Assembly: GCA_018238155.1 (NCBI GenBank)
Contig: JABCTZ010000009.1
Coordinates: 32,001 to 96,000 of the forward strand
Source: Candidatus Heimdallarchaeota archaeon
GTDB lineage: Archaea > Asgardarchaeota > Heimdallarchaeia > JABLTI01
Length of the DNA: 64,000 nucleotides
Direction: 5' to 3'
The position numbers and the translations under genes are program-made. The stretch's first letter is position 1. Each line of letters starts with the position of its first letter. A model generated the notes under the pieces. It searched no databases. It was not told the DNA's origin and worked only from the letters and a program-made list of their open reading frames with translations. This document shows positions 1 to 64,000 of this stretch, in pieces.

Positions 1-378
1 AATCTGGAACCAGGTGACTGGAAGAGAGATGAAATAATCGCTGATACAAAGAAAGGAATACTAATGTCCACAAATAAAAGCTGGAGTATTGACGATAAGC
101 GACTGAACTTCCAATTTGGAACAGAGATCGCCTGGGAAATAGTAAATGGTGAAATAGGTCAAATACTAAAGAATCCAACCTACACAGGTATTACACCTGA
201 ATTCTGGGGTGGAATGGATGCACATTCTAAGGATGACTGGAAATTGTTAGGTACACCTAACTGTGGAAAAGGACAGCCTGGTCAAGTGATGTATGTAGGT
301 CATGGATGTGGAACTGCTAGATTCAATAATATTAGAGTTGGAGTTATGCAAGATGATATGAAAACTGGAGTTCAATAA
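1..378 (+). CDS. tldD: TldD metalloprotease, C-terminal part (5' end outside window)
   Basis: Frame open from base 1 (NLEPGDW...EIIADTKKGI); motifs SWSIDDKRLNFQFG and CGKGQPGQ typical of the TldD C-terminus; pmbA partner lies downstream. Confidence 0.93.
   Translation, partial: NLEPGDWKRDEIIADTKKGILMSTNKSWSIDDKRLNFQFGTEIAWEIVNGEIGQILKNPTYTGITPEFWGGMDAHSKDDWKLLGTPNCGKGQPGQVMYVGHGCGTARFNNIRVGVMQDDMKTGVQ
366..378 (+). repeat. Left copy of 13-bp direct repeat TGGAGTTCAATAA (end of tldD)
   Basis: 12/13 identical to TGGCGTTCAATAA at 5627-5639; core GTTCAATAA identical. Confidence 0.6.
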
Positions 379-869
379 TTTTCATATCTATTTTTTCTTT
401 CGACAGAAATGCTTTCAGTTAGGTGTAGGGAGAAAAGATACTAAGCGAGCAGAAACTTTTGAAGGAGTCTCAGAGGTGATAAAAAGAGGATAGAAAAGTT
501 AGAGAGAAAATAAAATATTATTCTGTTGATATTATTGGAGAACACAAAGGTCAATTTCTATAAAAAACTAAAAGATATGAAAACAGAATAATTAAATAAA
601 AAAATAAGTATTAACTTCTCTTTACAAAGTTAATACAACACTCTTTATTCTCTAAATATCGTGTGAAACCTTATTCTCAATAACGGTCTCTCTTGAGTAG
701 TTGATAGATTTCGTAAACCTGGAAAGATGTGCGTCAATGACTAAAGAATCTCGTACTAACGGAGATTCTTGTTGAGCTAATGTCAATAGTCGTTCTGTAA
801 TAGTCTTGAAAGTAACAAGACCGAATCCAACACTTTTACATATGAGTAAGCGAACGTCATCATTATCCT

Positions 870-1259
870 CTTGACTTATATATTATACATAGAAAGGATT
901 CATTTCCACTCGAGATTTCTGCTGGTGAATTACAGAGAGCCTCTTTGGCTATCGTTACAAGTGACTTTCCTCAAATTGTTATTCTTGATGAACCAACAGC
1001 TAATTTAGATTCAGAACTTGCAGAAGAAGTAATGCAAGAAATTTATAATCTGCATTCTTCTAAAGACATTACTTTTCTAATTGCTACTCATGATATTAAT
1101 TTGATTAAAGATGGTTATAGAGTAATTGTTCTTGAAGATGGAAAAATTGAAACAGATCAAGAAATCTATGGTAAGTTTAATCCATCAGAACGAAGGGCTG
1201 TTCGGGGCGGTATTAGTCAATCTAGTCTAGCTTTGAAGAGAAAGGAAAGAAGAAAGTAA
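870..1259 (+). pseudogene. 5'-truncated ABC ATPase (LolD/MacB-like)
   Basis: Frame reads HRKDSFPLEISAGELQRA (signature), VILDEPTANLD (Walker B/D-loop), IATHD (H-switch); no Walker A, upstream in-frame TGA at 843. Confidence 0.8.
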
Positions 1260-2050
1260 GGAAAACAATCAAATAAAAAAATAATGGAATATATTTTCTA
1301 TTCTACATATCATCATTTAGAGTAGTCAATCGAAGGATTTCTCCACATCTTAGATTAGCAGAATGAAGAATGATAATATCACGATTTACATAGATGAACT
1401 TATTGAATTGTCCGCGTTTGTACAGATACATATGATTTTCTGTAATTCTCGAATTTCATAACGTAAGAATAGCGCTTTCTTTTTTCGGTCTTCCTCTGTT
1501 TCTCTCCAAGGAGGTTGATAGGAACCATAGGACATAAGTGGATCACACTTGAGATATAGATCCATTTCATTAAATTGGCTAGCTGAAAGAGATACAAGAA
1601 AGTATTCATTTAGAGTTTTAAATAGCTAAATACCTATTATTCTATTGAAGAATTGTATATTCTTTAAATCCCATAAACCTCTCTCCCCATAAAATAAGCT
1701 CCTTTTTTCTGAGACGGAGGCTCTGCTCTCATCCAGTTTAAAATGCTCAAATCAATGTGTAATTTGCCTATTTGAGAACTAAATAACATACTTTTACTTC
1801 GTTAGTTAAATCTCAAAGATTAATTAAAAAAGAAAAAAAATAATTTTGTAGAATCACGACCCTCGCTTCTTCTTGAAGGACAAGAAGTCCAGTTAGGTAA
1901 AGACATATGGTGAAGTGCAAAAAGAAACAAAATTGGATAATTTCATAACTTGAAAAAATATTTAATATGGGTTGTTTATGAATAGATTTAGTGTATTAGC
2001 TATTTTATCTAGTTAGAAGTAGCTAATTATCAGGATAAATACTTTAAAAC

Positions 2051-3019
2051 TTGGGGATTATGATAATGAACAAGAAAGTAGTATACACAATTCTATTTAT
2101 TATCCTAATATCTGGTCTACTTTTTGGTTACCCAACATATTTTCTAATCTATAATTCTTCGATAGATATCAAACATGAAACCAGTCAATGGGCTATCGTT
2201 GAGGATGATGATGGAAATCAGTTAGCAGTCGATGTAAATAACAGCAGTGTTTGGTATAATTTGAGAGAATCTTATAATAAGAGAAGTGATGATTCTAATA
2301 TATTTATTATTGGATTAGTAATATCCTATACCAACTCTTGGCATTTTAGATTTGATCCTTCGACTATTTCTTATGGTATAGGTAATATTTCTCCAGAAAA
2401 GTACTATTCAATCAATGAAACTTCTAAAAATTTAGACGCCTTTTTATCTGAATGGATAGCAATTAAAGTAAAATCAATGAACTTTTTTAACTATAAATAT
2501 GTAGGCATTATTGAATTGATAATAAATCTAACTTTGTTAATTGCCACTCTTTTATTATCAAGTTTTTACTTATTATCAAAAAGAGAGAGAGGAATAATTG
2601 ATAATATAAAAGAAGCATTAGTACTTGTAAAGGATAGTCCTGAAGGAATTTCTTTTACACTTCTTTCACAGAAAGTAGCTGTAAATCAAAAACGACTAGT
2701 ACGCCTGATAAATTCGAGAAATCTGCAAGATGAACTAGGGTTACTAATTACCAATGATCGCATCCAATTCAAAGATTCGTTTTATTCAATAAGAGTCTGT
2801 CAGATCGAAGAACAACTGAATACTATCCTTCAGTTATCGCATAATCAAATAACGCAAGAACACTATAGTAAACTCTTTCAGTTTGAAACAGAACTAAAGA
2901 AAGCGTTGTTGTTCTTTTCGAAAAAATCTTCCAATAGTGAGAAAAAAATGGAAATTGAAGCGAAAATTGTAATGACAACCAACTTGTTAGATAGTATAAC
3001 ACTAGATGATTTTAAATAA
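2051..3019 (+). CDS. Membrane protein: TM, external domain (BP74-like), TM, cytoplasmic winged-helix-like/helical tail
   Basis: 322-aa ORF with two hydrophobic segments; WHFRFDPSTISY motif; GISFTLLSQKVAVNQKRLVRLI resembles a helix-turn-helix. Confidence 0.6.
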   Translation: MGIMIMNKKVVYTILFIILISGLLFGYPTYFLIYNSSIDIKHETSQWAIVEDDDGNQLAVDVNNSSVWYNLRESYNKRSDDSNIFIIGLVISYTNSWHFRFDPSTISYGIGNISPEKYYSINETSKNLDAFLSEWIAIKVKSMNFFNYKYVGIIELIINLTLLIATLLLSSFYLLSKRERGIIDNIKEALVLVKDSPEGISFTLLSQKVAVNQKRLVRLINSRNLQDELGLLITNDRIQFKDSFYSIRVCQIEEQLNTILQLSHNQITQEHYSKLFQFETELKKALLFFSKKSSNSEKKMEIEAKIVMTTNLLDSITLDDFK

Positions 3020-3138
3020 AAAAACTGAAAAGCTCAATAGAACTATGGGAAAAATTTAAAAAACCAGCAAGATAGACATTAGTTTCATTTCCTTTATTTA
3101 GAGAGAGGAATGAAATGAAAAAATAGGTGAAAAGATAG

Positions 3139-4245
3139 ATGAAAAAAGGACTTTTATTAAAATTTCTATTGTTATTTATTGGTCTAAGTCTATTATTGAT
3201 GCCAATATCAAACGCTCTGGGTTTTGACTTTATTCCAGATCCCGATCCTCCTCCAGCGGATACACAACCTCCAACTGTAGATATTACCAGTCATTCTAAT
3301 GGTGCAATAATATCAGGTGAATTTACTGTTAAAGCAAATGCAAATGATAATGTTGCCGTAACAAGAGTGTCTTTTGCTTTAGGCACTATTAATCTCGGCT
3401 ATGATACTGATGTTCAATATGAAAAATCATATGATATTATGAATGCTGACTTTTCGCTCCAAGATGGAAACTACCTTCTAATAGCTATTGCGTTTGATGC
3501 TGCTGGTAATTATGCAGTTGATGAAGTTACTGTTCAAGTGCAAAATGGTCAAGAATTTCTGGCATTAGTTGTTGGTGGAGAAACAGAAGAGAGATTTACA
3601 AGAAATGCATTTGGTTTCTATAACACATTAATTGATCATTATAGTTTCGAAGCAGAAAATATTTACCTACTTACTACCAGAACCACTATAGATGGAAATA
3701 CCGTTCCCAGAGATAGAGCAACAAGTAGTGCAAATGTCCAATGGGCTACCAACCAACTAGAAACGGCAGACCTAAATGACCAAGTAATTATATATTGGAC
3801 GGGTCATGGAGGTACTGACATTATTTCTGCAGATGGTGATTTAATCTCAGCATCTAGTTTCAGCTCTTATCTAGATGATATTGATTGTGGGAAGATGTTC
3901 ATCTTTTTAGGTCCTTGTCATTCTGGTTCGTTTATCGATGATCTTAATGATAAACAAAATAGAGCAATATATACTTCTTGTAGTACAAATCAAAGTGGTT
4001 GGGGGAATGGCACACATTCATTCTATCCATGGCTAATATACAAAGGACTAGATTCAGATATGGATGCTGATGATGCAGATACTAACAATAACAACAAAGT
4101 TTCACTATTTGAATTATTCAACTATTGTGTGGACTATATTAATACATTGGAAAGTCAATATAACTTCACGCAAGATCCTCAGAGATGGGTAGGTACTGAA
4201 ATCGGTAATGATGCAAATGCCTATATTGGAGATGAAATTTTTTAG
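3139..4245 (+). CDS. Secreted Ig-like domain + clan CD (C13 legumain/caspase-like) cysteine peptidase
   Basis: Signal peptide; DTQPPTV...DNVAVTRV...AFDAAGN Ig-like domain; catalytic WTGHGG and GPCHSG; DTNNNNKVSLFE motif; GGTGA RBS upstream. Confidence 0.85.
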   Translation: MKKGLLLKFLLLFIGLSLLLMPISNALGFDFIPDPDPPPADTQPPTVDITSHSNGAIISGEFTVKANANDNVAVTRVSFALGTINLGYDTDVQYEKSYDIMNADFSLQDGNYLLIAIAFDAAGNYAVDEVTVQVQNGQEFLALVVGGETEERFTRNAFGFYNTLIDHYSFEAENIYLLTTRTTIDGNTVPRDRATSSANVQWATNQLETADLNDQVIIYWTGHGGTDIISADGDLISASSFSSYLDDIDCGKMFIFLGPCHSGSFIDDLNDKQNRAIYTSCSTNQSGWGNGTHSFYPWLIYKGLDSDMDADDADTNNNNKVSLFELFNYCVDYINTLESQYNFTQDPQRWVGTEIGNDANAYIGDEIF

Positions 4246-4253
4246 ATTAAACT

Positions 4254-4292
4254 GAAGAAGGAACTATTAAATCCTTTTTCTGAATTTTTTTT
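4254..4292 (+). terminator. Hairpin plus T-tract after the peptidase gene
   Basis: GAAGAAGGA...TCCTTTTTC stem followed by T8. Confidence 0.4.
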
Positions 4293-4310
4293 CACTAAAA
4301 ACTCATTAAA

Positions 4311-4680
4311 TTGGGGCATAAACAGGGAAAAAAGAAACAAAGAAGTATGAAATATTCTAGTGATGAATTCAATAAAGAATATCATAAAATCCTTGGTGTA
4401 AAAGAAGAAGAATACTTCAATATAGGGTTACATTATACAATGTTGAGTAATTGTTTTTACTATGGAGTTATAGTATATTCTCTAAGTTTAGGATTATTTG
4501 TAACATTGGAGACCTTATTTTTTATCAATTTCTTTTTCGAAGAATATTTTACATTAATAATTGCCATTATTGTAGGAATGGGATTATTGGTGTGTGAAAT
4601 AATCAGTACAATAACTAAGAAAAGACATCAAGTAAAAACAAGTAATTCTTTCGAATACTGTGTAAGAAATAACTCAAGTG
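4311..4680 (+). pseudogene. Membrane-protein fragment fused in frame to a tnpB remnant
   Basis: Two TM segments, then abrupt change to TnpB-like sequence near 4680. Confidence 0.5.
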
Positions 4681-5623
4681 CTTATCACCTAAATCTTATA
4701 CGCAATGGCATAGTAGTAAGTGGGAAATTATACAAAGATACAAAAAACAAGCGATGGGTGTTCCTTCTAACTATTCGACGAGACCCACCTGCACTTTCCC
4801 AAGGGAAGAAGGTAGCAATTTTAGGTGTTGATTTAGGAATCAAAACGGAAGCATCTCTTGTAGCATTACTCGAAGATGAAGGACTAAAGAAAGAACAATT
4901 CCACTTCTTGAAAGAACCGATATTCAAGCGAGAAAAATACCGATTACGACAGTGAAGAAAAGCTTACAACGAAAACTTACTCAGAGTACTGGTAATCAAA
5001 GAGTTTTGATTTCCAGACAATTAAAGGATGTTCACTTAAAATACTCAAACCTTCTCAAAGAACATTATCACAAGATAAGTCGAAAGGTTGCAGATATTGC
5101 TCAAATTTATCTTAATGAGAACTACCGTGTTCATATCGCTATTGGCAAACTCAAAGGACTGAACCAAAGTGTTAGAAAAGGAGATGGGAAAGGAAAATTA
5201 TTCAGAGGTAAAATAAGTCAATTCCCCTACTATAAATTAACCGAATTGATAACCTATAAATGTTGAGAAATCGGTGTATCGAACATCTCGTTGGTTAAGG
5301 AGAATTGGACATCAAAAGTTTGTCACAAGTGTGATAGTAAGAATACTACAAGACCTTCACAAGCACAGTTCAAATGCTTGAATTGTAGGTTGGAATATAA
5401 TGCTGATGCAAATGGAGCTATCAATATAGCATTAAGATATTGGCAACAACACACAAAGGATGACAAACAAACTGTTAAGCTTATGTTCTTACATAAGAAA
5501 GGAAGTCAACAGTCAACGGCTGTTGACACTGGGAAAAAGATTATTCCCCACACGATGAATTTACTGGAGGCGGAAAGAATTATATCTTCTGCTTCAAATA
5601 AAGGTATAGGAAGTGTAAAATAA
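4681..5623 (+). pseudogene. tnpB: TnpB (IS200/IS605/IS607-type RNA-guided nuclease) pseudogene
   Basis: RuvC-I ILGVDLG (D at 4830); frameshift near 4952; HIAIGKLKG; in-frame TGA 5264-5266; VKENWTSKVCHKC...FKCLNC zinc finger; RuvC-III NADANGAINIA; N-terminus missing. Confidence 0.9.
5480..5597 (+). ncRNA. Candidate omegaRNA scaffold / element right end
   Basis: Four consecutive hairpins (5480-5497, 5505-5527, 5531-5548, 5567-5595) overlapping the tnpB 3' end and ending in TTCAA. Confidence 0.5.
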
Positions 5624-5625
5624 TC

Positions 5626-7002
5626 TTGGCGTTCAATAAGATTCTGTTAATTGAGAAAGCACAATTTGTGCTAAAGCAAGCAGAGAAATTTGGTGCTACT
5701 CAAACAGAAGTAACAATTACTTCTACAACTGGCGCATTAACTCGTTTAGCTAATAGTATCATTGACCAAAACGTTGCTGAACGTCATTTTCGAGTTAGCA
5801 CTATTGCTTATGTTGGAACCCAAAAAGGTTCTACAACAGTAGAAGTTTTTGATAATAAGTCAATTGCAAGTGCAGTTGAAACCGCAGTCAAGATAGCCAA
5901 AATTTCTCCAGAAAATAAACATTTCAAATCTTTACCTGAGAAACAAATCTATACAGATAAGGTTTCACTTGCTGATCTCGTTTCCAAAAATACTATTGAA
6001 GCTACACCTGAGCAACGAGCTGATTTTGCTAAGTTAGCTATTGATAGTGCTCATGCAATAGACAAACGCATTAGAGCTGTTGCTGGAGCAGTTTCACATA
6101 CAACTGCAGAACGTATTATCCTCAATAACCTTGGTTTGGAAGCTTATGATCGTGGCACATATGGTAACGTTAACATAACGGTCCTCGCAGAAGATGGTTC
6201 TGAAGAAACTGCTGGGTGGTCTTCTGATAATCGCAAAGATTTCTCCAAGCTCGATATTCAAACAGTAGCTGAAAAGGCTGCTCGAAAAGCTGTTGATGGT
6301 TTCGGGATGAAATATATTGATCCTGGTGAATATGAAATTGTTTTAGAACCTGCAGCAGCAGCTGGATTTCTCTTCTTTATCAATTACTTTGGTTTCAGTG
6401 CCCAGTCGTACCAAGATTACATCAGCTTTTTACGAGATAAAATCGGTACCAAAGTTTTCTCAGAGAAGTTGACCCTTTGGGATGATGCTTATGACCCTCG
6501 TTTGGAAAACCGTGAAATGTTTGATAGCGAAGGTGTTCCAAAGGCAAAATTGGAAATGATTAAAGATGGAGTGGTCAAGAACCTTACTTACGACACTTTA
6601 ACTGCTAGCAAAGATGGCGTTCAAAGCACAGGTCACAATGCTAAATTCTATGGTCGCTCATTACCTATTGCCCAACATTTGCTTGTAGGTGAAGGTGATT
6701 CCAATCTCGACGAGATGATCGCTGAAACAAAAAATGGTATTTTAGTTACTCACTTTCATTATCAAAATGCCGTCAATCCAACAAAAGGTGTTTTCACAGG
6801 TCTTACTCGAGATGGTGCTTGGTATATAAAAAATGGGGAAATTCAATTCCCACTTAAAACATTAAGATATACTGATGCTGCACCTCGTTTCTTAGCTGAG
6901 ATCGATTTAGTTGGTAAATATATGGATTTGAATGATGCAAGAGCCTTAGTTCCTCCCATGAAATTACCTTCATTCAAAATCTCCGGGTCAAGTAAAGAGT
7001 AA
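5626..7002 (+). CDS. pmbA: PmbA/TldE protein
   Basis: TRLANSIIDQN, PGEYEIVLEPAA, FDSEGVP, STGH and FTGLTRDG motifs; no HExxH, as expected for TldE. Confidence 0.93.
   Translation: MAFNKILLIEKAQFVLKQAEKFGATQTEVTITSTTGALTRLANSIIDQNVAERHFRVSTIAYVGTQKGSTTVEVFDNKSIASAVETAVKIAKISPENKHFKSLPEKQIYTDKVSLADLVSKNTIEATPEQRADFAKLAIDSAHAIDKRIRAVAGAVSHTTAERIILNNLGLEAYDRGTYGNVNITVLAEDGSEETAGWSSDNRKDFSKLDIQTVAEKAARKAVDGFGMKYIDPGEYEIVLEPAAAAGFLFFINYFGFSAQSYQDYISFLRDKIGTKVFSEKLTLWDDAYDPRLENREMFDSEGVPKAKLEMIKDGVVKNLTYDTLTASKDGVQSTGHNAKFYGRSLPIAQHLLVGEGDSNLDEMIAETKNGILVTHFHYQNAVNPTKGVFTGLTRDGAWYIKNGEIQFPLKTLRYTDAAPRFLAEIDLVGKYMDLNDARALVPPMKLPSFKISGSSKE
5627..5639 (+). repeat. Right copy of 13-bp direct repeat (start of pmbA)
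   Basis: TGGCGTTCAATAA versus 366-378. Confidence 0.6.
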
Positions 7003-7022
7003 TTATAGCACTAATTATTCTT

Positions 7023-8003
7023 TCAATCTTTTTTTCTTTCTAAATCAACTTCAAAAACTGCTAATGATTTTGGAATGTTTTCATCACATGTTATTTTTGA
7101 TAGTTCTAATGAAGAAATACCAACAACTAGTTCTCGAAATTCAGGTGCTGATTTCATATAGATATATCGTCCCTTGGGCAAATTTCTTGCATATTGTACG
7201 AATTCTTCATCTGAATGAAATTTGTCCTTAGGTCCATGAAAAAGTAATATTTCCTTGTTAATAGTGCTCAATTCCGCAGTAATATCGAACTTTAAATTAT
7301 GAATACCTGTTTTTCTCCATTTCCACACAGTGGCATTTCTAACGAAATCCAAGTAGCGTTCTTTTGCAAATTTGTTTTTCATTCTTGCTAAAACAATTTT
7401 TGCCAATAGTGGCTTTAATATCTTAACTACAAATGGTGGAAATAACCTAAAGATATAGGTTAATTTTTTCTGTGCTCGCCAATCCTTTATTGGATCATGA
7501 ATTGCGATAGTTGGTGCATCAAAATACTCTTTTAATAATCCTGTTAGAATGACTCCTCCGGAGAAGCTCGAACCATAGAGAACAAAATCTTTCTCTTTTA
7601 GTCCTAAATATTGAATTGCTTCTGCTAGATCTTTTGCCAGTTGATCGATGGACATGTTTGCCTTTCTTCTTTTGTGTGTTTTACAGGATGTTTTCTCTCG
7701 AGACTCAAGAATATAGTATTCACCCTTTTCATGCATTGGCACACTAAAATATCTCCACGACCAAGGTGAAGTGCCAAATCCTGGCAAAAATAATACTGGT
7801 CGTATACTCACTGGCTCTTTTGGTTTGTGATGAAAAACCCTTATCTCACCATTTTCAATTGGGATAAATATTATTTCACAAATTCCCTTCTCATAAAAAA
7901 AAGGTCCTTTTTGGTTATGTTCTATAATCAATTTCTCTATTTTTTCTTCTTGTTCTTTGCTCAGAGAAATATGCTCTGTAATTATTGAATCCATGCTTCC
8001 CAC
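7023..8003 (-). CDS. Alpha/beta hydrolase
   Basis: LFLPGFG oxyanion loop, GSSFSG nucleophile elbow, HGPKDKFH. Confidence 0.85.
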   Translation of the reverse strand: MGSMDSIITEHISLSKEQEEKIEKLIIEHNQKGPFFYEKGICEIIFIPIENGEIRVFHHKPKEPVSIRPVLFLPGFGTSPWSWRYFSVPMHEKGEYYILESREKTSCKTHKRRKANMSIDQLAKDLAEAIQYLGLKEKDFVLYGSSFSGGVILTGLLKEYFDAPTIAIHDPIKDWRAQKKLTYIFRLFPPFVVKILKPLLAKIVLARMKNKFAKERYLDFVRNATVWKWRKTGIHNLKFDITAELSTINKEILLFHGPKDKFHSDEEFVQYARNLPKGRYIYMKSAPEFRELVVGISSLELSKITCDENIPKSLAVFEVDLERKKD

Positions 8004-8095
8004 CCGGCTTTTGTTTGAATGATTGCTCTACTGTTTTTTCTCAACTATTTATTAAAGTTTATTGGATTTTACTTTCGATTAAGGTAATAGACTTC

Positions 8096-9277
8096 TTAGC
8101 TTTTCTTCGCCAATTCATCAGTTTTGGATTTTGGTTTCCAAAAATTCTTTTTATGCAGAAATTTACCAAGATATACTAGACCGAGCATAATAGGTACTTC
8201 CCAAAATAATCCCATAGTTGTTCCCAATGCTGCATAGGAACCAACACCATATAAACCAATGGCAGTGGCAATTGCAATTTCAAAATGACTTGAACTACCA
8301 ATTATTGTGGTAATAATAGCTTCACGATATTTTAATCTAAAGAGTTTTGTAACGAGAAGATTGAATCCTACAACTATTATGAATCCGATTAAGATTGGTG
8401 CAGAGACTATTAGTAGTTCTATTGGATTACTTATCATTGTTTGACCATTAATTGAAAATAGTACCACTAAAGTAAATAAAAGCGCTACCATGGAAATTTT
8501 CCCTACCACAGGACGATATTTATTTTCAAACCAATCTTTGCCCTTTATTTTTAGAATCAATTGTTTTGAAACAATGCCAAAAATTAGTGGGATACCAATG
8601 AATATTGATACTGTAATTAGTAACCAAACCCATGGAATCTCAATATTTTGAATACCCGTTAGTAATTTAACCATTGGAACATAAAGAAAAATCAACGTAA
8701 TCGTATTGATGCTTGTATTAATTACATTTTGTTCTTGATTTCCTTTTGCGAGAGAACCCCAAACTAAAACCATAGCAGTACAGGGACTAGAGCCAAGCAA
8801 AATAACCGCCACAATCAATTGAGGGTCAAAATTCCGCAAGAATAAATAACTCAAGCCCGTTGCAACTAAAGGTGCTAATATCCAATTTGAAATTAAAGTA
8901 AGCAATATTGGCAATGGATTTTTACCAAGTTTCTTAACCTCACTAAATTGAAGATTCAACAAAGCAGGGTACATCATAAAAAATAAACATATTCCTATTG
9001 GAATGTTAATATCTTGAACTTGCCAACTCTCAAGTGTGTTTCCAATTATTGGTACAAATTGGGATAATAGTATTCCAATACCCATACATACTGCTACCCA
9101 AAGTGCAAGATACTTTTCAAATATACCTAATTTATGTTCTTTATCGATTGAAATGCTACCCTCACTATCTGTTTTTCCATTTCCACGAAGTTGTTGATTA
9201 TCATTAAGATCTATAGATTCTTTTCGAATTGTAACTGGACTTTCAGATGTTTTGGGTTTCACTTTGAATTTCTCCAA
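8096..9277 (-). CDS. acr3: Acr3 arsenite efflux transporter
   Basis: FEKYLALWV, MMYP, SPCTAMVLVW, SSHFEIAIA and EVP motifs. Confidence 0.96.
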   Translation of the reverse strand: MEKFKVKPKTSESPVTIRKESIDLNDNQQLRGNGKTDSEGSISIDKEHKLGIFEKYLALWVAVCMGIGILLSQFVPIIGNTLESWQVQDINIPIGICLFFMMYPALLNLQFSEVKKLGKNPLPILLTLISNWILAPLVATGLSYLFLRNFDPQLIVAVILLGSSPCTAMVLVWGSLAKGNQEQNVINTSINTITLIFLYVPMVKLLTGIQNIEIPWVWLLITVSIFIGIPLIFGIVSKQLILKIKGKDWFENKYRPVVGKISMVALLFTLVVLFSINGQTMISNPIELLIVSAPILIGFIIVVGFNLLVTKLFRLKYREAIITTIIGSSSHFEIAIATAIGLYGVGSYAALGTTMGLFWEVPIMLGLVYLGKFLHKKNFWKPKSKTDELAKKS

Positions 9278-9295
9278 GATAGGAATAATGCTTCT

Positions 9296-9315
9296 ATATA
9301 AAAATATTTTTATAT
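9296..9315. promoter_or_regulatory. Palindromic back-to-back TATA boxes of the acr3/arsM divergent promoter
   Basis: ATATAAAAATATTTTTATAT is a perfect 20-bp palindrome giving TTTTTATAT on each strand. Confidence 0.65.
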
Positions 9316-9332
9316 GAAATTTATTTCATATA
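9311..9332. promoter_or_regulatory. ArsR/SmtB-type operator
   Basis: Perfect 10-2-10 palindrome TATATGAAAT-TT-ATTTCATATA with TGAA-N6-TTCA core, between acr3 and arsM, arsR nearby. Confidence 0.75.
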
Positions 9333-9358
9333 GTTTAAGAACTCTGAGGAAATCAAGA

Positions 9359-10108
9359 ATGACAAAAAGCAAGGAAATTATAAAGGAAAGTTACGCGAGC
9401 GCACTAAAAAATGCTAAAACTGAAACAAGTAAAGAATCTTGTTGTTCTAAACCGAAAGATGAAAAATCTTCCGGGGAAAGCACTCCAAAATTATCTCTTA
9501 AACCTGTTCAATTCACTCCAAGCTTTGGATGTATTATTGATTTACCGAAAAAAGCTGGATTAAAAGAGGGGGATATTGTTGTTGATTTAGGATCTGGTCC
9601 TGGTCATGATTTGATACGAGCAGCGGAAATAATTGGTTCTAAAGGAAAAGCAATCGGTATTGATATGACTCCTGAAATGATTCAAAATGCCAATAATGAA
9701 ATCGAACATAAGGGATTAAGCAATGCAGAAGCACGATTAGGTGAGATTGAGAATATTCCCGTAGAGGACAATTTTGCTGACGTAGTTATTTCTAATTGCG
9801 TTATTAATTTAACAGCTAATAAATCAGTTGTTTTCAAGGAAGCTTTCAGGATCCTAAAACCTGGAGGACGATTAGTTGATGCAGATGTAATTGCAGAGCA
9901 TGAATTACCTCAAAGCTTACAAGACGATAACAAATCTTGGTGTAGTTGTATTGGTGGTGCTCTAACTGAGGAAGGATATTCCAAAGCTATGAATGCCGCA
10001 GGTTTTGTAGATATTAAAATTGATATTGATCATTCAAGGCACACAGAATGGGATGGAGAAAAAATCAGAATGTTTAGTGGAATAATTTCTGCGGTAAAAC
10101 CAGTATAA
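9359..10108 (+). CDS. arsM: Arsenite S-adenosylmethionine methyltransferase
   Basis: SCCS, SFGC, VDLGSGPG, GIDMTPEM, ISNCVINL, WCSCIGGA; start placed at ATG 9359 because ATG 9314 lies inside the promoter/operator. Confidence 0.93.
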   Translation: MTKSKEIIKESYASALKNAKTETSKESCCSKPKDEKSSGESTPKLSLKPVQFTPSFGCIIDLPKKAGLKEGDIVVDLGSGPGHDLIRAAEIIGSKGKAIGIDMTPEMIQNANNEIEHKGLSNAEARLGEIENIPVEDNFADVVISNCVINLTANKSVVFKEAFRILKPGGRLVDADVIAEHELPQSLQDDNKSWCSCIGGALTEEGYSKAMNAAGFVDIKIDIDHSRHTEWDGEKIRMFSGIISAVKPV

Positions 10109-10186
10109 AATAATCTATTTCAGTCATAGTTCTTCCAACAATTTATATTATAGTTGTGAATATTGAGTATAAAATGGGGCTAAGAA

Positions 10187-10633
10187 ATGACTGTAGAAAA
10201 GAAAGAAGATTCCAGTAAGAAAGATGCCGATATCAAGAAGGAAAAACTCGGTGAAAAGATTGTGAAATTAATCGATGGATCTGAGCTTAAATCTTTATGT
10301 TGTTCATTAGAGGACTGGGAGGAGCGAATAGAAACAATACCCGCATTTAAAGAAGCTGATTTTTTCAGTAGAATTCTGCGGGTAGTTTCAAACCCAATAC
10401 GTTTGAAAATACTTACAATATTGCTTGAAAGAAGTTGGGCATGCAATTGCGAATTTGAATATATACTCAAAATTCATCAAACCTTGATTTCACATCATCT
10501 TAAACTATTGAGAGATTCTGGTTTAGTAACCTTTAAACAAGAAGGTCTTTGGAAATTATATAGAATCGAAGAGAAATTCCGTCCTTTTCTTGAAAAGTTC
10601 AGAGAATTACTATTTACGTTACCTAAGAAATGA
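10187..10633 (+). CDS. arsR: ArsR/SmtB family repressor
   Basis: NPIRLKIL...ACNCE...QTLISHHLKLLRDSGLV wHTH; CxC site plus N-terminal CC. Confidence 0.9.
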   Translation: MTVEKKEDSSKKDADIKKEKLGEKIVKLIDGSELKSLCCSLEDWEERIETIPAFKEADFFSRILRVVSNPIRLKILTILLERSWACNCEFEYILKIHQTLISHHLKLLRDSGLVTFKQEGLWKLYRIEEKFRPFLEKFRELLFTLPKK

Positions 10634-10642
10634 TATCTTTGA

Positions 10643-10987
10643 GTGATACCTTTGCCAATGCCTAACTGGATAAAAGAGTGGATTCCAAAAGATCGATTGG
10701 TTGCTAATAAATTTAAATTGAGCAAAAGATACCTTCGAAATTCTAAGAAACTACAATTTATGGTCGGAGAAAAATTTCAAGGAACTGATAATTGGGCTTG
10801 GTTTAAGTATATGGTAATAAGTAAGAAATATGGTAAATATTGGGTGCGGTATACAGAAGGATTATATGAATGCAACTGTCCTTTCTTTAAACACCGAGGC
10901 ATCTGTTCTCATATTTTTGCTGTAGCTCAACTCACCGATACATGGCCAAAAATAGAAACAATTTTTCCCGAAAAAAATGTTTTATAA
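10643..10987 (+). CDS. SWIM zinc-finger protein
   Basis: YECNCPFFKHRGICSHIFA (CxCx-n-CxH). Confidence 0.85.
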   Translation: MIPLPMPNWIKEWIPKDRLVANKFKLSKRYLRNSKKLQFMVGEKFQGTDNWAWFKYMVISKKYGKYWVRYTEGLYECNCPFFKHRGICSHIFAVAQLTDTWPKIETIFPEKNVL

Positions 10988-11052
10988 TGGTCTCTCTTAA
11001 TTTTTTTCAGACTACTTTTTTTCTCAATTAGTTATTTAGAAAAGCTCAAGCA

Positions 11053-11895
11053 TTATGTTGAGCTAAGATTATTTTGAGCAATATATTCTTTCAGAGTGGT
11101 TTCATTCAAATCAATTGTAGTTCGAATGTCTTCAATGATACAATCTCGTAAGAATACTAGAAGTGAGGGTAAATCTCTCATATCTCTCAGAAAGAAATCA
11201 GGATTTTGTTGTTGTAAGTGTGGTCTTGAATGTGCCATCTCTTTCTCAGTAACTGCTACTGTTTTTATTCCCGCTCTTTTACTTGCAATAATATCACTTG
11301 CTTGATCGCCAATGGACAAAACTTCACATGCTTTGAGGTTCATTATTTCTAGGGCTTTTAAGAACCCACTGGCATCTGGCTTTATCTTATCTATATCATC
11401 TCGAGTAAGAATGAGATCAAACTCTTTTATTTCAGGTATCTTCTCGGAAGCTTTTTTGATCACTTTTCTACTAGTGTTTGTTAAAAGAATTACTTTGTAA
11501 TCTTGTGCAAGGAGTTCTCGTAATACTTTACGAACGCCAATAGTTGGAACAATATTCATACGACTTTTAAGATACATAATAACTGTTGTAAAAATGAATT
11601 TCAATGCTTGAAAATTAGTCATACCCATTTTCTTCCCCATTTGGAATGAGAATTTAGCCAAGCTAGTATTTTTTGGTTTTTTGTCCAATGTAGTTAGTAG
11701 TGAAAAAACTTCAAGGGATGCCTTATTGATTTGTTTTTCAGTAATCTCTGGTCTTACCATCAACACACTCTGGATAAGAGGCCAACCAAGTCTAACTACA
11801 AATGATGATAACACTCCATCAAAATCAAATATTATTGCTTTAATTTGAGAGGTACGCTTTGGTGTATTGGGCGTATCTACATTGAGAGGATTCAT
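11053..11895 (-). CDS. HAD-superfamily hydrolase (phosphoglycolate-phosphatase-like)
   Basis: FDFDGVL, LTN, KPD and IGDQASDI motifs. Confidence 0.9.
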   Translation of the reverse strand: MNPLNVDTPNTPKRTSQIKAIIFDFDGVLSSFVVRLGWPLIQSVLMVRPEITEKQINKASLEVFSLLTTLDKKPKNTSLAKFSFQMGKKMGMTNFQALKFIFTTVIMYLKSRMNIVPTIGVRKVLRELLAQDYKVILLTNTSRKVIKKASEKIPEIKEFDLILTRDDIDKIKPDASGFLKALEIMNLKACEVLSIGDQASDIIASKRAGIKTVAVTEKEMAHSRPHLQQQNPDFFLRDMRDLPSLLVFLRDCIIEDIRTTIDLNETTLKEYIAQNNLSST

Positions 11896-12148
11896 TGTTT
11901 TAAATTCCTTTTAACAGATTAATTTATAATTCTAAACTGAAAACTTGGTTCTAATTATACAATTTGAATTTATTTCTTATAATTATGTATAATTCTTACA
12001 ATTATCAAGATGAATTATGAATAAAAGTAATCTTTATTCCCTAATATTCTTTGTTTTGCGGCAAGAACTACTCAAAATTCTATTAAATAACGAATATTAA
12101 TATAGAATAATTCGTTATAGAATTATTATTCAACTAAAAACAACTAAT

Positions 12149-12580
12149 TTGGAGGATTTAAAATTGGCTTTGAATGCTGATGCGGCAATAGCACTCTATA
12201 TTCTGATTTCTTCAGTTTTAAGCTTAGTAATCAATATCATTTTCTTTAGATTTGTTTTTAAAAAGAAAAAGAGATTGAAAGCAAATACTTTCACATGGCT
12301 AACCACTTTGGGTATGATGATTCCAGTAAGTTTTGCTTTAATGGCTATTTTCTTATCAATAGATGTATCCTCTAGTAGTGTTGGTGGTGCTCTTGGGTAC
12401 GGTTTACTAATGACATTAGCTATTCCACCAATTTTCTGGTTTGTTCCCACTACTCTCTATTCACTAATAAGAGCTATCTTTATAGCGATAACAAGAAGAA
12501 AAGAACGAGAAATTTTAGAAGAAGATATTCAGGACGTTGGGCTAAATGTTGAACCAATTTTAGCTCAAAAGCATGAATGA
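12149..12580 (+). CDS. Small hypothetical membrane protein (about 3 TM)
   Basis: 143-aa ORF with hydrophobic segments. Confidence 0.65.
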   Translation: MEDLKLALNADAAIALYILISSVLSLVINIIFFRFVFKKKKRLKANTFTWLTTLGMMIPVSFALMAIFLSIDVSSSSVGGALGYGLLMTLAIPPIFWFVPTTLYSLIRAIFIAITRRKEREILEEDIQDVGLNVEPILAQKHE

Positions 12581-12618
12581 TGAATAATAAAAAACATTGA
12601 ATGTAAGGTGAAAAATCC

Positions 12619-13395
12619 TTACATCTGTTTTCTTATTTCAGAAACTAAGAAATCGCTTAGCTTTTCCAAGTAAACTTTGCCATCTTTCCAATTTGCTTTT
12701 GTTGGGTCACCTAAGATACCGTTAGCTGTTAGTACTTTCATTCCTTTAGTGAAGAGAAGCTCTGTTTCCCTCTCACCGAATTTTCCAAGATAACCTGGCT
12801 TGTATCTCTCTTTTTTAACGAGATTTTCAGCAATGGCGAGTACTATAGATGTTTCATTTTCACCAGAATGAGCTCCTGCTTCTTCTGCAGTTTTCCCTGC
12901 TTCTATTGACATTTGAGTTAGTATTTCAGAGAATTTAGAAAGATCTGAATATCCAATTATATTGTTGTTGGGATATTTTTCTTGTAATTTCTCAATTGCT
13001 ATTGCTGTTATAGCAAAATTCCCACCATGACTTGGGATAAAGATGATATTCTTAAATCCATGTTTTACGAAACTCTGAGTGTAATCGTTAATGATGTTTT
13101 CCAATGTGCTATCCAAAATTGATACCGTTCCTGGAAATTCCATATGGTGCTCTGAACAACCAACATTTATTGTTGGACCTTGCAAGGTTTTTCCAAGTTT
13201 TTTTGCAACGCTATGTGCGATTTCTTCACCTATTAATGAATCCGTTTTTAAAGGTAAATGTGGACCATGTTGTTCAATAGCTCCAATAGCAATTACTATT
13301 GTATCAAAACCCTGCTCCATTGCTTCGCCTATATCCGGCCAATTCATATCAATTATTTTAATGTTTTTCATGTTTTTTCCTCTACAGTTGCCCAT
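12619..13395 (-). CDS. Creatininase-family amidohydrolase
   Basis: GAIEQHGPHLPLKTD, HHMEFPGT, SHGGN, HSGENETS. Confidence 0.93.
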   Translation of the reverse strand: MGNCRGKNMKNIKIIDMNWPDIGEAMEQGFDTIVIAIGAIEQHGPHLPLKTDSLIGEEIAHSVAKKLGKTLQGPTINVGCSEHHMEFPGTVSILDSTLENIINDYTQSFVKHGFKNIIFIPSHGGNFAITAIAIEKLQEKYPNNNIIGYSDLSKFSEILTQMSIEAGKTAEEAGAHSGENETSIVLAIAENLVKKERYKPGYLGKFGERETELLFTKGMKVLTANGILGDPTKANWKDGKVYLEKLSDFLVSEIRKQM

Positions 13396-13634
13396 TTTTA
13401 TCGCTTAGAAGATAACGACTTTTGCAATTTCGGATAAATATTGTGTTTGATGTTTTTATATTATTTCTCTGTTTAAAAAGAGCTTTGTTTATGAATTTGT
13501 TCAAGAAATCAATATTTTTGTTATTATAACGAAAATGTTCACAAAAGCAACTATTTTATAACAGTGAGTCTTGCAATATTAGATAGTGAAATGATATTAG
13601 CTCTTCCATTTTTGTGTCAAATGAGTGTTAAACA

Positions 13635-16505
13635 ATGAAAAACCCATTAAGAATTCTGCATCTTGAGGATAATCAAATCGATGCAGAATTAGTGAAAGAA
13701 ATTCTTTTATTAGAGGATTTGAGTTTCACTATTATTAGTGTTGATACTCGAGAGGATTTCGTAAAAACTATCGAAGAAAAAACCTTTGATTTAATACTCG
13801 CTGATTATAGCTTACCATCATTTGATGGACTTTCTGCTCTGAAAGAAACAAGGAAACGAGGATTGAGTGTTCCATTTATTTTAGTCTCCGCAGTTCTTGG
13901 AGAAGAACTTGCAATTGAAGCATTGCATAGTGGTGCAACAGATTACGTATTAAAGTCTCGTTTAGAGCGTTTAGTACCAGCTATTCTGCGAGCTATCCGT
14001 GAGGTTGAAGACCGAGATCAACGTATAAAACTCGAAGGCGAAATTTCCGAGCTAATTGCAATGTATGAGAAAATTGCTGAACGAGTACGTGGTTTCTTGA
14101 AAATGAATTTACCTTCAGGTAAATATTCAATGGTGGATAAATATCTTGAAGAATTAAGTGGATATTCTACTAGGGAATGGAATGCTACTCCGAATTTCAT
14201 TGAAACATTTATTCATCCCGATTATCAAGCGATCTATCAAGATAGTTTCACTAAAATGAAAGAAGGCATAGTTCCTCGAATGATCGAATATAAAATAATT
14301 AAAAAAGACGGAGAAGAACGTTGGTGGCTTCAATTTGCAATTGGGGCCTACGACATTGATCAGAAGTTAATATCGGTATCTATAGTTATAATTGATAATA
14401 CAGACAATAAAGAATCCTTTTTGAAATATCAGAATTTGTTTGAGAACGCTTTAGTTGGTATGTTTAGAAGTGATGTAAAAACCGGCAAAATAATAGAAGC
14501 AAATGAAAACATGGCGATGATTTTTGGAGTTAATTCACTCGAGGAATATAAGCTTCTTAATGCAAAGGATTTCTATTATACAGAGGAAGAGCGAAAAAAA
14601 GCTATTGATTTAATGAATAAGCAAGGATATATCAATAATCATCACCTCAGGTTGAAAAGAAATGATGGATCGTCTATTTGGATAAGTATGTCCGCAAAAA
14701 TCTATGCTAAAGGAGGTTATATTGAGGGTGTTATGGTTGATATCTCCAGTCAGAAAAAGGCAGAAGCAGAATTGAAACGAGATAGACGTGCGTTTCAGAT
14801 AATTGCTGAAGCAGCAGTAGATTCTATTGGCATACCAGAAATGTGCAATCAAATCTTAAGTGGGTTGATAGAAACATTAGATTTTGAATTTGGCACAGTT
14901 CGACTTTTTAGAAAAGAAAAGAGAATTCTTGAGTTAGTAGCACATGTAGGATTTGATGATAATGAGAAACTTCAATCGTCATCTATTTCCATTGATGATT
15001 ACACGTATATCACTGCAGATGTTGCTCGCCATAAACGTCCATTATTTGCTCCGGATATGGCTAAGAGTGAATATGAGAGATTAAGAACAACACCATTTAG
15101 GATAGATAATATTCAAGCTTTTATTTCATGGCCAATTTTGAGTTCAAAGCAAGAGTTGATCGGTACCCTTCAATTGATTGCTCACGAAGCCAAAAATTTT
15201 TCCGTAGAAGATAGGACCTTCTTTGAAAATATTGTGGGCATGTTTGCCTCTTCATTGGAACGTAAGCTTTCTGATGAAGCGCTTTTGGAATCGGAACATG
15301 CTAAACGTATTCTTGCTAACATCGTTGAAAGCAGTAAAGAAGTAGTTATTCAAGGCGATGAGAATGGAACCATAATCTTTGCTAGTTCTCCTGTCAAAGA
15401 AGTATTCGGTTACACACCAAAGGAATTAATTGGTGAACATTTCTCGAAGTTAGCTCCTCAAGGTGGAGAAGAGAAACAAAAAAGAATGTTTGACACAATA
15501 AAGAAATCAGGTAGTTTGACTTTTGAAAGCGTCCGAAAACATAAGGACGGGACATTGATACCTGTTATTATGACTGTGACTCCTGAAAAAGATGAAAAAA
15601 CAGGCAAATTCATTTCTAATGCAGTTATTGTTGATATCTCAGAAGTAAAACGTTTAGAAGCTTCATTGCGAGATAGATCTTATGAGTTAGAAGTTCTCAA
15701 TAAAATTATTTCAGCTGGATACTTGGCAAGAAGTTTAAATGAATTGTTAGACTTTACTTTGAACGCTATCCTAAATTCGTTAGATTTCCATGGTGGTGCT
15801 ATTTATTTCATTGATGAAGCCGGTGATACAGCTACAATCAGAAGATCATTAGGTATGTCAACATCGTACGTAAAAATGGCTGAAAAAATAAAAATCAATA
15901 GCCCTGCAATAAAAAAGCTATTTAAGGGTGGGAAATCAGTTCTTGTGTCTGATTATTTAGAGAAAAGCAAGGACCACATGGGTTTTGGTATTGCAACTTT
16001 AATTGCGGTTCCTTTCTTCTCAAAACAGAAAGTAATTGGCGGGTTATTTTTAAGTACAAAAGAGAAACGAACTATTTCAAAAAATGATTTAGCTACGCTT
16101 GAAGCTATTGGGAGAGAAGTTGGTACTTCTTTTGCTAAAATGATTGTGGAGGAAGAATACAAAAATTCGGAAGAAAACCTCTTATCCGCATTAACTTCTG
16201 TTGGAGATTTAGTTTTAATCATTGATGTTGAGACAGGTACAATCTTACGGGTAAATAAAAAATTACTGCAAAAACTATCTTATACGATTAAGGTTTTGCA
16301 AAAAATGACTATTCAGGAACTAATACCTGATAATAAATTATTAGAATTTAATGATGTCATTGCGAAAACTCTCAAATCCGGCAAAGAGAAATATCAACTA
16401 GTAATGAAAACTAAAACTCAGAAAATTATTGAACTTGAAATGTTTCTATACAAAACAAAATTCACAAGCAAAGAGGCAATTTTATTCTTAGCTTCAAAGA
16501 ACTAG
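13635..16505 (+). CDS. REC-PAS-PAS-GAF-PAS-GAF-PAS signalling protein, no kinase or output domain
   Basis: HLEDN...LADYSLPSFDG...DYVLK receiver; PAS/PAC (FIHPD, KKDG..RW) and GAF segments; no H-box or HATPase. Confidence 0.9.
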   Translation: MKNPLRILHLEDNQIDAELVKEILLLEDLSFTIISVDTREDFVKTIEEKTFDLILADYSLPSFDGLSALKETRKRGLSVPFILVSAVLGEELAIEALHSGATDYVLKSRLERLVPAILRAIREVEDRDQRIKLEGEISELIAMYEKIAERVRGFLKMNLPSGKYSMVDKYLEELSGYSTREWNATPNFIETFIHPDYQAIYQDSFTKMKEGIVPRMIEYKIIKKDGEERWWLQFAIGAYDIDQKLISVSIVIIDNTDNKESFLKYQNLFENALVGMFRSDVKTGKIIEANENMAMIFGVNSLEEYKLLNAKDFYYTEEERKKAIDLMNKQGYINNHHLRLKRNDGSSIWISMSAKIYAKGGYIEGVMVDISSQKKAEAELKRDRRAFQIIAEAAVDSIGIPEMCNQILSGLIETLDFEFGTVRLFRKEKRILELVAHVGFDDNEKLQSSSISIDDYTYITADVARHKRPLFAPDMAKSEYERLRTTPFRIDNIQAFISWPILSSKQELIGTLQLIAHEAKNFSVEDRTFFENIVGMFASSLERKLSDEALLESEHAKRILANIVESSKEVVIQGDENGTIIFASSPVKEVFGYTPKELIGEHFSKLAPQGGEEKQKRMFDTIKKSGSLTFESVRKHKDGTLIPVIMTVTPEKDEKTGKFISNAVIVDISEVKRLEASLRDRSYELEVLNKIISAGYLARSLNELLDFTLNAILNSLDFHGGAIYFIDEAGDTATIRRSLGMSTSYVKMAEKIKINSPAIKKLFKGGKSVLVSDYLEKSKDHMGFGIATLIAVPFFSKQKVIGGLFLSTKEKRTISKNDLATLEAIGREVGTSFAKMIVEEEYKNSEENLLSALTSVGDLVLIIDVETGTILRVNKKLLQKLSYTIKVLQKMTIQELIPDNKLLEFNDVIAKTLKSGKEKYQLVMKTKTQKIIELEMFLYKTKFTSKEAILFLASKN

Positions 16506-16625
16506 AGCTAATTCTGGCTTTCATCAAACAAAATAAAGATAAACAATTAATTAGATAGTACTTTTAGGTTTACTTTAATAGGTTAATCTTTAGATAAAGC
16601 TAGCAGATAAAAAGTGAAATCACTT

Positions 16626-19600
16626 ATGTCACATCCATTAAAATTTCTTCATTTAGAAGATAATAAAAATGATGCGGAATTAGTAAAAGAAATTATATTA
16701 CTTAATGATATTAATTGTGAGATTATTCATGTTGATAATAAGGTTGATTTTGAAAGTGAACTTGTAAAAGGTGATTATAATATAATTTTAGCTGATTATA
16801 ATTTGCCATCATTTGATGGATTAACCGCTTTGAAATTAGCAAATGAGAAGAACCCAGACGTGCCTTTTATTTTCATTTCTGGCGTGCTCGGGGAAGAATT
16901 AGCCATTGAGACTTTGAAAAGAGGTGCGACAGATTATGTATTAAAGTCTCGTTTAGAGCGACTCGCTCCTGCAATTATGCGTGCTTTGCGTGAAAAAGAA
17001 GAACATGCTCAACGCATCAGACTCGAACGTGAAATCGTTGAACTTGAACAAATGAGAGATGAACTCCAGAGTATTTATCAACAATTAACTCGAAGGGTTC
17101 GAGGATTTATAAAAATTGATTTACCTTCTGGCAAATATTCTCTTGTGGATAAATTTCTTGAAGATTTGAGTGGATATGAAATTAAAGCTTGGAAAGAAAA
17201 ACCACAATTCATCAAAGAAATCGTTCATCCAGAATTTTCAAGCTATTACAATCAGCAAATTGATCAACTGAAGAACGAAATTGTTCCCAAAATGCTTGAG
17301 TATAAAATAATCAAAAAAGGTGGAGAAGAGCGTTGGTGGCTGCAATTTAATATAGGTGCATTTGATGTCGATGGAAAACTGATGTCTGTTTCTGCTGTTA
17401 TCGTTGATAACACAGACGATAAAGAAGCATACATCAAATTTCAGAATATTTTTGAGAATGCATTGATGGGAATGTATAGAACAGATATTAATACCGGAGA
17501 AATTATTGAAGCTAATAATAAATTAGCACTGATTTTTGGTTTTGATTCTGTAGATGAGTTTAAAAAATTCAATGCTTTTGATTTCTTTCAGAATAAAGAA
17601 GAACGACTGAAACTCATGGATCAACTAAGGAAAAAAGGTTTCTATGAGGAACATCAATTAAAACTAAAACGTATTGACGGTTCAATTGCATGGGTGCGTG
17701 AATCTGCTAGAATTTATCCTAATGAAGGATATGTAGAAGGAATGATGCTTGATATTACCGAGCGAAAATTCGCTGAAGATGCAATTGTTAGAGATCGGAA
17801 AGTTTTTCAAATAATTGCTGAAGCGACAATTCATTCACATGATATTTCCATTCTCTGTCAGAAAATACTGGCTGGTTTGGTTGAAACATTTGGATTTAAT
17901 GCTGGAATTATTGAACTTTATAATCCAATTCTAAAACTGTTAGAACCAGTTGCAGTAGCTGGCGAAGAGATGGATGATGTAGAAAACCTTTCTCCAATTT
18001 CTATTGACAACCCAAATTATATTACTGCCCTTGTAGCAAGAGCTGGCAAACCGATTTTCTGTGTTGATATTACCCAAGATAGTGTTTTAAGAAAATACAA
18101 AGCTAGACCTGATGAACAAATTAGAAAAGCGAATATTACTTATCCTATCTTTGATGCAGCGAATTCACTCCTGGGAGTATTACAACTTGTTTCAAAGGAA
18201 TCTCAAGAAATACTTATTGAAGATAAGGTATTATTTGAAACAATAGCGGATATGTTTACAACTGCTTTAGAACACCAACGATCGACAAGTGCTCTTTTGG
18301 AAAGTGAAGAAAAATTCCGTACTTTTGCTGAACAATCATTATTGGGTGTAACAATGGTATCTTTGCAAGGGGAGTTTACTTTCGTTAATGAGGAGTTTGT
18401 AAGAATAACAGGATTCTCACAAAATGAATTGTTAACTATGACAATACGAGACTTAATTGCTAAAATTTTGAGCAAACAAGAAGAAAACGATTTTCAAATT
18501 GCTATTAGTAATATTGTAATAATTAAAGAACCTATAAAAACGGAATTATTTATGAAAGCAAAAGATGGAAAAGAAAAGTGGGTACAAGTCAATATTGCGC
18601 CTATGCTAAATGCTATTGGAGAATACACAAGCACGGGTGCAGTTATTTTAGATATTACAGAACAAAAAAGAGCTCAAATGACCCTAGATAGGGAAAGACA
18701 AGCATTTCATATCTTAGCTGAAGCAACTGTTCATGCAAAAGATATACCACAATTTTGTGAACGAATTTTGAATGGTTTGGTCAAGGTATTAAAATTTGAT
18801 TTTGGTACCTTCAGACTCTATAATAAAAAAGAACGAATGTTAAATCTAATTGCAGTATCTCAGATTGATAATATCAAAGATATCAAACCTTTATCTATTG
18901 ATGATGAAACCTATCTTAATACATTTGTTGCTAAATCGAAGCAAGCTGTTTTTGCTCCAGATATAAGTAAACACAAAATAGCAATGAAATTTCAGAAACG
19001 ATTGGATAAATTTAACGTAAAAGCAAATATTACTTGGCCAATAGTAAGCACAAAGGATGATTTACTAGGTACAGTTCAAATTGCTGCCTTCACTACCAAA
19101 GAATTTCCTGAAGAAGATAGAATTTTCTTTGAAACTATCATTCGATTCTTTGGAACAGCTCTTGAAAGACGATGGAACGAAGAAGCATTGATAGAGAGTC
19201 AGGCACAATATCGACGATTGGTTGATACCTCTCCTTTTGCAATAATAAACACCGATTTAGACGGGAAAATAATCAGAGTGAATCATCAAGCAATAACAAT
19301 ATTCGGTTATAACCTGGAATCAGATTTCGTTGGTTTGAACTTCTTTGATCTATTTATTGGAGGTCATAAAACAAATATAATCAATCACACTAAAGCAATA
19401 ATTAAATCAAGAATAATTAGCAACAATGAATATAAAGTTCAGAGCAAATTGAAACAAGAACTCGTTATGGATTTGAGTGCTTCTTTAATATTAGATGAAA
19501 AAGATGCTCCTGAAGCGCTTGTTTTTATTGGGCAAGACATTTCATCCAAGAAGGCAGCAGAAGATGAACAAAAGCAATTTATGGATGTAGTTGCTTCAAG

Positions 19601-19931
19601 CAATGAAGTAATTATTTCTGCTTCTCCTGATGGAAAAATTATTAGTGTAAATCATGCTATTAAGAATGTTTTTGGTTACAGTGTGAATGAAGTAATTGGT
19701 AGAAATATTTCTTTCTTAGCTCACCCCGACCAAAAAGTAGCTCAAAAGAAATATCTCAAAAAGGCAATTAAGAAAAATAGGGTCATTTTTGAATCCACTA
19801 GAATGCACAAGGAAGGACATTTAATACCCGTTATTATGAATCTCTCAGTTATTAAAAATGAGAAAGGCAAAGTAATGTCTGTTAACACTATAATAATGGA
19901 TATTTCAGACATTCAAAAAATAGAAGATTAA
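16626..19931 (+). CDS. REC-PAS-PAS-GAF-PAS-GAF-PAS-PAS signalling protein, paralog of upstream gene
   Basis: Same receiver and PAS motifs; ends at a PAC motif; start ATG 16626 or GTG 16614. Confidence 0.9.
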   Translation: MSHPLKFLHLEDNKNDAELVKEIILLNDINCEIIHVDNKVDFESELVKGDYNIILADYNLPSFDGLTALKLANEKNPDVPFIFISGVLGEELAIETLKRGATDYVLKSRLERLAPAIMRALREKEEHAQRIRLEREIVELEQMRDELQSIYQQLTRRVRGFIKIDLPSGKYSLVDKFLEDLSGYEIKAWKEKPQFIKEIVHPEFSSYYNQQIDQLKNEIVPKMLEYKIIKKGGEERWWLQFNIGAFDVDGKLMSVSAVIVDNTDDKEAYIKFQNIFENALMGMYRTDINTGEIIEANNKLALIFGFDSVDEFKKFNAFDFFQNKEERLKLMDQLRKKGFYEEHQLKLKRIDGSIAWVRESARIYPNEGYVEGMMLDITERKFAEDAIVRDRKVFQIIAEATIHSHDISILCQKILAGLVETFGFNAGIIELYNPILKLLEPVAVAGEEMDDVENLSPISIDNPNYITALVARAGKPIFCVDITQDSVLRKYKARPDEQIRKANITYPIFDAANSLLGVLQLVSKESQEILIEDKVLFETIADMFTTALEHQRSTSALLESEEKFRTFAEQSLLGVTMVSLQGEFTFVNEEFVRITGFSQNELLTMTIRDLIAKILSKQEENDFQIAISNIVIIKEPIKTELFMKAKDGKEKWVQVNIAPMLNAIGEYTSTGAVILDITEQKRAQMTLDRERQAFHILAEATVHAKDIPQFCERILNGLVKVLKFDFGTFRLYNKKERMLNLIAVSQIDNIKDIKPLSIDDETYLNTFVAKSKQAVFAPDISKHKIAMKFQKRLDKFNVKANITWPIVSTKDDLLGTVQIAAFTTKEFPEEDRIFFETIIRFFGTALERRWNEEALIESQAQYRRLVDTSPFAIINTDLDGKIIRVNHQAITIFGYNLESDFVGLNFFDLFIGGHKTNIINHTKAIIKSRIISNNEYKVQSKLKQELVMDLSASLILDEKDAPEALVFIGQDISSKKAAEDEQKQFMDVVASSNEVIISASPDGKIISVNHAIKNVFGYSVNEVIGRNISFLAHPDQKVAQKKYLKKAIKKNRVIFESTRMHKEGHLIPVIMNLSVIKNEKGKVMSVNTIIMDISDIQKIED

Positions 19932-19949
19932 TTCAAGAACAATAACAAA

Positions 19950-20837
19950 TTACGAAATGTTCACTTTTTGACAATTCTTTACTCGAGATAAAACAATTAA
20001 ACGCGGAACTGTTGCTGATAAATTTACCTCTGAACAATTAATTATTTTGAATACATTTTTCAAAAAAAGTTCTTGATCAATGTCTTTAGAAAAGGACAAT
20101 TTTTTCGCTCTGAAAAATATCACTAATCTCTCTCCTAAAATTTCAAGATCCTTTTTTGTAATGTGTAATTCTTTCTCATTGGATACAAATAGTACTTCTT
20201 TATCACCAATACCGTGGAAAACTTCCTGTAATTCTGAAAAAGGAACCAAATGAGCCAATAACCGAGAGAAATATTCTCCCGTAGTTGCTCCTTCTGCTTT
20301 CGCTTTTGAAACAAACTCATCATAAATTTTAATCGATACATTGCGTATAGTGATGTCTTTTAAATCTTCTTTCTTTTCTGGGTGTTGGTATTTTTGCCAT
20401 TTGCGAATTAGGCCCAATTTTACCAATTTTGGAATATCTCCTTTAAAAACGACGTTCGATGATTTACTTATAAGCTTAACATGTTGGACTAAAGTTAGAG
20501 CATCTACATCGGCATCAAAAGATAGATTCTTTATATTACGGAAGAGAAACATTGTTTTTTCTCCTGCTGATGTTAAATCTTTCTTCGTGATATTTAACTC
20601 ATCCAAATCACTTATCTTTTCCGGGCGAATGCCTCTTCTAGGTTTTCTACCAAATCTTCTGAAACCGTGCAACATCCAAGGTTGCCTAAGATGAATGTTT
20701 ACCAGTTCACTAAAAGCATTTCCAGCAGAAACTCCTCCTGCAGTTCGATGTTCTGAAAATCTATCATATAATTCTCGATTTACTCCTCTCAATGTAATAT
20801 CCTTTTTCTCATCTTTACTTTCATTTTCCTTGAACAT
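19950..20837 (-). CDS. Internally duplicated protein with two RHH-like modules (putative regulator)
   Basis: KDITLRGVNRELYDRF...GNAFSELV and KDITIRNVSIKIYDEF...GEYFSRLL, each followed by an ELxITKKDL domain. Confidence 0.65.
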   Translation of the reverse strand: MFKENESKDEKKDITLRGVNRELYDRFSEHRTAGGVSAGNAFSELVNIHLRQPWMLHGFRRFGRKPRRGIRPEKISDLDELNITKKDLTSAGEKTMFLFRNIKNLSFDADVDALTLVQHVKLISKSSNVVFKGDIPKLVKLGLIRKWQKYQHPEKKEDLKDITIRNVSIKIYDEFVSKAKAEGATTGEYFSRLLAHLVPFSELQEVFHGIGDKEVLFVSNEKELHITKKDLEILGERLVIFFRAKKLSFSKDIDQELFLKNVFKIINCSEVNLSATVPRLIVLSRVKNCQKVNIS

Positions 20838-20895
20838 TCATTTGCCCTTCTGTGATTTTGCCAACTTGTTTCCTACTTTCTCTAAGTTATATGAG

Positions 20896-20962
20896 CTGTA
20901 TTCTTTGTGTGATATTTAAGGGTTCTGTATTCTTTAGCAAAAAAGTTAAATATGTGTGATAT
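20896..20962. promoter_or_regulatory. Direct repeats and TATA-like box in divergent promoter
   Basis: TGTGTGATAT at 20906 and 20953; CTGTATTCTTT at 20896 and 20925; A-tract plus TTAAATA at 20946. Confidence 0.5.
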
Positions 20963-21009
20963 GTATGATTGGTTAGTATTACTAGATGATAGACTATGGT
21001 GAGAAATAA

Positions 21010-22899
21010 TTGGCAATGAAAACTGCGCAAAAAACTTCAATAAGGAACGAAGAACAAAATAAAAAAATAGTACTTGCTACAGAGAAATATAAGTCCGCTG
21101 CAGGTTGGTTCTGGTCAGGATTAATACGGTATCCAGGATTAATGATAACCTCGTCATTAATTATGATTATTAATTCACTAATTGCTATTTTACCGGGAAT
21201 TTTACTGGGGGTTGGAATTGATATCCTTGGATCAATTGGATTTGGAAAAGAGTTCATTTGGATAATTCTTGCCATTATTGGTGCCGCATTATTGAATTGG
21301 CTTACTACATTTCTTAGTGCTTACTCTTGGGGAATAGCAATCTACAGGTTGGATCGAGATTTACGTCAAGAATTTTTTGATGTTGTTCAGAACCATTCGA
21401 TGGCTTTTCATGATGAACATGATTCTGGAGTTCTATTATCAATGGCCATGAATGAAATAAACCAAATACGATTTGCATTCAACCCATCAATAAGACACCT
21501 GTTCATTTCAACACTAAGCATCATATTGACTACTTCATACTTTTTCGTAAGAATAACATTTGGTAGTCAAACTATTGGTGTAGGAAACTGGCAAATTGGT
21601 CTTGGAATCACATTTGGATTTGTACTTTATTTTATCCTTGCATGGCAATATGCAACAAAGATAGGTCCTGTACGAAGAGAGTTGGCTACAGAACTAGGTA
21701 ATGTTTCTTCTGCAACACAGGAAGCTTTTAGAGGAATAGAAGTTGTTCGTTCGTTTGATAATGAGGCCTTAGAAAACGAGAAATTTGCTACAAAGAGCAA
21801 TCGTTTAGCAGATAAGACCAAAAAAGAGGGCTATCTTGCATCTTTCTATTGGCCTGCGTTAATCATGATAATTGCTACTGCAGTATCCTTTGGTTTAGGT
21901 CTATGGTTGATATCTGGGGGGAAAATGTCCTTTGGACAAATGACTTCCATGTTAATGTTATTGTTAAAATTAATAATATTAAATTTCATGATTCCAACAC
22001 GATTGTTATCTATGCAAGCAGGAATGATAAATGCAAAACGTATCTGGAAAGTAATGACTTTTGATGATCCATTGGTTGAACCAAAAGATTCAATCGAAGC
22101 AGACTGGTCAAAGAATTTGACTTTTGATGATGTATCCTTCAAATATCCCGGAACAGATAGATATGTATTGAAGAACGTTTCTTTCAAAGTTCCACCTGGT
22201 TCTCGTGTAGCATTAATAGGTGGACCTGGTTCTGGAAAGAGTACAATACTCAAACTCTTACTCAGATTATATGATCCTGATTCCGGAGCAATTTCTCTAA
22301 ATGGTTATACTTTACAAGATATGCAGACTTTTGATGTAAGAAAAGATGTTGTATTAGTTGAACAAGATATTTTTCTCTTTGGAGCTTCTATAAAAGAAAA
22401 TATTAAATTTTCTAAACCTGACGCGACAGATGAGGAAATACAAGTAGCTGCTCGCAGAGCACAGATAGCAAGTTATATTGAATCCACTCCTCAAAAATAT
22501 GAAACGATTATTGGAGAACGAGGGGTAACACTTTCTGGGGGGCAAAGGCAAAGAATTGCAATTGCTCGAGCATTACTCGCTGATCCAAAATTACTTTTGC
22601 TTGACGATTCAACCAGTGCAGTTGATATTAAAACAGAAGCAAGGTTGCGTGCTGCAATAGACGAATTAATCAAAGGTAGAACTTCAATCGTTGTGACCCA
22701 AAGATTATCTACATTGGTGGAATCAGATATGATTATTTTCTTAGATAAAGGACAAGTAATAGATATAGGAACTCATACGAAATTATTGCAGAGATGCTCC
22801 GAATATCAGTTTATGATTAGCTTGTTACCGATGGGTGATGAATTAATTAAAGCTGCGAAGAATCAAAGTGATTCTTCTGTTTCCGGAGGTGTAAACTAA
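21010..22899 (+). CDS. ABC exporter half-transporter (TMD-NBD), degenerate ATPase site
   Basis: GGPGSGKS, LSGGQRQR, LLLLDD (catalytic E replaced by D), TQR (switch H replaced by Q). Confidence 0.93.
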   Translation: MAMKTAQKTSIRNEEQNKKIVLATEKYKSAAGWFWSGLIRYPGLMITSSLIMIINSLIAILPGILLGVGIDILGSIGFGKEFIWIILAIIGAALLNWLTTFLSAYSWGIAIYRLDRDLRQEFFDVVQNHSMAFHDEHDSGVLLSMAMNEINQIRFAFNPSIRHLFISTLSIILTTSYFFVRITFGSQTIGVGNWQIGLGITFGFVLYFILAWQYATKIGPVRRELATELGNVSSATQEAFRGIEVVRSFDNEALENEKFATKSNRLADKTKKEGYLASFYWPALIMIIATAVSFGLGLWLISGGKMSFGQMTSMLMLLLKLIILNFMIPTRLLSMQAGMINAKRIWKVMTFDDPLVEPKDSIEADWSKNLTFDDVSFKYPGTDRYVLKNVSFKVPPGSRVALIGGPGSGKSTILKLLLRLYDPDSGAISLNGYTLQDMQTFDVRKDVVLVEQDIFLFGASIKENIKFSKPDATDEEIQVAARRAQIASYIESTPQKYETIIGERGVTLSGGQRQRIAIARALLADPKLLLLDDSTSAVDIKTEARLRAAIDELIKGRTSIVVTQRLSTLVESDMIIFLDKGQVIDIGTHTKLLQRCSEYQFMISLLPMGDELIKAAKNQSDSSVSGGVN

Positions 22900-24941
22900 T
22901 GGGAATGCATCGCGGTGGTGGTATGGGGAAAGTACTAAGTGCGCGTAATGAGAAGAGAAGAGCATCTAGACCATTAGGTGTTTTGCTCAAAGCTCTAGGA
23001 GGATTTCTCAAAGGCTTGGGTTGGTTAATGGCGCTTGCTGCGTTTATTAGTTTAATTTATTCAGCAACACAAATCTTTAGTCCATTGATCCTAACACGTG
23101 GAATTGATGCATTTTCAAATATTGCTGAAGGTCAAGTTGTGGTCTTCAATCAAACTATGACGATTCAGAATGCTATTATTATATTGACATTAATATTCGG
23201 ATCAATGAATATTTTAGGGTTCTTCCTAAATTCATTGTCAACAAGAATACTAGCAAAAGCAAATTCAATTTTTGTAAACAACATTAGAGTACAATTGTAT
23301 AGTAAATTGATTAATTCATCAATGAGCTATATCAAAAATGAACAAAGTGGTAACATAACTTCTAGGATTACAAGTGATACTGATCAAATAGCGACAGGTA
23401 TTCATATTTTTACTATGATTGCAATTCAACTGGTCCTTCTGGTAACAACACTTGTTATACTGCTGACACAAACAAGCTGGCAAATAATACTCATTTGCTT
23501 AGCCTCAGTACCTGTAGCACTAACAATCAGTGCAGTTTTGAGCAAATTCGGCAGAAAAATTGTTCTCGATATACGACAAGCATTTGGTATCGTTTCCGGA
23601 AAAATAGCTGAAAGCTTCGCCGGTGCAGCAGTAGCAAAGTCATTCAACAGAGAAAAAACGCTCTCAAAACAAATGGGTGTATTAAATCAACAATATTACA
23701 AAATGAGTCAGAAATTTGGTTTGATGATGTTTATCACAATGCCACTCATAGGGGCAGTATCGTCAATAACGGTTGCAACAATCCTCTGGGCTGGAGGACT
23801 AATTGATCTCTCAGTTGGAGAGATTTTCCTAGGGATAACCCTCTCAAGTTTATTCTTACGTCCAATAACATTTCTTTCGATGGCTTTCCCTGAATTACAG
23901 AATTCATTGGGTGCAGTTGATAGAGTAATTGACGTATTAGAAGCAGCACCCGCAATTGAAGATTCACCAGACGCTAAGGACTTGGAAGAAAATTATTCAG
24001 TTTCAATGAAAAATGTCTGGTTTGCTTATGAAGATGAAAACTATGTTATCAAAGATGTTTCCTTCGATGTAAATGAAGGAGAAATGGTCGCCTTAGTTGG
24101 TCATACAGGAGCAGGAAAAACTACCATTGCAAGTATGCTTCTTCCACGCTTTTACGATTTAAATAAGGGTACAATTAAAGTAGGCGACCAAGAAATCCGC
24201 GATTTAAAGCAATCCTCACTTCGAAATGCTATTGGACTCATTCCACAAGAACCTTACCTATTCACCGCATCAGTTTACGATAATATCAAATATGGTAAAC
24301 CAGATGCTACAGAAGAAGAGGTATATGGAATCTGTAAACTCCTTGGAGCAGATGCCTTTATTGAAGCACTTCCTATGGGGTACGAAACACTTGTTCAAGA
24401 AGGTGGAAAGAAGCTCAGTGCTGGTCAAAGACAAATGATCACTATTGCGAGAACCATGCTTGCGGACCCAAAGATACTCATTTTGGATGAAGCTACTTCA
24501 AGGTTAGATGCCTATTCAGAATCACTGGTTCAAAGTGCACAAAGAAAACTATTCGAAAATAGAACCACATTTGTTATTGCCCATAGATTATCAACTATTC
24601 ATGATGCGGAGAAAATTATTGTTTTAGACCACGGTGAATTAGTTGAAATGGGTAATCATGAAGAGCTTCTGAAAAAAGAAGGAATATATGCTGATTTGTA
24701 CAATACTTACTATTCTTTCCAAGGGCTTGAAACAATTGACTTGGGTGACATTGATGATTTGGATGAAGAGGAAGAAGTAGAGCTCTCACCAATGGCATTA
24801 CTGCAAATGGGTCCTGAAGGACATGCAAAGCTACAGAAAATGATCAAGGAAGGAAAAATACCTCCGGAAGCATTGGCTAAAATAAAGCAGAAAATGAAAG
24901 GTAAACCAGGAATGCTTGGTGGTAAAAAACCTCATAATTAG
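22899..24941 (+). CDS. ABC exporter half-transporter (TMD-NBD), consensus ATPase site
   Basis: GHTGAGKT, LSAGQRQ, ILDEATS, IAHRLS; start overlaps partner stop (TAATG); forms a heterodimer. Confidence 0.93.
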   Translation: MGMHRGGGMGKVLSARNEKRRASRPLGVLLKALGGFLKGLGWLMALAAFISLIYSATQIFSPLILTRGIDAFSNIAEGQVVVFNQTMTIQNAIIILTLIFGSMNILGFFLNSLSTRILAKANSIFVNNIRVQLYSKLINSSMSYIKNEQSGNITSRITSDTDQIATGIHIFTMIAIQLVLLVTTLVILLTQTSWQIILICLASVPVALTISAVLSKFGRKIVLDIRQAFGIVSGKIAESFAGAAVAKSFNREKTLSKQMGVLNQQYYKMSQKFGLMMFITMPLIGAVSSITVATILWAGGLIDLSVGEIFLGITLSSLFLRPITFLSMAFPELQNSLGAVDRVIDVLEAAPAIEDSPDAKDLEENYSVSMKNVWFAYEDENYVIKDVSFDVNEGEMVALVGHTGAGKTTIASMLLPRFYDLNKGTIKVGDQEIRDLKQSSLRNAIGLIPQEPYLFTASVYDNIKYGKPDATEEEVYGICKLLGADAFIEALPMGYETLVQEGGKKLSAGQRQMITIARTMLADPKILILDEATSRLDAYSESLVQSAQRKLFENRTTFVIAHRLSTIHDAEKIIVLDHGELVEMGNHEELLKKEGIYADLYNTYYSFQGLETIDLGDIDDLDEEEEVELSPMALLQMGPEGHAKLQKMIKEGKIPPEALAKIKQKMKGKPGMLGGKKPHN

Positions 24942-24953
24942 ACATACTAAAAA

Positions 24954-24985
24954 ATAGGAGAAACTCTCCTATAATACTTTTTTTT
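24954..24985 (+). terminator. Hairpin plus T-tract terminator
   Basis: ATAGGAGA-AAC-TCTCCTAT stem then T8. Confidence 0.6.
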
Positions 24986-25076
24986 CATCCAAATCATTAA
25001 TTTCTATTTCTAAACGATACATTTATTGAGTTATCTTTTGTTTTAATCACATATCTATGTTAGAAGGAATTCAGAG

Positions 25077-26480
25077 ATGAGTGAAGAAAATGTTCTACTA
25101 ATCCATCCCCCATTTCAATGGGGAGTTATTGATAGATTCTGTCAACCGCTAGGTGTGCTAATCTTAGCTAGTGCTTTGAAAAATGAAGGAATCAAAGTAA
25201 AGGTAATAGATCTAGCAGCAGAAGGATGGTCTCAAAAAAAATTAGCTAATTATTTGTTTCAAAACAATTTCACTCATATTGGTATAACCACTATATCACC
25301 ATTTCGTGAAATAGTCTATTCAATATTACGCATGGCTAAAAAAATCAATCCAAAGATCATTACTATTGTCGGTGGACCTCATCCAACTTTGCAAAAAAAG
25401 GAAATCTTTTCTGAATGTGAAGCCATTGATTATGCCGTATCTGGTGAAGCAGAACTTGAGATTGTGAATATTATTAGAGACCCCAAAAAGAAATTCTATG
25501 ATTTAGGTTGTATAAATGATCTGGACCTAGTTCCTTTGCCTGATCGTTCCCATGTGAGACATTTAGCTTATAATGAACTTTCCGGTATTTATATGGGTGA
25601 TTCTGCAACAATGAAATGGGTTCGAGGTTGCCCATGGAGAAAATGTCGTTTTTGTACACGAACAGAGTTATCAATGACCTACCGTCAGAAAAGCCCTGAA
25701 AAAATAATAGAAGAAATAGCGATTATTCAGCATGAATTGAAATATGAAAATATCATCGTTATTGATGACAGTTTGAAGTTCAATTCAAAATATATTCAGA
25801 AAATCCTTAAAATGAAAATAAAAGAAGGGTTGGATATTCCTTTCTGGGCTCTAGCTCGTGCTGATCAAATTAATGAAGCAGGTGCAAAGTTAATGAGACG
25901 AGCTGGGTTGAGTGGGATACAAATTGGTCTCGAGTCAGTTGTTCCACGTTTTGTTGAAATGTATCGTAAAACGAGTTTTCCATCACATATTTGGCGAGAA
26001 AAACTTGACCAAGCATTTGAATTGGGAGATAAATACAATTTTATCATCATTGCTTCTTTTATTATAGGCGCTCCTACAGAAAAAGCAGAAGAAATATGGT
26101 ATGATATTAATTACTGCAAAAATTCAAAACTTGACTTTGCTCAAGCATTTCCTTTCCAATATTTGAAAGGCTCTGAAATGTGGGCAGAAGCAGTAGAAAA
26201 CGGCCAGCTAACCTCCAATCACTTCTATACCTATAATGATAAGAAATTTGGCACAACAACTTATACTACACAAGAGCTACTAGATTTAGCTCTAGAAGCT
26301 GAAAATCAAATCAATTCTCCCTTTTTAAATCCAGGTAGATATGTTCGCATTATTCGTAAATTTATCAAGCAGAAAAATTGGTTGATATTTAGACACAACA
26401 TTTCTCGTATACCTGTGCTATTTAGGAAATTAATTCTTGAACATCCATATGAGTTGCTTCCCGATGAATTACATGGATGA
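25077..26480 (+). CDS. Cobalamin-binding radical SAM protein
   Basis: QPLG, VGGPHPT and GEAE B12-domain motifs; RGCPWRKCRFC cluster motif; IGLES; FIIGAPTE. Confidence 0.92.
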   Translation: MSEENVLLIHPPFQWGVIDRFCQPLGVLILASALKNEGIKVKVIDLAAEGWSQKKLANYLFQNNFTHIGITTISPFREIVYSILRMAKKINPKIITIVGGPHPTLQKKEIFSECEAIDYAVSGEAELEIVNIIRDPKKKFYDLGCINDLDLVPLPDRSHVRHLAYNELSGIYMGDSATMKWVRGCPWRKCRFCTRTELSMTYRQKSPEKIIEEIAIIQHELKYENIIVIDDSLKFNSKYIQKILKMKIKEGLDIPFWALARADQINEAGAKLMRRAGLSGIQIGLESVVPRFVEMYRKTSFPSHIWREKLDQAFELGDKYNFIIIASFIIGAPTEKAEEIWYDINYCKNSKLDFAQAFPFQYLKGSEMWAEAVENGQLTSNHFYTYNDKKFGTTTYTTQELLDLALEAENQINSPFLNPGRYVRIIRKFIKQKNWLIFRHNISRIPVLFRKLILEHPYELLPDELHG

Positions 26481-26686
26481 ATGGTAAGAAAGGACTTTTC
26501 TTTCTCACCTATTTTTCTCTTTAACTTGACATTCATTTTATTTCCCTCTAAATTTTTAGCCCATTGAAATATTGAGTATACTGAATCAGTAGAAATGAGT
26601 GATCATTACGGGTTTGTGTAATCTGATGGAATATATTTTTAAGAAATAAAAATCGTTGATGTTTCAATTTAGATGGTGCTGTACTA

Positions 26687-27724
26687 ATGAAAGAAGGGAA
26701 ACTGCCTTGGGAATTGTTAAAAGATCTAGTAACAAAGAATGGATTCCAAACTGAAGGAGTAATTCAAGGACCTAAAGCCGGTTGTGATGTTGCTGTTTTT
26801 AATTACCACCTAGCAATAAAAAGAGCTCAAGAGTTCTATCAGTCTCGAGAAGATGTTCATGTTGTTTTCAAAACCGATCCAATAACTTTTCCCACACCAA
26901 ATCCAGGTAGATACGCCGTTGTAGTAAATTCAAATGATATAGTTACAAGTGGAGCTCTCCCCTTTGCTTTTAATGCAACAATTATCCTACCAATAGGATC
27001 AATGAAAGCAGATGTACAAAAAATACAAAATGACATTGATTCTGAATGTGTAAAACAAAAGATCACTATTCTTGGGGGGCACACTGAAATTTCCTCCTCT
27101 GTAAATTCTCCAATAGTATCAGGAGCAATGATAGGTTTTGTTCCAGCGGATTATTATGTTCCACGAACGATCCAAGAAGGAGATGTAATGTTCTGTGTTG
27201 GATGGTGCACAAAAGAAGGGATGGGTATTATTGCTTCCAAAGGATATGAAAAGCTAATAGAAATGATTGGAAAAGAAAAACTAAGTAGGTTGATGAAATT
27301 AGGTGAGGATATTTCAATCACTGAAAGTGCTCTAATGATAAATAAAAAGTATCAACCAGGACTAATGCATGATGCAACGGAGGGTGGTATCCTTGGTGCT
27401 GCTTTTGAAACTATTGCTGCAGAGAATTATGGCTTGGCATTAGTTGAGGACAAATTTCCTCTTACAAAGGAAACCAAAGAGGTTTGTGAATTATTAGAAG
27501 TTAATCCTTTGAAAGTCATTTCTTCTGGAACATTACTAGTTGTTTCTTCACCGGAAAAAGCAAAGAATATCATAGAAGAATCTACTTCAGAGGTTCCAAT
27601 AAGTGTTGTTGGTGAAATCGTTTCACAAAAACAAGGCATTACTTTAGATGGCAAGCCACTTGTACCACCACAATCTGATGAAGTAATTGATGCATTAAAA
27701 AAATTAGCGAAGGACAGTTTGTAA
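26687..27724 (+). CDS. AIR synthase-related (HypE/ThiL/PurM superfamily) protein
   Basis: GKLP, TDPIT, NSNDI, GGHTE, MHDATEGG, ISSG. Confidence 0.88.
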   Translation: MKEGKLPWELLKDLVTKNGFQTEGVIQGPKAGCDVAVFNYHLAIKRAQEFYQSREDVHVVFKTDPITFPTPNPGRYAVVVNSNDIVTSGALPFAFNATIILPIGSMKADVQKIQNDIDSECVKQKITILGGHTEISSSVNSPIVSGAMIGFVPADYYVPRTIQEGDVMFCVGWCTKEGMGIIASKGYEKLIEMIGKEKLSRLMKLGEDISITESALMINKKYQPGLMHDATEGGILGAAFETIAAENYGLALVEDKFPLTKETKEVCELLEVNPLKVISSGTLLVVSSPEKAKNIIEESTSEVPISVVGEIVSQKQGITLDGKPLVPPQSDEVIDALKKLAKDSL

Positions 27725-27758
27725 AAAAGAAACTGCCTTTAAGAGTACTAATTGTTTA

Positions 27759-28994
27759 TTAAAGAAGGCGTTTCTGCCCTTCCAATTTTTGAATTTCGGT
27801 GATATCTTGAGATGCCTCAATGCACCCTAGATATTTGCCTGCTTTATCACGAATAGCAAAATATCTGATGTGGATCATTGTCCCATCAAGATTGATCCAA
27901 AATTCAGCCATTTTTCTTTTGCCAGAGCGAAAGTCATCTAAAATTTCTTTCACAACACTATAACTCTTTTCTGGATGGCAGTTGATAACGCTGCGACCAA
28001 TAATCGCTTTTGTTCTCACAAAAATTCGCTCATCGCCTTTGCTGAAATATCTTACTTTATCTTCATGGTCAACAAAGGTAATGTCAATTGGTAAAGTATT
28101 GAGTAATGGTTCAATAAAGCTTATTGGCAATGGACCAGTCTCAAACTCGATCATTCCTTCCATCATTATTTCCTCAGGTATTTTATCTTCTGTTCCTTTT
28201 TCTTCTTCTTCTACTATTACAAATGCTTTTGTTGACTCTTCAGGAGTAAAACAACAATAGCCAATTTCATCAAATTCTTTGCGAATATCTCTCCACTCTG
28301 CTTGAGTAATCAACCTCAAAGCTGCTGGAAAGAGGATATTATTTTCTTTGAAAAAGTGTGTTGTAAGCATTCCTGCTAAAGCACCAACGGTTTCCAATAA
28401 CTTGCCGGTGAAATCATCATACTTTGTAGATTTATCTTCAGTGGAATCTGCTAAGGCAAAGAGGTCTTTTTCCAATCCTCTTATTTTATCATGATCGATC
28501 CACATCTGAGCAGGTGGTTCTGTTAAACCGTGTTTTTCAATATAGGGAAAGAGAACATTCTCTTCACGTAGATAGTGCTTTATTGATTCTTTGAAGTGGT
28601 GAGCAATATCCTTCAAAACCTTAATCTCATCCTGAATTGCATCAAATTTCTTCTTTGGATTCTTTGCAATGGCTACAGAAGCACGGTTCAATTTCTCAGC
28701 AAATTCAAGCACCATCCGATGTTCTTCCATCAAAATATTGATAGGATGACCAAGTGGAACAATGATGCCTTTTTTATCGAGGTCCTCTTTGAAAACTGCA
28801 AGATGAACATCACATAGCTTGTTCAAATTCTCACGAGGCATACCCTCTTTGACAAGTTCTTCCTCTACTTTTGCTAAGTCATCTGGTCCAGTACCTTTGA
28901 TGAGCTCTTTGAAATCTTCTTTGGCCTTCTCAGGGTCCATACCTTCATTCAAGCCCTCAATGAGCTTTTTCAGATCTTCTTTTTTTTCTTTCAA
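27759..28994 (-). CDS. DUF438 + hemerythrin + PAS domain protein
   Basis: LCDVHLAVF, GHPI, HYLREENVLFP, HFFKENNILFP, LPIDITFVD, NCHPEKS. Confidence 0.92.
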   Translation of the reverse strand: MKEKKEDLKKLIEGLNEGMDPEKAKEDFKELIKGTGPDDLAKVEEELVKEGMPRENLNKLCDVHLAVFKEDLDKKGIIVPLGHPINILMEEHRMVLEFAEKLNRASVAIAKNPKKKFDAIQDEIKVLKDIAHHFKESIKHYLREENVLFPYIEKHGLTEPPAQMWIDHDKIRGLEKDLFALADSTEDKSTKYDDFTGKLLETVGALAGMLTTHFFKENNILFPAALRLITQAEWRDIRKEFDEIGYCCFTPEESTKAFVIVEEEEKGTEDKIPEEIMMEGMIEFETGPLPISFIEPLLNTLPIDITFVDHEDKVRYFSKGDERIFVRTKAIIGRSVINCHPEKSYSVVKEILDDFRSGKRKMAEFWINLDGTMIHIRYFAIRDKAGKYLGCIEASQDITEIQKLEGQKRLL

Positions 28995-29188
28995 ATGCTA
29001 TCCCTCGACTATACGTTGGATATAAACAATAATCAACGATAATTAAACAGTAGTTATTTACAATCTAAGATAGGAGTAGTGCTTCATAAGTAGTTTGTAA
29101 AGTGTAAAGTAAAAAAAATCCTTTTAACAGTATAATTCTAAATACAAGTAAAAATAACATTTCATTAGAAATTCTGGAGAAAAACTAG

Positions 29189-30172
29189 ATGGATAAAGAA
29201 AAGCTAATTTCAACGATAAAAAAACAGATACCTAATACTCTATTAAATATCAATCTCGAAGGTTATGGTCAAAAGAAAAGCGGAAAAGTACGAGAACTAT
29301 ATTTCCACGATGATAAAGTAATTTTAGTAACTTCAGATCGCATTTCTGCATTCGATGTGATATTAAATCAAGGCATACCTTACAAAGGACAAGCTCTAAA
29401 CCAAACGTCCGAATTTTGGTTCAACGAAACAAAGAAGATAATAAAAAATCATATTGTTGCAATCCCTGACCCAAATGTAATGGTTGTTCAAAGTTGTACT
29501 CCACTAGCTCTAGAAGTTGTAATTAGAGGATATATAACAGGTTCTGCTTGGAGGAGATACAAATATCTGAACGAAAATAATGAACCACTAGTTATCTCCG
29601 GAGTTGAATTTCCAAAAAACCTAAGAAAGAATGAGAAGTTATCCGAACCTGTTTTTACTCCAACAACGAAAGCAACAGAAGGACATGATGAGGAAATCGC
29701 TGCAAAGGAATTGGTTTCACGTGGAATCGTTTCCCAAGAAATAATGGATAAAATTGTTGAAACAGCATTCAAATTATACAAAGAAGGAAATCGCATTGTT
29801 AGCAAACAAGGTGGCATCCTCGTAGATACCAAATATGAATTTGGACTCAATCCCGAAGGAGAACTAGTACTAATCGATGAAGTACATACAGCTGATTCTT
29901 CCAGATATTGGATGCAAGATAAGTATCAAGAACTTTTCGAAAAAGGTGAAAACCAAAAAGGACTCGATAAGGAATATGTTAGAAATTGGTTGCGAGAAAA
30001 TGGATTCACTGGTGAAGGCAATGTTCCTGATTTGTCAGAAAATGTGATAACAAATGCATCCTTAAATGTCATTAATTCATATGCTTTAATAACTGGACAA
30101 GAATTCAAACCAGCTGAAGAGTATTCTTCAAATGAACGAATGCAAAAAAACTTGAACAGCTATTTTAAATGA
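29189..30172 (+). CDS. purC: SAICAR synthetase
   Basis: SGKVRELY, SDRISAFD, TPTTKA, DTKYEFG, DEVHTADSSRYW, DKEYVR. Confidence 0.96.
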   Translation: MDKEKLISTIKKQIPNTLLNINLEGYGQKKSGKVRELYFHDDKVILVTSDRISAFDVILNQGIPYKGQALNQTSEFWFNETKKIIKNHIVAIPDPNVMVVQSCTPLALEVVIRGYITGSAWRRYKYLNENNEPLVISGVEFPKNLRKNEKLSEPVFTPTTKATEGHDEEIAAKELVSRGIVSQEIMDKIVETAFKLYKEGNRIVSKQGGILVDTKYEFGLNPEGELVLIDEVHTADSSRYWMQDKYQELFEKGENQKGLDKEYVRNWLRENGFTGEGNVPDLSENVITNASLNVINSYALITGQEFKPAEEYSSNERMQKNLNSYFK

Positions 30173-30243
30173 CTTGATAAATTGAATCATACAATAAAAT
30201 AAATATCAAATTACATATAGTTATACATACGAGTAAATGGATT

Positions 30244-31467
30244 TTGTTTGAAATGTTGAGAGCTTTTACAAAAAAAGAACTAAAAAATAATGATCATCTA
30301 TCTGGGGATCAATCCAAAATTTTGGGTAATGCTTCAAACATCTCAGGAGATGTAACCAATATTGAAGGAAATGTTGGGAAATTGAAAGGTGATGTTTCGA
30401 ATTTAAAGGGGCTTATTTCAAATATTAAAGGTGATGTTTCGAATATCTCTGGCAATGTTTCTAATATTTCTGGTAATGTATCAAACCTTTCTGGTGTTGT
30501 TAGCAAATTATTGGGAAACACATCAAGAATCTCCGGTGATATTTCCAAAATCGTTGGTTTTGTGACAAATTTACGTGGTAATGTTTCTGAAATTAAAGGG
30601 CAGATTAATTCAAATCCTTTTAACTATAGAGAAGGGATTTATGGCGATGCTTCTAGTATTTCTGGTAATATATCAAATATAGAAGGTGATATTTCCAATT
30701 TAGAGGGGGATGTTTCTAAAATTTCAGGCGATGTGACCTATATCAATGGCGATGTATCTAGACTCAAAGGTTTTGTTGGCAGATACGTAGGATTTCCATC
30801 CGATGAAAATTATTGTGGAATTTTAGGTTATGTTTCCAATATTTCTGGTGATATTTCAAACCTGAAAGGAGAAGTATCAAAAATACAAGGTCCTGTCTCA
30901 AAATTAAGTAGCAGTATGATCAATATTAGCGGTGATATTTCTTCTATCACTGGCAACATTTCTAACCTTTCTGGTGATGTTTCGAAATTATCCGGTGATG
31001 TTAGTAAAATTTCTGGTGATGCTTTTTCGATTACAGGTGATGTATCAAATCTTTCTGGTGATGTCACAAATATTAGTGGTCGAATTAATGGAATTACTGG
31101 TTGTGTTTCTGGACTTGTTGGTATAATTAATAATATCTCTGGTGATACCACATCTATTTGGGGTTACACAAGTAATATCTCTGGTAACGTTTCAAATTGT
31201 AAGGGTGATGTAAGCAATATTAGTGGTGATGTATCAAACATTTCGGGATATGTAAGTAGTTTATCAGGAAACGTATCGAATTTAAGTGGACTTGTTACAA
31301 ATATCTCCGGCAATATGTCCAAAATATCTGGTGATGCATCAAAAATTCGAGGTAAAATATCCAACTTTTCTGGTAATATTTCAAACCTTTCTGGAGATAT
31401 TTCAAAGCTGAAAGGAGATGTAAATAGTTTATCTGGTGATGCTTCCCGTTTAAAAAGCTCAGATTAA
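30244..31467 (+). CDS. Heptad-repeat (SGDVSN[IL]) low-complexity protein
   Basis: About 55 tandem 7-residue units with Gly every 7th residue; synonymous codon variation between units; no signal peptide. Confidence 0.85.
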   Translation: MFEMLRAFTKKELKNNDHLSGDQSKILGNASNISGDVTNIEGNVGKLKGDVSNLKGLISNIKGDVSNISGNVSNISGNVSNLSGVVSKLLGNTSRISGDISKIVGFVTNLRGNVSEIKGQINSNPFNYREGIYGDASSISGNISNIEGDISNLEGDVSKISGDVTYINGDVSRLKGFVGRYVGFPSDENYCGILGYVSNISGDISNLKGEVSKIQGPVSKLSSSMINISGDISSITGNISNLSGDVSKLSGDVSKISGDAFSITGDVSNLSGDVTNISGRINGITGCVSGLVGIINNISGDTTSIWGYTSNISGNVSNCKGDVSNISGDVSNISGYVSSLSGNVSNLSGLVTNISGNMSKISGDASKIRGKISNFSGNISNLSGDISKLKGDVNSLSGDASRLKSSD

Positions 31468-33908
31468 TTTTCATCAATATACTTTGAATTCTTTTTAAAT
31501 AAAGAATTCAGAATTTTTCTATCAACAGAATGAATATGGGAATTAATTTCTAAATAATTTTCAGTCAGATCTGAGATATTAGCATCACAAGAATTAGTGG
31601 ATTCCCATATTGAAATACTCATCAAAGGAAGATCATTCCAGTAGTTCCAGATTGCTTCGAATCTGTCTATTCTAATGATACCTTCGCTTTCATTGAGAGC
31701 ATTGTCCACAATTAATGAAATTGAATATTTATCCTGAACATAGATACTATCAGCAATATCTTTACGATAGACAACATCATCACACATATATGCAATCCAT
31801 CTATTTTCATAATCGATATTTATTTGAAGAACATGATAATCATTTTTAATCCAATTAAATGGTATTATTGTACTCGTGTAGTAAAAGCCTTTAGTTGTAT
31901 AGTTCGCACTAATACCCATTATCAGATGAGTTGAATTTGAAAGGATGTTTGCTCTATAAGTCATATTATTGACTTTGAATAAATCAATAGACAAACCAAA
32001 TGAATGATATTTAGTATAATTATCAATAAAAGTCAAATTCACTTTGACTATTAATTGTTCACCTGTTTGAACAAATAATTTTTCTGAAATCGGAATTTGT
32101 AAAGCTATGCTTGAATAATTAACAACTGAATAGAATTCCAAATGGTTGTTAATTCTTGATCCATTATATTCGTTACTACTTGCATTGCAAGTCCAATCCC
32201 AACCCTCTGAACTCGTAAACCAATTATCGTTATAGCTCTCACCTGTATCTATTAGGTTGTTTTTACTTTCATAACCCGTGAGGTCTCCACTTTCCCATCC
32301 CAGTTTTGAATAATCCATTCTCAATGTTGAACCTGTTTGATTTATTCCATTATCAGTGTATATTGTTGCTAAATAGTTATCAGATATAAATTGCTTATCG
32401 ATAGAAGAATTACGATAAATAATATTATCACATTGGTAAGCTATCCAACCCTTCTCATAATCGATATCAATTCTTAGAACATGAAAAGTATTTTCCTCCC
32501 AAATGAATGGAATAATTGTGGGATATGCTGTTGATTCATTTGCAACAAAATATGGATCCACACCCATTATCAAATGAGTAGAATTTGATGCAATAATTGC
32601 TCGAGACCAATTAGGTTTATCGTATGATAAATCCATTGTAATTCCAAACGTTTCGGTTTGTGAAACATTTGATATAGGCGCCAATCTCGATTCCATAAAA
32701 AGTCTATTACTTTGTCTGTAAACTAAATCGTTTCTAGTTGAAACTCTTAATGCAAGATAAGAACTCTCTATATTCGATCGAAAATCTAAAACACCGTTAT
32801 GCCTATATCCTTGAAAAGTGGTATTTAGAGCTGTGGCAGTCCAATTCCAACCTTCAGAACCAATGGTCCATTGTGCTGTACTATAATTATCACCTGTATC
32901 TTCAATAATACTTGGTAGAACAAATACTGGGAGCCATATTCCTAAAATTCCTGCCTTGGTATCATTACCTAAAACAGGTTCTATTCGAGTTTCTATTACT
33001 TCATTCTTAAACAAATTTTCTGGACTTGATGTTGAAAGCTCTGGTTTATCCTTTTTGAATAGAATGAAGAAAATTGACCAAAGACCAAATTTCGATAATG
33101 AGAAACTGGTATTATATTTTAACAGCTGGTTTGTTTGTATTAAGAAACTATTTGAGTCAATTAATGTTAAATTCATGTTTTCTATTTCATAATTAAGGGT
33201 TTGAGCTTTAGTTTTATTTGTAATCCATATTTCAAGAAAATATTGCGTGTCACTTCTCTCTGAGTTTTGTATATTAAGTGTTAAATCATTTAGTACTTCA
33301 GTACCCGTTCTTACACTTGATACGACTTTTCCTTGATTATTATGTATTGAAATAAAAGTAGCATTCGGTATTTGTGGAGAAAATTGCAATAAATAAACAA
33401 ATGCCCCAAAAGATCCGAGTAGAGAAAGAATAGTTAAACCCGAAAGAATTTTAGTAAAAATTGATTCTCTTTTCCATTTATTAAAAAGAATAACAAACGT
33501 TTTCTTATTTATCTTTGGTGCAGTAAAAGCATCAAAAACGTAATGCCGGGTGATAATGCCTATAATTGCTAGCACTGTATTAGCAAAAATCATAATGAAA
33601 ATTGCTAATTTTAAATTTAATTCACTAATTGATATAAAGATAAATCCTAGAATAGCCGAAATAATTATTGAAGTAAATATGGTAATTGTTAATCGTTCAA
33701 TATCAGTTAAATCCTTTCTTTTATGGAACAAAATGATCGAAAAACAATAACCAGGTAAAAATATCATTATTGCTAATCCAATAATCGAAACAACTAGATT
33801 TGAAGAAAACAATCGAATGAGTCCAAATAACAAGGAAATTAAAATTACAATTAATAAATCCCAATTACTCATTATTTTTTCAAAAATTTTAGTTATTTTG
33901 TAGTCCAT
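31464..33908 (-). CDS. DUF1616 membrane protein with two tandem ~205-aa extracellular domains
   Basis: IFLPGY...LTDIERL DUF1616 motif; repeated DTG..Y...W...SEGWxWT / SNSTHLIMG / HVLxIxIDYE..WIAYxCD blocks; many N-x-S/T sequons. Confidence 0.8.
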   Translation of the reverse strand: MDYKITKIFEKIMSNWDLLIVILISLLFGLIRLFSSNLVVSIIGLAIMIFLPGYCFSIILFHKRKDLTDIERLTITIFTSIIISAILGFIFISISELNLKLAIFIMIFANTVLAIIGIITRHYVFDAFTAPKINKKTFVILFNKWKRESIFTKILSGLTILSLLGSFGAFVYLLQFSPQIPNATFISIHNNQGKVVSSVRTGTEVLNDLTLNIQNSERSDTQYFLEIWITNKTKAQTLNYEIENMNLTLIDSNSFLIQTNQLLKYNTSFSLSKFGLWSIFFILFKKDKPELSTSSPENLFKNEVIETRIEPVLGNDTKAGILGIWLPVFVLPSIIEDTGDNYSTAQWTIGSEGWNWTATALNTTFQGYRHNGVLDFRSNIESSYLALRVSTRNDLVYRQSNRLFMESRLAPISNVSQTETFGITMDLSYDKPNWSRAIIASNSTHLIMGVDPYFVANESTAYPTIIPFIWEENTFHVLRIDIDYEKGWIAYQCDNIIYRNSSIDKQFISDNYLATIYTDNGINQTGSTLRMDYSKLGWESGDLTGYESKNNLIDTGESYNDNWFTSSEGWDWTCNASSNEYNGSRINNHLEFYSVVNYSSIALQIPISEKLFVQTGEQLIVKVNLTFIDNYTKYHSFGLSIDLFKVNNMTYRANILSNSTHLIMGISANYTTKGFYYTSTIIPFNWIKNDYHVLQINIDYENRWIAYMCDDVVYRKDIADSIYVQDKYSISLIVDNALNESEGIIRIDRFEAIWNYWNDLPLMSISIWESTNSCDANISDLTENYLEINSHIHSVDRKILNSLFKKNSKYIDEN

Positions 33909-33923
33909 TATTTTTCCTCCTCA

Positions 33924-35606
33924 TTAAGCAAAACAATAAATTCCTACACTTCCATCGTTATATATTAGCGCAAGATAAGGATTTGAATTAATTAAATCTA
34001 ATCTACTGACAAGGAGACCTCTATTTTCATATGTATCAAAAGCAATTCGATCATTTAATGTCAATAAATCAAGAATTATTATTGTTCTATTGTTAAATCT
34101 TCTAGGTGAAATTTCAACACCTGTTATATATAGATAATTTTGAGAATTAATATAACCTATTTCTTGTGAAATATTGATATCGTTCTCCATATTGTACTGC
34201 AGAAATCGTCCATGCAAATTGAAATCAAACAACAAGCTATCGTTCTCTTCAAAATTTTCATTTATCCATTGAAAGGCAAAAATATTATCTTCATAACGTG
34301 AAGAAACATTGTATCCAAATTGATTGGATGAAATTGAACTTAAAGTCATAATTGTGCTAAGTACTAAGATGGAACCAATTGATACAGTTGCTAGTTTTTT
34401 CTTAGATGCTTTGTTCAAAAGCAAAACACCAAAGATTGGAAACATAATTGATACGTAGAAGAGATTTGATCCTGTTCCTGAATATAAGAGATAATAAATA
34501 ATTTGTGCAAGAATAAGTGAACAACCAATAACTAACCAAATCATTTGTTTAGATTTTGGATCTCTTTTAATTCTGATAAAAAGGACAATAACCGAAACGA
34601 GTAACATAAAAGATGCGATGATATGTAAAAATATATGTGATATCAAGTAGACTTTTCCTGTAGTGGTTGTTACATAATTATACTCAAACAATTTCTCTGC
34701 TAATGGTAAATCACTCTTGCCCAGTAATCTATTAATTATCGGCTCAAAAAAACTGATAATTCCCGCTAAAAATCCTCCTTCTGAGGAAAATCTCTCAGAT
34801 ATAAGAGCAACATAACTTGTGATTAAATCACTTTTTACAGAGAGAGTTAAAATACTAAGAAATGAAATTGCCATAATTGCAAATAATGCAACATTTGTAT
34901 TTAGAAAATCATGTTTGAAATTATCTTTTCTTTTTCTTCTAATTAGAACAAACATCAGCACTGCTGTAATATATACAATAGTTATTGCGCCAAATAAAAC
35001 AATTGCATAAAACGCTGCAGAATGCCACACTCCAATAAGGTATACTATCTCCAAACTCGCTAAAATAAGATATTTTTTAGTATTTTCTTGTTTCATTATT
35101 TTTTGCATACACACTGTAAAATGCAAAACTATTGGTATTGCAAATGCTGCAACATATCCTATTTGGATAAATTTGGTGAAAAAGTAATAACACAATAGGT
35201 ACAAAATACCAAGAATGGATTCCTTTTTGAAATCTTTTAGAACTTCAGTTACAAATGCATAAACTGACAGGGGATATAAAATAAAACCAACTGGTAATAA
35301 TATTAAAGCCGTTGGATTCAGGCTTGTGAGATTATGTGCATACATGAAAAGTCCATGAAGAAATGGAAAAAAGCTGCCATAAATTGAAAAGAAGGATTCG
35401 TTTGATCTATTAATACGCGAAGTGATGAATGCAACAAAAACTTGCTCATATCGTGTAAGAAAGAGTCTTTTAGTAGTTATTAGAAACACAGAAAGAATAA
35501 AAGCTAAACACCAAGAAAAAATTAATATCATTGCTAGATTCTTCTTGGAAAAGATTTTTTTTTTCAAAGGAATCATTATTTCATTTCTGGTAGAAGTTTC
35601 ATTCAA
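33924..35606 (-). CDS. Polytopic membrane protein, DUF2206/GT-C-like
   Basis: About 11-12 TM, conserved-looking WH, C-terminal soluble domain ending LIYNDGSVGIY. Confidence 0.6.
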   Translation of the reverse strand: MNETSTRNEIMIPLKKKIFSKKNLAMILIFSWCLAFILSVFLITTKRLFLTRYEQVFVAFITSRINRSNESFFSIYGSFFPFLHGLFMYAHNLTSLNPTALILLPVGFILYPLSVYAFVTEVLKDFKKESILGILYLLCYYFFTKFIQIGYVAAFAIPIVLHFTVCMQKIMKQENTKKYLILASLEIVYLIGVWHSAAFYAIVLFGAITIVYITAVLMFVLIRRKRKDNFKHDFLNTNVALFAIMAISFLSILTLSVKSDLITSYVALISERFSSEGGFLAGIISFFEPIINRLLGKSDLPLAEKLFEYNYVTTTTGKVYLISHIFLHIIASFMLLVSVIVLFIRIKRDPKSKQMIWLVIGCSLILAQIIYYLLYSGTGSNLFYVSIMFPIFGVLLLNKASKKKLATVSIGSILVLSTIMTLSSISSNQFGYNVSSRYEDNIFAFQWINENFEENDSLLFDFNLHGRFLQYNMENDINISQEIGYINSQNYLYITGVEISPRRFNNRTIIILDLLTLNDRIAFDTYENRGLLVSRLDLINSNPYLALIYNDGSVGIYCFA

Positions 35607-35804
35607 TTCTTTTTCTGACTCCCATTCAATATCACAGTTATTTTATTCTTTCAGTTCATATAAAGTTCTTCTGATATATTCTTCTTACCTTTTAAATTAT
35701 GATAATTAATTCATTTTAAAATATTTTAAAAACATTATTATTGTTAAAAGATAGGTTGAGAATTAGTCTTTAGAATTAATAAAAAATAAGTGATGGTTAA
35801 ACGT

Positions 35805-37595
35805 ATGCCGGGATTAAGCCTTCTCCTTGGAGAAAAACTCTCAGATGCGAGTCTAAAAGATCTCAAACATGAAACTTATATTAATGTCAATAAAATTGAG
35901 CATAAAGATTTCTCATTAGTTTTCTCTGGTTTTAATGGCTATCCTTTTTTTAAAAAAGAAACAAAAGATTATCTAATATACTTAGAAGGGAAAATATATA
36001 ATAAAACTGATAAAGAAATCGAACAAGATTTGGTGAGCTTAATAAATAGCTATTTGAATGAAGGAAATTTTAAAAAACTTCTAAAGAATTTTGTTAGAAG
36101 TAGTAGTGGCGACTTTCTAGTTTTCATTTATTTCTTTGAGAGAAAAAGCTTTCTTTTTTTCAATGATCGTTGGGGTAGATTACAAAGCTTCTATTATCAC
36201 AAAAATAATGTAATAATAATTTCTAGAGAGATAAAGTTCATTTTACATTATTTGGATCACATTCATTATGATAAAATTGGTTTAATTGAGCATTTAGCAA
36301 TAAGATATACTTTTGGGGATCAAACAATATTCAACAATATTAAAAGAACATTGCCAGGTTATCTGCTCAGCAATAATCAGAATGGATTTTTAGCCGAAGA
36401 AAATTTACCAAATGACTTTAGTTTAAAACCCTATAAAGATTATTCAAAAGAAGAGTATGTAAAGAAAGCTAAGGATATCCTGCTTAAATCAACCAAGGAG
36501 TGTTTAAGTAAAACACAAGAATATTATCGATGCATTGACCTTAGTGGAGGATACGATAGCCGAGCAATTTTTTCTTCTGCATATCTCGAAGATGAAAGTG
36601 TTATTCCAATATCAATCAATCTGATTTCTGGTGATGAAAGTTCTGTTGCTGAAAAAGTTGTTGATGTTTATAAAACTCAATTAAAACGAATAAATCCAAT
36701 TCGTGATTTATCTCAAAATTCGGTAATGGTTCAAATCTATAAAACAGATGGTTTAGTAGATGGTCGAATAACTGGTGGTTGTTATCCAAATAGAAAATAT
36801 TTAAATTTAGAGTATGATGGTCCTGTTGCGAGCTATATGGGATTTGGAGGTGAATTTCTAAGACATCCTAAAGTGTATAGAAAATTCCACAAATCAATTA
36901 TTGATGTAATAAAAATAGATTCATTTCCCTTGTTGGTTTCAAATTCAATTATCAATAATATTTGCCGCTGTTTAAATTATAAGCAGAAGGATATCTATAA
37001 TCACTGGAGAGAGTTCTTTGGTAATCACTATAAAGAATCAAAAATGGCAGATAAAATTGCTCATTTCTATTTTGATTATTATAGAATATTCGTTGGTCAA
37101 GGTGAAGATCGTGCTAGAATACATGTTTGGACTGTAAATCCAATGATGTCAAATGATTGGTTACTTTTTTCTAATACAATAATACCAAGACAATTCTGTG
37201 ATTACGACTTTTTTGAACAATTATTGGTGGAAATTGATGAGAAAGTTTCTGTTGCAAATATACCTATTTGGCAGTTAGGTTTTAAGCGGTCTAATCTTTA
37301 CAAGTATATTGTAACACACAAGTTTACTATTAATCTTGGCAAATTCATTACTAAAATTATCTGGATGATTAAATCCAGAAGAACCTCGGAAAGAAAGAAT
37401 TTGATTGAAGCAACATATGAGTTGTATAACTCATCAACGACTATTCAAAATCTCTTTAATATAAAGGACATCCGAAGATTCCACAGAAATGAATTTGGTC
37501 CTAACAACTGGTTCATTTGGCAATTATACTCTACATTCCTATATATGAAAATTATTGAGGAAAGATTTCCAACAAAAGTTTTGAATCAAAAGTAA
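35805..37595 (+). CDS. Asparagine synthetase-like protein lacking the N-terminal Cys
   Basis: NDRWG, DLSGGYDSR PP-loop, GFGGEFLR; likely start MPG at 35805 (alternative GTG 35790). Confidence 0.8.
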   Translation: MPGLSLLLGEKLSDASLKDLKHETYINVNKIEHKDFSLVFSGFNGYPFFKKETKDYLIYLEGKIYNKTDKEIEQDLVSLINSYLNEGNFKKLLKNFVRSSSGDFLVFIYFFERKSFLFFNDRWGRLQSFYYHKNNVIIISREIKFILHYLDHIHYDKIGLIEHLAIRYTFGDQTIFNNIKRTLPGYLLSNNQNGFLAEENLPNDFSLKPYKDYSKEEYVKKAKDILLKSTKECLSKTQEYYRCIDLSGGYDSRAIFSSAYLEDESVIPISINLISGDESSVAEKVVDVYKTQLKRINPIRDLSQNSVMVQIYKTDGLVDGRITGGCYPNRKYLNLEYDGPVASYMGFGGEFLRHPKVYRKFHKSIIDVIKIDSFPLLVSNSIINNICRCLNYKQKDIYNHWREFFGNHYKESKMADKIAHFYFDYYRIFVGQGEDRARIHVWTVNPMMSNDWLLFSNTIIPRQFCDYDFFEQLLVEIDEKVSVANIPIWQLGFKRSNLYKYIVTHKFTINLGKFITKIIWMIKSRRTSERKNLIEATYELYNSSTTIQNLFNIKDIRRFHRNEFGPNNWFIWQLYSTFLYMKIIEERFPTKVLNQK

Positions 37596-37777
37596 GATTT
37601 TTACTTACTATTTTGCTTTATTTATTCTCATTTTTCTAAAAGTTGGTTTTTTTAGTTTTTATTGGTACGCTGGTAAAAATTAATAAAATGTAATTTATTA
37701 GATATAATAAATAAACAACGCGCCGAATTTATAAAAAAGAAAAAAAGTGGAAAATTTGTAAGTAATGAGGTAATTTT

Positions 37778-38764
37778 ATGACCAATGCTAATAATTTCTG
37801 GATTCAAAAGAATGTACTAATTACAGGTGCTTCAGGTTTTTTGGGTAGTTATTTGACTGAAAAATTATCAAATTTGGGTGCAAATATTGTTGCAATTGTT
37901 AGAGATCAAATACCAAAATCGCGATTATTTTATGAACACATTAATCAATCTATATCAATAGTTAACGGAGATATCAATGAATATTCCTTAATCGAAAGGA
38001 CGATAAATGAATATGAAACTGAAATAGTATTTCATCTTGCAGCACAAACCATAGTTCAAATAGCAAATCGATCTCCACTATCTACGTTTGAATCAAATAT
38101 TAAAGGTAGTTGGAATATATTTGAAGCATGTAGGAATTCTGAAACTGTTGAAAGATTGCTTGTCGCATCAAGTGATAAGGCATATGGTCAAAAGAAAAAA
38201 TTACCCTATTTTGAAACTGATACTTTAGATGCAAAACACCCATATGATATTTCAAAAGCAATAACAGATATGTTAGCTCAAGGGTATCATCATACATATG
38301 GATTGCCTGTTGGAATAACACGATGTGGCAATTTATATGGCGGTGGAGATCTCAATTTCAATAGAGTAGTTCCACAAACCATTCGTTCAACATTATTTAA
38401 TCAAAACCCTGAAATTAGAAGTGATGGCACTTTCTTAAGAGATTATTTTTACGTAGAAGATGCTGCAGATTCATATATAATTTTAGCAGAGAATCTCATT
38501 GAGAAAGGACTACAAGGAAATGTTTTCAATTTTGGCACTGGAAATCCTATAAGTGTTTTAGATATAGTAAACAAAATAATTTCAATTTCAGGTAATAGCT
38601 CTTTAAAACCGATTATTAAAAACACTGCAAAAGGTGAGATTAAAGATCAATACCTTTCCTGTGAGAAAGCAGCTAAAACTTTTAACTGGAAACCAGCACA
38701 CTCTTTAGAAGAAGGTTTAAAGAAATCCTTTAAATGGTATAAGAAATGGTTCGAAACGAAATAG
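37778..38764 (+). CDS. NDP-sugar 4,6-dehydratase (CDP-glucose 4,6-dehydratase-like SDR)
   Basis: FWIQKNVLITGASGFLGS, HLAAQ, SSDKAYG, PYDISK, GGGDLN. Confidence 0.88.
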   Translation: MTNANNFWIQKNVLITGASGFLGSYLTEKLSNLGANIVAIVRDQIPKSRLFYEHINQSISIVNGDINEYSLIERTINEYETEIVFHLAAQTIVQIANRSPLSTFESNIKGSWNIFEACRNSETVERLLVASSDKAYGQKKKLPYFETDTLDAKHPYDISKAITDMLAQGYHHTYGLPVGITRCGNLYGGGDLNFNRVVPQTIRSTLFNQNPEIRSDGTFLRDYFYVEDAADSYIILAENLIEKGLQGNVFNFGTGNPISVLDIVNKIISISGNSSLKPIIKNTAKGEIKDQYLSCEKAAKTFNWKPAHSLEEGLKKSFKWYKKWFETK

Positions 38765-39762
38765 AGTATTATTTGGTTTTGATGGAAATGGATAGCATAA
38801 ATTGGAAATCGTTGAATGAAAAAAAGTTTCTAATTACAGGTGGTTTAGGGTTCGTAGGTATAAATCTTGTTTCGAAACTATTAGAGAATGGAATAAAACC
38901 AATAGTTTTTGATTTCCATAATGACTTGTCAAAACTTGATTTTGATTATATTCCATTTCAATTGGATCAGATCGAATATTATAATGTCAATGTTGGAAAT
39001 CAATCAGAATTATTTGAACAAATTAGAAAATTAGATTTTGATATAGTTGTTCATTTAGCATCTATGACTAATTTAACTAAAGATTTTGTCTTTGCAAGAA
39101 AATCTATTCAAATTAATATTATTGGTACGATAAATCTTCTTGAAGTGGTCTCAGATAAACAATTAATGAGTTTTATTTACGTAAGTACGAGTGATGTATA
39201 TGGAGAATTAGACCCTCCATTTAAGGAGTCTCAAAAGATTCAACCTGCATCCCCATATTCTGTTTCTAAAGCTGCAGCAGAAATGTACGCCTTATTATTT
39301 CAAAAAACTGTGAAAATACCTGTAACTATTCTTAGAAGTTTTAATTTGTTTGGAAAATATCAAAGACCTATTAGAATAACACCGATTATTATTGATAAGT
39401 TACTCAAGCAAGAAATTGTTGAATTGACACTAGGAGAACAAAAAAGAGAGTTAAATTTCGTTGAGAATTTATTGGATGCGATTTATCTTTCAATTATCAA
39501 AAAGGAAAGTGTCGGTAAAATAATTAATATTGGTAACGGGAAATCACATAGTATAAGAAACATTGCAGAATTAATTGCAAATAAATTACAAAGAAAAGAT
39601 TTACTTAAATTTGGTGCAATTCCATATCGTCCAAATGAGATTTGGGATATGTACTGTGATAATAGTTTATCAAAAGAAATCCTTGACTGGACACCAAAAA
39701 CCAGTTTAGAAGATGGTCTTGATATAACGATTGAGTGGTTTAAGTCTAAATCTCAAAAATAA
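38746..39762 (+). CDS. NAD-dependent epimerase/dehydratase
   Basis: TGGLGFVG, STSDVYG, PYSVSK; true start probably ATG at 38781 or 38788. Confidence 0.9.
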   Translation: MVRNEIEYYLVLMEMDSINWKSLNEKKFLITGGLGFVGINLVSKLLENGIKPIVFDFHNDLSKLDFDYIPFQLDQIEYYNVNVGNQSELFEQIRKLDFDIVVHLASMTNLTKDFVFARKSIQINIIGTINLLEVVSDKQLMSFIYVSTSDVYGELDPPFKESQKIQPASPYSVSKAAAEMYALLFQKTVKIPVTILRSFNLFGKYQRPIRITPIIIDKLLKQEIVELTLGEQKRELNFVENLLDAIYLSIIKKESVGKIINIGNGKSHSIRNIAELIANKLQRKDLLKFGAIPYRPNEIWDMYCDNSLSKEILDWTPKTSLEDGLDITIEWFKSKSQK

Positions 39763-39912
39763 AAAAAGTTTTTTGAATGAGTTTTCTTTCTCATTATGAT
39801 TATTTTATCAAAATTATTTATATTTACAGAAATTATTAAATTGGTCTCTATTTTTATAAAGCAAAGCTAGAAACTTGTTATTGAAATGAATGCTAATTGA
39901 TGAGGACTAAAA

Positions 39913-41109
39913 ATGCCAAATTTCAAATTAACTCATAATCTTCTTGCCATTACAAATGCTTATCCAAATTCAAATACAAATTTTATGCAAGGTATTTTTA
40001 TTAAAAATCAAATTGATTCCATTAGAAAAAATTTTTTAAATGTTTATGTAATTTCACCTGTTTTACGTGATTTTGGTTTAATGGAAAAAGGCAGAAAATG
40101 TAAAAACTATTCTTATGATAATGTTTCAGTACAATATCCTAAGTCAATTTTCGTTCCACAAAACTATACTAGAAAAATAGATATTGATTTCCGGTTGAAA
40201 CATATTAAGAAAATAATTGATAATCTATCATCTGAACGGAATCTACTTCATGCTCATTTTGGTATAATGGGTAAAACTATTGTACCTCTAGCAAAAAATA
40301 GTAAATTGCCATTCATAACATCATTTTACGGTTATGATATTTATCAGACGATATACGATAAAGAATACTATTCAACCTTATTTTCAGTTGCTGATTTCTT
40401 AATTGTATTAAGTGATCATATGAAAAATAGATTGATAGAATTAGGTTCTTCAAAAGAAAAAATAAAGAAAATCCACATTGGTATTGATACAGAAAAATTC
40501 AAACCCCTCGAATCACCAAAAATTGGGAGCAAAGAATTTTTAATTGTAGCTAATTTTGTTGAGAAGAAAGGAATTCTAGATGGGATAAAAGCATTTAGTT
40601 TAGTTGTTGCAGAAAATAGTGAAACTAAATTGAACATCTTAGGACGAGGACCTTTGAAAGAAAAAATAATCTCTTTAATAAAAAAACTCCAAATTGAAAA
40701 AAATGTCAATATTATTGATAATTACGCTACTGAGAATCCTCGCAAGACCGTTCAAGATTATATGCAGAAATGCGACTACTTTTTACTGCCTAGTAAACGT
40801 GATTCAGCAGGAGATTGTGAAGGTACTCCAGTTGTATTAATGGAAGCATCTGCTTGTGGGAAACCTTGTATCACCACTAATCACTCAGGCAATCCTGAAA
40901 TAATTATTAATGAAGAAACTGGGTTTGTTGCTCCCGAAGGTAATGTTCAGAAATTAGCAGAATATATGTTAATTCTATTAGAGGATGAAACTCTCGCGAA
41001 GAATTTTGGTAGAAATGGTCGTTTTCATATTATTGAAGAGTTTAATGAAAACAAGCAATCTGAAAAGCTCCTTCAAGTTTACAAGGCAGCATGTGATTTG
41101 AAAAAATGA
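39913..41109 (+). CDS. Glycosyltransferase family 4
   Basis: HAHFG, KKG, EGTPVVLMEASACG. Confidence 0.93.
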   Translation: MPNFKLTHNLLAITNAYPNSNTNFMQGIFIKNQIDSIRKNFLNVYVISPVLRDFGLMEKGRKCKNYSYDNVSVQYPKSIFVPQNYTRKIDIDFRLKHIKKIIDNLSSERNLLHAHFGIMGKTIVPLAKNSKLPFITSFYGYDIYQTIYDKEYYSTLFSVADFLIVLSDHMKNRLIELGSSKEKIKKIHIGIDTEKFKPLESPKIGSKEFLIVANFVEKKGILDGIKAFSLVVAENSETKLNILGRGPLKEKIISLIKKLQIEKNVNIIDNYATENPRKTVQDYMQKCDYFLLPSKRDSAGDCEGTPVVLMEASACGKPCITTNHSGNPEIIINEETGFVAPEGNVQKLAEYMLILLEDETLAKNFGRNGRFHIIEEFNENKQSEKLLQVYKAACDLKK

Positions 41110-41156
41110 AATCTCATTTCAAAAATTATTTACAATGAGATAAAGATAGTTTTATA

Positions 41157-43934
41157 ATGCACACTTTTCCAAGCATTATACGAGCAAAAAATTTTTTAGC
41201 AGAGATTTTTGAGATGATATCAGAAACAGCGAAAAAGAAATCCATTGGTAACAATTTTCTTTACTCGATGTTTATAACTGTAATAATAGGAATAGTGAAT
41301 GTTGTTTATCCTTTATTCGTTGGTTTGTTATATGGTCCAAAAACCATGGGTAGTTTTTCTGTTATATTTTATTGGGCTATTCTAATTACTATTCCAATTT
41401 CAAATGGTATTGCTCCTTCTATCTCGAGATTCATTGCTGCAAGCTCAAAAAAAGATAAAGAAACGATTGAAAATATTGGTTCAAAATTCACTCTATACTA
41501 TCTTATAGGCGTTTTGTTAATTTATCCTTTTGTCGGATTATTTGGTTTCAAGCAAAATTTTGTTGAAGTAATTATCGTACTTTGTCTATTAGTTGGATTA
41601 GCAACTCATTATTTATATAGAAATTCTTTGCAAGGTCAAGAGGAATTTAAGAGCCTCTTCTTTTATGAATTGATTTCAATTGCAATATTTATACCCTTCA
41701 TGCTTTGTTTTAGTGCTTTGCCTGTGATTCTGAGTTGGAATTTTGTGCTTGACAATATCAATTTATTATTTATACCAATGTTAGCATTTCATTTGACTTT
41801 TGGTGTCATCATTTTTATTAAACGATATAAGCAAATAAACATCAAATCTACCTTTTCATTGCCAAAATTGTCATCTAAAATATTTCTTTATGGGTTATTT
41901 ATTGGAATAGGTGGTCTCTTTGCCTTTGGAACATCCAAGGTTCAAGTTATTATTTCTGATTTATATCTTATTGATTTTGAATTGGGAGTGTTGAGTTTTT
42001 GGGATTCTGCTATCGCTGCTATTACTATTTTTACTGTGGCTTTAGGTGGTATTCTAGTCCCACGAATAACAAATTTATCTAAATCGAATGAAGACAATGA
42101 ACTTGCAAAGAGTTTTGTAAATTCGATAAATTGGTCAATATCGTTTGTTGTTGCTTCTTTAGCTGGTTTTCTTTTCCTTTTATTTGAATGCTATCCTGTT
42201 ATTCTGGATTTTCTTACTTTGAACAAATATAATATGGTTAATTATTGGCTAGTTGTTGTACTATTGTGCTTTAAGGAAGTGAATTTTCTTTTACTAACCC
42301 CATCTCTTTCGTATGTTTTGTCTTCAGAAAAATATGTCAAGTTTAATCCTCTTTCCTCTTTTGTATATTCAATAGGAGTAATAATTTCATGGATTGTTTT
42401 AGTACCAAATTTTGGTATCATTGGTTTTGCTGCAGGAATTGCTATTGGAAGTTTCGCTCATAGTTTGACAATAATAATCTTTGTTTTGTATATAACCAAG
42501 TTGAAAGTAGGTCTCCATTTTCTATTCCTAATACCCACCTACTTGTTGAATATTACATTCATTGTTTTAATCCAAAAAACAACTACGGCACCATTTTTAA
42601 TTACTTGGGGGATAGCAACAATAGCTTCTTTAGGATATGGAATATATAATCTACTGAAAATATTGAAGAAGAAAGAATACTCACAAATAGGTACAATTCA
42701 TACGAAGGAAGATAACATGCAGAATATAGATCCTAAAGCGAAAAATGAAAAATCAAAAATATCAACCATTTTTATGGCTTTAGCATGTCCATTTATCATT
42801 GATCCAAGGGTTAAACAAGAAGTAAACACATTGAGCAAAAAAGGTTATTTTGTTGATGTATTATCATGGGATAGAGAAGGTAAATACGAAGATATCAAAG
42901 AAGATAATTTTCAAATAAAATATGTTAAACTTCTGACATCAAGACAATTCAGTAAATTACTATATATGATGTCAGCAGCGCTTTTTCAAGTTGTGATATT
43001 TATAAGAGGTATGAATTTACTCCGTAAACATGGTTGTATTATTGTTCATGCAAATGATTTTAATACTATATTTGGAGTATTTCTGCTAAAACTAATTTTT
43101 CCAAATAAAATTAAAACCGTCTATGATTCACATGAACTAACACCTGCGGTGTATTCTGAATGGTATGGTGAGCATTTAGGTTCCTTGATTGGAAAAATCG
43201 AATGCCGATTAATATCCTATTTCGATGAAATTATTACTGTGAGCCCTCCAATAGTGAAGCATTTAAAGCAAATTTCAGGAAATGATGTTAGTCTAATTTG
43301 GAATTACCCTACTAATTCCATCTTGCCTAAAATTACTAAAGCTCAAGCGAGAAAAATATTAGGTTTTGATAAAGAAACATTTCTTATTGCTTATGTGGGA
43401 ACTTTAAGACACGATATTGCATTAGTGAATCTAATTGAGGCAATTTCAAAACTGAAGAAAAAAAATAATGGAACTAGTAATCTATCAAAACTAAAAGTTG
43501 CCATTGTTGGAGATGGACCACTTTATGTTGAATTAGAAGAACAGATTAAATATCTGCGATTAGAAAATCTTGTTGAAATAGTTGGTCGAGTTGATCGCCA
43601 GAAATCATTAACCTATTTACGTGCCGCAGATTTATCATTTATATTATTTACAATTAAAGGAATGAATACTACAATTGGAATGCCTTGGAAATTATTTGAA
43701 AGCCTTGTTTCAAGTACACCTGTGATGGTCGTTGATAATACATATGCGGCAAATCTAGTTAGGAAATATGATGCCGGATACATTGTAAATGATATTGATT
43801 CTGAAGAGATTAGTTCTACCTTGAGCGAAATTTTAGCAAGAGATAAACCTTTGAAATTTGATTTGTCAAACTTATTTTTATGGGAAAATCAAGAAGAAGA
43901 ATACATAAAAATATATGAGTCTCTCTCAATATGA
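41157..43934 (+). CDS. Oligosaccharide flippase (Wzx/MATE-like) fused to GT4
   Basis: About 500 aa polytopic N-terminus; then DPRVKQE, HANDF, YDSHE, PWKLFES GT4 motifs in one frame. Confidence 0.85.
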   Translation: MHTFPSIIRAKNFLAEIFEMISETAKKKSIGNNFLYSMFITVIIGIVNVVYPLFVGLLYGPKTMGSFSVIFYWAILITIPISNGIAPSISRFIAASSKKDKETIENIGSKFTLYYLIGVLLIYPFVGLFGFKQNFVEVIIVLCLLVGLATHYLYRNSLQGQEEFKSLFFYELISIAIFIPFMLCFSALPVILSWNFVLDNINLLFIPMLAFHLTFGVIIFIKRYKQINIKSTFSLPKLSSKIFLYGLFIGIGGLFAFGTSKVQVIISDLYLIDFELGVLSFWDSAIAAITIFTVALGGILVPRITNLSKSNEDNELAKSFVNSINWSISFVVASLAGFLFLLFECYPVILDFLTLNKYNMVNYWLVVVLLCFKEVNFLLLTPSLSYVLSSEKYVKFNPLSSFVYSIGVIISWIVLVPNFGIIGFAAGIAIGSFAHSLTIIIFVLYITKLKVGLHFLFLIPTYLLNITFIVLIQKTTTAPFLITWGIATIASLGYGIYNLLKILKKKEYSQIGTIHTKEDNMQNIDPKAKNEKSKISTIFMALACPFIIDPRVKQEVNTLSKKGYFVDVLSWDREGKYEDIKEDNFQIKYVKLLTSRQFSKLLYMMSAALFQVVIFIRGMNLLRKHGCIIVHANDFNTIFGVFLLKLIFPNKIKTVYDSHELTPAVYSEWYGEHLGSLIGKIECRLISYFDEIITVSPPIVKHLKQISGNDVSLIWNYPTNSILPKITKAQARKILGFDKETFLIAYVGTLRHDIALVNLIEAISKLKKKNNGTSNLSKLKVAIVGDGPLYVELEEQIKYLRLENLVEIVGRVDRQKSLTYLRAADLSFILFTIKGMNTTIGMPWKLFESLVSSTPVMVVDNTYAANLVRKYDAGYIVNDIDSEEISSTLSEILARDKPLKFDLSNLFLWENQEEEYIKIYESLSI

Positions 43935-44003
43935 GAACATATCCCAAGAGTAGTTTTTTAAACTAAGGTTTTATTTAAACTAAAAGACAAATGAGGCAAT
44001 TCT

Positions 44004-44903
44004 ATGTATAAAGGGAAAAAAATCGGCATTGTAGTTCCTGCATACAATGAGGAAGATCTTATTGACATCACTTTGGACGATATGCCTGTTTATGCAGATA
44101 TGATTTACGTTACAGATGATTGCTCAAAAGATAAGACTGTTGAAATCATTAAAACTTTAGCTTTAAAAGATAAACGTATAAAACTCATTCAGCACAACAA
44201 AAATCAGGGTGTTGGTGGTGCAATTGTTTCTGGATTCAAAGATGCCATTTTAGAAGAAATGGATATTGTAGCTGTTATGGCTGGAGATAATCAAATGAAT
44301 GCCAAGTATCTCCCTGCATTACTTGATCCGATTATTGAAAATAAAGCAGACTTCACAAAAGGTAATCGATTAAAACACGGCTACTGGAAAGGGATGAGTC
44401 CATTTAGATTAACTGGCAATATTATTTTAACATTACTAAATCAGCTTGTTACTGGTTACTGGAACATAAAGGATCCACAAAATGGCTATGTTGCGATTTC
44501 AATCGAAGCCTTAAAAAAAATTGATCTTGATTCTCTCTATAAAGGCTATGCATTTGAAAATGATTTAATGCTAAAATCAAATATTGATAATCTTCGTATG
44601 AAGAATATTCTAATTCCGGCTGTTTATGGTGAGGAGAGATCCAAAATAAAGTATGGTCGATTTGTCATTAATACTTTACTGTACTTTGTTAAGGGATATA
44701 ATTGGAGAATATGGCACAAGCATTTCAAAAGACTTAATCTAATTGGTATTTCTATAATACTTGGCTTTCTAAGTTTAGTTGCGGGAATAATTGTTGGAAT
44801 AGTACTTAGCTTTCAGTTGATATGGCCAATATTTATTATAAGTGCTTCATTGTTTCTAATTTCATTTCTTGCAGACGGTCTTTCATCAATATTTAGAAAA
44901 TAA
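44004..44903 (+). CDS. GT2 glycosyltransferase (polyprenol-phosphate GT/DPM1-like) with C-terminal TMs
   Basis: VVPAYNEE, DDCSKD, NQGVGGA, MAGDNQM. Confidence 0.92.
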   Translation: MYKGKKIGIVVPAYNEEDLIDITLDDMPVYADMIYVTDDCSKDKTVEIIKTLALKDKRIKLIQHNKNQGVGGAIVSGFKDAILEEMDIVAVMAGDNQMNAKYLPALLDPIIENKADFTKGNRLKHGYWKGMSPFRLTGNIILTLLNQLVTGYWNIKDPQNGYVAISIEALKKIDLDSLYKGYAFENDLMLKSNIDNLRMKNILIPAVYGEERSKIKYGRFVINTLLYFVKGYNWRIWHKHFKRLNLIGISIILGFLSLVAGIIVGIVLSFQLIWPIFIISASLFLISFLADGLSSIFRK

Positions 44904-44906
44904 TTT

Positions 44907-46787
44907 CTAAAAAGGTAATAGGACAATAGCGAAAACCGAATCATAAATCCGATTAATATTCGGATTTAAAGGTACATAAGATGAAATATCTGGAAATTTT
45001 AGAACCCAATTGTCATTATCTTCACCATAGATTGCCCAGCCTTTAATAAAACCATCTTGTATCGATACTTCGGTTATGACAATGTAGTCAATTCTTTGGT
45101 TAGCAAATTTTGGAGATAAATTTGTTGCGTAATTAATTCGCGTTGATTCATTAGCAAATAGGATCAATCTTAACCAACTTTGTCCACTATTGTCAAATAC
45201 TGAATCCATACCTGATAATCCTTCTAAAATAGCAGCATATCTGAAATCGCAATCAATTTTTGGTTCCCAATTATTCGACCAGAGTGTTTCATTTGGTGAG
45301 TCGGCATATAAAATGAAGAAATCTATAGATGAAAATTCTGCGTCCCAAAACACCTCTTGAGTTCCCCAATTGTTTTCTGCAGAAGGATAAGAATATGACA
45401 TAGATGTAGCCATAAATATTGATAATCCAATTAGAGCTACTGCTTTTAGACTGCGTTTATTGATTTTCTTGTAGAATTTAATTACTGCAATTGCTACAAG
45501 TATTAATGCTACTCCAACTACATATAATGCTAATCTAGAAAGCAAACTTGACATTATAGGAAAAATCGCTGTCACACTAATTACTAAAATTACTGAAAAC
45601 AACCAACCTCTAATAATTCTACTTCTAGTTTTTGAATTGTTAGGGAGAGCAATAACACCAATTGCTGCTAATGGAATTAACGTTAAAGCTTGCGTGGATA
45701 ACACTAAACCTGTTGATACGTTTGTATCTGGGCTAGACGCACCGAAAAACAAAGCTATAATGAACATAATTATACCACCAATAATTCCTGATGCTACAAT
45801 TGCTATATTGACTTTTTTCCGGTTAAAATTGTAAAAGAAAATTGAGAAAACAACCGCATTGAGAATAAACACCGCAATTATCATTAACATTACAGTTAGT
45901 GATGATTCTCCTTCAGGAAAGAGAGACTTAAATGAAGATTCAATAAAATTCAGGGGAAATCCTTTCAAAACAATTTGCCAAAAAAGAAAAACAAAAGCAT
46001 CAAGAGTAATGATAATTCCTATATCTAGAATTAAATCTTTTTTTACGAATTTACCATTATTACCAAATCTCCTGTAAATGATATTATATGGAAATAAAAT
46101 ATGCCATAAAGCTAAAACGATAAGAGTAGTTAGATGATGAACGAAGGTAATTCCCACAGTAATCAACAAAGCCAAAATCAAATATCTTAAATCCTTTGTT
46201 TCAAAATAACGTAAAATGTAGAAAACAACAAAGGGAACCAACCCTAATACTATTGTTTCTGGGGCAATATTTTGATTTCTATATACCATCAATCCAAAAC
46301 AGCTAACAAAAAGCATTGAAAGAAGACCAATCATTCTTGATTTCATTAATCTTCTAGCTAAGACATAATAAATTATTAATTGAATTCCGCTTATAATTTG
46401 AGGGAAAATATAGATAGCTCCCATAAGTGGTTTTCCTGCTAAACCTAATAGGAATTCTGTCATTATAATGATAAAAGAAAAACCGGGTGGATCTCTGGTA
46501 AGTTCACTTAAATTAATCCAACCATTAAAGAAATCGTTTTTTAATACTCTTAAATAAAAGAAACCATCAAATGCTAATGGCATGCCTTCCCTGAGAATTC
46601 TCCAGGTTCGTAATAATAATCCTAAAATAGTGATTAATACTGTTAAGATAATAACAATGTACTCTTTTCTAGTATAGCTATTCAATGATTTTGTTCTTGA
46701 CTTCGTTAAATATTCAGTTTTATTTTTAATATTATTTGAATTATAACTAGCCAAATTACGAAGCTCCTTGATATTTTTATTTTTCAA
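44907..46787 (-). CDS. GT-C-like polytopic membrane protein
   Basis: LLLR...AFDGFFY...PPGF first loop; HHLT; about 13 TM; C-terminal soluble domain (NRIYDS). Confidence 0.65.
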   Translation of the reverse strand: MKNKNIKELRNLASYNSNNIKNKTEYLTKSRTKSLNSYTRKEYIVIILTVLITILGLLLRTWRILREGMPLAFDGFFYLRVLKNDFFNGWINLSELTRDPPGFSFIIIMTEFLLGLAGKPLMGAIYIFPQIISGIQLIIYYVLARRLMKSRMIGLLSMLFVSCFGLMVYRNQNIAPETIVLGLVPFVVFYILRYFETKDLRYLILALLITVGITFVHHLTTLIVLALWHILFPYNIIYRRFGNNGKFVKKDLILDIGIIITLDAFVFLFWQIVLKGFPLNFIESSFKSLFPEGESSLTVMLMIIAVFILNAVVFSIFFYNFNRKKVNIAIVASGIIGGIIMFIIALFFGASSPDTNVSTGLVLSTQALTLIPLAAIGVIALPNNSKTRSRIIRGWLFSVILVISVTAIFPIMSSLLSRLALYVVGVALILVAIAVIKFYKKINKRSLKAVALIGLSIFMATSMSYSYPSAENNWGTQEVFWDAEFSSIDFFILYADSPNETLWSNNWEPKIDCDFRYAAILEGLSGMDSVFDNSGQSWLRLILFANESTRINYATNLSPKFANQRIDYIVITEVSIQDGFIKGWAIYGEDNDNWVLKFPDISSYVPLNPNINRIYDSVFAIVLLPF

Positions 46788-46999
46788 TTCTTCCTTTAAT
46801 TTAGTTGAAGTAAATGTTCTGTTCTCGATAAAATCTCAATGTATCAATATTGGCACTAAATATATGTTTTATCATTATCAAATATCCAATATTTTACAAG
46901 AGTTAGGCATTTCTTTTTTTGGTTATTATTAAGAGTATCTCTATTAATTTTAGACCATAAAATCATTGACAGATTTAATTCTTTCTTATGAAAAACACT

Positions 47000-48004
47000 T
47001 CAATAATCTTCATTAGTAATTATAGAATAATCTCCTACTTTTAATGAACTCGACTTTATTCCTATTACGCGACTTTTCGAACCAATAACTGAATTAGTAA
47101 TGTGTGTATGATCAATAGTAGAGTGCTCGAGAATAACAGAATCTCTCACTTCACTACTTTCAATAGTTACTCCTTTCTCAATCATAACATATGGACCAAC
47201 TGTAGATGAATTAATTTTACAATTTTTTGAAATATAGACAGGGGGAATGATTGTTGAGTTGGTTACCTCTCCAAGAACTTGATGGGTATCGTCATTAAGG
47301 TATTTTCTGTTAATTGAAAGAAGGTCCTCCGGATAACCAATGTCAATACGCCACCCATCAATTTTCGCTGCTTTAACTAAATAATCATTTGTAACTAAAT
47401 TTTGAATTGCATCCGTAATTTCATATTCCCCTCTTACAGATGGTGTCAAACCGGCAATCATTCTAAAGATTACTGGAGCAAAAACATAGAATCCTGTAAT
47501 TACAAGGTTACTTTTAGGTTTTTGAGGTTTCTCTTCAAGAGAGATTACCCTGTCACCATCAACTTCCACAACACCATATCTTTGAGGGTTCTCATTTTCC
47601 TCAATATGAATTGTTGCTGAAGCATTTGATGAAAAGTGTAAATCAATGCATTTACTAAGGTCTGCTGAAAAAAGATTATCTCCAAGAAGCATTACAAAAT
47701 CGCTGGAAATTTGACTCTGAGCTAAATTCACTGCTGCAGCTAATCCGTGTGCTTGCGAAGTATGTTGAATAACATAAGAGATATTCATTCCAAGATCCTG
47801 ACCATTTCTAAAATAATCCATAATGTATTTTCTTTGATGACCAACAACAATAATAACTTCTTCAATATCTAATATATCTCTCAAATATTCTAGAGAATGA
47901 TGTAAAATTGGTTTACCTGCGACTGGCAAAAGATGTTTAGGGCGAAAGCTAGTAAACGGTAATAATCTATTGCCATGACCTGCAGCTAATACTACTCCTT
48001 TCAT
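47000..48004 (-). CDS. Glucose-1-phosphate nucleotidylyltransferase (RmlA long form)
   Basis: LAAGHGNRL, PKHL, LGDN, YGVV, EEKP, RGEYEITD; C-terminal left-handed beta-helix. Confidence 0.92.
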   Translation of the reverse strand: MKGVVLAAGHGNRLLPFTSFRPKHLLPVAGKPILHHSLEYLRDILDIEEVIIVVGHQRKYIMDYFRNGQDLGMNISYVIQHTSQAHGLAAAVNLAQSQISSDFVMLLGDNLFSADLSKCIDLHFSSNASATIHIEENENPQRYGVVEVDGDRVISLEEKPQKPKSNLVITGFYVFAPVIFRMIAGLTPSVRGEYEITDAIQNLVTNDYLVKAAKIDGWRIDIGYPEDLLSINRKYLNDDTHQVLGEVTNSTIIPPVYISKNCKINSSTVGPYVMIEKGVTIESSEVRDSVILEHSTIDHTHITNSVIGSKSRVIGIKSSSLKVGDYSIITNEDY

Positions 48005-48193
48005 CTAAAACACCTTATTGAGCTTCATTGCCTTTTTTCATTGGTTCACGTTCTTTTTAATGTTGCCCAAATTTCTATACTTACCGAACAGAAAAAGTCA
48101 TTAAACAACGTTGATTATTGCAAATAGCATAATTTTATTAAAGTAATTTATATAGCAACAAACTAGAATCAAATATCTGTAAGGAAAATTAAA

Positions 48194-49066
48194 ATGATAA
48201 TCGGAAAAAGCAATATTAAGAGTACACCTTCTGTAATTTACGTTGCTGATATATCATTATTTTGTGAAGCTATTATCAGTGATAATAATTTTCTTAAATA
48301 TCCAAGCAAAGAAATCAACCAAAGAAATGACGACATTCCAGAACCTCATGAAACCATAAACGAAAATTCACACAAAGTAATAATAACAATTCCTGCATTT
48401 AATGAAGAAGAAACAGTTGGAAATGTTATTGAAAAAGTACATAAAGCTATGAAGAATTCAAATTACAGTTATAATTATTTGATTTTAGTTGTAAATGATG
48501 GGAGCTCAGATAAGACCATTAATGTTGCTGAAAATACAGGTGCTCATGTTTTTTCCCATTGTAAAAATAATGGCTTAGCTGAAACATTTAGAACCGAAAT
48601 GAAGATCTGCTTAAAGTTAGGTGCAGATATTATCGTACATACTGACGCAGATGGTCAATATAACGCTGAAGAAATTCCGAATCTCATAGAGCATGTTGAA
48701 AAGGGTTATGATCTAGTATTGGGCAGCAGATTTAAGGGAGCTATTGAAAGAATGACTATAATGAAAAGATTCGGAAATAGAGCATTCTCTTTACTAATCT
48801 CATTAATAGCCAAAAGAAGGATTTCTGATGGGCAAACCGGATTCAGAGCTTTCACAAGAAAAGTTGCTGAAGAAATAACTATAGAATCATCTTATACTTA
48901 TACACAAGAACAAATCATCAAAGCTTGTAAAATGGATTACAAAATTATTGAGATTCCTACATCTTTCGCAAAAAGGGATGATAATACAAGTAGACTTATG
49001 AAGAATCCACTGGATTATGCAATAAGAGCATGGAAGGATATAATTAAACTCTATTTTTTTAAATAG
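48194..49066 (+). CDS. GT2 glycosyltransferase (DPM1-like)
   Basis: IPAFNEE, NDGSSD, TDADGQY, GSRF, DGQTGFR. Confidence 0.92.
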   Translation: MIIGKSNIKSTPSVIYVADISLFCEAIISDNNFLKYPSKEINQRNDDIPEPHETINENSHKVIITIPAFNEEETVGNVIEKVHKAMKNSNYSYNYLILVVNDGSSDKTINVAENTGAHVFSHCKNNGLAETFRTEMKICLKLGADIIVHTDADGQYNAEEIPNLIEHVEKGYDLVLGSRFKGAIERMTIMKRFGNRAFSLLISLIAKRRISDGQTGFRAFTRKVAEEITIESSYTYTQEQIIKACKMDYKIIEIPTSFAKRDDNTSRLMKNPLDYAIRAWKDIIKLYFFK

Positions 49067-49069
49067 TTA

Positions 49070-49576
49070 TTATTTGATAGCTAAAATATTAATATTGTAT
49101 GGAAATCGCTTAAGCCCATTTGTTTCTATTTTGACACTGTTGTAATCTACAAGTAGTTTTTTCAATGTTGAAGGTGTATAACGCCAATAGTCGTTAGGCA
49201 ACATATGCAATGGATAAAATAATGGCACACTTAGAAATAGATAACCGCCTTTCTTTAAACCGTGATAAATATTATCTAAAGCATTTTGATATTCAAAAAT
49301 ATGTTCTAATACATTTAAACAGATAATGATATCATAAATTGGTTCAAGCTTTTCATTAGTTATATCTAATTTTGTTACATTTCCGCATGCCACTAAATCC
49401 GTTTTGATATATTCATTTGAAACATGAAAAAATCTCTCGACTTTATAGCCTTCACCAGCACCTATTTCTAAAATTTTCATTTCAGTTATGTGTTTGGCAT
49501 TTCTTCGGAGGAATCTATATTGTTTTCTTTTCACAGGGAAGATTACATGAGTAATTTTTCTTAGAATTGCTAACAT
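49070..49576 (-). CDS. Class I SAM methyltransferase (glycan-cluster type)
   Basis: LEIGAG, VLEHI, KKGG, HxxPNDYWR. Confidence 0.9.
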   Translation of the reverse strand: MLAILRKITHVIFPVKRKQYRFLRRNAKHITEMKILEIGAGEGYKVERFFHVSNEYIKTDLVACGNVTKLDITNEKLEPIYDIIICLNVLEHIFEYQNALDNIYHGLKKGGYLFLSVPLFYPLHMLPNDYWRYTPSTLKKLLVDYNSVKIETNGLKRFPYNINILAIK

Positions 49577-49692
49577 TTACCATCACATTACTATAGTATT
49601 CTGTACAACATCTAACAGTTGTTATTTAGTACACATTAAGTATTTTTATATTACCAATATCCAAAAATAAATTAAAGTATAGAGATAAGTGT

Positions 49693-50811
49693 GTGACTAG
49701 AATGAGGATTTTAATTGTACTCCATAAAGTAAAGAAAAAAGGTGGAATGGTACTACAACATTTGAAAATGTCACAGGAGTTCAAAAAACTCGGTCATGAA
49801 GTTTCTATTTTCTCATTTGATACCTTTTTAACAACCAAAAATATCTTCGCTGATCACGTTAAAATATTTAGAGAATTAAAAACGCATATTAACAAATTTG
49901 AGCCTTCTATAATTCTAACATCTGATCCTTACTTCACAACTCTCTTTTCAATACTAGCTAAAAATAAGTATAGTATAATATGCTTAAGAGCTGGAGCAAG
50001 ATATCACCCGTTTTATACGGGAAGAATAATAGATAAATTAACACCAGGTAGAATGTTTAGTTCACTATATTTCTTCATTAACCTAATTCTAAAGCAATTG
50101 GATAAATTGATTCTAAGAAAGACTGATTTAGTGATTTTCAATTCCAAATATCTTAAACAATACTATGGCAAATATACAAACAATTCAAAGGTAATCTATA
50201 ATGGTGTAAGTAAAATTACTGACACTACTTTGAAGATTTATAGCCCACTAAAATTAATTTTTGTAGGTAGAATTGAACCTAGAAAAAGCATTGAATTAAT
50301 TCTACAAGCATTAGGTATTTTGGTAAAAATGAAGGTTGATTTTAACTTTTCAATAGTAGGAAAACATAATCAATTTCCGGATTATTGGTTGAAATTGGAA
50401 AAAATGATTCAAAGATATAATATTCAAGACAAGATAACTATGCTAAATGAAATTCCCAATAGAGAACTACCAGATGTTTTGATTAAACATGATATTCTTC
50501 TTTTTTCTTCAGATGAAAGAAATTTCCCAATGACAGAAGGATTACCTAATGTTATACTTGAAGGAATGGCAAATGGATTAGCAATTATAGCTACTCCCGT
50601 TGCAGGTGTTCCAGAAATTGTTTCAGAAGAAAATGGTTATTTGGTAGAACCAAAACCAACAGAATTTGCCAGAAAAATAGTTCTAATAAATAAAAATAAT
50701 CAAAGGTTATTGGAAATCAAAAACAAAAATGTTTCAAAAATAAAAAATAATTTTAGAATGTCAAAAACAGCAAAAGAATACATTAAGGAATTTGAAAAAC
50801 ACTTACCTTGA
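49693..50811 (+). CDS. Glycosyltransferase family 4
   Basis: FVGRIEPRK, EGLPNVILEGMANG. Confidence 0.92.
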   Translation: MTRMRILIVLHKVKKKGGMVLQHLKMSQEFKKLGHEVSIFSFDTFLTTKNIFADHVKIFRELKTHINKFEPSIILTSDPYFTTLFSILAKNKYSIICLRAGARYHPFYTGRIIDKLTPGRMFSSLYFFINLILKQLDKLILRKTDLVIFNSKYLKQYYGKYTNNSKVIYNGVSKITDTTLKIYSPLKLIFVGRIEPRKSIELILQALGILVKMKVDFNFSIVGKHNQFPDYWLKLEKMIQRYNIQDKITMLNEIPNRELPDVLIKHDILLFSSDERNFPMTEGLPNVILEGMANGLAIIATPVAGVPEIVSEENGYLVEPKPTEFARKIVLINKNNQRLLEIKNKNVSKIKNNFRMSKTAKEYIKEFEKHLP

Positions 50812-50888
50812 AAATAGTGATTGCTGTTTTGCTAAATTGTCTTGCTAGGTTTTTGAGTGTGTAGAATAGAAATACATTAGTAAATTTA

Positions 50889-51851
50889 TCATTGTGTGAA
50901 AGTCGAACGATTTTTCAAATAATCATCAATAAATGCTCTTATCGCAATTAACAAAGATTTCTGTGGTTTATATTTTAAAATTTGTTCCGCTTTAGTGATG
51001 TTGGCAAGAGTATCTTTTACATCAGCTTTGTCGAAATCAACATATTTTATCTTTAATTCTGTTTTTGTTTCATCAGAGATCAATTTCAAAACATCATTCA
51101 CTGATGTTCTTATTCCTGAGCCAATATTGAAATCTTCATTTCTTGCATTTGGCATAGTTCCCATTAGATAAGTGGCCTCAACAATATTATCAACATGAGT
51201 CCAATCTCTAGTTTGAGTTCCATCTCCAAAAATGTTTATGGTTTTTCCTTGGAGAGCACTAGAGAGAAATGTATTGATTGCCATATCAGGTCTTTGTCTT
51301 GCTCCAATAACTGTGAACGGTCTAATTATGGAGATATCTATTTCAGGATAAAGGCGTCTAGTAATTTCAACAATCTTCTCAACAGTTAATTTACTTACAC
51401 CATAATAGCTAATAGGATTTTTAGGATGAAGTTCATCAATTGGTAAATATTCTTGTAAACCAAATACAGAAGAACTACTAGCTACTACAACTTTCTTTAT
51501 TTTCTTTTTATTACAAATAGTTAATACTTGAGAAGTTCCTTCAATGTTTATTCTTAAACTCTTTTCTGGATTTGCTGTTGAATATCTTACACCAGGTTGA
51601 GCAGCAAAATGAAAAACAATTTCAATTTCATTAGATAGTGCCTTATTTACGCTCTCCGGGTCTAAAATTGACCCATGAATAATTTTAGTGCCTGCTTCCT
51701 CTAGCTCTTGAGCATTTAGTTGTTTCATTTTAACAGAATAATAATCAGAAAAATTATCTAATACTGTTACATTGAAACCTTTCCTCAGTAAAAGATTGCT
51801 CAAGTGATAACCGATAAAGCCTGCTCCACCAGTTACTAAAACATTAGTCAA
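50889..51851 (-). CDS. UDP-glucuronate/UDP-sugar 4-epimerase-like SDR
   Basis: TGGAGFIG, AAQPGVRYS, ASSSSV, YGVSK, RPDMA. Confidence 0.9.
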   Translation of the reverse strand: MTNVLVTGGAGFIGYHLSNLLLRKGFNVTVLDNFSDYYSVKMKQLNAQELEEAGTKIIHGSILDPESVNKALSNEIEIVFHFAAQPGVRYSTANPEKSLRINIEGTSQVLTICNKKKIKKVVVASSSSVFGLQEYLPIDELHPKNPISYYGVSKLTVEKIVEITRRLYPEIDISIIRPFTVIGARQRPDMAINTFLSSALQGKTINIFGDGTQTRDWTHVDNIVEATYLMGTMPNARNEDFNIGSGIRTSVNDVLKLISDETKTELKIKYVDFDKADVKDTLANITKAEQILKYKPQKSLLIAIRAFIDDYLKNRSTFTQ

Positions 51852-51992
51852 TTTAAAACACCAAAGATATCTATTATTTTTCTGAGGTTTATTTTTTTAA
51901 ATAATATTGATTATAAACTATTTGCTTGCTTTTGAAACATTAAATAGTTTGTTCAAGAATCAATTAGTGGTTGGAAAATCCTAGAGACAGCT

Positions 51993-53519
51993 TTAATCAA
52001 TAACAGTTTCTTCTGTAGGTGATTTTTTACGAAATGGTGCCACAATTTCCTTTATATCCGAAACTATTGACTTTAGATTAATAGTTCTACTAAAGACTAA
52101 ATACAAAATGAAAATAATTAGATTTGCTATTAATGCAAGAAGAATAAAAATCCAGTTTTCAAGATAATGTACTACTATCAAGGAAATAATTACATTACTT
52201 AACATGAAAGCAATCCACATAATAAAAGTCACAATGTCCCTTTTTTCTAGCTTAGAATTTAGCTTTATCGAATAAAAGAAGTAAAATGCCAAGAGAGAAA
52301 GTGTAGAAATTAAATATGCTAATGGTACGGCTGTTTGAATATTTTCTCCATTAAATGTGGATAAAAATATCACTTCTGGAATAACAAAAGCAACTAAGGA
52401 TAGCAATTTTCCTATTGTAAATATTTTCTCATGATTAGTATTTCTTATGTAAATAGAATAGAGGTAATTAAAGGAATCAATAACAACTACCAATAGAAAT
52501 CCATAAAAAATTATTCTAGCCCCCGCAATGTATTCATCTCCATATAGTATCTCAATGAAATATTCCCCGAAATATGAAAACACCAGCAAAATAATTCCTT
52601 GCATAATATATAGAATTGACAGGGAAATGCGGAACGATTTATGTAATTCATCCAGCTTGTTTTCATGGAAGTCTTTTGAAATTCTAGGACCAACTGCAAC
52701 GGCAATCATTTGAGCAGGTATAATTAACAAAGCTGTCAATGAAAAAGCAATATTAACATAACCTGCAAAAGAGTTACTAATAATTATTTGTGGCAGTTTT
52801 AAAAGAAAATAAAATATTACACTGTTTGTAATATCAACTAGAAATAAATTAAACCTTTTTTTGGAAAAATCAAAAATATTTATTTTCGTTGAAAAAATTG
52901 TCCGAACTGATTTAGCTTTAAAAATCAAGTAGAATATTGATATTAGTATAGATACACCAACACTACCAAATGTACAGTATATCATTTTATCAATCGTCAA
53001 CGTATTTCGTAAAATGATTATTAAAATAAGCATAGAAACGCTTTGAACTACCATCTGTATAAAATATCCGCGAAAATCTTTTAACCCAATAAAAATAAAC
53101 TGGAAGAATAAAAAACAAATATAGAATGCTGAAATTAGAAATGAATATTTGTAGGTGCTTGTATTATTTACAACAAAAAGTATAATTGAAATTATTAACG
53201 AAATTGATCCAATAATTGTAGCATATATTACTGCAGAATAAACTGATTCTCTTTTCTTTTGACTGTTCTCTCTTGGCAGATTTATTGTGAGCTGTTGACC
53301 TAATCCCAATAAAGCAATAGTTGAAATCAGTGTCATTTCATTCCAAATTACACTAAACAATCCATAGATATCTGGAGAAGAAAATCTAGCTATTATTATT
53401 CTTGACCCCATGCGAGCTAATAGTGAAATAGCATGTGACAACAACAGGAAAATCAAGCTTGCTGAGAAATATTTGTAATTATCTAGTTTATCAGTCAATT
53501 TTCCGCCTCTATTGTACAA
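51993..53519 (-). CDS. Oligosaccharide flippase (Wzx/MATE-like)
   Basis: IIARFSSPDIYG, LLGLG, ILYGDEY; about 14 TM. Confidence 0.85.
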   Translation of the reverse strand: MYNRGGKLTDKLDNYKYFSASLIFLLLSHAISLLARMGSRIIIARFSSPDIYGLFSVIWNEMTLISTIALLGLGQQLTINLPRENSQKKRESVYSAVIYATIIGSISLIISIILFVVNNTSTYKYSFLISAFYICFLFFQFIFIGLKDFRGYFIQMVVQSVSMLILIIILRNTLTIDKMIYCTFGSVGVSILISIFYLIFKAKSVRTIFSTKINIFDFSKKRFNLFLVDITNSVIFYFLLKLPQIIISNSFAGYVNIAFSLTALLIIPAQMIAVAVGPRISKDFHENKLDELHKSFRISLSILYIMQGIILLVFSYFGEYFIEILYGDEYIAGARIIFYGFLLVVVIDSFNYLYSIYIRNTNHEKIFTIGKLLSLVAFVIPEVIFLSTFNGENIQTAVPLAYLISTLSLLAFYFFYSIKLNSKLEKRDIVTFIMWIAFMLSNVIISLIVVHYLENWIFILLALIANLIIFILYLVFSRTINLKSIVSDIKEIVAPFRKKSPTEETVID

Positions 53520-53666
53520 TCTCTGAGTTATTAATTATGAAAATGGAATGTGAAACTTATTCAGACATTCATTAAGATACCTTGAAAATTACATTAATAT
53601 TTTAGGTTAAAAAACTATTTAAGGCAGCTTGTTTGCGTTAGCTTATAATCTACTATTTGTGATAAA

Positions 53667-54842
53667 ATGCATGTATGTTATGTAATCTGGAAATTTAAAT
53701 CACCAAAAAATTTCCAACAGATGGGTGGGGCAGAAAGACAATTACTAAAGATTGTTGAAAACCTAAAAAATAAGAGAGATATAAAAGTAACAATTATTTC
53801 AAAGAAATTGCCAGATGATTCAATTAAGGAATCTGTTTCACCTAATATTTCAATACAAAGGTTGAAATCATCAAATATACCATTAATTTCAGTTTTCATC
53901 TTTAGTATAGTCTTGTTTTTCCATCTAATTTTTTTGAATAAAAAGAAGAAAATAGATTTAATTCATTTACCATTACCTGATCTGTTTATACTTCCAGTCC
54001 TTATTTTAAGGAGAATATTGCATTTCCCGGTTATCGCACGAATTGCAGCAGATGAGTTATTTCCATTTAGATCACATGGATTTTGGTTTTTGGAAAGAAT
54101 AATTGTAAGAAAAATGATTCTTATGTGTGATGCTATTCAAACATTGAACGGTCAAGCTTTTGCTTATTCTAAATCCATAGGAGTAAATCAGAAGCGATTA
54201 TTCTTAATACCAAATGGAATTGAAGATCTTCACCAACCTAAAAACTATACTAACCTAACAAAAAAAATCGTTTATATTGGAGCTATGAGATTTTTTCCAA
54301 AAAAACATAAAATTGAACAGAAAAATTTGCTATTTCTAATTCATGCATTTTTTGAATTGTTGAAACACAAAAAGGATTTGAAATTAGTTATGGTAGGTGA
54401 TGGTAACTATCGTTGTTATTTAGAAAAATTAGTTAGAGAGCTAGGTATAGAAGATAATGTAATATTTACTGGCTACAAATTAAACATTCATGATTATCTA
54501 ATAAAAGCAGATATTTTCGTAAATCCTTCGCATTATGAAGGTATGCCAAATGCTGTTCTTGAAGCGATGTCAAGAGGAATCTTGACATTATGCAGTAATA
54601 TACCTGAACATAAATTTATCATTAAAGATAAAACCAACGGACTCTTGTTTGATCATACCAACATAGAAAGTTTTGTTTCAAGCATAATGGATTTTTATAA
54701 AAATCCTGAACCTCATTTTAAGATAGCTAAAAATGGCTATAATTATGTTATAAATAATCATTCCTTAGAACTTGTCATTAAATTAATTCTTGATATGTAT
54801 AAAAAAGTAACAAAAACATACCAGTTAAAAATTGCTGATTAA
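53667..54842 (+). CDS. Glycosyltransferase family 4
   Basis: GGAERQ, IPNG, EGMPNAVLEAMS. Confidence 0.93.
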   Translation: MHVCYVIWKFKSPKNFQQMGGAERQLLKIVENLKNKRDIKVTIISKKLPDDSIKESVSPNISIQRLKSSNIPLISVFIFSIVLFFHLIFLNKKKKIDLIHLPLPDLFILPVLILRRILHFPVIARIAADELFPFRSHGFWFLERIIVRKMILMCDAIQTLNGQAFAYSKSIGVNQKRLFLIPNGIEDLHQPKNYTNLTKKIVYIGAMRFFPKKHKIEQKNLLFLIHAFFELLKHKKDLKLVMVGDGNYRCYLEKLVRELGIEDNVIFTGYKLNIHDYLIKADIFVNPSHYEGMPNAVLEAMSRGILTLCSNIPEHKFIIKDKTNGLLFDHTNIESFVSSIMDFYKNPEPHFKIAKNGYNYVINNHSLELVIKLILDMYKKVTKTYQLKIAD

Positions 54843-54851
54843 CTGACATAA

Positions 54852-56081
54852 TTAACGTTTGTTTGTTGCAATTATTTCAATAATATGTTTGTCAGTAATT
54901 ATAGTCCAGTCGAATTGTTTTGAATGCCCTTTACAATTATTACTTATATTCTCTAACAATTCATCATTAGATTTTAGATTGTTAATTGCATTAACTATTT
55001 GCTCAACACTTTTTTGTTCAATTAAAAAACCAGTATATTGATGTATCACTCCATCACTAATTCCACCTACATTCGTTGCAATAATGGGCAATCCTGCACT
55101 TAACGCTTCAAGTATTACAACTGGAAAACCTTCTTTATCTCCTTCTGGTGTTTCTATTGAGGGTACAAGTAAAAGATCCACTGAATTTAGAAATTTGATT
55201 TTGTCCTTCTCAGAAATTCGACCATAGAAGATAACACTTTTTGTCAAATTATTTTCTCTTACAAAATTCTTTAATGTACCTCTTAAAGGTCCATCACCAC
55301 AAATGTGGAAATAAATATCTTTACTGTTTATTTTCTTAATAGCTTCTATTGCATAAATTAATCCCTTTTTCTCAACTATTCTGCCTAAGAAAAGAATATT
55401 GAAAGAATTCTTTGGAAATATTTTCTTTCCAACTTTTTGTGTCAATGATTTTGTATATGTACCCATTGGCACAACTTTCACTTTTTTGTTATATTGATCA
55501 ATATTTGGTTCTGAAAGTAATTTGTAGAATTTCTGTTTACCAAAATTGCTAACAATGAAAAATCGAGTTGAGTTTCTATAGATGAACTTTGCTAATTTGT
55601 TACCTAATGGCAATTTTTCCAATAAATAGAGACCTGCTGCGTGCACAATAACATAATTTTTTCTTCTCAGAAATCTTTGCATAATTGCTCCAATTAATCC
55701 TGAAGGTACTAACCAATGTGAGCTTATTATATCAATTTTGTATTTCTTAATCATATGTATTGTATTTACAAATTGAAAGATGATCAAAAATGGAATTAAT
55801 AACAAATTTTGTTTACTTTTTTTTATACTTGGTAAAATTCCATCCCCAGTTGTTAACATTTGATTTTTCTTAAGAAAATACTTGAAGCGAAATATGCTAA
55901 GACTTTTTGAAATAATTTCAACCTTCTCTTTACAATCTGGCCTATCCGGAGTTAATACAATAGTTCTGATATTCCTCTCCGAAAGATTTTCGGATAAATC
56001 AAAAACGAATCGCGGTGTACCGTAATCATTTTTAGATTTTGGAAAGGTAGTTGTAAGGACAAGCATTTTCAAGTTAAGCAC
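54852..56081 (-). CDS. Glycosyltransferase family 4
   Basis: SHWLVPSG, GRIVEKKG, EGFPVVILEALSAG. Confidence 0.93.
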   Translation of the reverse strand: MLNLKMLVLTTTFPKSKNDYGTPRFVFDLSENLSERNIRTIVLTPDRPDCKEKVEIISKSLSIFRFKYFLKKNQMLTTGDGILPSIKKSKQNLLLIPFLIIFQFVNTIHMIKKYKIDIISSHWLVPSGLIGAIMQRFLRRKNYVIVHAAGLYLLEKLPLGNKLAKFIYRNSTRFFIVSNFGKQKFYKLLSEPNIDQYNKKVKVVPMGTYTKSLTQKVGKKIFPKNSFNILFLGRIVEKKGLIYAIEAIKKINSKDIYFHICGDGPLRGTLKNFVRENNLTKSVIFYGRISEKDKIKFLNSVDLLLVPSIETPEGDKEGFPVVILEALSAGLPIIATNVGGISDGVIHQYTGFLIEQKSVEQIVNAINNLKSNDELLENISNNCKGHSKQFDWTIITDKHIIEIIATNKR

Positions 56082-56353
56082 TTCTCTAAAACCATTGTCT
56101 AGTCATTTAGCATAACAGTATTCCATTTATGGTCATTTTTTTAATTAATGTTTAACATTTCGTATTAAATAAATCAAAACAGATAATATATTTCGATTTT
56201 TTCTGAATGACAAGAAGGAGGTTTAAATTTAATATAAATACTTTGTATTAATCTAAAGTCTTAACTTTAGCTGTGCTTAAACAAATATAATAAGAAACAT
56301 TTTATTTTACTTGATTATATTTTCATTCAGTAAATAATAAGGTTAGATTAAAT

Positions 56354-58198
56354 TTGTGTGGAATTGCTGGATTTAACTGGAATAATACATCTTTAGCTGA
56401 TAAAATGATAAGCGTATTATTACACAGGGGTCCTGACAATAAAAGCATCTATTCTAATGATTTGCTAACCTTTGCTCATAGTCGTCTATCAATTATAGAT
56501 TTAAGTACAAAAGGCAACCAACCTATGACTTATCAAACCAAAGATCGATCTGCAGTCATTGTTTTTAATGGAGAAATATATAATTTCAAAGAGCTAAGGG
56601 CTATACTTTCTGAGAAAGGTTATAGTTTTAATTCTGCTTCAGATACAGAAGTTGTTTTAGCAATGTATTTGGAATTTGGTTATGAATGTGTGAACCATTT
56701 TAATGGAATGTGGTCCTTTTCAATATATGATTTAGATAAAGGAATTCTCTTCTGTTCACGAGATAGATTTGGGCAAAAACCATTTTATTACTATAATGAA
56801 AATAACAAATTTATTTTTGCATCTGAAATTAAAGCAATTATACAATATTCTGAATTGGAGATAAATAAAATAGAAAAAATTGACACTAAAGCTATAGACT
56901 TCTATATTGATGCCGGATTTATTCCTGCACCTTATACAATTTATCACAAAATACGAAAATTGAAATCTGGTGAAAATCTTGTTTTTAATTTAAAGACAAA
57001 TCAAATTGATAGAAAATGGACCTATTACGAAATTGGTGATTATAAACCTCTATATAACAAATCATATCTAAAAGAAGAAATGTTGGAATCAATAAGAGAT
57101 TCTGTAAGATTACGAATGATAGCTGATGTGCCTGTTGGGGCATTTCTAAGTGGTGGATTGGATTCAAGTCTTATTGTAGGCATAATGAAAGATTTTACAA
57201 AGATAACTGATTTACATACTTTTTCGATAGGCTTTGAGGGGGAGAAATATGATGAATCCAAATATATCGATATTGCAAAAGATTTCTATGGTACACAGCA
57301 CCACCATTATCAATTTAGAGAAAAAGATTTTCGTGAGTTATTATACAAGTATTCATATCATTATGATGAACCGTTTGGTGATTTAGCAGGCTTTCCAACA
57401 TTTGTACTTTCAAACTTAGCAAGGAAATGGGTTACTGTTGCTTTAAGTGGTGATGGTGGAGATGAAGTATTTGGTGGATATACTTATCTAGATAAAGCTA
57501 GGAAATTAGACGTTGTTCGAAAAGCGCCAACATTTATTAGAAAATCCCTATTATCAGTAACTTCAAACAAATGTTTACGTAAGAACACTTCAATTTCTTT
57601 CATCAGAGATGGTCTAAGAGCATCTTTACGGGACAAATATGAATATCCATTAGATGATTTTGAATTCTCCAAAAATAAATCAGAAACATATAAACATTGG
57701 TTAAAAAATAACATGGAGCAATGCTTGAGAAAGAGTGATGATGTTTTATTAGAAGCACTCCGGATTAATGACATTCTTTATTCAACATTTGGAGATCATT
57801 TCCTTACAAAAGTTGATCGTGCTTCTATGGCAAATTCCATTGAAGTTAGAAGCCCATTAATGGATTATCGCATATTGAATTTATCAATGAAGATTCCCTA
57901 TAAATGGAAGCATGGTTTAGTTAGAAATAAATTATTAATGCGAAAATTAGCTAAACAAATATTGCCTGCCAAGATATTAAATCGAGACAAACAAGGATTT
58001 ACACCACCAATCCAAGAATGGATAAAAGATAGTTTTTATTCAACTTTACTGTATGATTCATTGGACAATTTAAAATTATTAAATAATAATAAACTAAATT
58101 TCTACTTGAACAAGTTTACTAATGGTACTATTAGTAATCAAATGAAAATTAGATTGTTCTTGCTTTCTCAATGGTTTGATTGTTGGATGTTAAATTAA
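56354..58198 (+). CDS. asnB: Asparagine synthase (glutamine-hydrolysing)-type amidotransferase
   Basis: MCGIAG, HRGPD, RLSIID, NGEIYN, LSGGLDSS, SGDGGDE, KVDRASM. Confidence 0.95.
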   Translation: MCGIAGFNWNNTSLADKMISVLLHRGPDNKSIYSNDLLTFAHSRLSIIDLSTKGNQPMTYQTKDRSAVIVFNGEIYNFKELRAILSEKGYSFNSASDTEVVLAMYLEFGYECVNHFNGMWSFSIYDLDKGILFCSRDRFGQKPFYYYNENNKFIFASEIKAIIQYSELEINKIEKIDTKAIDFYIDAGFIPAPYTIYHKIRKLKSGENLVFNLKTNQIDRKWTYYEIGDYKPLYNKSYLKEEMLESIRDSVRLRMIADVPVGAFLSGGLDSSLIVGIMKDFTKITDLHTFSIGFEGEKYDESKYIDIAKDFYGTQHHHYQFREKDFRELLYKYSYHYDEPFGDLAGFPTFVLSNLARKWVTVALSGDGGDEVFGGYTYLDKARKLDVVRKAPTFIRKSLLSVTSNKCLRKNTSISFIRDGLRASLRDKYEYPLDDFEFSKNKSETYKHWLKNNMEQCLRKSDDVLLEALRINDILYSTFGDHFLTKVDRASMANSIEVRSPLMDYRILNLSMKIPYKWKHGLVRNKLLMRKLAKQILPAKILNRDKQGFTPPIQEWIKDSFYSTLLYDSLDNLKLLNNNKLNFYLNKFTNGTISNQMKIRLFLLSQWFDCWMLN

Positions 58199-58250
58199 AT
58201 TTAAAAATATCTTTTCATAATAAATCATTTTTCTTAAGCACAATAATTAT

Positions 58251-60182
58251 CTAAGAATATAATTTTGATGTATTCCAAACGAAGTAGTTTTCAGTTGTCA
58301 TAGCTACCGGAACATAATCATATAATGATTCAATAAAACGTGAATTTATTGTATATTGCCAAGCAAAAGACGTATTTGAATGTCTTGATGAAATGAAATA
58401 TTTAATATTAAATCTTTTCAAGATATTTAAGGCATAAAACGTATAACATTCTGTTCTAAACAATTCATTATATAGGATTTGTCTGCCATATGTGTGATTG
58501 CAATTAAATAATTCCATATTTGGCCAATTGATAAAAAGCGTGAAATTGCAACCTATTTCATTTGTTGTTCTATTTTCTATAAGAAAAACACCAATATTAT
58601 GTTGGTCTTGAATAAAATACCAACCGCTTAAAGCAGCAATGTGTGTACTGAATGTATAATCAAATGTTTCAAAAGTTCCAAAACCATTATCCTTCAGAAA
58701 TTCTCCTATTGCTTTTTCTTCTAGTGTTAGGTGTTCGTATATTGAATTTTCTCTCTGTGTAAACAAAATTGATCTATCAACAATAAACATACTATTGATT
58801 ACTGTAATAACAAAGAAGAATATCGCAAAAGTTTTTGTTTTGTTATAAAAACTTCGAAACTTCATGGACAAATGAATTTTCAATTTGTTAATTGATAATA
58901 TTATTATTGTTATCAATGATAAACTCATTATGAAAATAGCTAAAATAAAGTATGGTAAAACCTTAGTTTCGGTTAGAAAATGATAGAGTATAATGAATGT
59001 ACTAATCATTAAACCACTAATTGGACCTAAATAGTGTCGAATCCTTTTATTTTCTAAAGATTCAATTAAATTTGCGCTAATTATAGCTATTACATAACTC
59101 AAAATATATAGTGAATAAATCAATTGATACACAGGAATGAAGAAAAGGGCAAAGAAAATAAGATAGAGATTTGCTTTACTAACGTTTATTTTATCTAAAA
59201 CGTCCTGCGATTTTGGTATCAACATTATAATTATACCTATCAGTAATAGTAAAAATGATGTACCATAATGGAACCATTGGTCAACAATTGGTTGCGTTAG
59301 TAGATACATAGTTTCACTGTTAAAAATAGCCATAATATAGCAATAAATATTAAATTTAGACCTAAAGAAAACATTGCTAAAATTTAAACCTAAAATAAGA
59401 AATCCCACTAAAACTAACCCAAGAAGACTAAATATCCAAAATCTTTGTTTAAAGTAATTATAGAACTTAATACCCCCAATTTTCCTCTTTCTTTTCCTTT
59501 CATCTAAACTCTCAATTTCATCTTCTTTGATACTAATTTTCTCTGTATGAAAATTAACCAGAAAATCCTTTTTACTCCATTTTTCAATTAAAAAGAATAA
59601 TATTGACAGAGCAATTATGCCAAATAGAATCACTGCCATACGATGTATGAAATTTAGCGTTATACTTAAACCAATTGCAATTATGAGTGGGGTTGCTTTT
59701 CTTCTTTTATTGAACCTTAGCAATAGCATTAAAACTAAAGGTAATATTGCGAAAAAGGGAAATCTAGAGGATGTCTGATAATAGCTAAATGATAAAATAT
59801 TTGGTATTGTAGTTAAAAATAAAATGAAATATAGTTTTGTCGATTGTTTAAAATCCAATTCTTCTGCCAAATAGTAAGAGCTAATTACAAAAATTACCAG
59901 GAACACTAAATCAAATAATAATGTTGCTGCAATGATATTATTTCCTCCTATCAACAAAAAGAAGCATAAAATAAATAGTATTCCAATAGGATATCCTGAA
60001 TAAGGAACTAGTCCCAATAAAGTCCAAATATTAAAACCATTTGAGAAATATTCACCTCTAAGTATCAATTGAGCTTCCCAAATAGCTGTAAATCCATCTG
60101 AACCTTGAGGAAGTAGCATTCTAGGAATCCGTATCAGAATATTAACAATAAATGTTATGAGAATTATATGCTTACCCTTCAT
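58251..60182 (-). CDS. GT-C-like polytopic membrane protein
   Basis: LIR...GSDGF...G...YP first loop; IHRM; about 14 TM; C-terminal soluble domain. Confidence 0.6.
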   Translation of the reverse strand: MKGKHIILITFIVNILIRIPRMLLPQGSDGFTAIWEAQLILRGEYFSNGFNIWTLLGLVPYSGYPIGILFILCFFLLIGGNNIIAATLLFDLVFLVIFVISSYYLAEELDFKQSTKLYFILFLTTIPNILSFSYYQTSSRFPFFAILPLVLMLLLRFNKRRKATPLIIAIGLSITLNFIHRMAVILFGIIALSILFFLIEKWSKKDFLVNFHTEKISIKEDEIESLDERKRKRKIGGIKFYNYFKQRFWIFSLLGLVLVGFLILGLNFSNVFFRSKFNIYCYIMAIFNSETMYLLTQPIVDQWFHYGTSFLLLLIGIIIMLIPKSQDVLDKINVSKANLYLIFFALFFIPVYQLIYSLYILSYVIAIISANLIESLENKRIRHYLGPISGLMISTFIILYHFLTETKVLPYFILAIFIMSLSLITIIILSINKLKIHLSMKFRSFYNKTKTFAIFFFVITVINSMFIVDRSILFTQRENSIYEHLTLEEKAIGEFLKDNGFGTFETFDYTFSTHIAALSGWYFIQDQHNIGVFLIENRTTNEIGCNFTLFINWPNMELFNCNHTYGRQILYNELFRTECYTFYALNILKRFNIKYFISSRHSNTSFAWQYTINSRFIESLYDYVPVAMTTENYFVWNTSKLYS

Positions 60183-62692
60183 CTTTTAACCCTTCTCAAT
60201 TTGTTAAATGACACCAAGAACATAATGACACAAATTACTATTCCTAAATATAGTCCAAAATTCAAACCTACAGAACAACTAGTGTTTATGAACCAATCAT
60301 TGTCTGGATAGTCATTTATATCCAAAGGATCTGTTCCAAAAAACAGCTCGTTTCCATCTCCATAATTATCTCCATCTGTATCATAATTATTAGGGTCTGT
60401 TAAAGAACTAAATATCTCTATACTGTCTAATAAACCATCGAAGTCAGTATCTGGTTCTAAAGGATTGGTGTAATAAACTAATACTTCTAGATCATCGTTT
60501 AAATTGTCAAAATCAGTATCAAATAAATTCGGATCTGTGAAATAGATGAAAATCTCCTCATAATCATTTAAATTATCTGTGTCCGTATCATCTGATAATG
60601 GATTTGTATTAAAAATGAATTCTTGTAAATTTGTAAGAGTATCTAAATCATTATCTAAATTTGCGTCAGAATTGTTTAGTGGGTCTAATAAATAAGTAAT
60701 TTCAAATCCATCATTCATTCCATCTTCGTCAGAATCTGGGTTTAGTGGATCAGTAAAAGTCGAAAATATTTCCTCTCCATCTAATAGTGAGTCATTATCT
60801 GTGTCCGGGTTAGTAGGTGAGGTTGGATATATAGAAAGTTCATCTGGATCAGTCAAACCATCGCTATCGGTATCCTCTTTTGTTGGGTTTGTACCATAAA
60901 CTTTTGCTTCAGAATAATCATCAAGAGTATCATTATCCGTATCGATATCAAATGGATTAGTATTAAAAATTGATTCTTCACTGTTTAATAATAAATCACT
61001 ATCATTATCAAAAGCACCATCTATATCATTTAATGGATCAAATCCATATACTAACTCATATCCATCATTCATCCCATCTATATCCGTATCAAAAGCTGTT
61101 GGATCTGTATTGTGAATATAAATTTCATCATAATCCTTTACACCATCCGAATCTGAGTCATCTTTTCTGGGATCAGTTCCAAAATACAACTCCATTGAAT
61201 TATTAAGTCCATCGAGATCATAATCGAAACTACTGTCATCTATATTCGGATCTAATCCGACAGATACTTCATATCCATCTTTCATCCCATCTATATCTGT
61301 ATCCGGATTTGTTGCATTTGTTTTATATAGAAAAATCTCCTCACCATCTATAATATCATCGTTGTCTGTATCGCGCAATAAGTGATTTGTTTTATAATAT
61401 ATCTCACTAAAATCATCTAAACCATCTAGATCTGTATCTCCTACTCCATTGTTAAAGATTGAGCCTTGTAATGAATTCCAAGCAGGAATGTGGTACAATG
61501 AATCTTTAAGATCAAGACATAAGAATGACTTAATCGTAGTCCCAATAAATAATTCTATTATACCATCTGAATCAATATCCTCTATGAACGGTGTAGAGAA
61601 AAACCTGTTTAATTTATTGTAACTTCCAATTTGTATGCCTTCAGAATTTAATACGTAAACGTCATTTGAACAAATTATTATTTCCCATTCTTCAGAACTA
61701 TCTATATTGCAAATTACTGGTGAAGATTGAATAAATACACCTTCTATTGCATCCGCTTTGAATTTCCATTTAAGATTCCCACTATTTGATAAGCATAAAA
61801 GTGAATTATCCCACATACCGATTATTATCTCTAAATTGCCATCTCTATTAATATCCCCAATTGCTGGTGATGCACTAATTATTTTACCACTATTATATTC
61901 CCAAATTTTATCTCCCGCTGAATTTAAACAATATATTACTCCATTGCTCGAACAAGCGATAATTTCTTTTCTACTATCCTCACTTAAATCACATATAATT
62001 GGGGAAGAATAGAACGCACTATATGAATTGAATTGCCAAATTTCATTTCCATTTTGATCTAAGCAATATACTCTACCATCACCCGAAGTAATTATTAGCT
62101 CATTCATTCCGTCTTCATTGATGTCATAAACAGCTACTGTTGATCTGATCCAATTCTGTGCTTTAAATTGCCACATTTTTTCTCCATTACTATTTAGACA
62201 GTAGACATAATTGTCCCAAGATCCAATAATAACTTCAAGCAAATTATCTTCATTAATATCTACAACCACAGGTGAGGATACAACAATCCCGTTTGTTTGG
62301 AATGACCAAATTAATGTACCATTGCTATCTAAACAATAAATAAAACCATCATTAGACCCAAATACTACTTCGAATAGATTATCTCGATTAAAATCACCAA
62401 TCGCTGGTGATGATTGAATGGGTCCTTTAGTTTCAAAAGACCATTTTAGTGTACCATTATTATCTAAACAATAGAATTTCTTATCATTGGAGCCAAATAA
62501 CACTTCTTTTTTACCATCTAATTCCAAATCAAATAATAAAGGAGAAGAATCAATTGAATCATTTGTTATAAATGACCACTTTTCCTCAAAGGTTGAGTTT
62601 TCAATATATGAATTTGATTCAATTGGTATTTTGAAAAATATACAAGTACCTAATAAACATAAAAATAATAAATTGACTAAGTATCTTTTCAA
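60179..62692 (-). CDS. Cell-surface protein: PQQ/FG-GAP-like beta-propeller + DxDxDG (TSP3-like) repeats + C-terminal TM anchor
   Basis: Signal peptide; about 8 SSP..D...DG..EII.GS.D..YCL...G...W.F repeats; about 17 DTD.DGL.D..E...T.P repeats; TM followed by KLRRVKR. Confidence 0.88.
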   Translation of the reverse strand: MKRYLVNLLFLCLLGTCIFFKIPIESNSYIENSTFEEKWSFITNDSIDSSPLLFDLELDGKKEVLFGSNDKKFYCLDNNGTLKWSFETKGPIQSSPAIGDFNRDNLFEVVFGSNDGFIYCLDSNGTLIWSFQTNGIVVSSPVVVDINEDNLLEVIIGSWDNYVYCLNSNGEKMWQFKAQNWIRSTVAVYDINEDGMNELIITSGDGRVYCLDQNGNEIWQFNSYSAFYSSPIICDLSEDSRKEIIACSSNGVIYCLNSAGDKIWEYNSGKIISASPAIGDINRDGNLEIIIGMWDNSLLCLSNSGNLKWKFKADAIEGVFIQSSPVICNIDSSEEWEIIICSNDVYVLNSEGIQIGSYNKLNRFFSTPFIEDIDSDGIIELFIGTTIKSFLCLDLKDSLYHIPAWNSLQGSIFNNGVGDTDLDGLDDFSEIYYKTNHLLRDTDNDDIIDGEEIFLYKTNATNPDTDIDGMKDGYEVSVGLDPNIDDSSFDYDLDGLNNSMELYFGTDPRKDDSDSDGVKDYDEIYIHNTDPTAFDTDIDGMNDGYELVYGFDPLNDIDGAFDNDSDLLLNSEESIFNTNPFDIDTDNDTLDDYSEAKVYGTNPTKEDTDSDGLTDPDELSIYPTSPTNPDTDNDSLLDGEEIFSTFTDPLNPDSDEDGMNDGFEITYLLDPLNNSDANLDNDLDTLTNLQEFIFNTNPLSDDTDTDNLNDYEEIFIYFTDPNLFDTDFDNLNDDLEVLVYYTNPLEPDTDFDGLLDSIEIFSSLTDPNNYDTDGDNYGDGNELFFGTDPLDINDYPDNDWFINTSCSVGLNFGLYLGIVICVIMFLVSFNKLRRVKR

Positions 62693-62862
62693 ATAATTTC
62701 ACCTTTAAATTAAATACCTATGACTGATATGGAATTTGATACATTCCGATAAAATAACCATTTTGGTTTATTAATAAATTTTATCAAAAAAATCTATTTG
62801 ATATAGGAGTAAGTTTTATAGTTAGTAAAGTTTTTAAATGAAAATTAGCGATTTCTATTGCA

Positions 62863-64000
62863 ATGAATTTGAATAGATATAGTGGTAAACTTGTTGATTT
62901 CATTCGACAAAAATGGACTATTATTTGTATATTTATTCTTTTCATAATTGGCTTTGTGTTAAGATTGTTGGTAATATTATTATACCACGTGAGCCTATCG
63001 ATGCCCTAGCATATATGGAAATTGCTGAGTATTTTATTGGGGTTGAAGGAGCGACTTACATATTATCAAGAGAGCCTTTTTTCTCTCTTCTTCTAGGATT
63101 TGTATATCTAATATTTCCTAATACATATCTAACAGCTAGGCTTTTTACAACTTTTTTAGGTTCTTTAAATATTATACTTATATATTTCGTTACTAAAAAA
63201 TATGCTCAGAGTTTTGGTGCCAATGATAATAGTGAGAAATTTGGTTTTGTTGCCGCCTTATTTGTATGTTTTAATGATAGATTCATTTTATATGATGGTT
63301 GGGGGTTAAGGGAGTCATTATATGCACTTCTATTTATGATACTTTTATATTCAATTCTAATAGAAAAAAAAGTCTTAAAAAGAACTATTTATTGTATCTG
63401 TTCTTTTCTATTAATTCTAACTAAAGAAGAGTCTCTAATACTACTTTTGTTTACAACTATATTACTTTTCTTTAAAGATAATTTTTCAGTGAAAACCAAT
63501 ATCAAAAACAGCAACAATAAAAATGAAACAAGAATAACAGATGAAGGAAAAACTGTCAATAATAAAGGAAAAAGTAAATTTGGGAGATTTTTCTTAAAAT
63601 TAAACTATAATTTTCTATTCATATTTCTAGGTTTAATAGTAGGTTATTGTTTATGGAAGCTCTTATCTTATATTTTATTTTCAGATCCTTTTGCAACCAG
63701 TAATGATATGGCAAAACTATATTTTGAGAATGAATTCGGTACTATTCCACCTGAATCTTTAACTACATTTGATTATTTGTTTAAATTTCACAAATTCAAA
63801 GATTTAATATTAGCATTTCTACAAGGTGTTCCAGGTATTATGAATTTATATTTGGGCATTTTTAACTTGATTTCTTTTGCTTTTTTCATCATAGCTTTAG
63901 TCAAATTTGTAATCAAAAGAGATTTTATATTCTTGTTTTGGATAATTTATCCAGTATTATTTTTAGGAATTTTTGCTGTTTTATGGCGATTAAATCCCTA
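62863..64000 (+). CDS. ArnT/PMT-like (GT-C) glycosyltransferase, runs off window, apparent frameshift near 62980
   Basis: Frame from 62863 gives first TM ending in VLRLL, then stops; another frame continues IIPREPIDALAY...REP...LRESLY...LTKEE; no stop found before the window end. Confidence 0.75.

Follow-up and report, generated by a model that had tools for sequence, protein, structure and literature searches.

The window, i.e., the whole stretch of 64,000 nucleotides that was analysed, very probably carries a tnpB copy that lost its function only recently and that belongs to the relocated-glutamate type (TnpB2, RuvC-II-rearranged or Ealt). The relic is located on the forward strand at positions 4671-5623 and represents the 3' ~58% of the gene, as delimited by reading frames, Pfam and the alignment of relatives. 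It is an ordinary member of an already described and tested TnpB type, and is placed in a small clade that was found in its own Heimdallarchaeal genus and in sediment metagenomes. The host, regarded as a probable Asgard archaeon in an earlier note on this DNA, is indeed one, since its GTDB genus is shared with two Candidatus Heimdallarchaeota MAGs.

Two segments of the forward strand encode the relic. Segment 1 (4671..4955, frame 3) comprises RuvC-I, preceded by the last part of the WED-like beta region; its translation reads ..SSAYH..GVDLG..RLRQ up to a stop codon at 4953-4955, it is matched by positions 217-337 of the family profile A3, and the RuvC-I Asp (4830-4832) lies within GVDLG. Segment 2 (4952..5623, frame 2) is translated from 4952 through VHIAIGKLKGL to the stop codon at 5621-5623 and includes the REC2-like long helix, RuvC-II, the zinc finger, RuvC-III and the C-terminal tail. 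It matches Pfam PF07282 (Cas12f1-like TNB, E 7.8e-15) and covers positions 289-529 of the family profile (E 7e-99). Pfam returned no family for the RuvC-I fragment alone or for the upstream ORF fused to it. A Gly occupies the canonical RuvC-II Glu position (HIAIGKL, 5144..5146, forward strand), and the relocated or 'alternative' RuvC-II Glu, contained in KENWTSKVCHKC (5300..5302, forward strand), is found 52 codons downstream and six residues before the first CxxC (E-NWTSKV-C). It is followed on the same strand by a C4 zinc finger, CHKC...CLNC (5321..5386; Cys codons 5321-5323, 5330-5332, 5375-5377 and 5384-5386), and by the RuvC-III Asp of NADANGA (5405..5407). The Asp of RuvC-I and that of RuvC-III, the C4 zinc finger and the TNB domain match are marks of the TnpB superfamily. 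The coordinates of the Gly and of the Glu before the zinc finger, and the intactness of both Asp residues, had been proposed from the sequence in the earlier note and were reproduced.

The gene is not an uninterrupted full-length frame, since its 5' part is truncated and the rest contains one frameshift and one TGA codon; these lesions, also described in the earlier note, are agreed upon by the reading frames, the orthologous contig L007 and the metagenome contigs. The 5' breakpoint is at 4670/4671, where homology with a contig of the metagenome study X1 ends: this contig tracks the window from 4671 on and differs upstream, translating to the family motif P.xLEL before ..S.YH. On the window side, a small ORF with hydrophobic stretches, unrelated to tnpB (4347..4670, forward strand), is joined in frame to the relic through the breakpoint. 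The frameshift, from frame 3 to frame 2, results from one missing A at 4950..4951 (forward strand) in the alignment with L007; the extra A is present in an X2 contig spanning 4731-5112. The in-frame TGA (5264..5266, forward strand) replaces an Arg codon, CGA in L007, and a C at 5264 was found in contigs from two metagenome studies, X1 and X2. The window copy cannot act as a nuclease, because it has lost the AbrB partner described below as well as WED/REC, which make up roughly the first 216 positions of the profile, and because the remaining frame contains a frameshift and a nonsense codon.

It is extremely unlikely that these lesions are assembly errors and that the gene is intact in the organism. 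The assembly is a MAG of 46 contigs with 5.9% contamination, and both point lesions are absent from the metagenome relatives; but the lesions are three and independent, one of them a structural breakpoint, the deletion is outside a long homopolymer, the TGA is a substitution, and no N-terminal half was found anywhere in the assembly. In the own genome, neither a second family member nor any match to profile positions 1-216 was detected. The expectation of the earlier note that intact siblings may exist in this genome was therefore not borne out there, although intact copies are present in congeners and metagenomes.

The rearrangement of RuvC-II was compared among relatives in an alignment (A1) of 15 sequences, including intact genes of 500-583 aa. 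No sequence of the 15 departs from the relic at Gly65 or Glu117, and the zinc-finger residues C124, C127, C142 and C145 and the RuvC-III residue D152 are invariant as well. The Gly and the relocated Glu are consequently an inherited family trait and not a product of decay. The same Gly/Glu pattern was observed in Asgard-wide copies, and a Glu six residues ahead of the first CxxC was present in 108 of the 121 best database matches with a recognisable zinc finger. The position of the relic Gly aligns with the Glu of AsCas12f in ..iqmEdl.. (phmmer, via the intact relative P0005). There is next to no probability that the Gly at the canonical site arose by pseudogene decay and that the downstream Glu is coincidental: the gene is broken and the near-invariant Gly after the second CxxC, conserved in 10 of 11 relatives, has already become Arg in the relic (G146R), but intact genes show both residues of the rearrangement. 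The 15-sequence alignment already refutes this explanation. Intact homologs with Glu at the canonical site, or a downstream Glu that varies, which the earlier note had named as grounds for abandoning its reading, were not observed, both columns being invariant.

Three residues would form the RuvC active site in the intact relatives: the Asp of D-L-G in RuvC-I, the Glu that precedes the zinc finger by six residues, and the Asp of NADxN in RuvC-III. The relocated Glu would terminate the next beta strand, with the Gly filling the canonical Glu position; its counterpart in P0005, E425, directly follows the strand 419-424 of the AF2 model. By homology, these relatives are putative omegaRNA-guided dsDNA endonucleases. 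The Ealt type is defined by E-x6-CxxC (PMC10711439), with the Glu ~45-50 residues past the canonical position according to the published definitions (PMC10711439, PMC10530073), and NADxN is the motif of 'derived' TnpBs (PMC10691335). In relocated-Glu TnpBs the canonical position is taken by a non-acidic residue, either Gly or Pro. Relocated-Glu TnpBs constitute very large prokaryotic clades, named TnpB2 (PMC10530073) or RIIr clades (PMC10691335). TAM-specific cleavage has been shown for one archaeal protein, TvTnpB from Thermoplasma volcanium (PMC10530073), the alternative-Glu mutant of ApmFNuc is dead (PMC10530073), and TAM depletion and Glu-to-Ala assays have already been published for other relocated-Glu members (PMC10530073).

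The AF2 model of P0005 (mean pLDDT 77) shows the bilobed WED/REC plus RuvC fold, from which the relic itself lacks profile positions 1-216. With Foldseek the model matched AsCas12f (E 1.9e-15) and ISDra2 TnpB (E 6.7e-11) over ~490-520 columns. A profile search of PDB sequences retrieved TnpB 9nzp at 1e-18, with TnpB and Cas12f chains ranging from 1e-18 to 1e-10.

The 3' end of the relic contains a structured, omegaRNA-like region (5477..5626, forward strand), identified by its minimum free energy, that shares the final ~48 codons with the gene and extends to the right edge of the insert described below, stopping within 3 nt of the boundary. Its predicted fold has an MFE of -39.6 kcal/mol (z -4.3) and none of 200 shuffles was as good. 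Comparable series of hairpins with other stem sequences are present in the relatives L009, L011 and L108 (z -3.6 to -4.4). Conserved blocks were observed at the nucleotide level in the 3' region though the proteins are only ~40% identical, third-position differences from L007 were 4/57 in this region vs 33/166 upstream, and the protein tail over it has a pLDDT below 50 in the P0005 AF2 model. The RNAalifold consensus of nine 3' regions aligned with MAFFT was weak (-4.4 kcal/mol) because the variable hairpins were misaligned, and an Rfam search of 4300-5900 gave one chance-level match only. The guide RNA scaffold would span the 3' end of the gene and end at the right end of the element.

The relic sits at the right end of a lineage-specific insert of 5.26 kb that splits the otherwise contiguous tldD and pmbA. 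The insert is flanked by a 13-bp duplication on the forward strand: the left copy, TGGAGTTCAATAA (366..378), contains the tldD stop codon, the insert beginning at 379, and the right copy, TGGCGTTCAATAA (5627..5639), forms the start of pmbA. A single 13-bp copy is present in eight congeners, in which tldD runs straight into pmbA; a clean pair of filled and empty sites is available for a TnpB-ended insert with a 13-bp duplication. Visual inspection of the two insert ends revealed no inverted repeat. The right copy would correspond to the first bases of the omegaRNA guide. To our knowledge, a 13-bp flanking duplication is not the footprint of IS200/IS605 or IS607 elements.

Marine-sediment metagenomes contain near-identical alleles free of both point lesions: the codon at 5264 is CGA, the A missing from the window at 4950 is present, and the 5' part extends further; these contigs represent related strains, none of them being at least 99% identical to the window over 4950 or 5264. 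Between the relic and L007 the dN/dS was 0.14 (33 synonymous and 24 nonsynonymous changes, p 3e-10). Both observations indicate that the inactivation was recent. When the amino-acid differences between the window and L007 were polarised by the family, 6 vs 6 were derived and 17 ambiguous, with no excess in the window. Both copies are 5'-truncated, at different points (4671 in the window vs 4914 in L007), and nothing in the window's first 8 kb matched the first 34 nt of L007. Strong purifying selection on the part shared by two 5'-truncated copies fits recent independent truncations; the same pattern would also be compatible with a function still kept by the 3' part.

That selection has kept the 3' fragment, as a truncated C-terminal protein, as a structured 3' RNA or as both, is nevertheless unlikely. 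Its basis is the low dN/dS between two copies that both lack the 5' part, the reduced divergence of the 3' region (dS 0.12 in 5450-5620 vs 0.44 upstream, in addition to the third-position counts given above), and the open 239-aa frame of L007, whose own ATG is preceded by an AT-rich, TATA-like stretch. A possible reason for such retention is that the insert cut pmbA from tldD and that the fragment is now a promoter or leader of pmbA, or a regulator: pmbA overlaps the tldD stop codon in congeners and here begins 2 nt past the stop codon of the relic. On the other hand, a nonsense codon and a frameshift lie inside the supposedly selected frame of the window copy, the truncation points are unequal, and no activity is known for a fragment that lacks RuvC-I and WED/REC. 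In the metagenome relatives the codons are intact and more of the 5' part is present, so the low dN/dS is explained by the recent death of a formerly live gene, and recent inactivation is retained as the preferred reading.

Four of nine congeners carry one intact copy each (552-577 aa, 48-52% identical), which in every case is accompanied by a divergent AbrB/MazE-like gene and lacks TnpA. This partner was found at all eight close-family loci as a PF04014 gene of 54-63 aa, 43-115 nt upstream and on the opposite strand; a custom HMM recovered the AbrB/MazE-like ORF in 8/8, and six of the seven scanned exceed the PF04014 gathering score. No TnpA was found within 3-4 kb of these eight loci. The contig of the relic (C10) yielded no AbrB-like ORF, the partner having been deleted from the window copy. 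Close-family copies number at most one per congener (present in 4/9) and are at different loci; single copies at scattered loci fit a mobile element of low copy number as well as a TA-like module of patchy occurrence. A quick ML tree, for which support was calculated as SH-aLRT only, places the relic inside a clade (SH-aLRT 100) that holds all AbrB-linked copies but none of the TnpBs with a canonical Glu from its own genome. Beyond this clade, large relocated-Glu TnpBs (open frames of ~500-670 aa) were present in 71 of 301 sampled Asgard genomes, and relocated-Glu TnpBs are multi-copy in a Thorarchaeota-type family.

The earlier note had taken the Gly plus shifted Glu as a mark of Fanzors and their closest prokaryotic relatives. 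This does not hold, since large prokaryotic clades share Ealt and the fingerprint of Fanzors and pro-Fanzors also requires DPG in RuvC-I (PMC10711439), where the relic has DLG. DPG was found in none of the 103 inspected matches of at least 300 aa; the related Ealt proteins showed DLG (42), DIG (8), DFG (4) and DMG (3), and the Asgard-wide copies DLG. In the profile search of PDB sequences no chain labelled Fanzor appeared up to E 10, and ApmFanzor2 ranked only 32nd with Foldseek (9b0l, E 4e-8); both sequence and fold searches place TnpB and Cas12f above Fanzor2. The designation 'Fanzor-type' is consequently true only in the broad Ealt sense, because of D-L/I/F/M-G instead of DPG and because TnpB and Cas12f outrank Fanzor2. 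Pro-Fanzors and Fanzor2 accompany an IS607-type serine recombinase TnpA, association with eukaryotic transposases being the other known setting, and the hosts of Fanzors and pro-Fanzors are eukaryotes, giant viruses or cyanobacteria. The relatives of the relic were found in Heimdallarchaeal MAGs and marine sediment metagenomes, no relative was confirmed when viral contigs were scanned with the family alignment, and neither an IS607-type serine recombinase nor another transposase was found within 3-4 kb at the loci of eight relatives.

It is very unlikely that the clade is specifically related to Fanzors, a relation that the earlier note had inferred, with Asgard TnpBs as the sister or source of the eukaryotic proteins. 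The relocated Glu (E-x6-CxxC) is common to the relic and Fanzors, PMC10530073 speculates that some TnpBs came via the archaeal partner at eukaryogenesis, and Ealt sequences are split from Ecan sequences in a published tree (PMC10711439), so that the D-Phi-G/Ealt clade is a broad neighbour of the DPG clade holding the Fanzors. However, DLG in the relic, the total lack of DPG among the related proteins inspected, the loci without IS607-type recombinase and the rankings of the sequence and fold searches argue against it, and Fanzors group with cyanobacterial IS607 TnpBs in published trees. Equally, the Asgard (Heimdall/Thor) relocated-Glu TnpBs, AbrB-linked clade included, have very little chance of being the true archaeal sister of eukaryotic Fanzors; if they were, Fanzor-type nucleases would have entered with the archaeal host at eukaryogenesis, and not only from cyanobacterial IS607 elements.

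As a dead copy, the relic itself matters little, and its relocated Glu has already been described, modelled and mutated elsewhere. Of wider relevance, large relocated-Glu TnpBs are common in Asgard archaea, and the RHH/MazE-TnpB association is extended to these archaea and to a RuvC-II-rearranged type that keeps the zinc finger. The intact congener copies are candidate compact editors and may lack collateral activity.

Among solved structures, the Cas12f proteins (AsCas12f, CnCas12f1 and OsCas12f) and the TnpBs ISDra2 and 9nzp are the best matches along the whole intact relative. AsCas12f has the canonical RuvC-II Glu in the alignment, unlike this clade; CnCas12f1, OsCas12f and solved TnpBs such as ISDra2 also have it. 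Cas12f proteins are, in addition, CRISPR-associated, unlike the relic clade. Fanzor1, Fanzor2, the cyanobacterial pro-Fanzors and the relic clade have in common the Ealt Glu, a non-acidic canonical position and the overall TnpB fold. The relic clade differs from Fanzors and pro-Fanzors in having DLG rather than DPG in RuvC-I and in being without the IS607 serine recombinase, and from Fanzors in the absence of a eukaryotic or giant-virus host and of a sequence-level match to solved Fanzors.

The closest agreement is with the TnpB2/RIIr/Ealt TnpBs (PMC10711439, Yoon et al. 2023; PMC10691335, Altae-Tran et al. 2023; TvTnpB, PMC10530073, Jiang et al. 2023), in which the canonical Glu is replaced by Gly as in the relic, and which share the Glu six residues before CxxC, D-Phi-G, the C4 zinc finger, NADxN and prokaryotic hosts including archaea. 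The relic clade is distinguished from them by its larger proteins (500-583 aa vs ~350-450), the lack of an adjoining TnpA and the divergent AbrB/MazE-like gene. With the RHH/MazE-TnpB system of archaea (PMC10691335) it shares a small AbrB/MazE-type DNA-binding partner, a patchy distribution and a 3' region whose length would accommodate a guide RNA; in the clade, though not in the window copy, the small AbrB/MazE gene adjoins a catalytically rearranged archaeal tnpB. That system was described with euryarchaeal and crenarchaeal lineages named and with tnpB 'downstream' of the small gene (PMC10691335), whereas here the hosts are Heimdallarchaeia and the small gene is divergent. Finally, the RIIIr-4 clade, which includes RHH/MazE-linked TnpBs, has a His in RuvC-III and no zinc finger (PMC10691335), while the relic clade retains both the zinc finger and the Asp of RuvC-III and is rearranged in RuvC-II instead.

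The relic, the broken 3' part of a tnpB gene, occupies window positions 4671–5623 (+ strand) and was read in two frames of that strand. Reading from upstream, frame 3 has no stop until 4953–4955; it passes through ..SSAYH.. and GVDLG, with the RuvC-I Asp at 4830–4832, and ends after ..RLRQ. Frame 2 runs from 4952 to a stop at 5623 and contains the Gly of VHIAIGKLKGL (5144–5146), an in-frame TGA (5264–5266), the Glu within KENWTSKVCHKC (5300–5302), the second CxxC, after KENWTSKVCHKC and before NADANGA, the Asp of NADANGA (5405–5407) and a 70-residue C-terminal tail ending at 5623. The translations agreed with the earlier note in the frames, the Gly, the TGA, the Glu and both Asp residues. The Pfam TNB domain was recognised in the relic (E 7.8e-15), which covers positions 217–337 and 289–529 of the 537 positions of the family profile. 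Profile positions 1–216 had no match anywhere in the 4.08 Mb assembly, nor was a second family member found there, so the intact siblings that had been thought possible in the same genome were not recovered.

Alignment with L007, an 895-nt metagenome contig carrying the same locus at ~90% identity, showed that the one-nucleotide frameshift described previously is a single A missing at 4950/4951 and that the TGA is derived from CGA. Only one near-invariant residue is altered in the window copy, a Gly changed to Arg after the second CxxC. Because the RNA- and DNA-binding half is absent and the frame is interrupted twice, we infer that the window copy is unable to cleave. At 4311–4955, the 5' breakpoint joins an unrelated small ORF in frame to the RuvC-I fragment, giving a chimeric open frame of 214 aa; the small ORF starts at ATG 4347, has hydrophobic stretches and has no Pfam match.

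An exhaustive HMMER search yielded 1856 related clusters. Significance falls off steeply beyond the 11th (E up to 1e-42 as far as that cluster, then 1e-25), and intact members of the close group have 500–583 aa. The earlier note had allowed that the Gly might be a product of decay, in which case intact homologs would carry Glu at the canonical site or would not conserve the downstream Glu. An alignment of the relic and 14 relatives showed no variation at either site, with Gly throughout at the canonical RuvC-II position and Glu throughout at the downstream one; given this conservation, the arrangement is inherited. The Gly of P0005, an intact relative protein, was aligned by phmmer to the Glu of the canonical ..iqmEdl.. 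motif of AsCas12f, and in the AF2 model of P0005 (pLDDT 77) the Gly lies inside strand 366–374 and the Glu immediately after strand 419–424. Of the best 150 hits, 121 had a recognisable zinc finger, and in 108 of these Glu stands six residues ahead of the first CxxC.

A quick ML tree placed the relic inside a clade holding all close relatives (SH-aLRT 100), sister to other Asgard copies (SH-aLRT 99), with the canonical-Glu TnpBs of the window's genome outside the relic's clade. When one genome per species was scanned, full-length relatives were found in MAGs titled Candidatus Heimdallarchaeota (CSMAG_1263 and 12R2_15) and in one titled Bathyarchaeia. These MAGs belong to the same genus as the window's genome (identical contigs and coordinates), and therefore the host, previously given as a probable Asgard archaeon, is a Heimdall-group Asgard archaeon. 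The phylum also includes a Thorarchaeota MAG, and a Sec23/24-like protein adjoins the locus of one relative. The MAG ‘Candidatus Bathyarchaeia archaeon SMAG_U14241’ (L011, DATKZI010000043.1) shares its GTDB genus with the window's genome and the two Heimdallarchaeota MAGs, and its submitter's label is probably wrong.

Four of the nine congeners (genomes sharing the GTDB genus) have one copy each, all at different loci, in frames of 552–577 aa with 48–52% identity to the relic; the 577-aa match contains one TAA. The wider family was detected in 71/301 genomes of the phylum (E 1e-40 or better, profile positions ~160–515), and in one Asgard family, which includes a Thorarchaeota MAG, in 46/76 genomes, often with at least four copies. 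The frames of these multi-copy relocated-Glu TnpBs are mostly ~560–610 aa (e.g. loci L119, L120 and L010); their multiplicity suggests active elements there. All 13 wide-family or other Asgard copies in which the motifs were read have the Gly and relocated Glu, with RuvC-I, where recognisable, DLG and in one case DQG. Some family members (L008:5408–5705, P0006 and P0013) have an additional CxxC...CxxC insertion, probably a second zinc ribbon, after RuvC-III and before the conserved tail.

A 54–63 aa AbrB/MazE-like gene was located 43–115 nt upstream of tnpB, on the opposite strand, in 8/8 close-family loci (L009:1662–1838, L109:2696–2875, L110:55–222, L108:187–351, L011:3689–3874, L008:3760–3948, L101:323–490 and L107:351–605, all on the minus strand and divergent from tnpB). 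Six of the seven scanned with PF04014 exceeded the gathering score. No AbrB-like ORF was matched on the relic's own contig, the wider Asgard copies (L116–L120, L010) are without the gene, no transposase was found within 3–4 kb of any close relative, and no TnpA near tnpB in the close-relative loci. The AbrB/MazE model matched 12 ORFs in the window's genome. A distant TnpB of that genome (L005:559–1920; 453 aa, Pro at the position of the relocated Glu) is likewise closely preceded, on the opposite strand, by an AbrB/MazE-like ORF (contig C6:37884–38036). Judging from the named families, the AbrB-like protein would regulate the divergent promoter or serve as an antitoxin-like partner. An association of RHH/MazE with TnpB has been described in archaea (PMC10691335).

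The relic is the rightmost feature of a 5.26 kb insert (379–5626) that splits tldD from pmbA between 13-bp direct duplications of TGGTGTTCAATAA (left copy 366–378, right copy 5627–5639), its stop codon being 3 nt from the right repeat. The insert also contains an AAA_21 fragment, a 322-aa ORF without Pfam match, a Big_7/peptidase-C13 protein and the small hydrophobic-stretch ORF in frame with the relic. The 3' end of tldD directly joins pmbA in 8/8 congeners with the locus, at an uninterrupted site with one copy of the 13-mer; the two closest have TGGTGTTCAATAA only once, and both the stop codon of tldD and the start of pmbA lie in it. The same empty site occurs in a metagenome contig of 25 kb. 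IS200/IS605 and IS607 elements are not known to leave such a duplication.

Marine-sediment metagenome contigs from three studies were aligned to the relic region. Base 5264 is C in two of the three studies, and one contig, covering 4731–5112, has the extra A at 4950. Another matches the window from 4671 only, its 22 differing upstream letters translating as ..PITLEL.., which fits the family motif preceding S.YH; the 5' breakpoint of the relic is thus placed at 4670/4671. These contigs indicate that close relatives carry longer alleles free of the point lesions. Comparison of the window copy with L007 from RuvC-II to RuvC-III gave 33 synonymous changes and 24 nonsynonymous ones (dN/dS 0.14; p 3e-10 against neutrality). 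Homology to L007 begins at window 4914, so that L007 is more truncated, and at a different point. L007:26–745 is open for 239 aa and has an ATG of its own, preceded by an AT-rich, TATA-like stretch. The most economical interpretation is that the gene stayed alive through most of the divergence, died recently and was truncated independently in both lineages.

The last 150 nt of the insert (5477–5626) form a predicted stable four-hairpin fold (z -4.3) overlapping the final codons. Relatives have the same hairpin series with differing stem sequences (z -3.6 to -4.4 in three), and nucleotide blocks of this region are kept among proteins only ~40% identical. The protein tail over it was modelled as disordered (AF2, P0005), and third-position differences from L007 number 4/57 here against 33/166 upstream. 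The segment resembles an omegaRNA scaffold whose end coincides with the right end of a TnpB element. The RNA evidence is suggestive only, because the RNAalifold consensus of the 3' regions was weak and no Rfam family matched the region. The segment is probably such a scaffold, or it may now be the pmbA leader; the guide of the putative omegaRNA would be the start of pmbA. More notable than the relic itself are by-products of the analysis: an Asgard clade linked to AbrB-like genes, a TnpB-ended insert bounded by a 13-bp duplication, and truncated copies that show purifying selection.

TnpB2 proteins are monophyletic, with Pro or Gly in place of the RuvC-II Glu and, ~45 residues downstream, an alternative Glu; archaeal TvTnpB acts as an RNA-guided nuclease that depends on a TAM and shows no collateral activity, and mutation of the alternative Glu inactivates a Fanzor (Jiang et al., PMC10530073). 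RuvC-II rearrangements comprise two major clades and eight large branches, with Gly in the largest (Altae-Tran et al., PMC10691335). The relocated Glu (Ealt) was defined as lying six residues ahead of the zinc finger (Yoon et al., PMC10711439), and Fanzors and cyanobacterial pro-Fanzors combine it with a RuvC-I DPG, the remaining Ealt TnpBs having D-Phi-G (PMC10711439). The relic has Glu at exactly the Ealt position, but its RuvC-I is DLG and not DPG; DPG was found in 0/103 related proteins of at least 300 aa, and the family profile retrieved no solved chain labelled Fanzor among PDB sequences up to E 10. It therefore belongs to the D-Phi-G relocated-Glu TnpBs. The best fold matches of the P0005 model were AsCas12f (E 1.9e-15) and other Cas12f, with ISDra2 TnpB at rank 17 and the mimivirus Fanzor2 at rank 32 (E 4e-8). 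By analogy with the named families, intact clade members would be omegaRNA-guided dsDNA nucleases using Asp, the relocated Glu and Asp. The observation in the earlier note is confirmed and its interpretation partly supported. The relic, in a Heimdallarchaeal genome, is a recently dead copy of a kind of TnpB that is already known and has been characterised by experiment, and its kinship to Fanzors goes no further than the very large relocated-Glu group.
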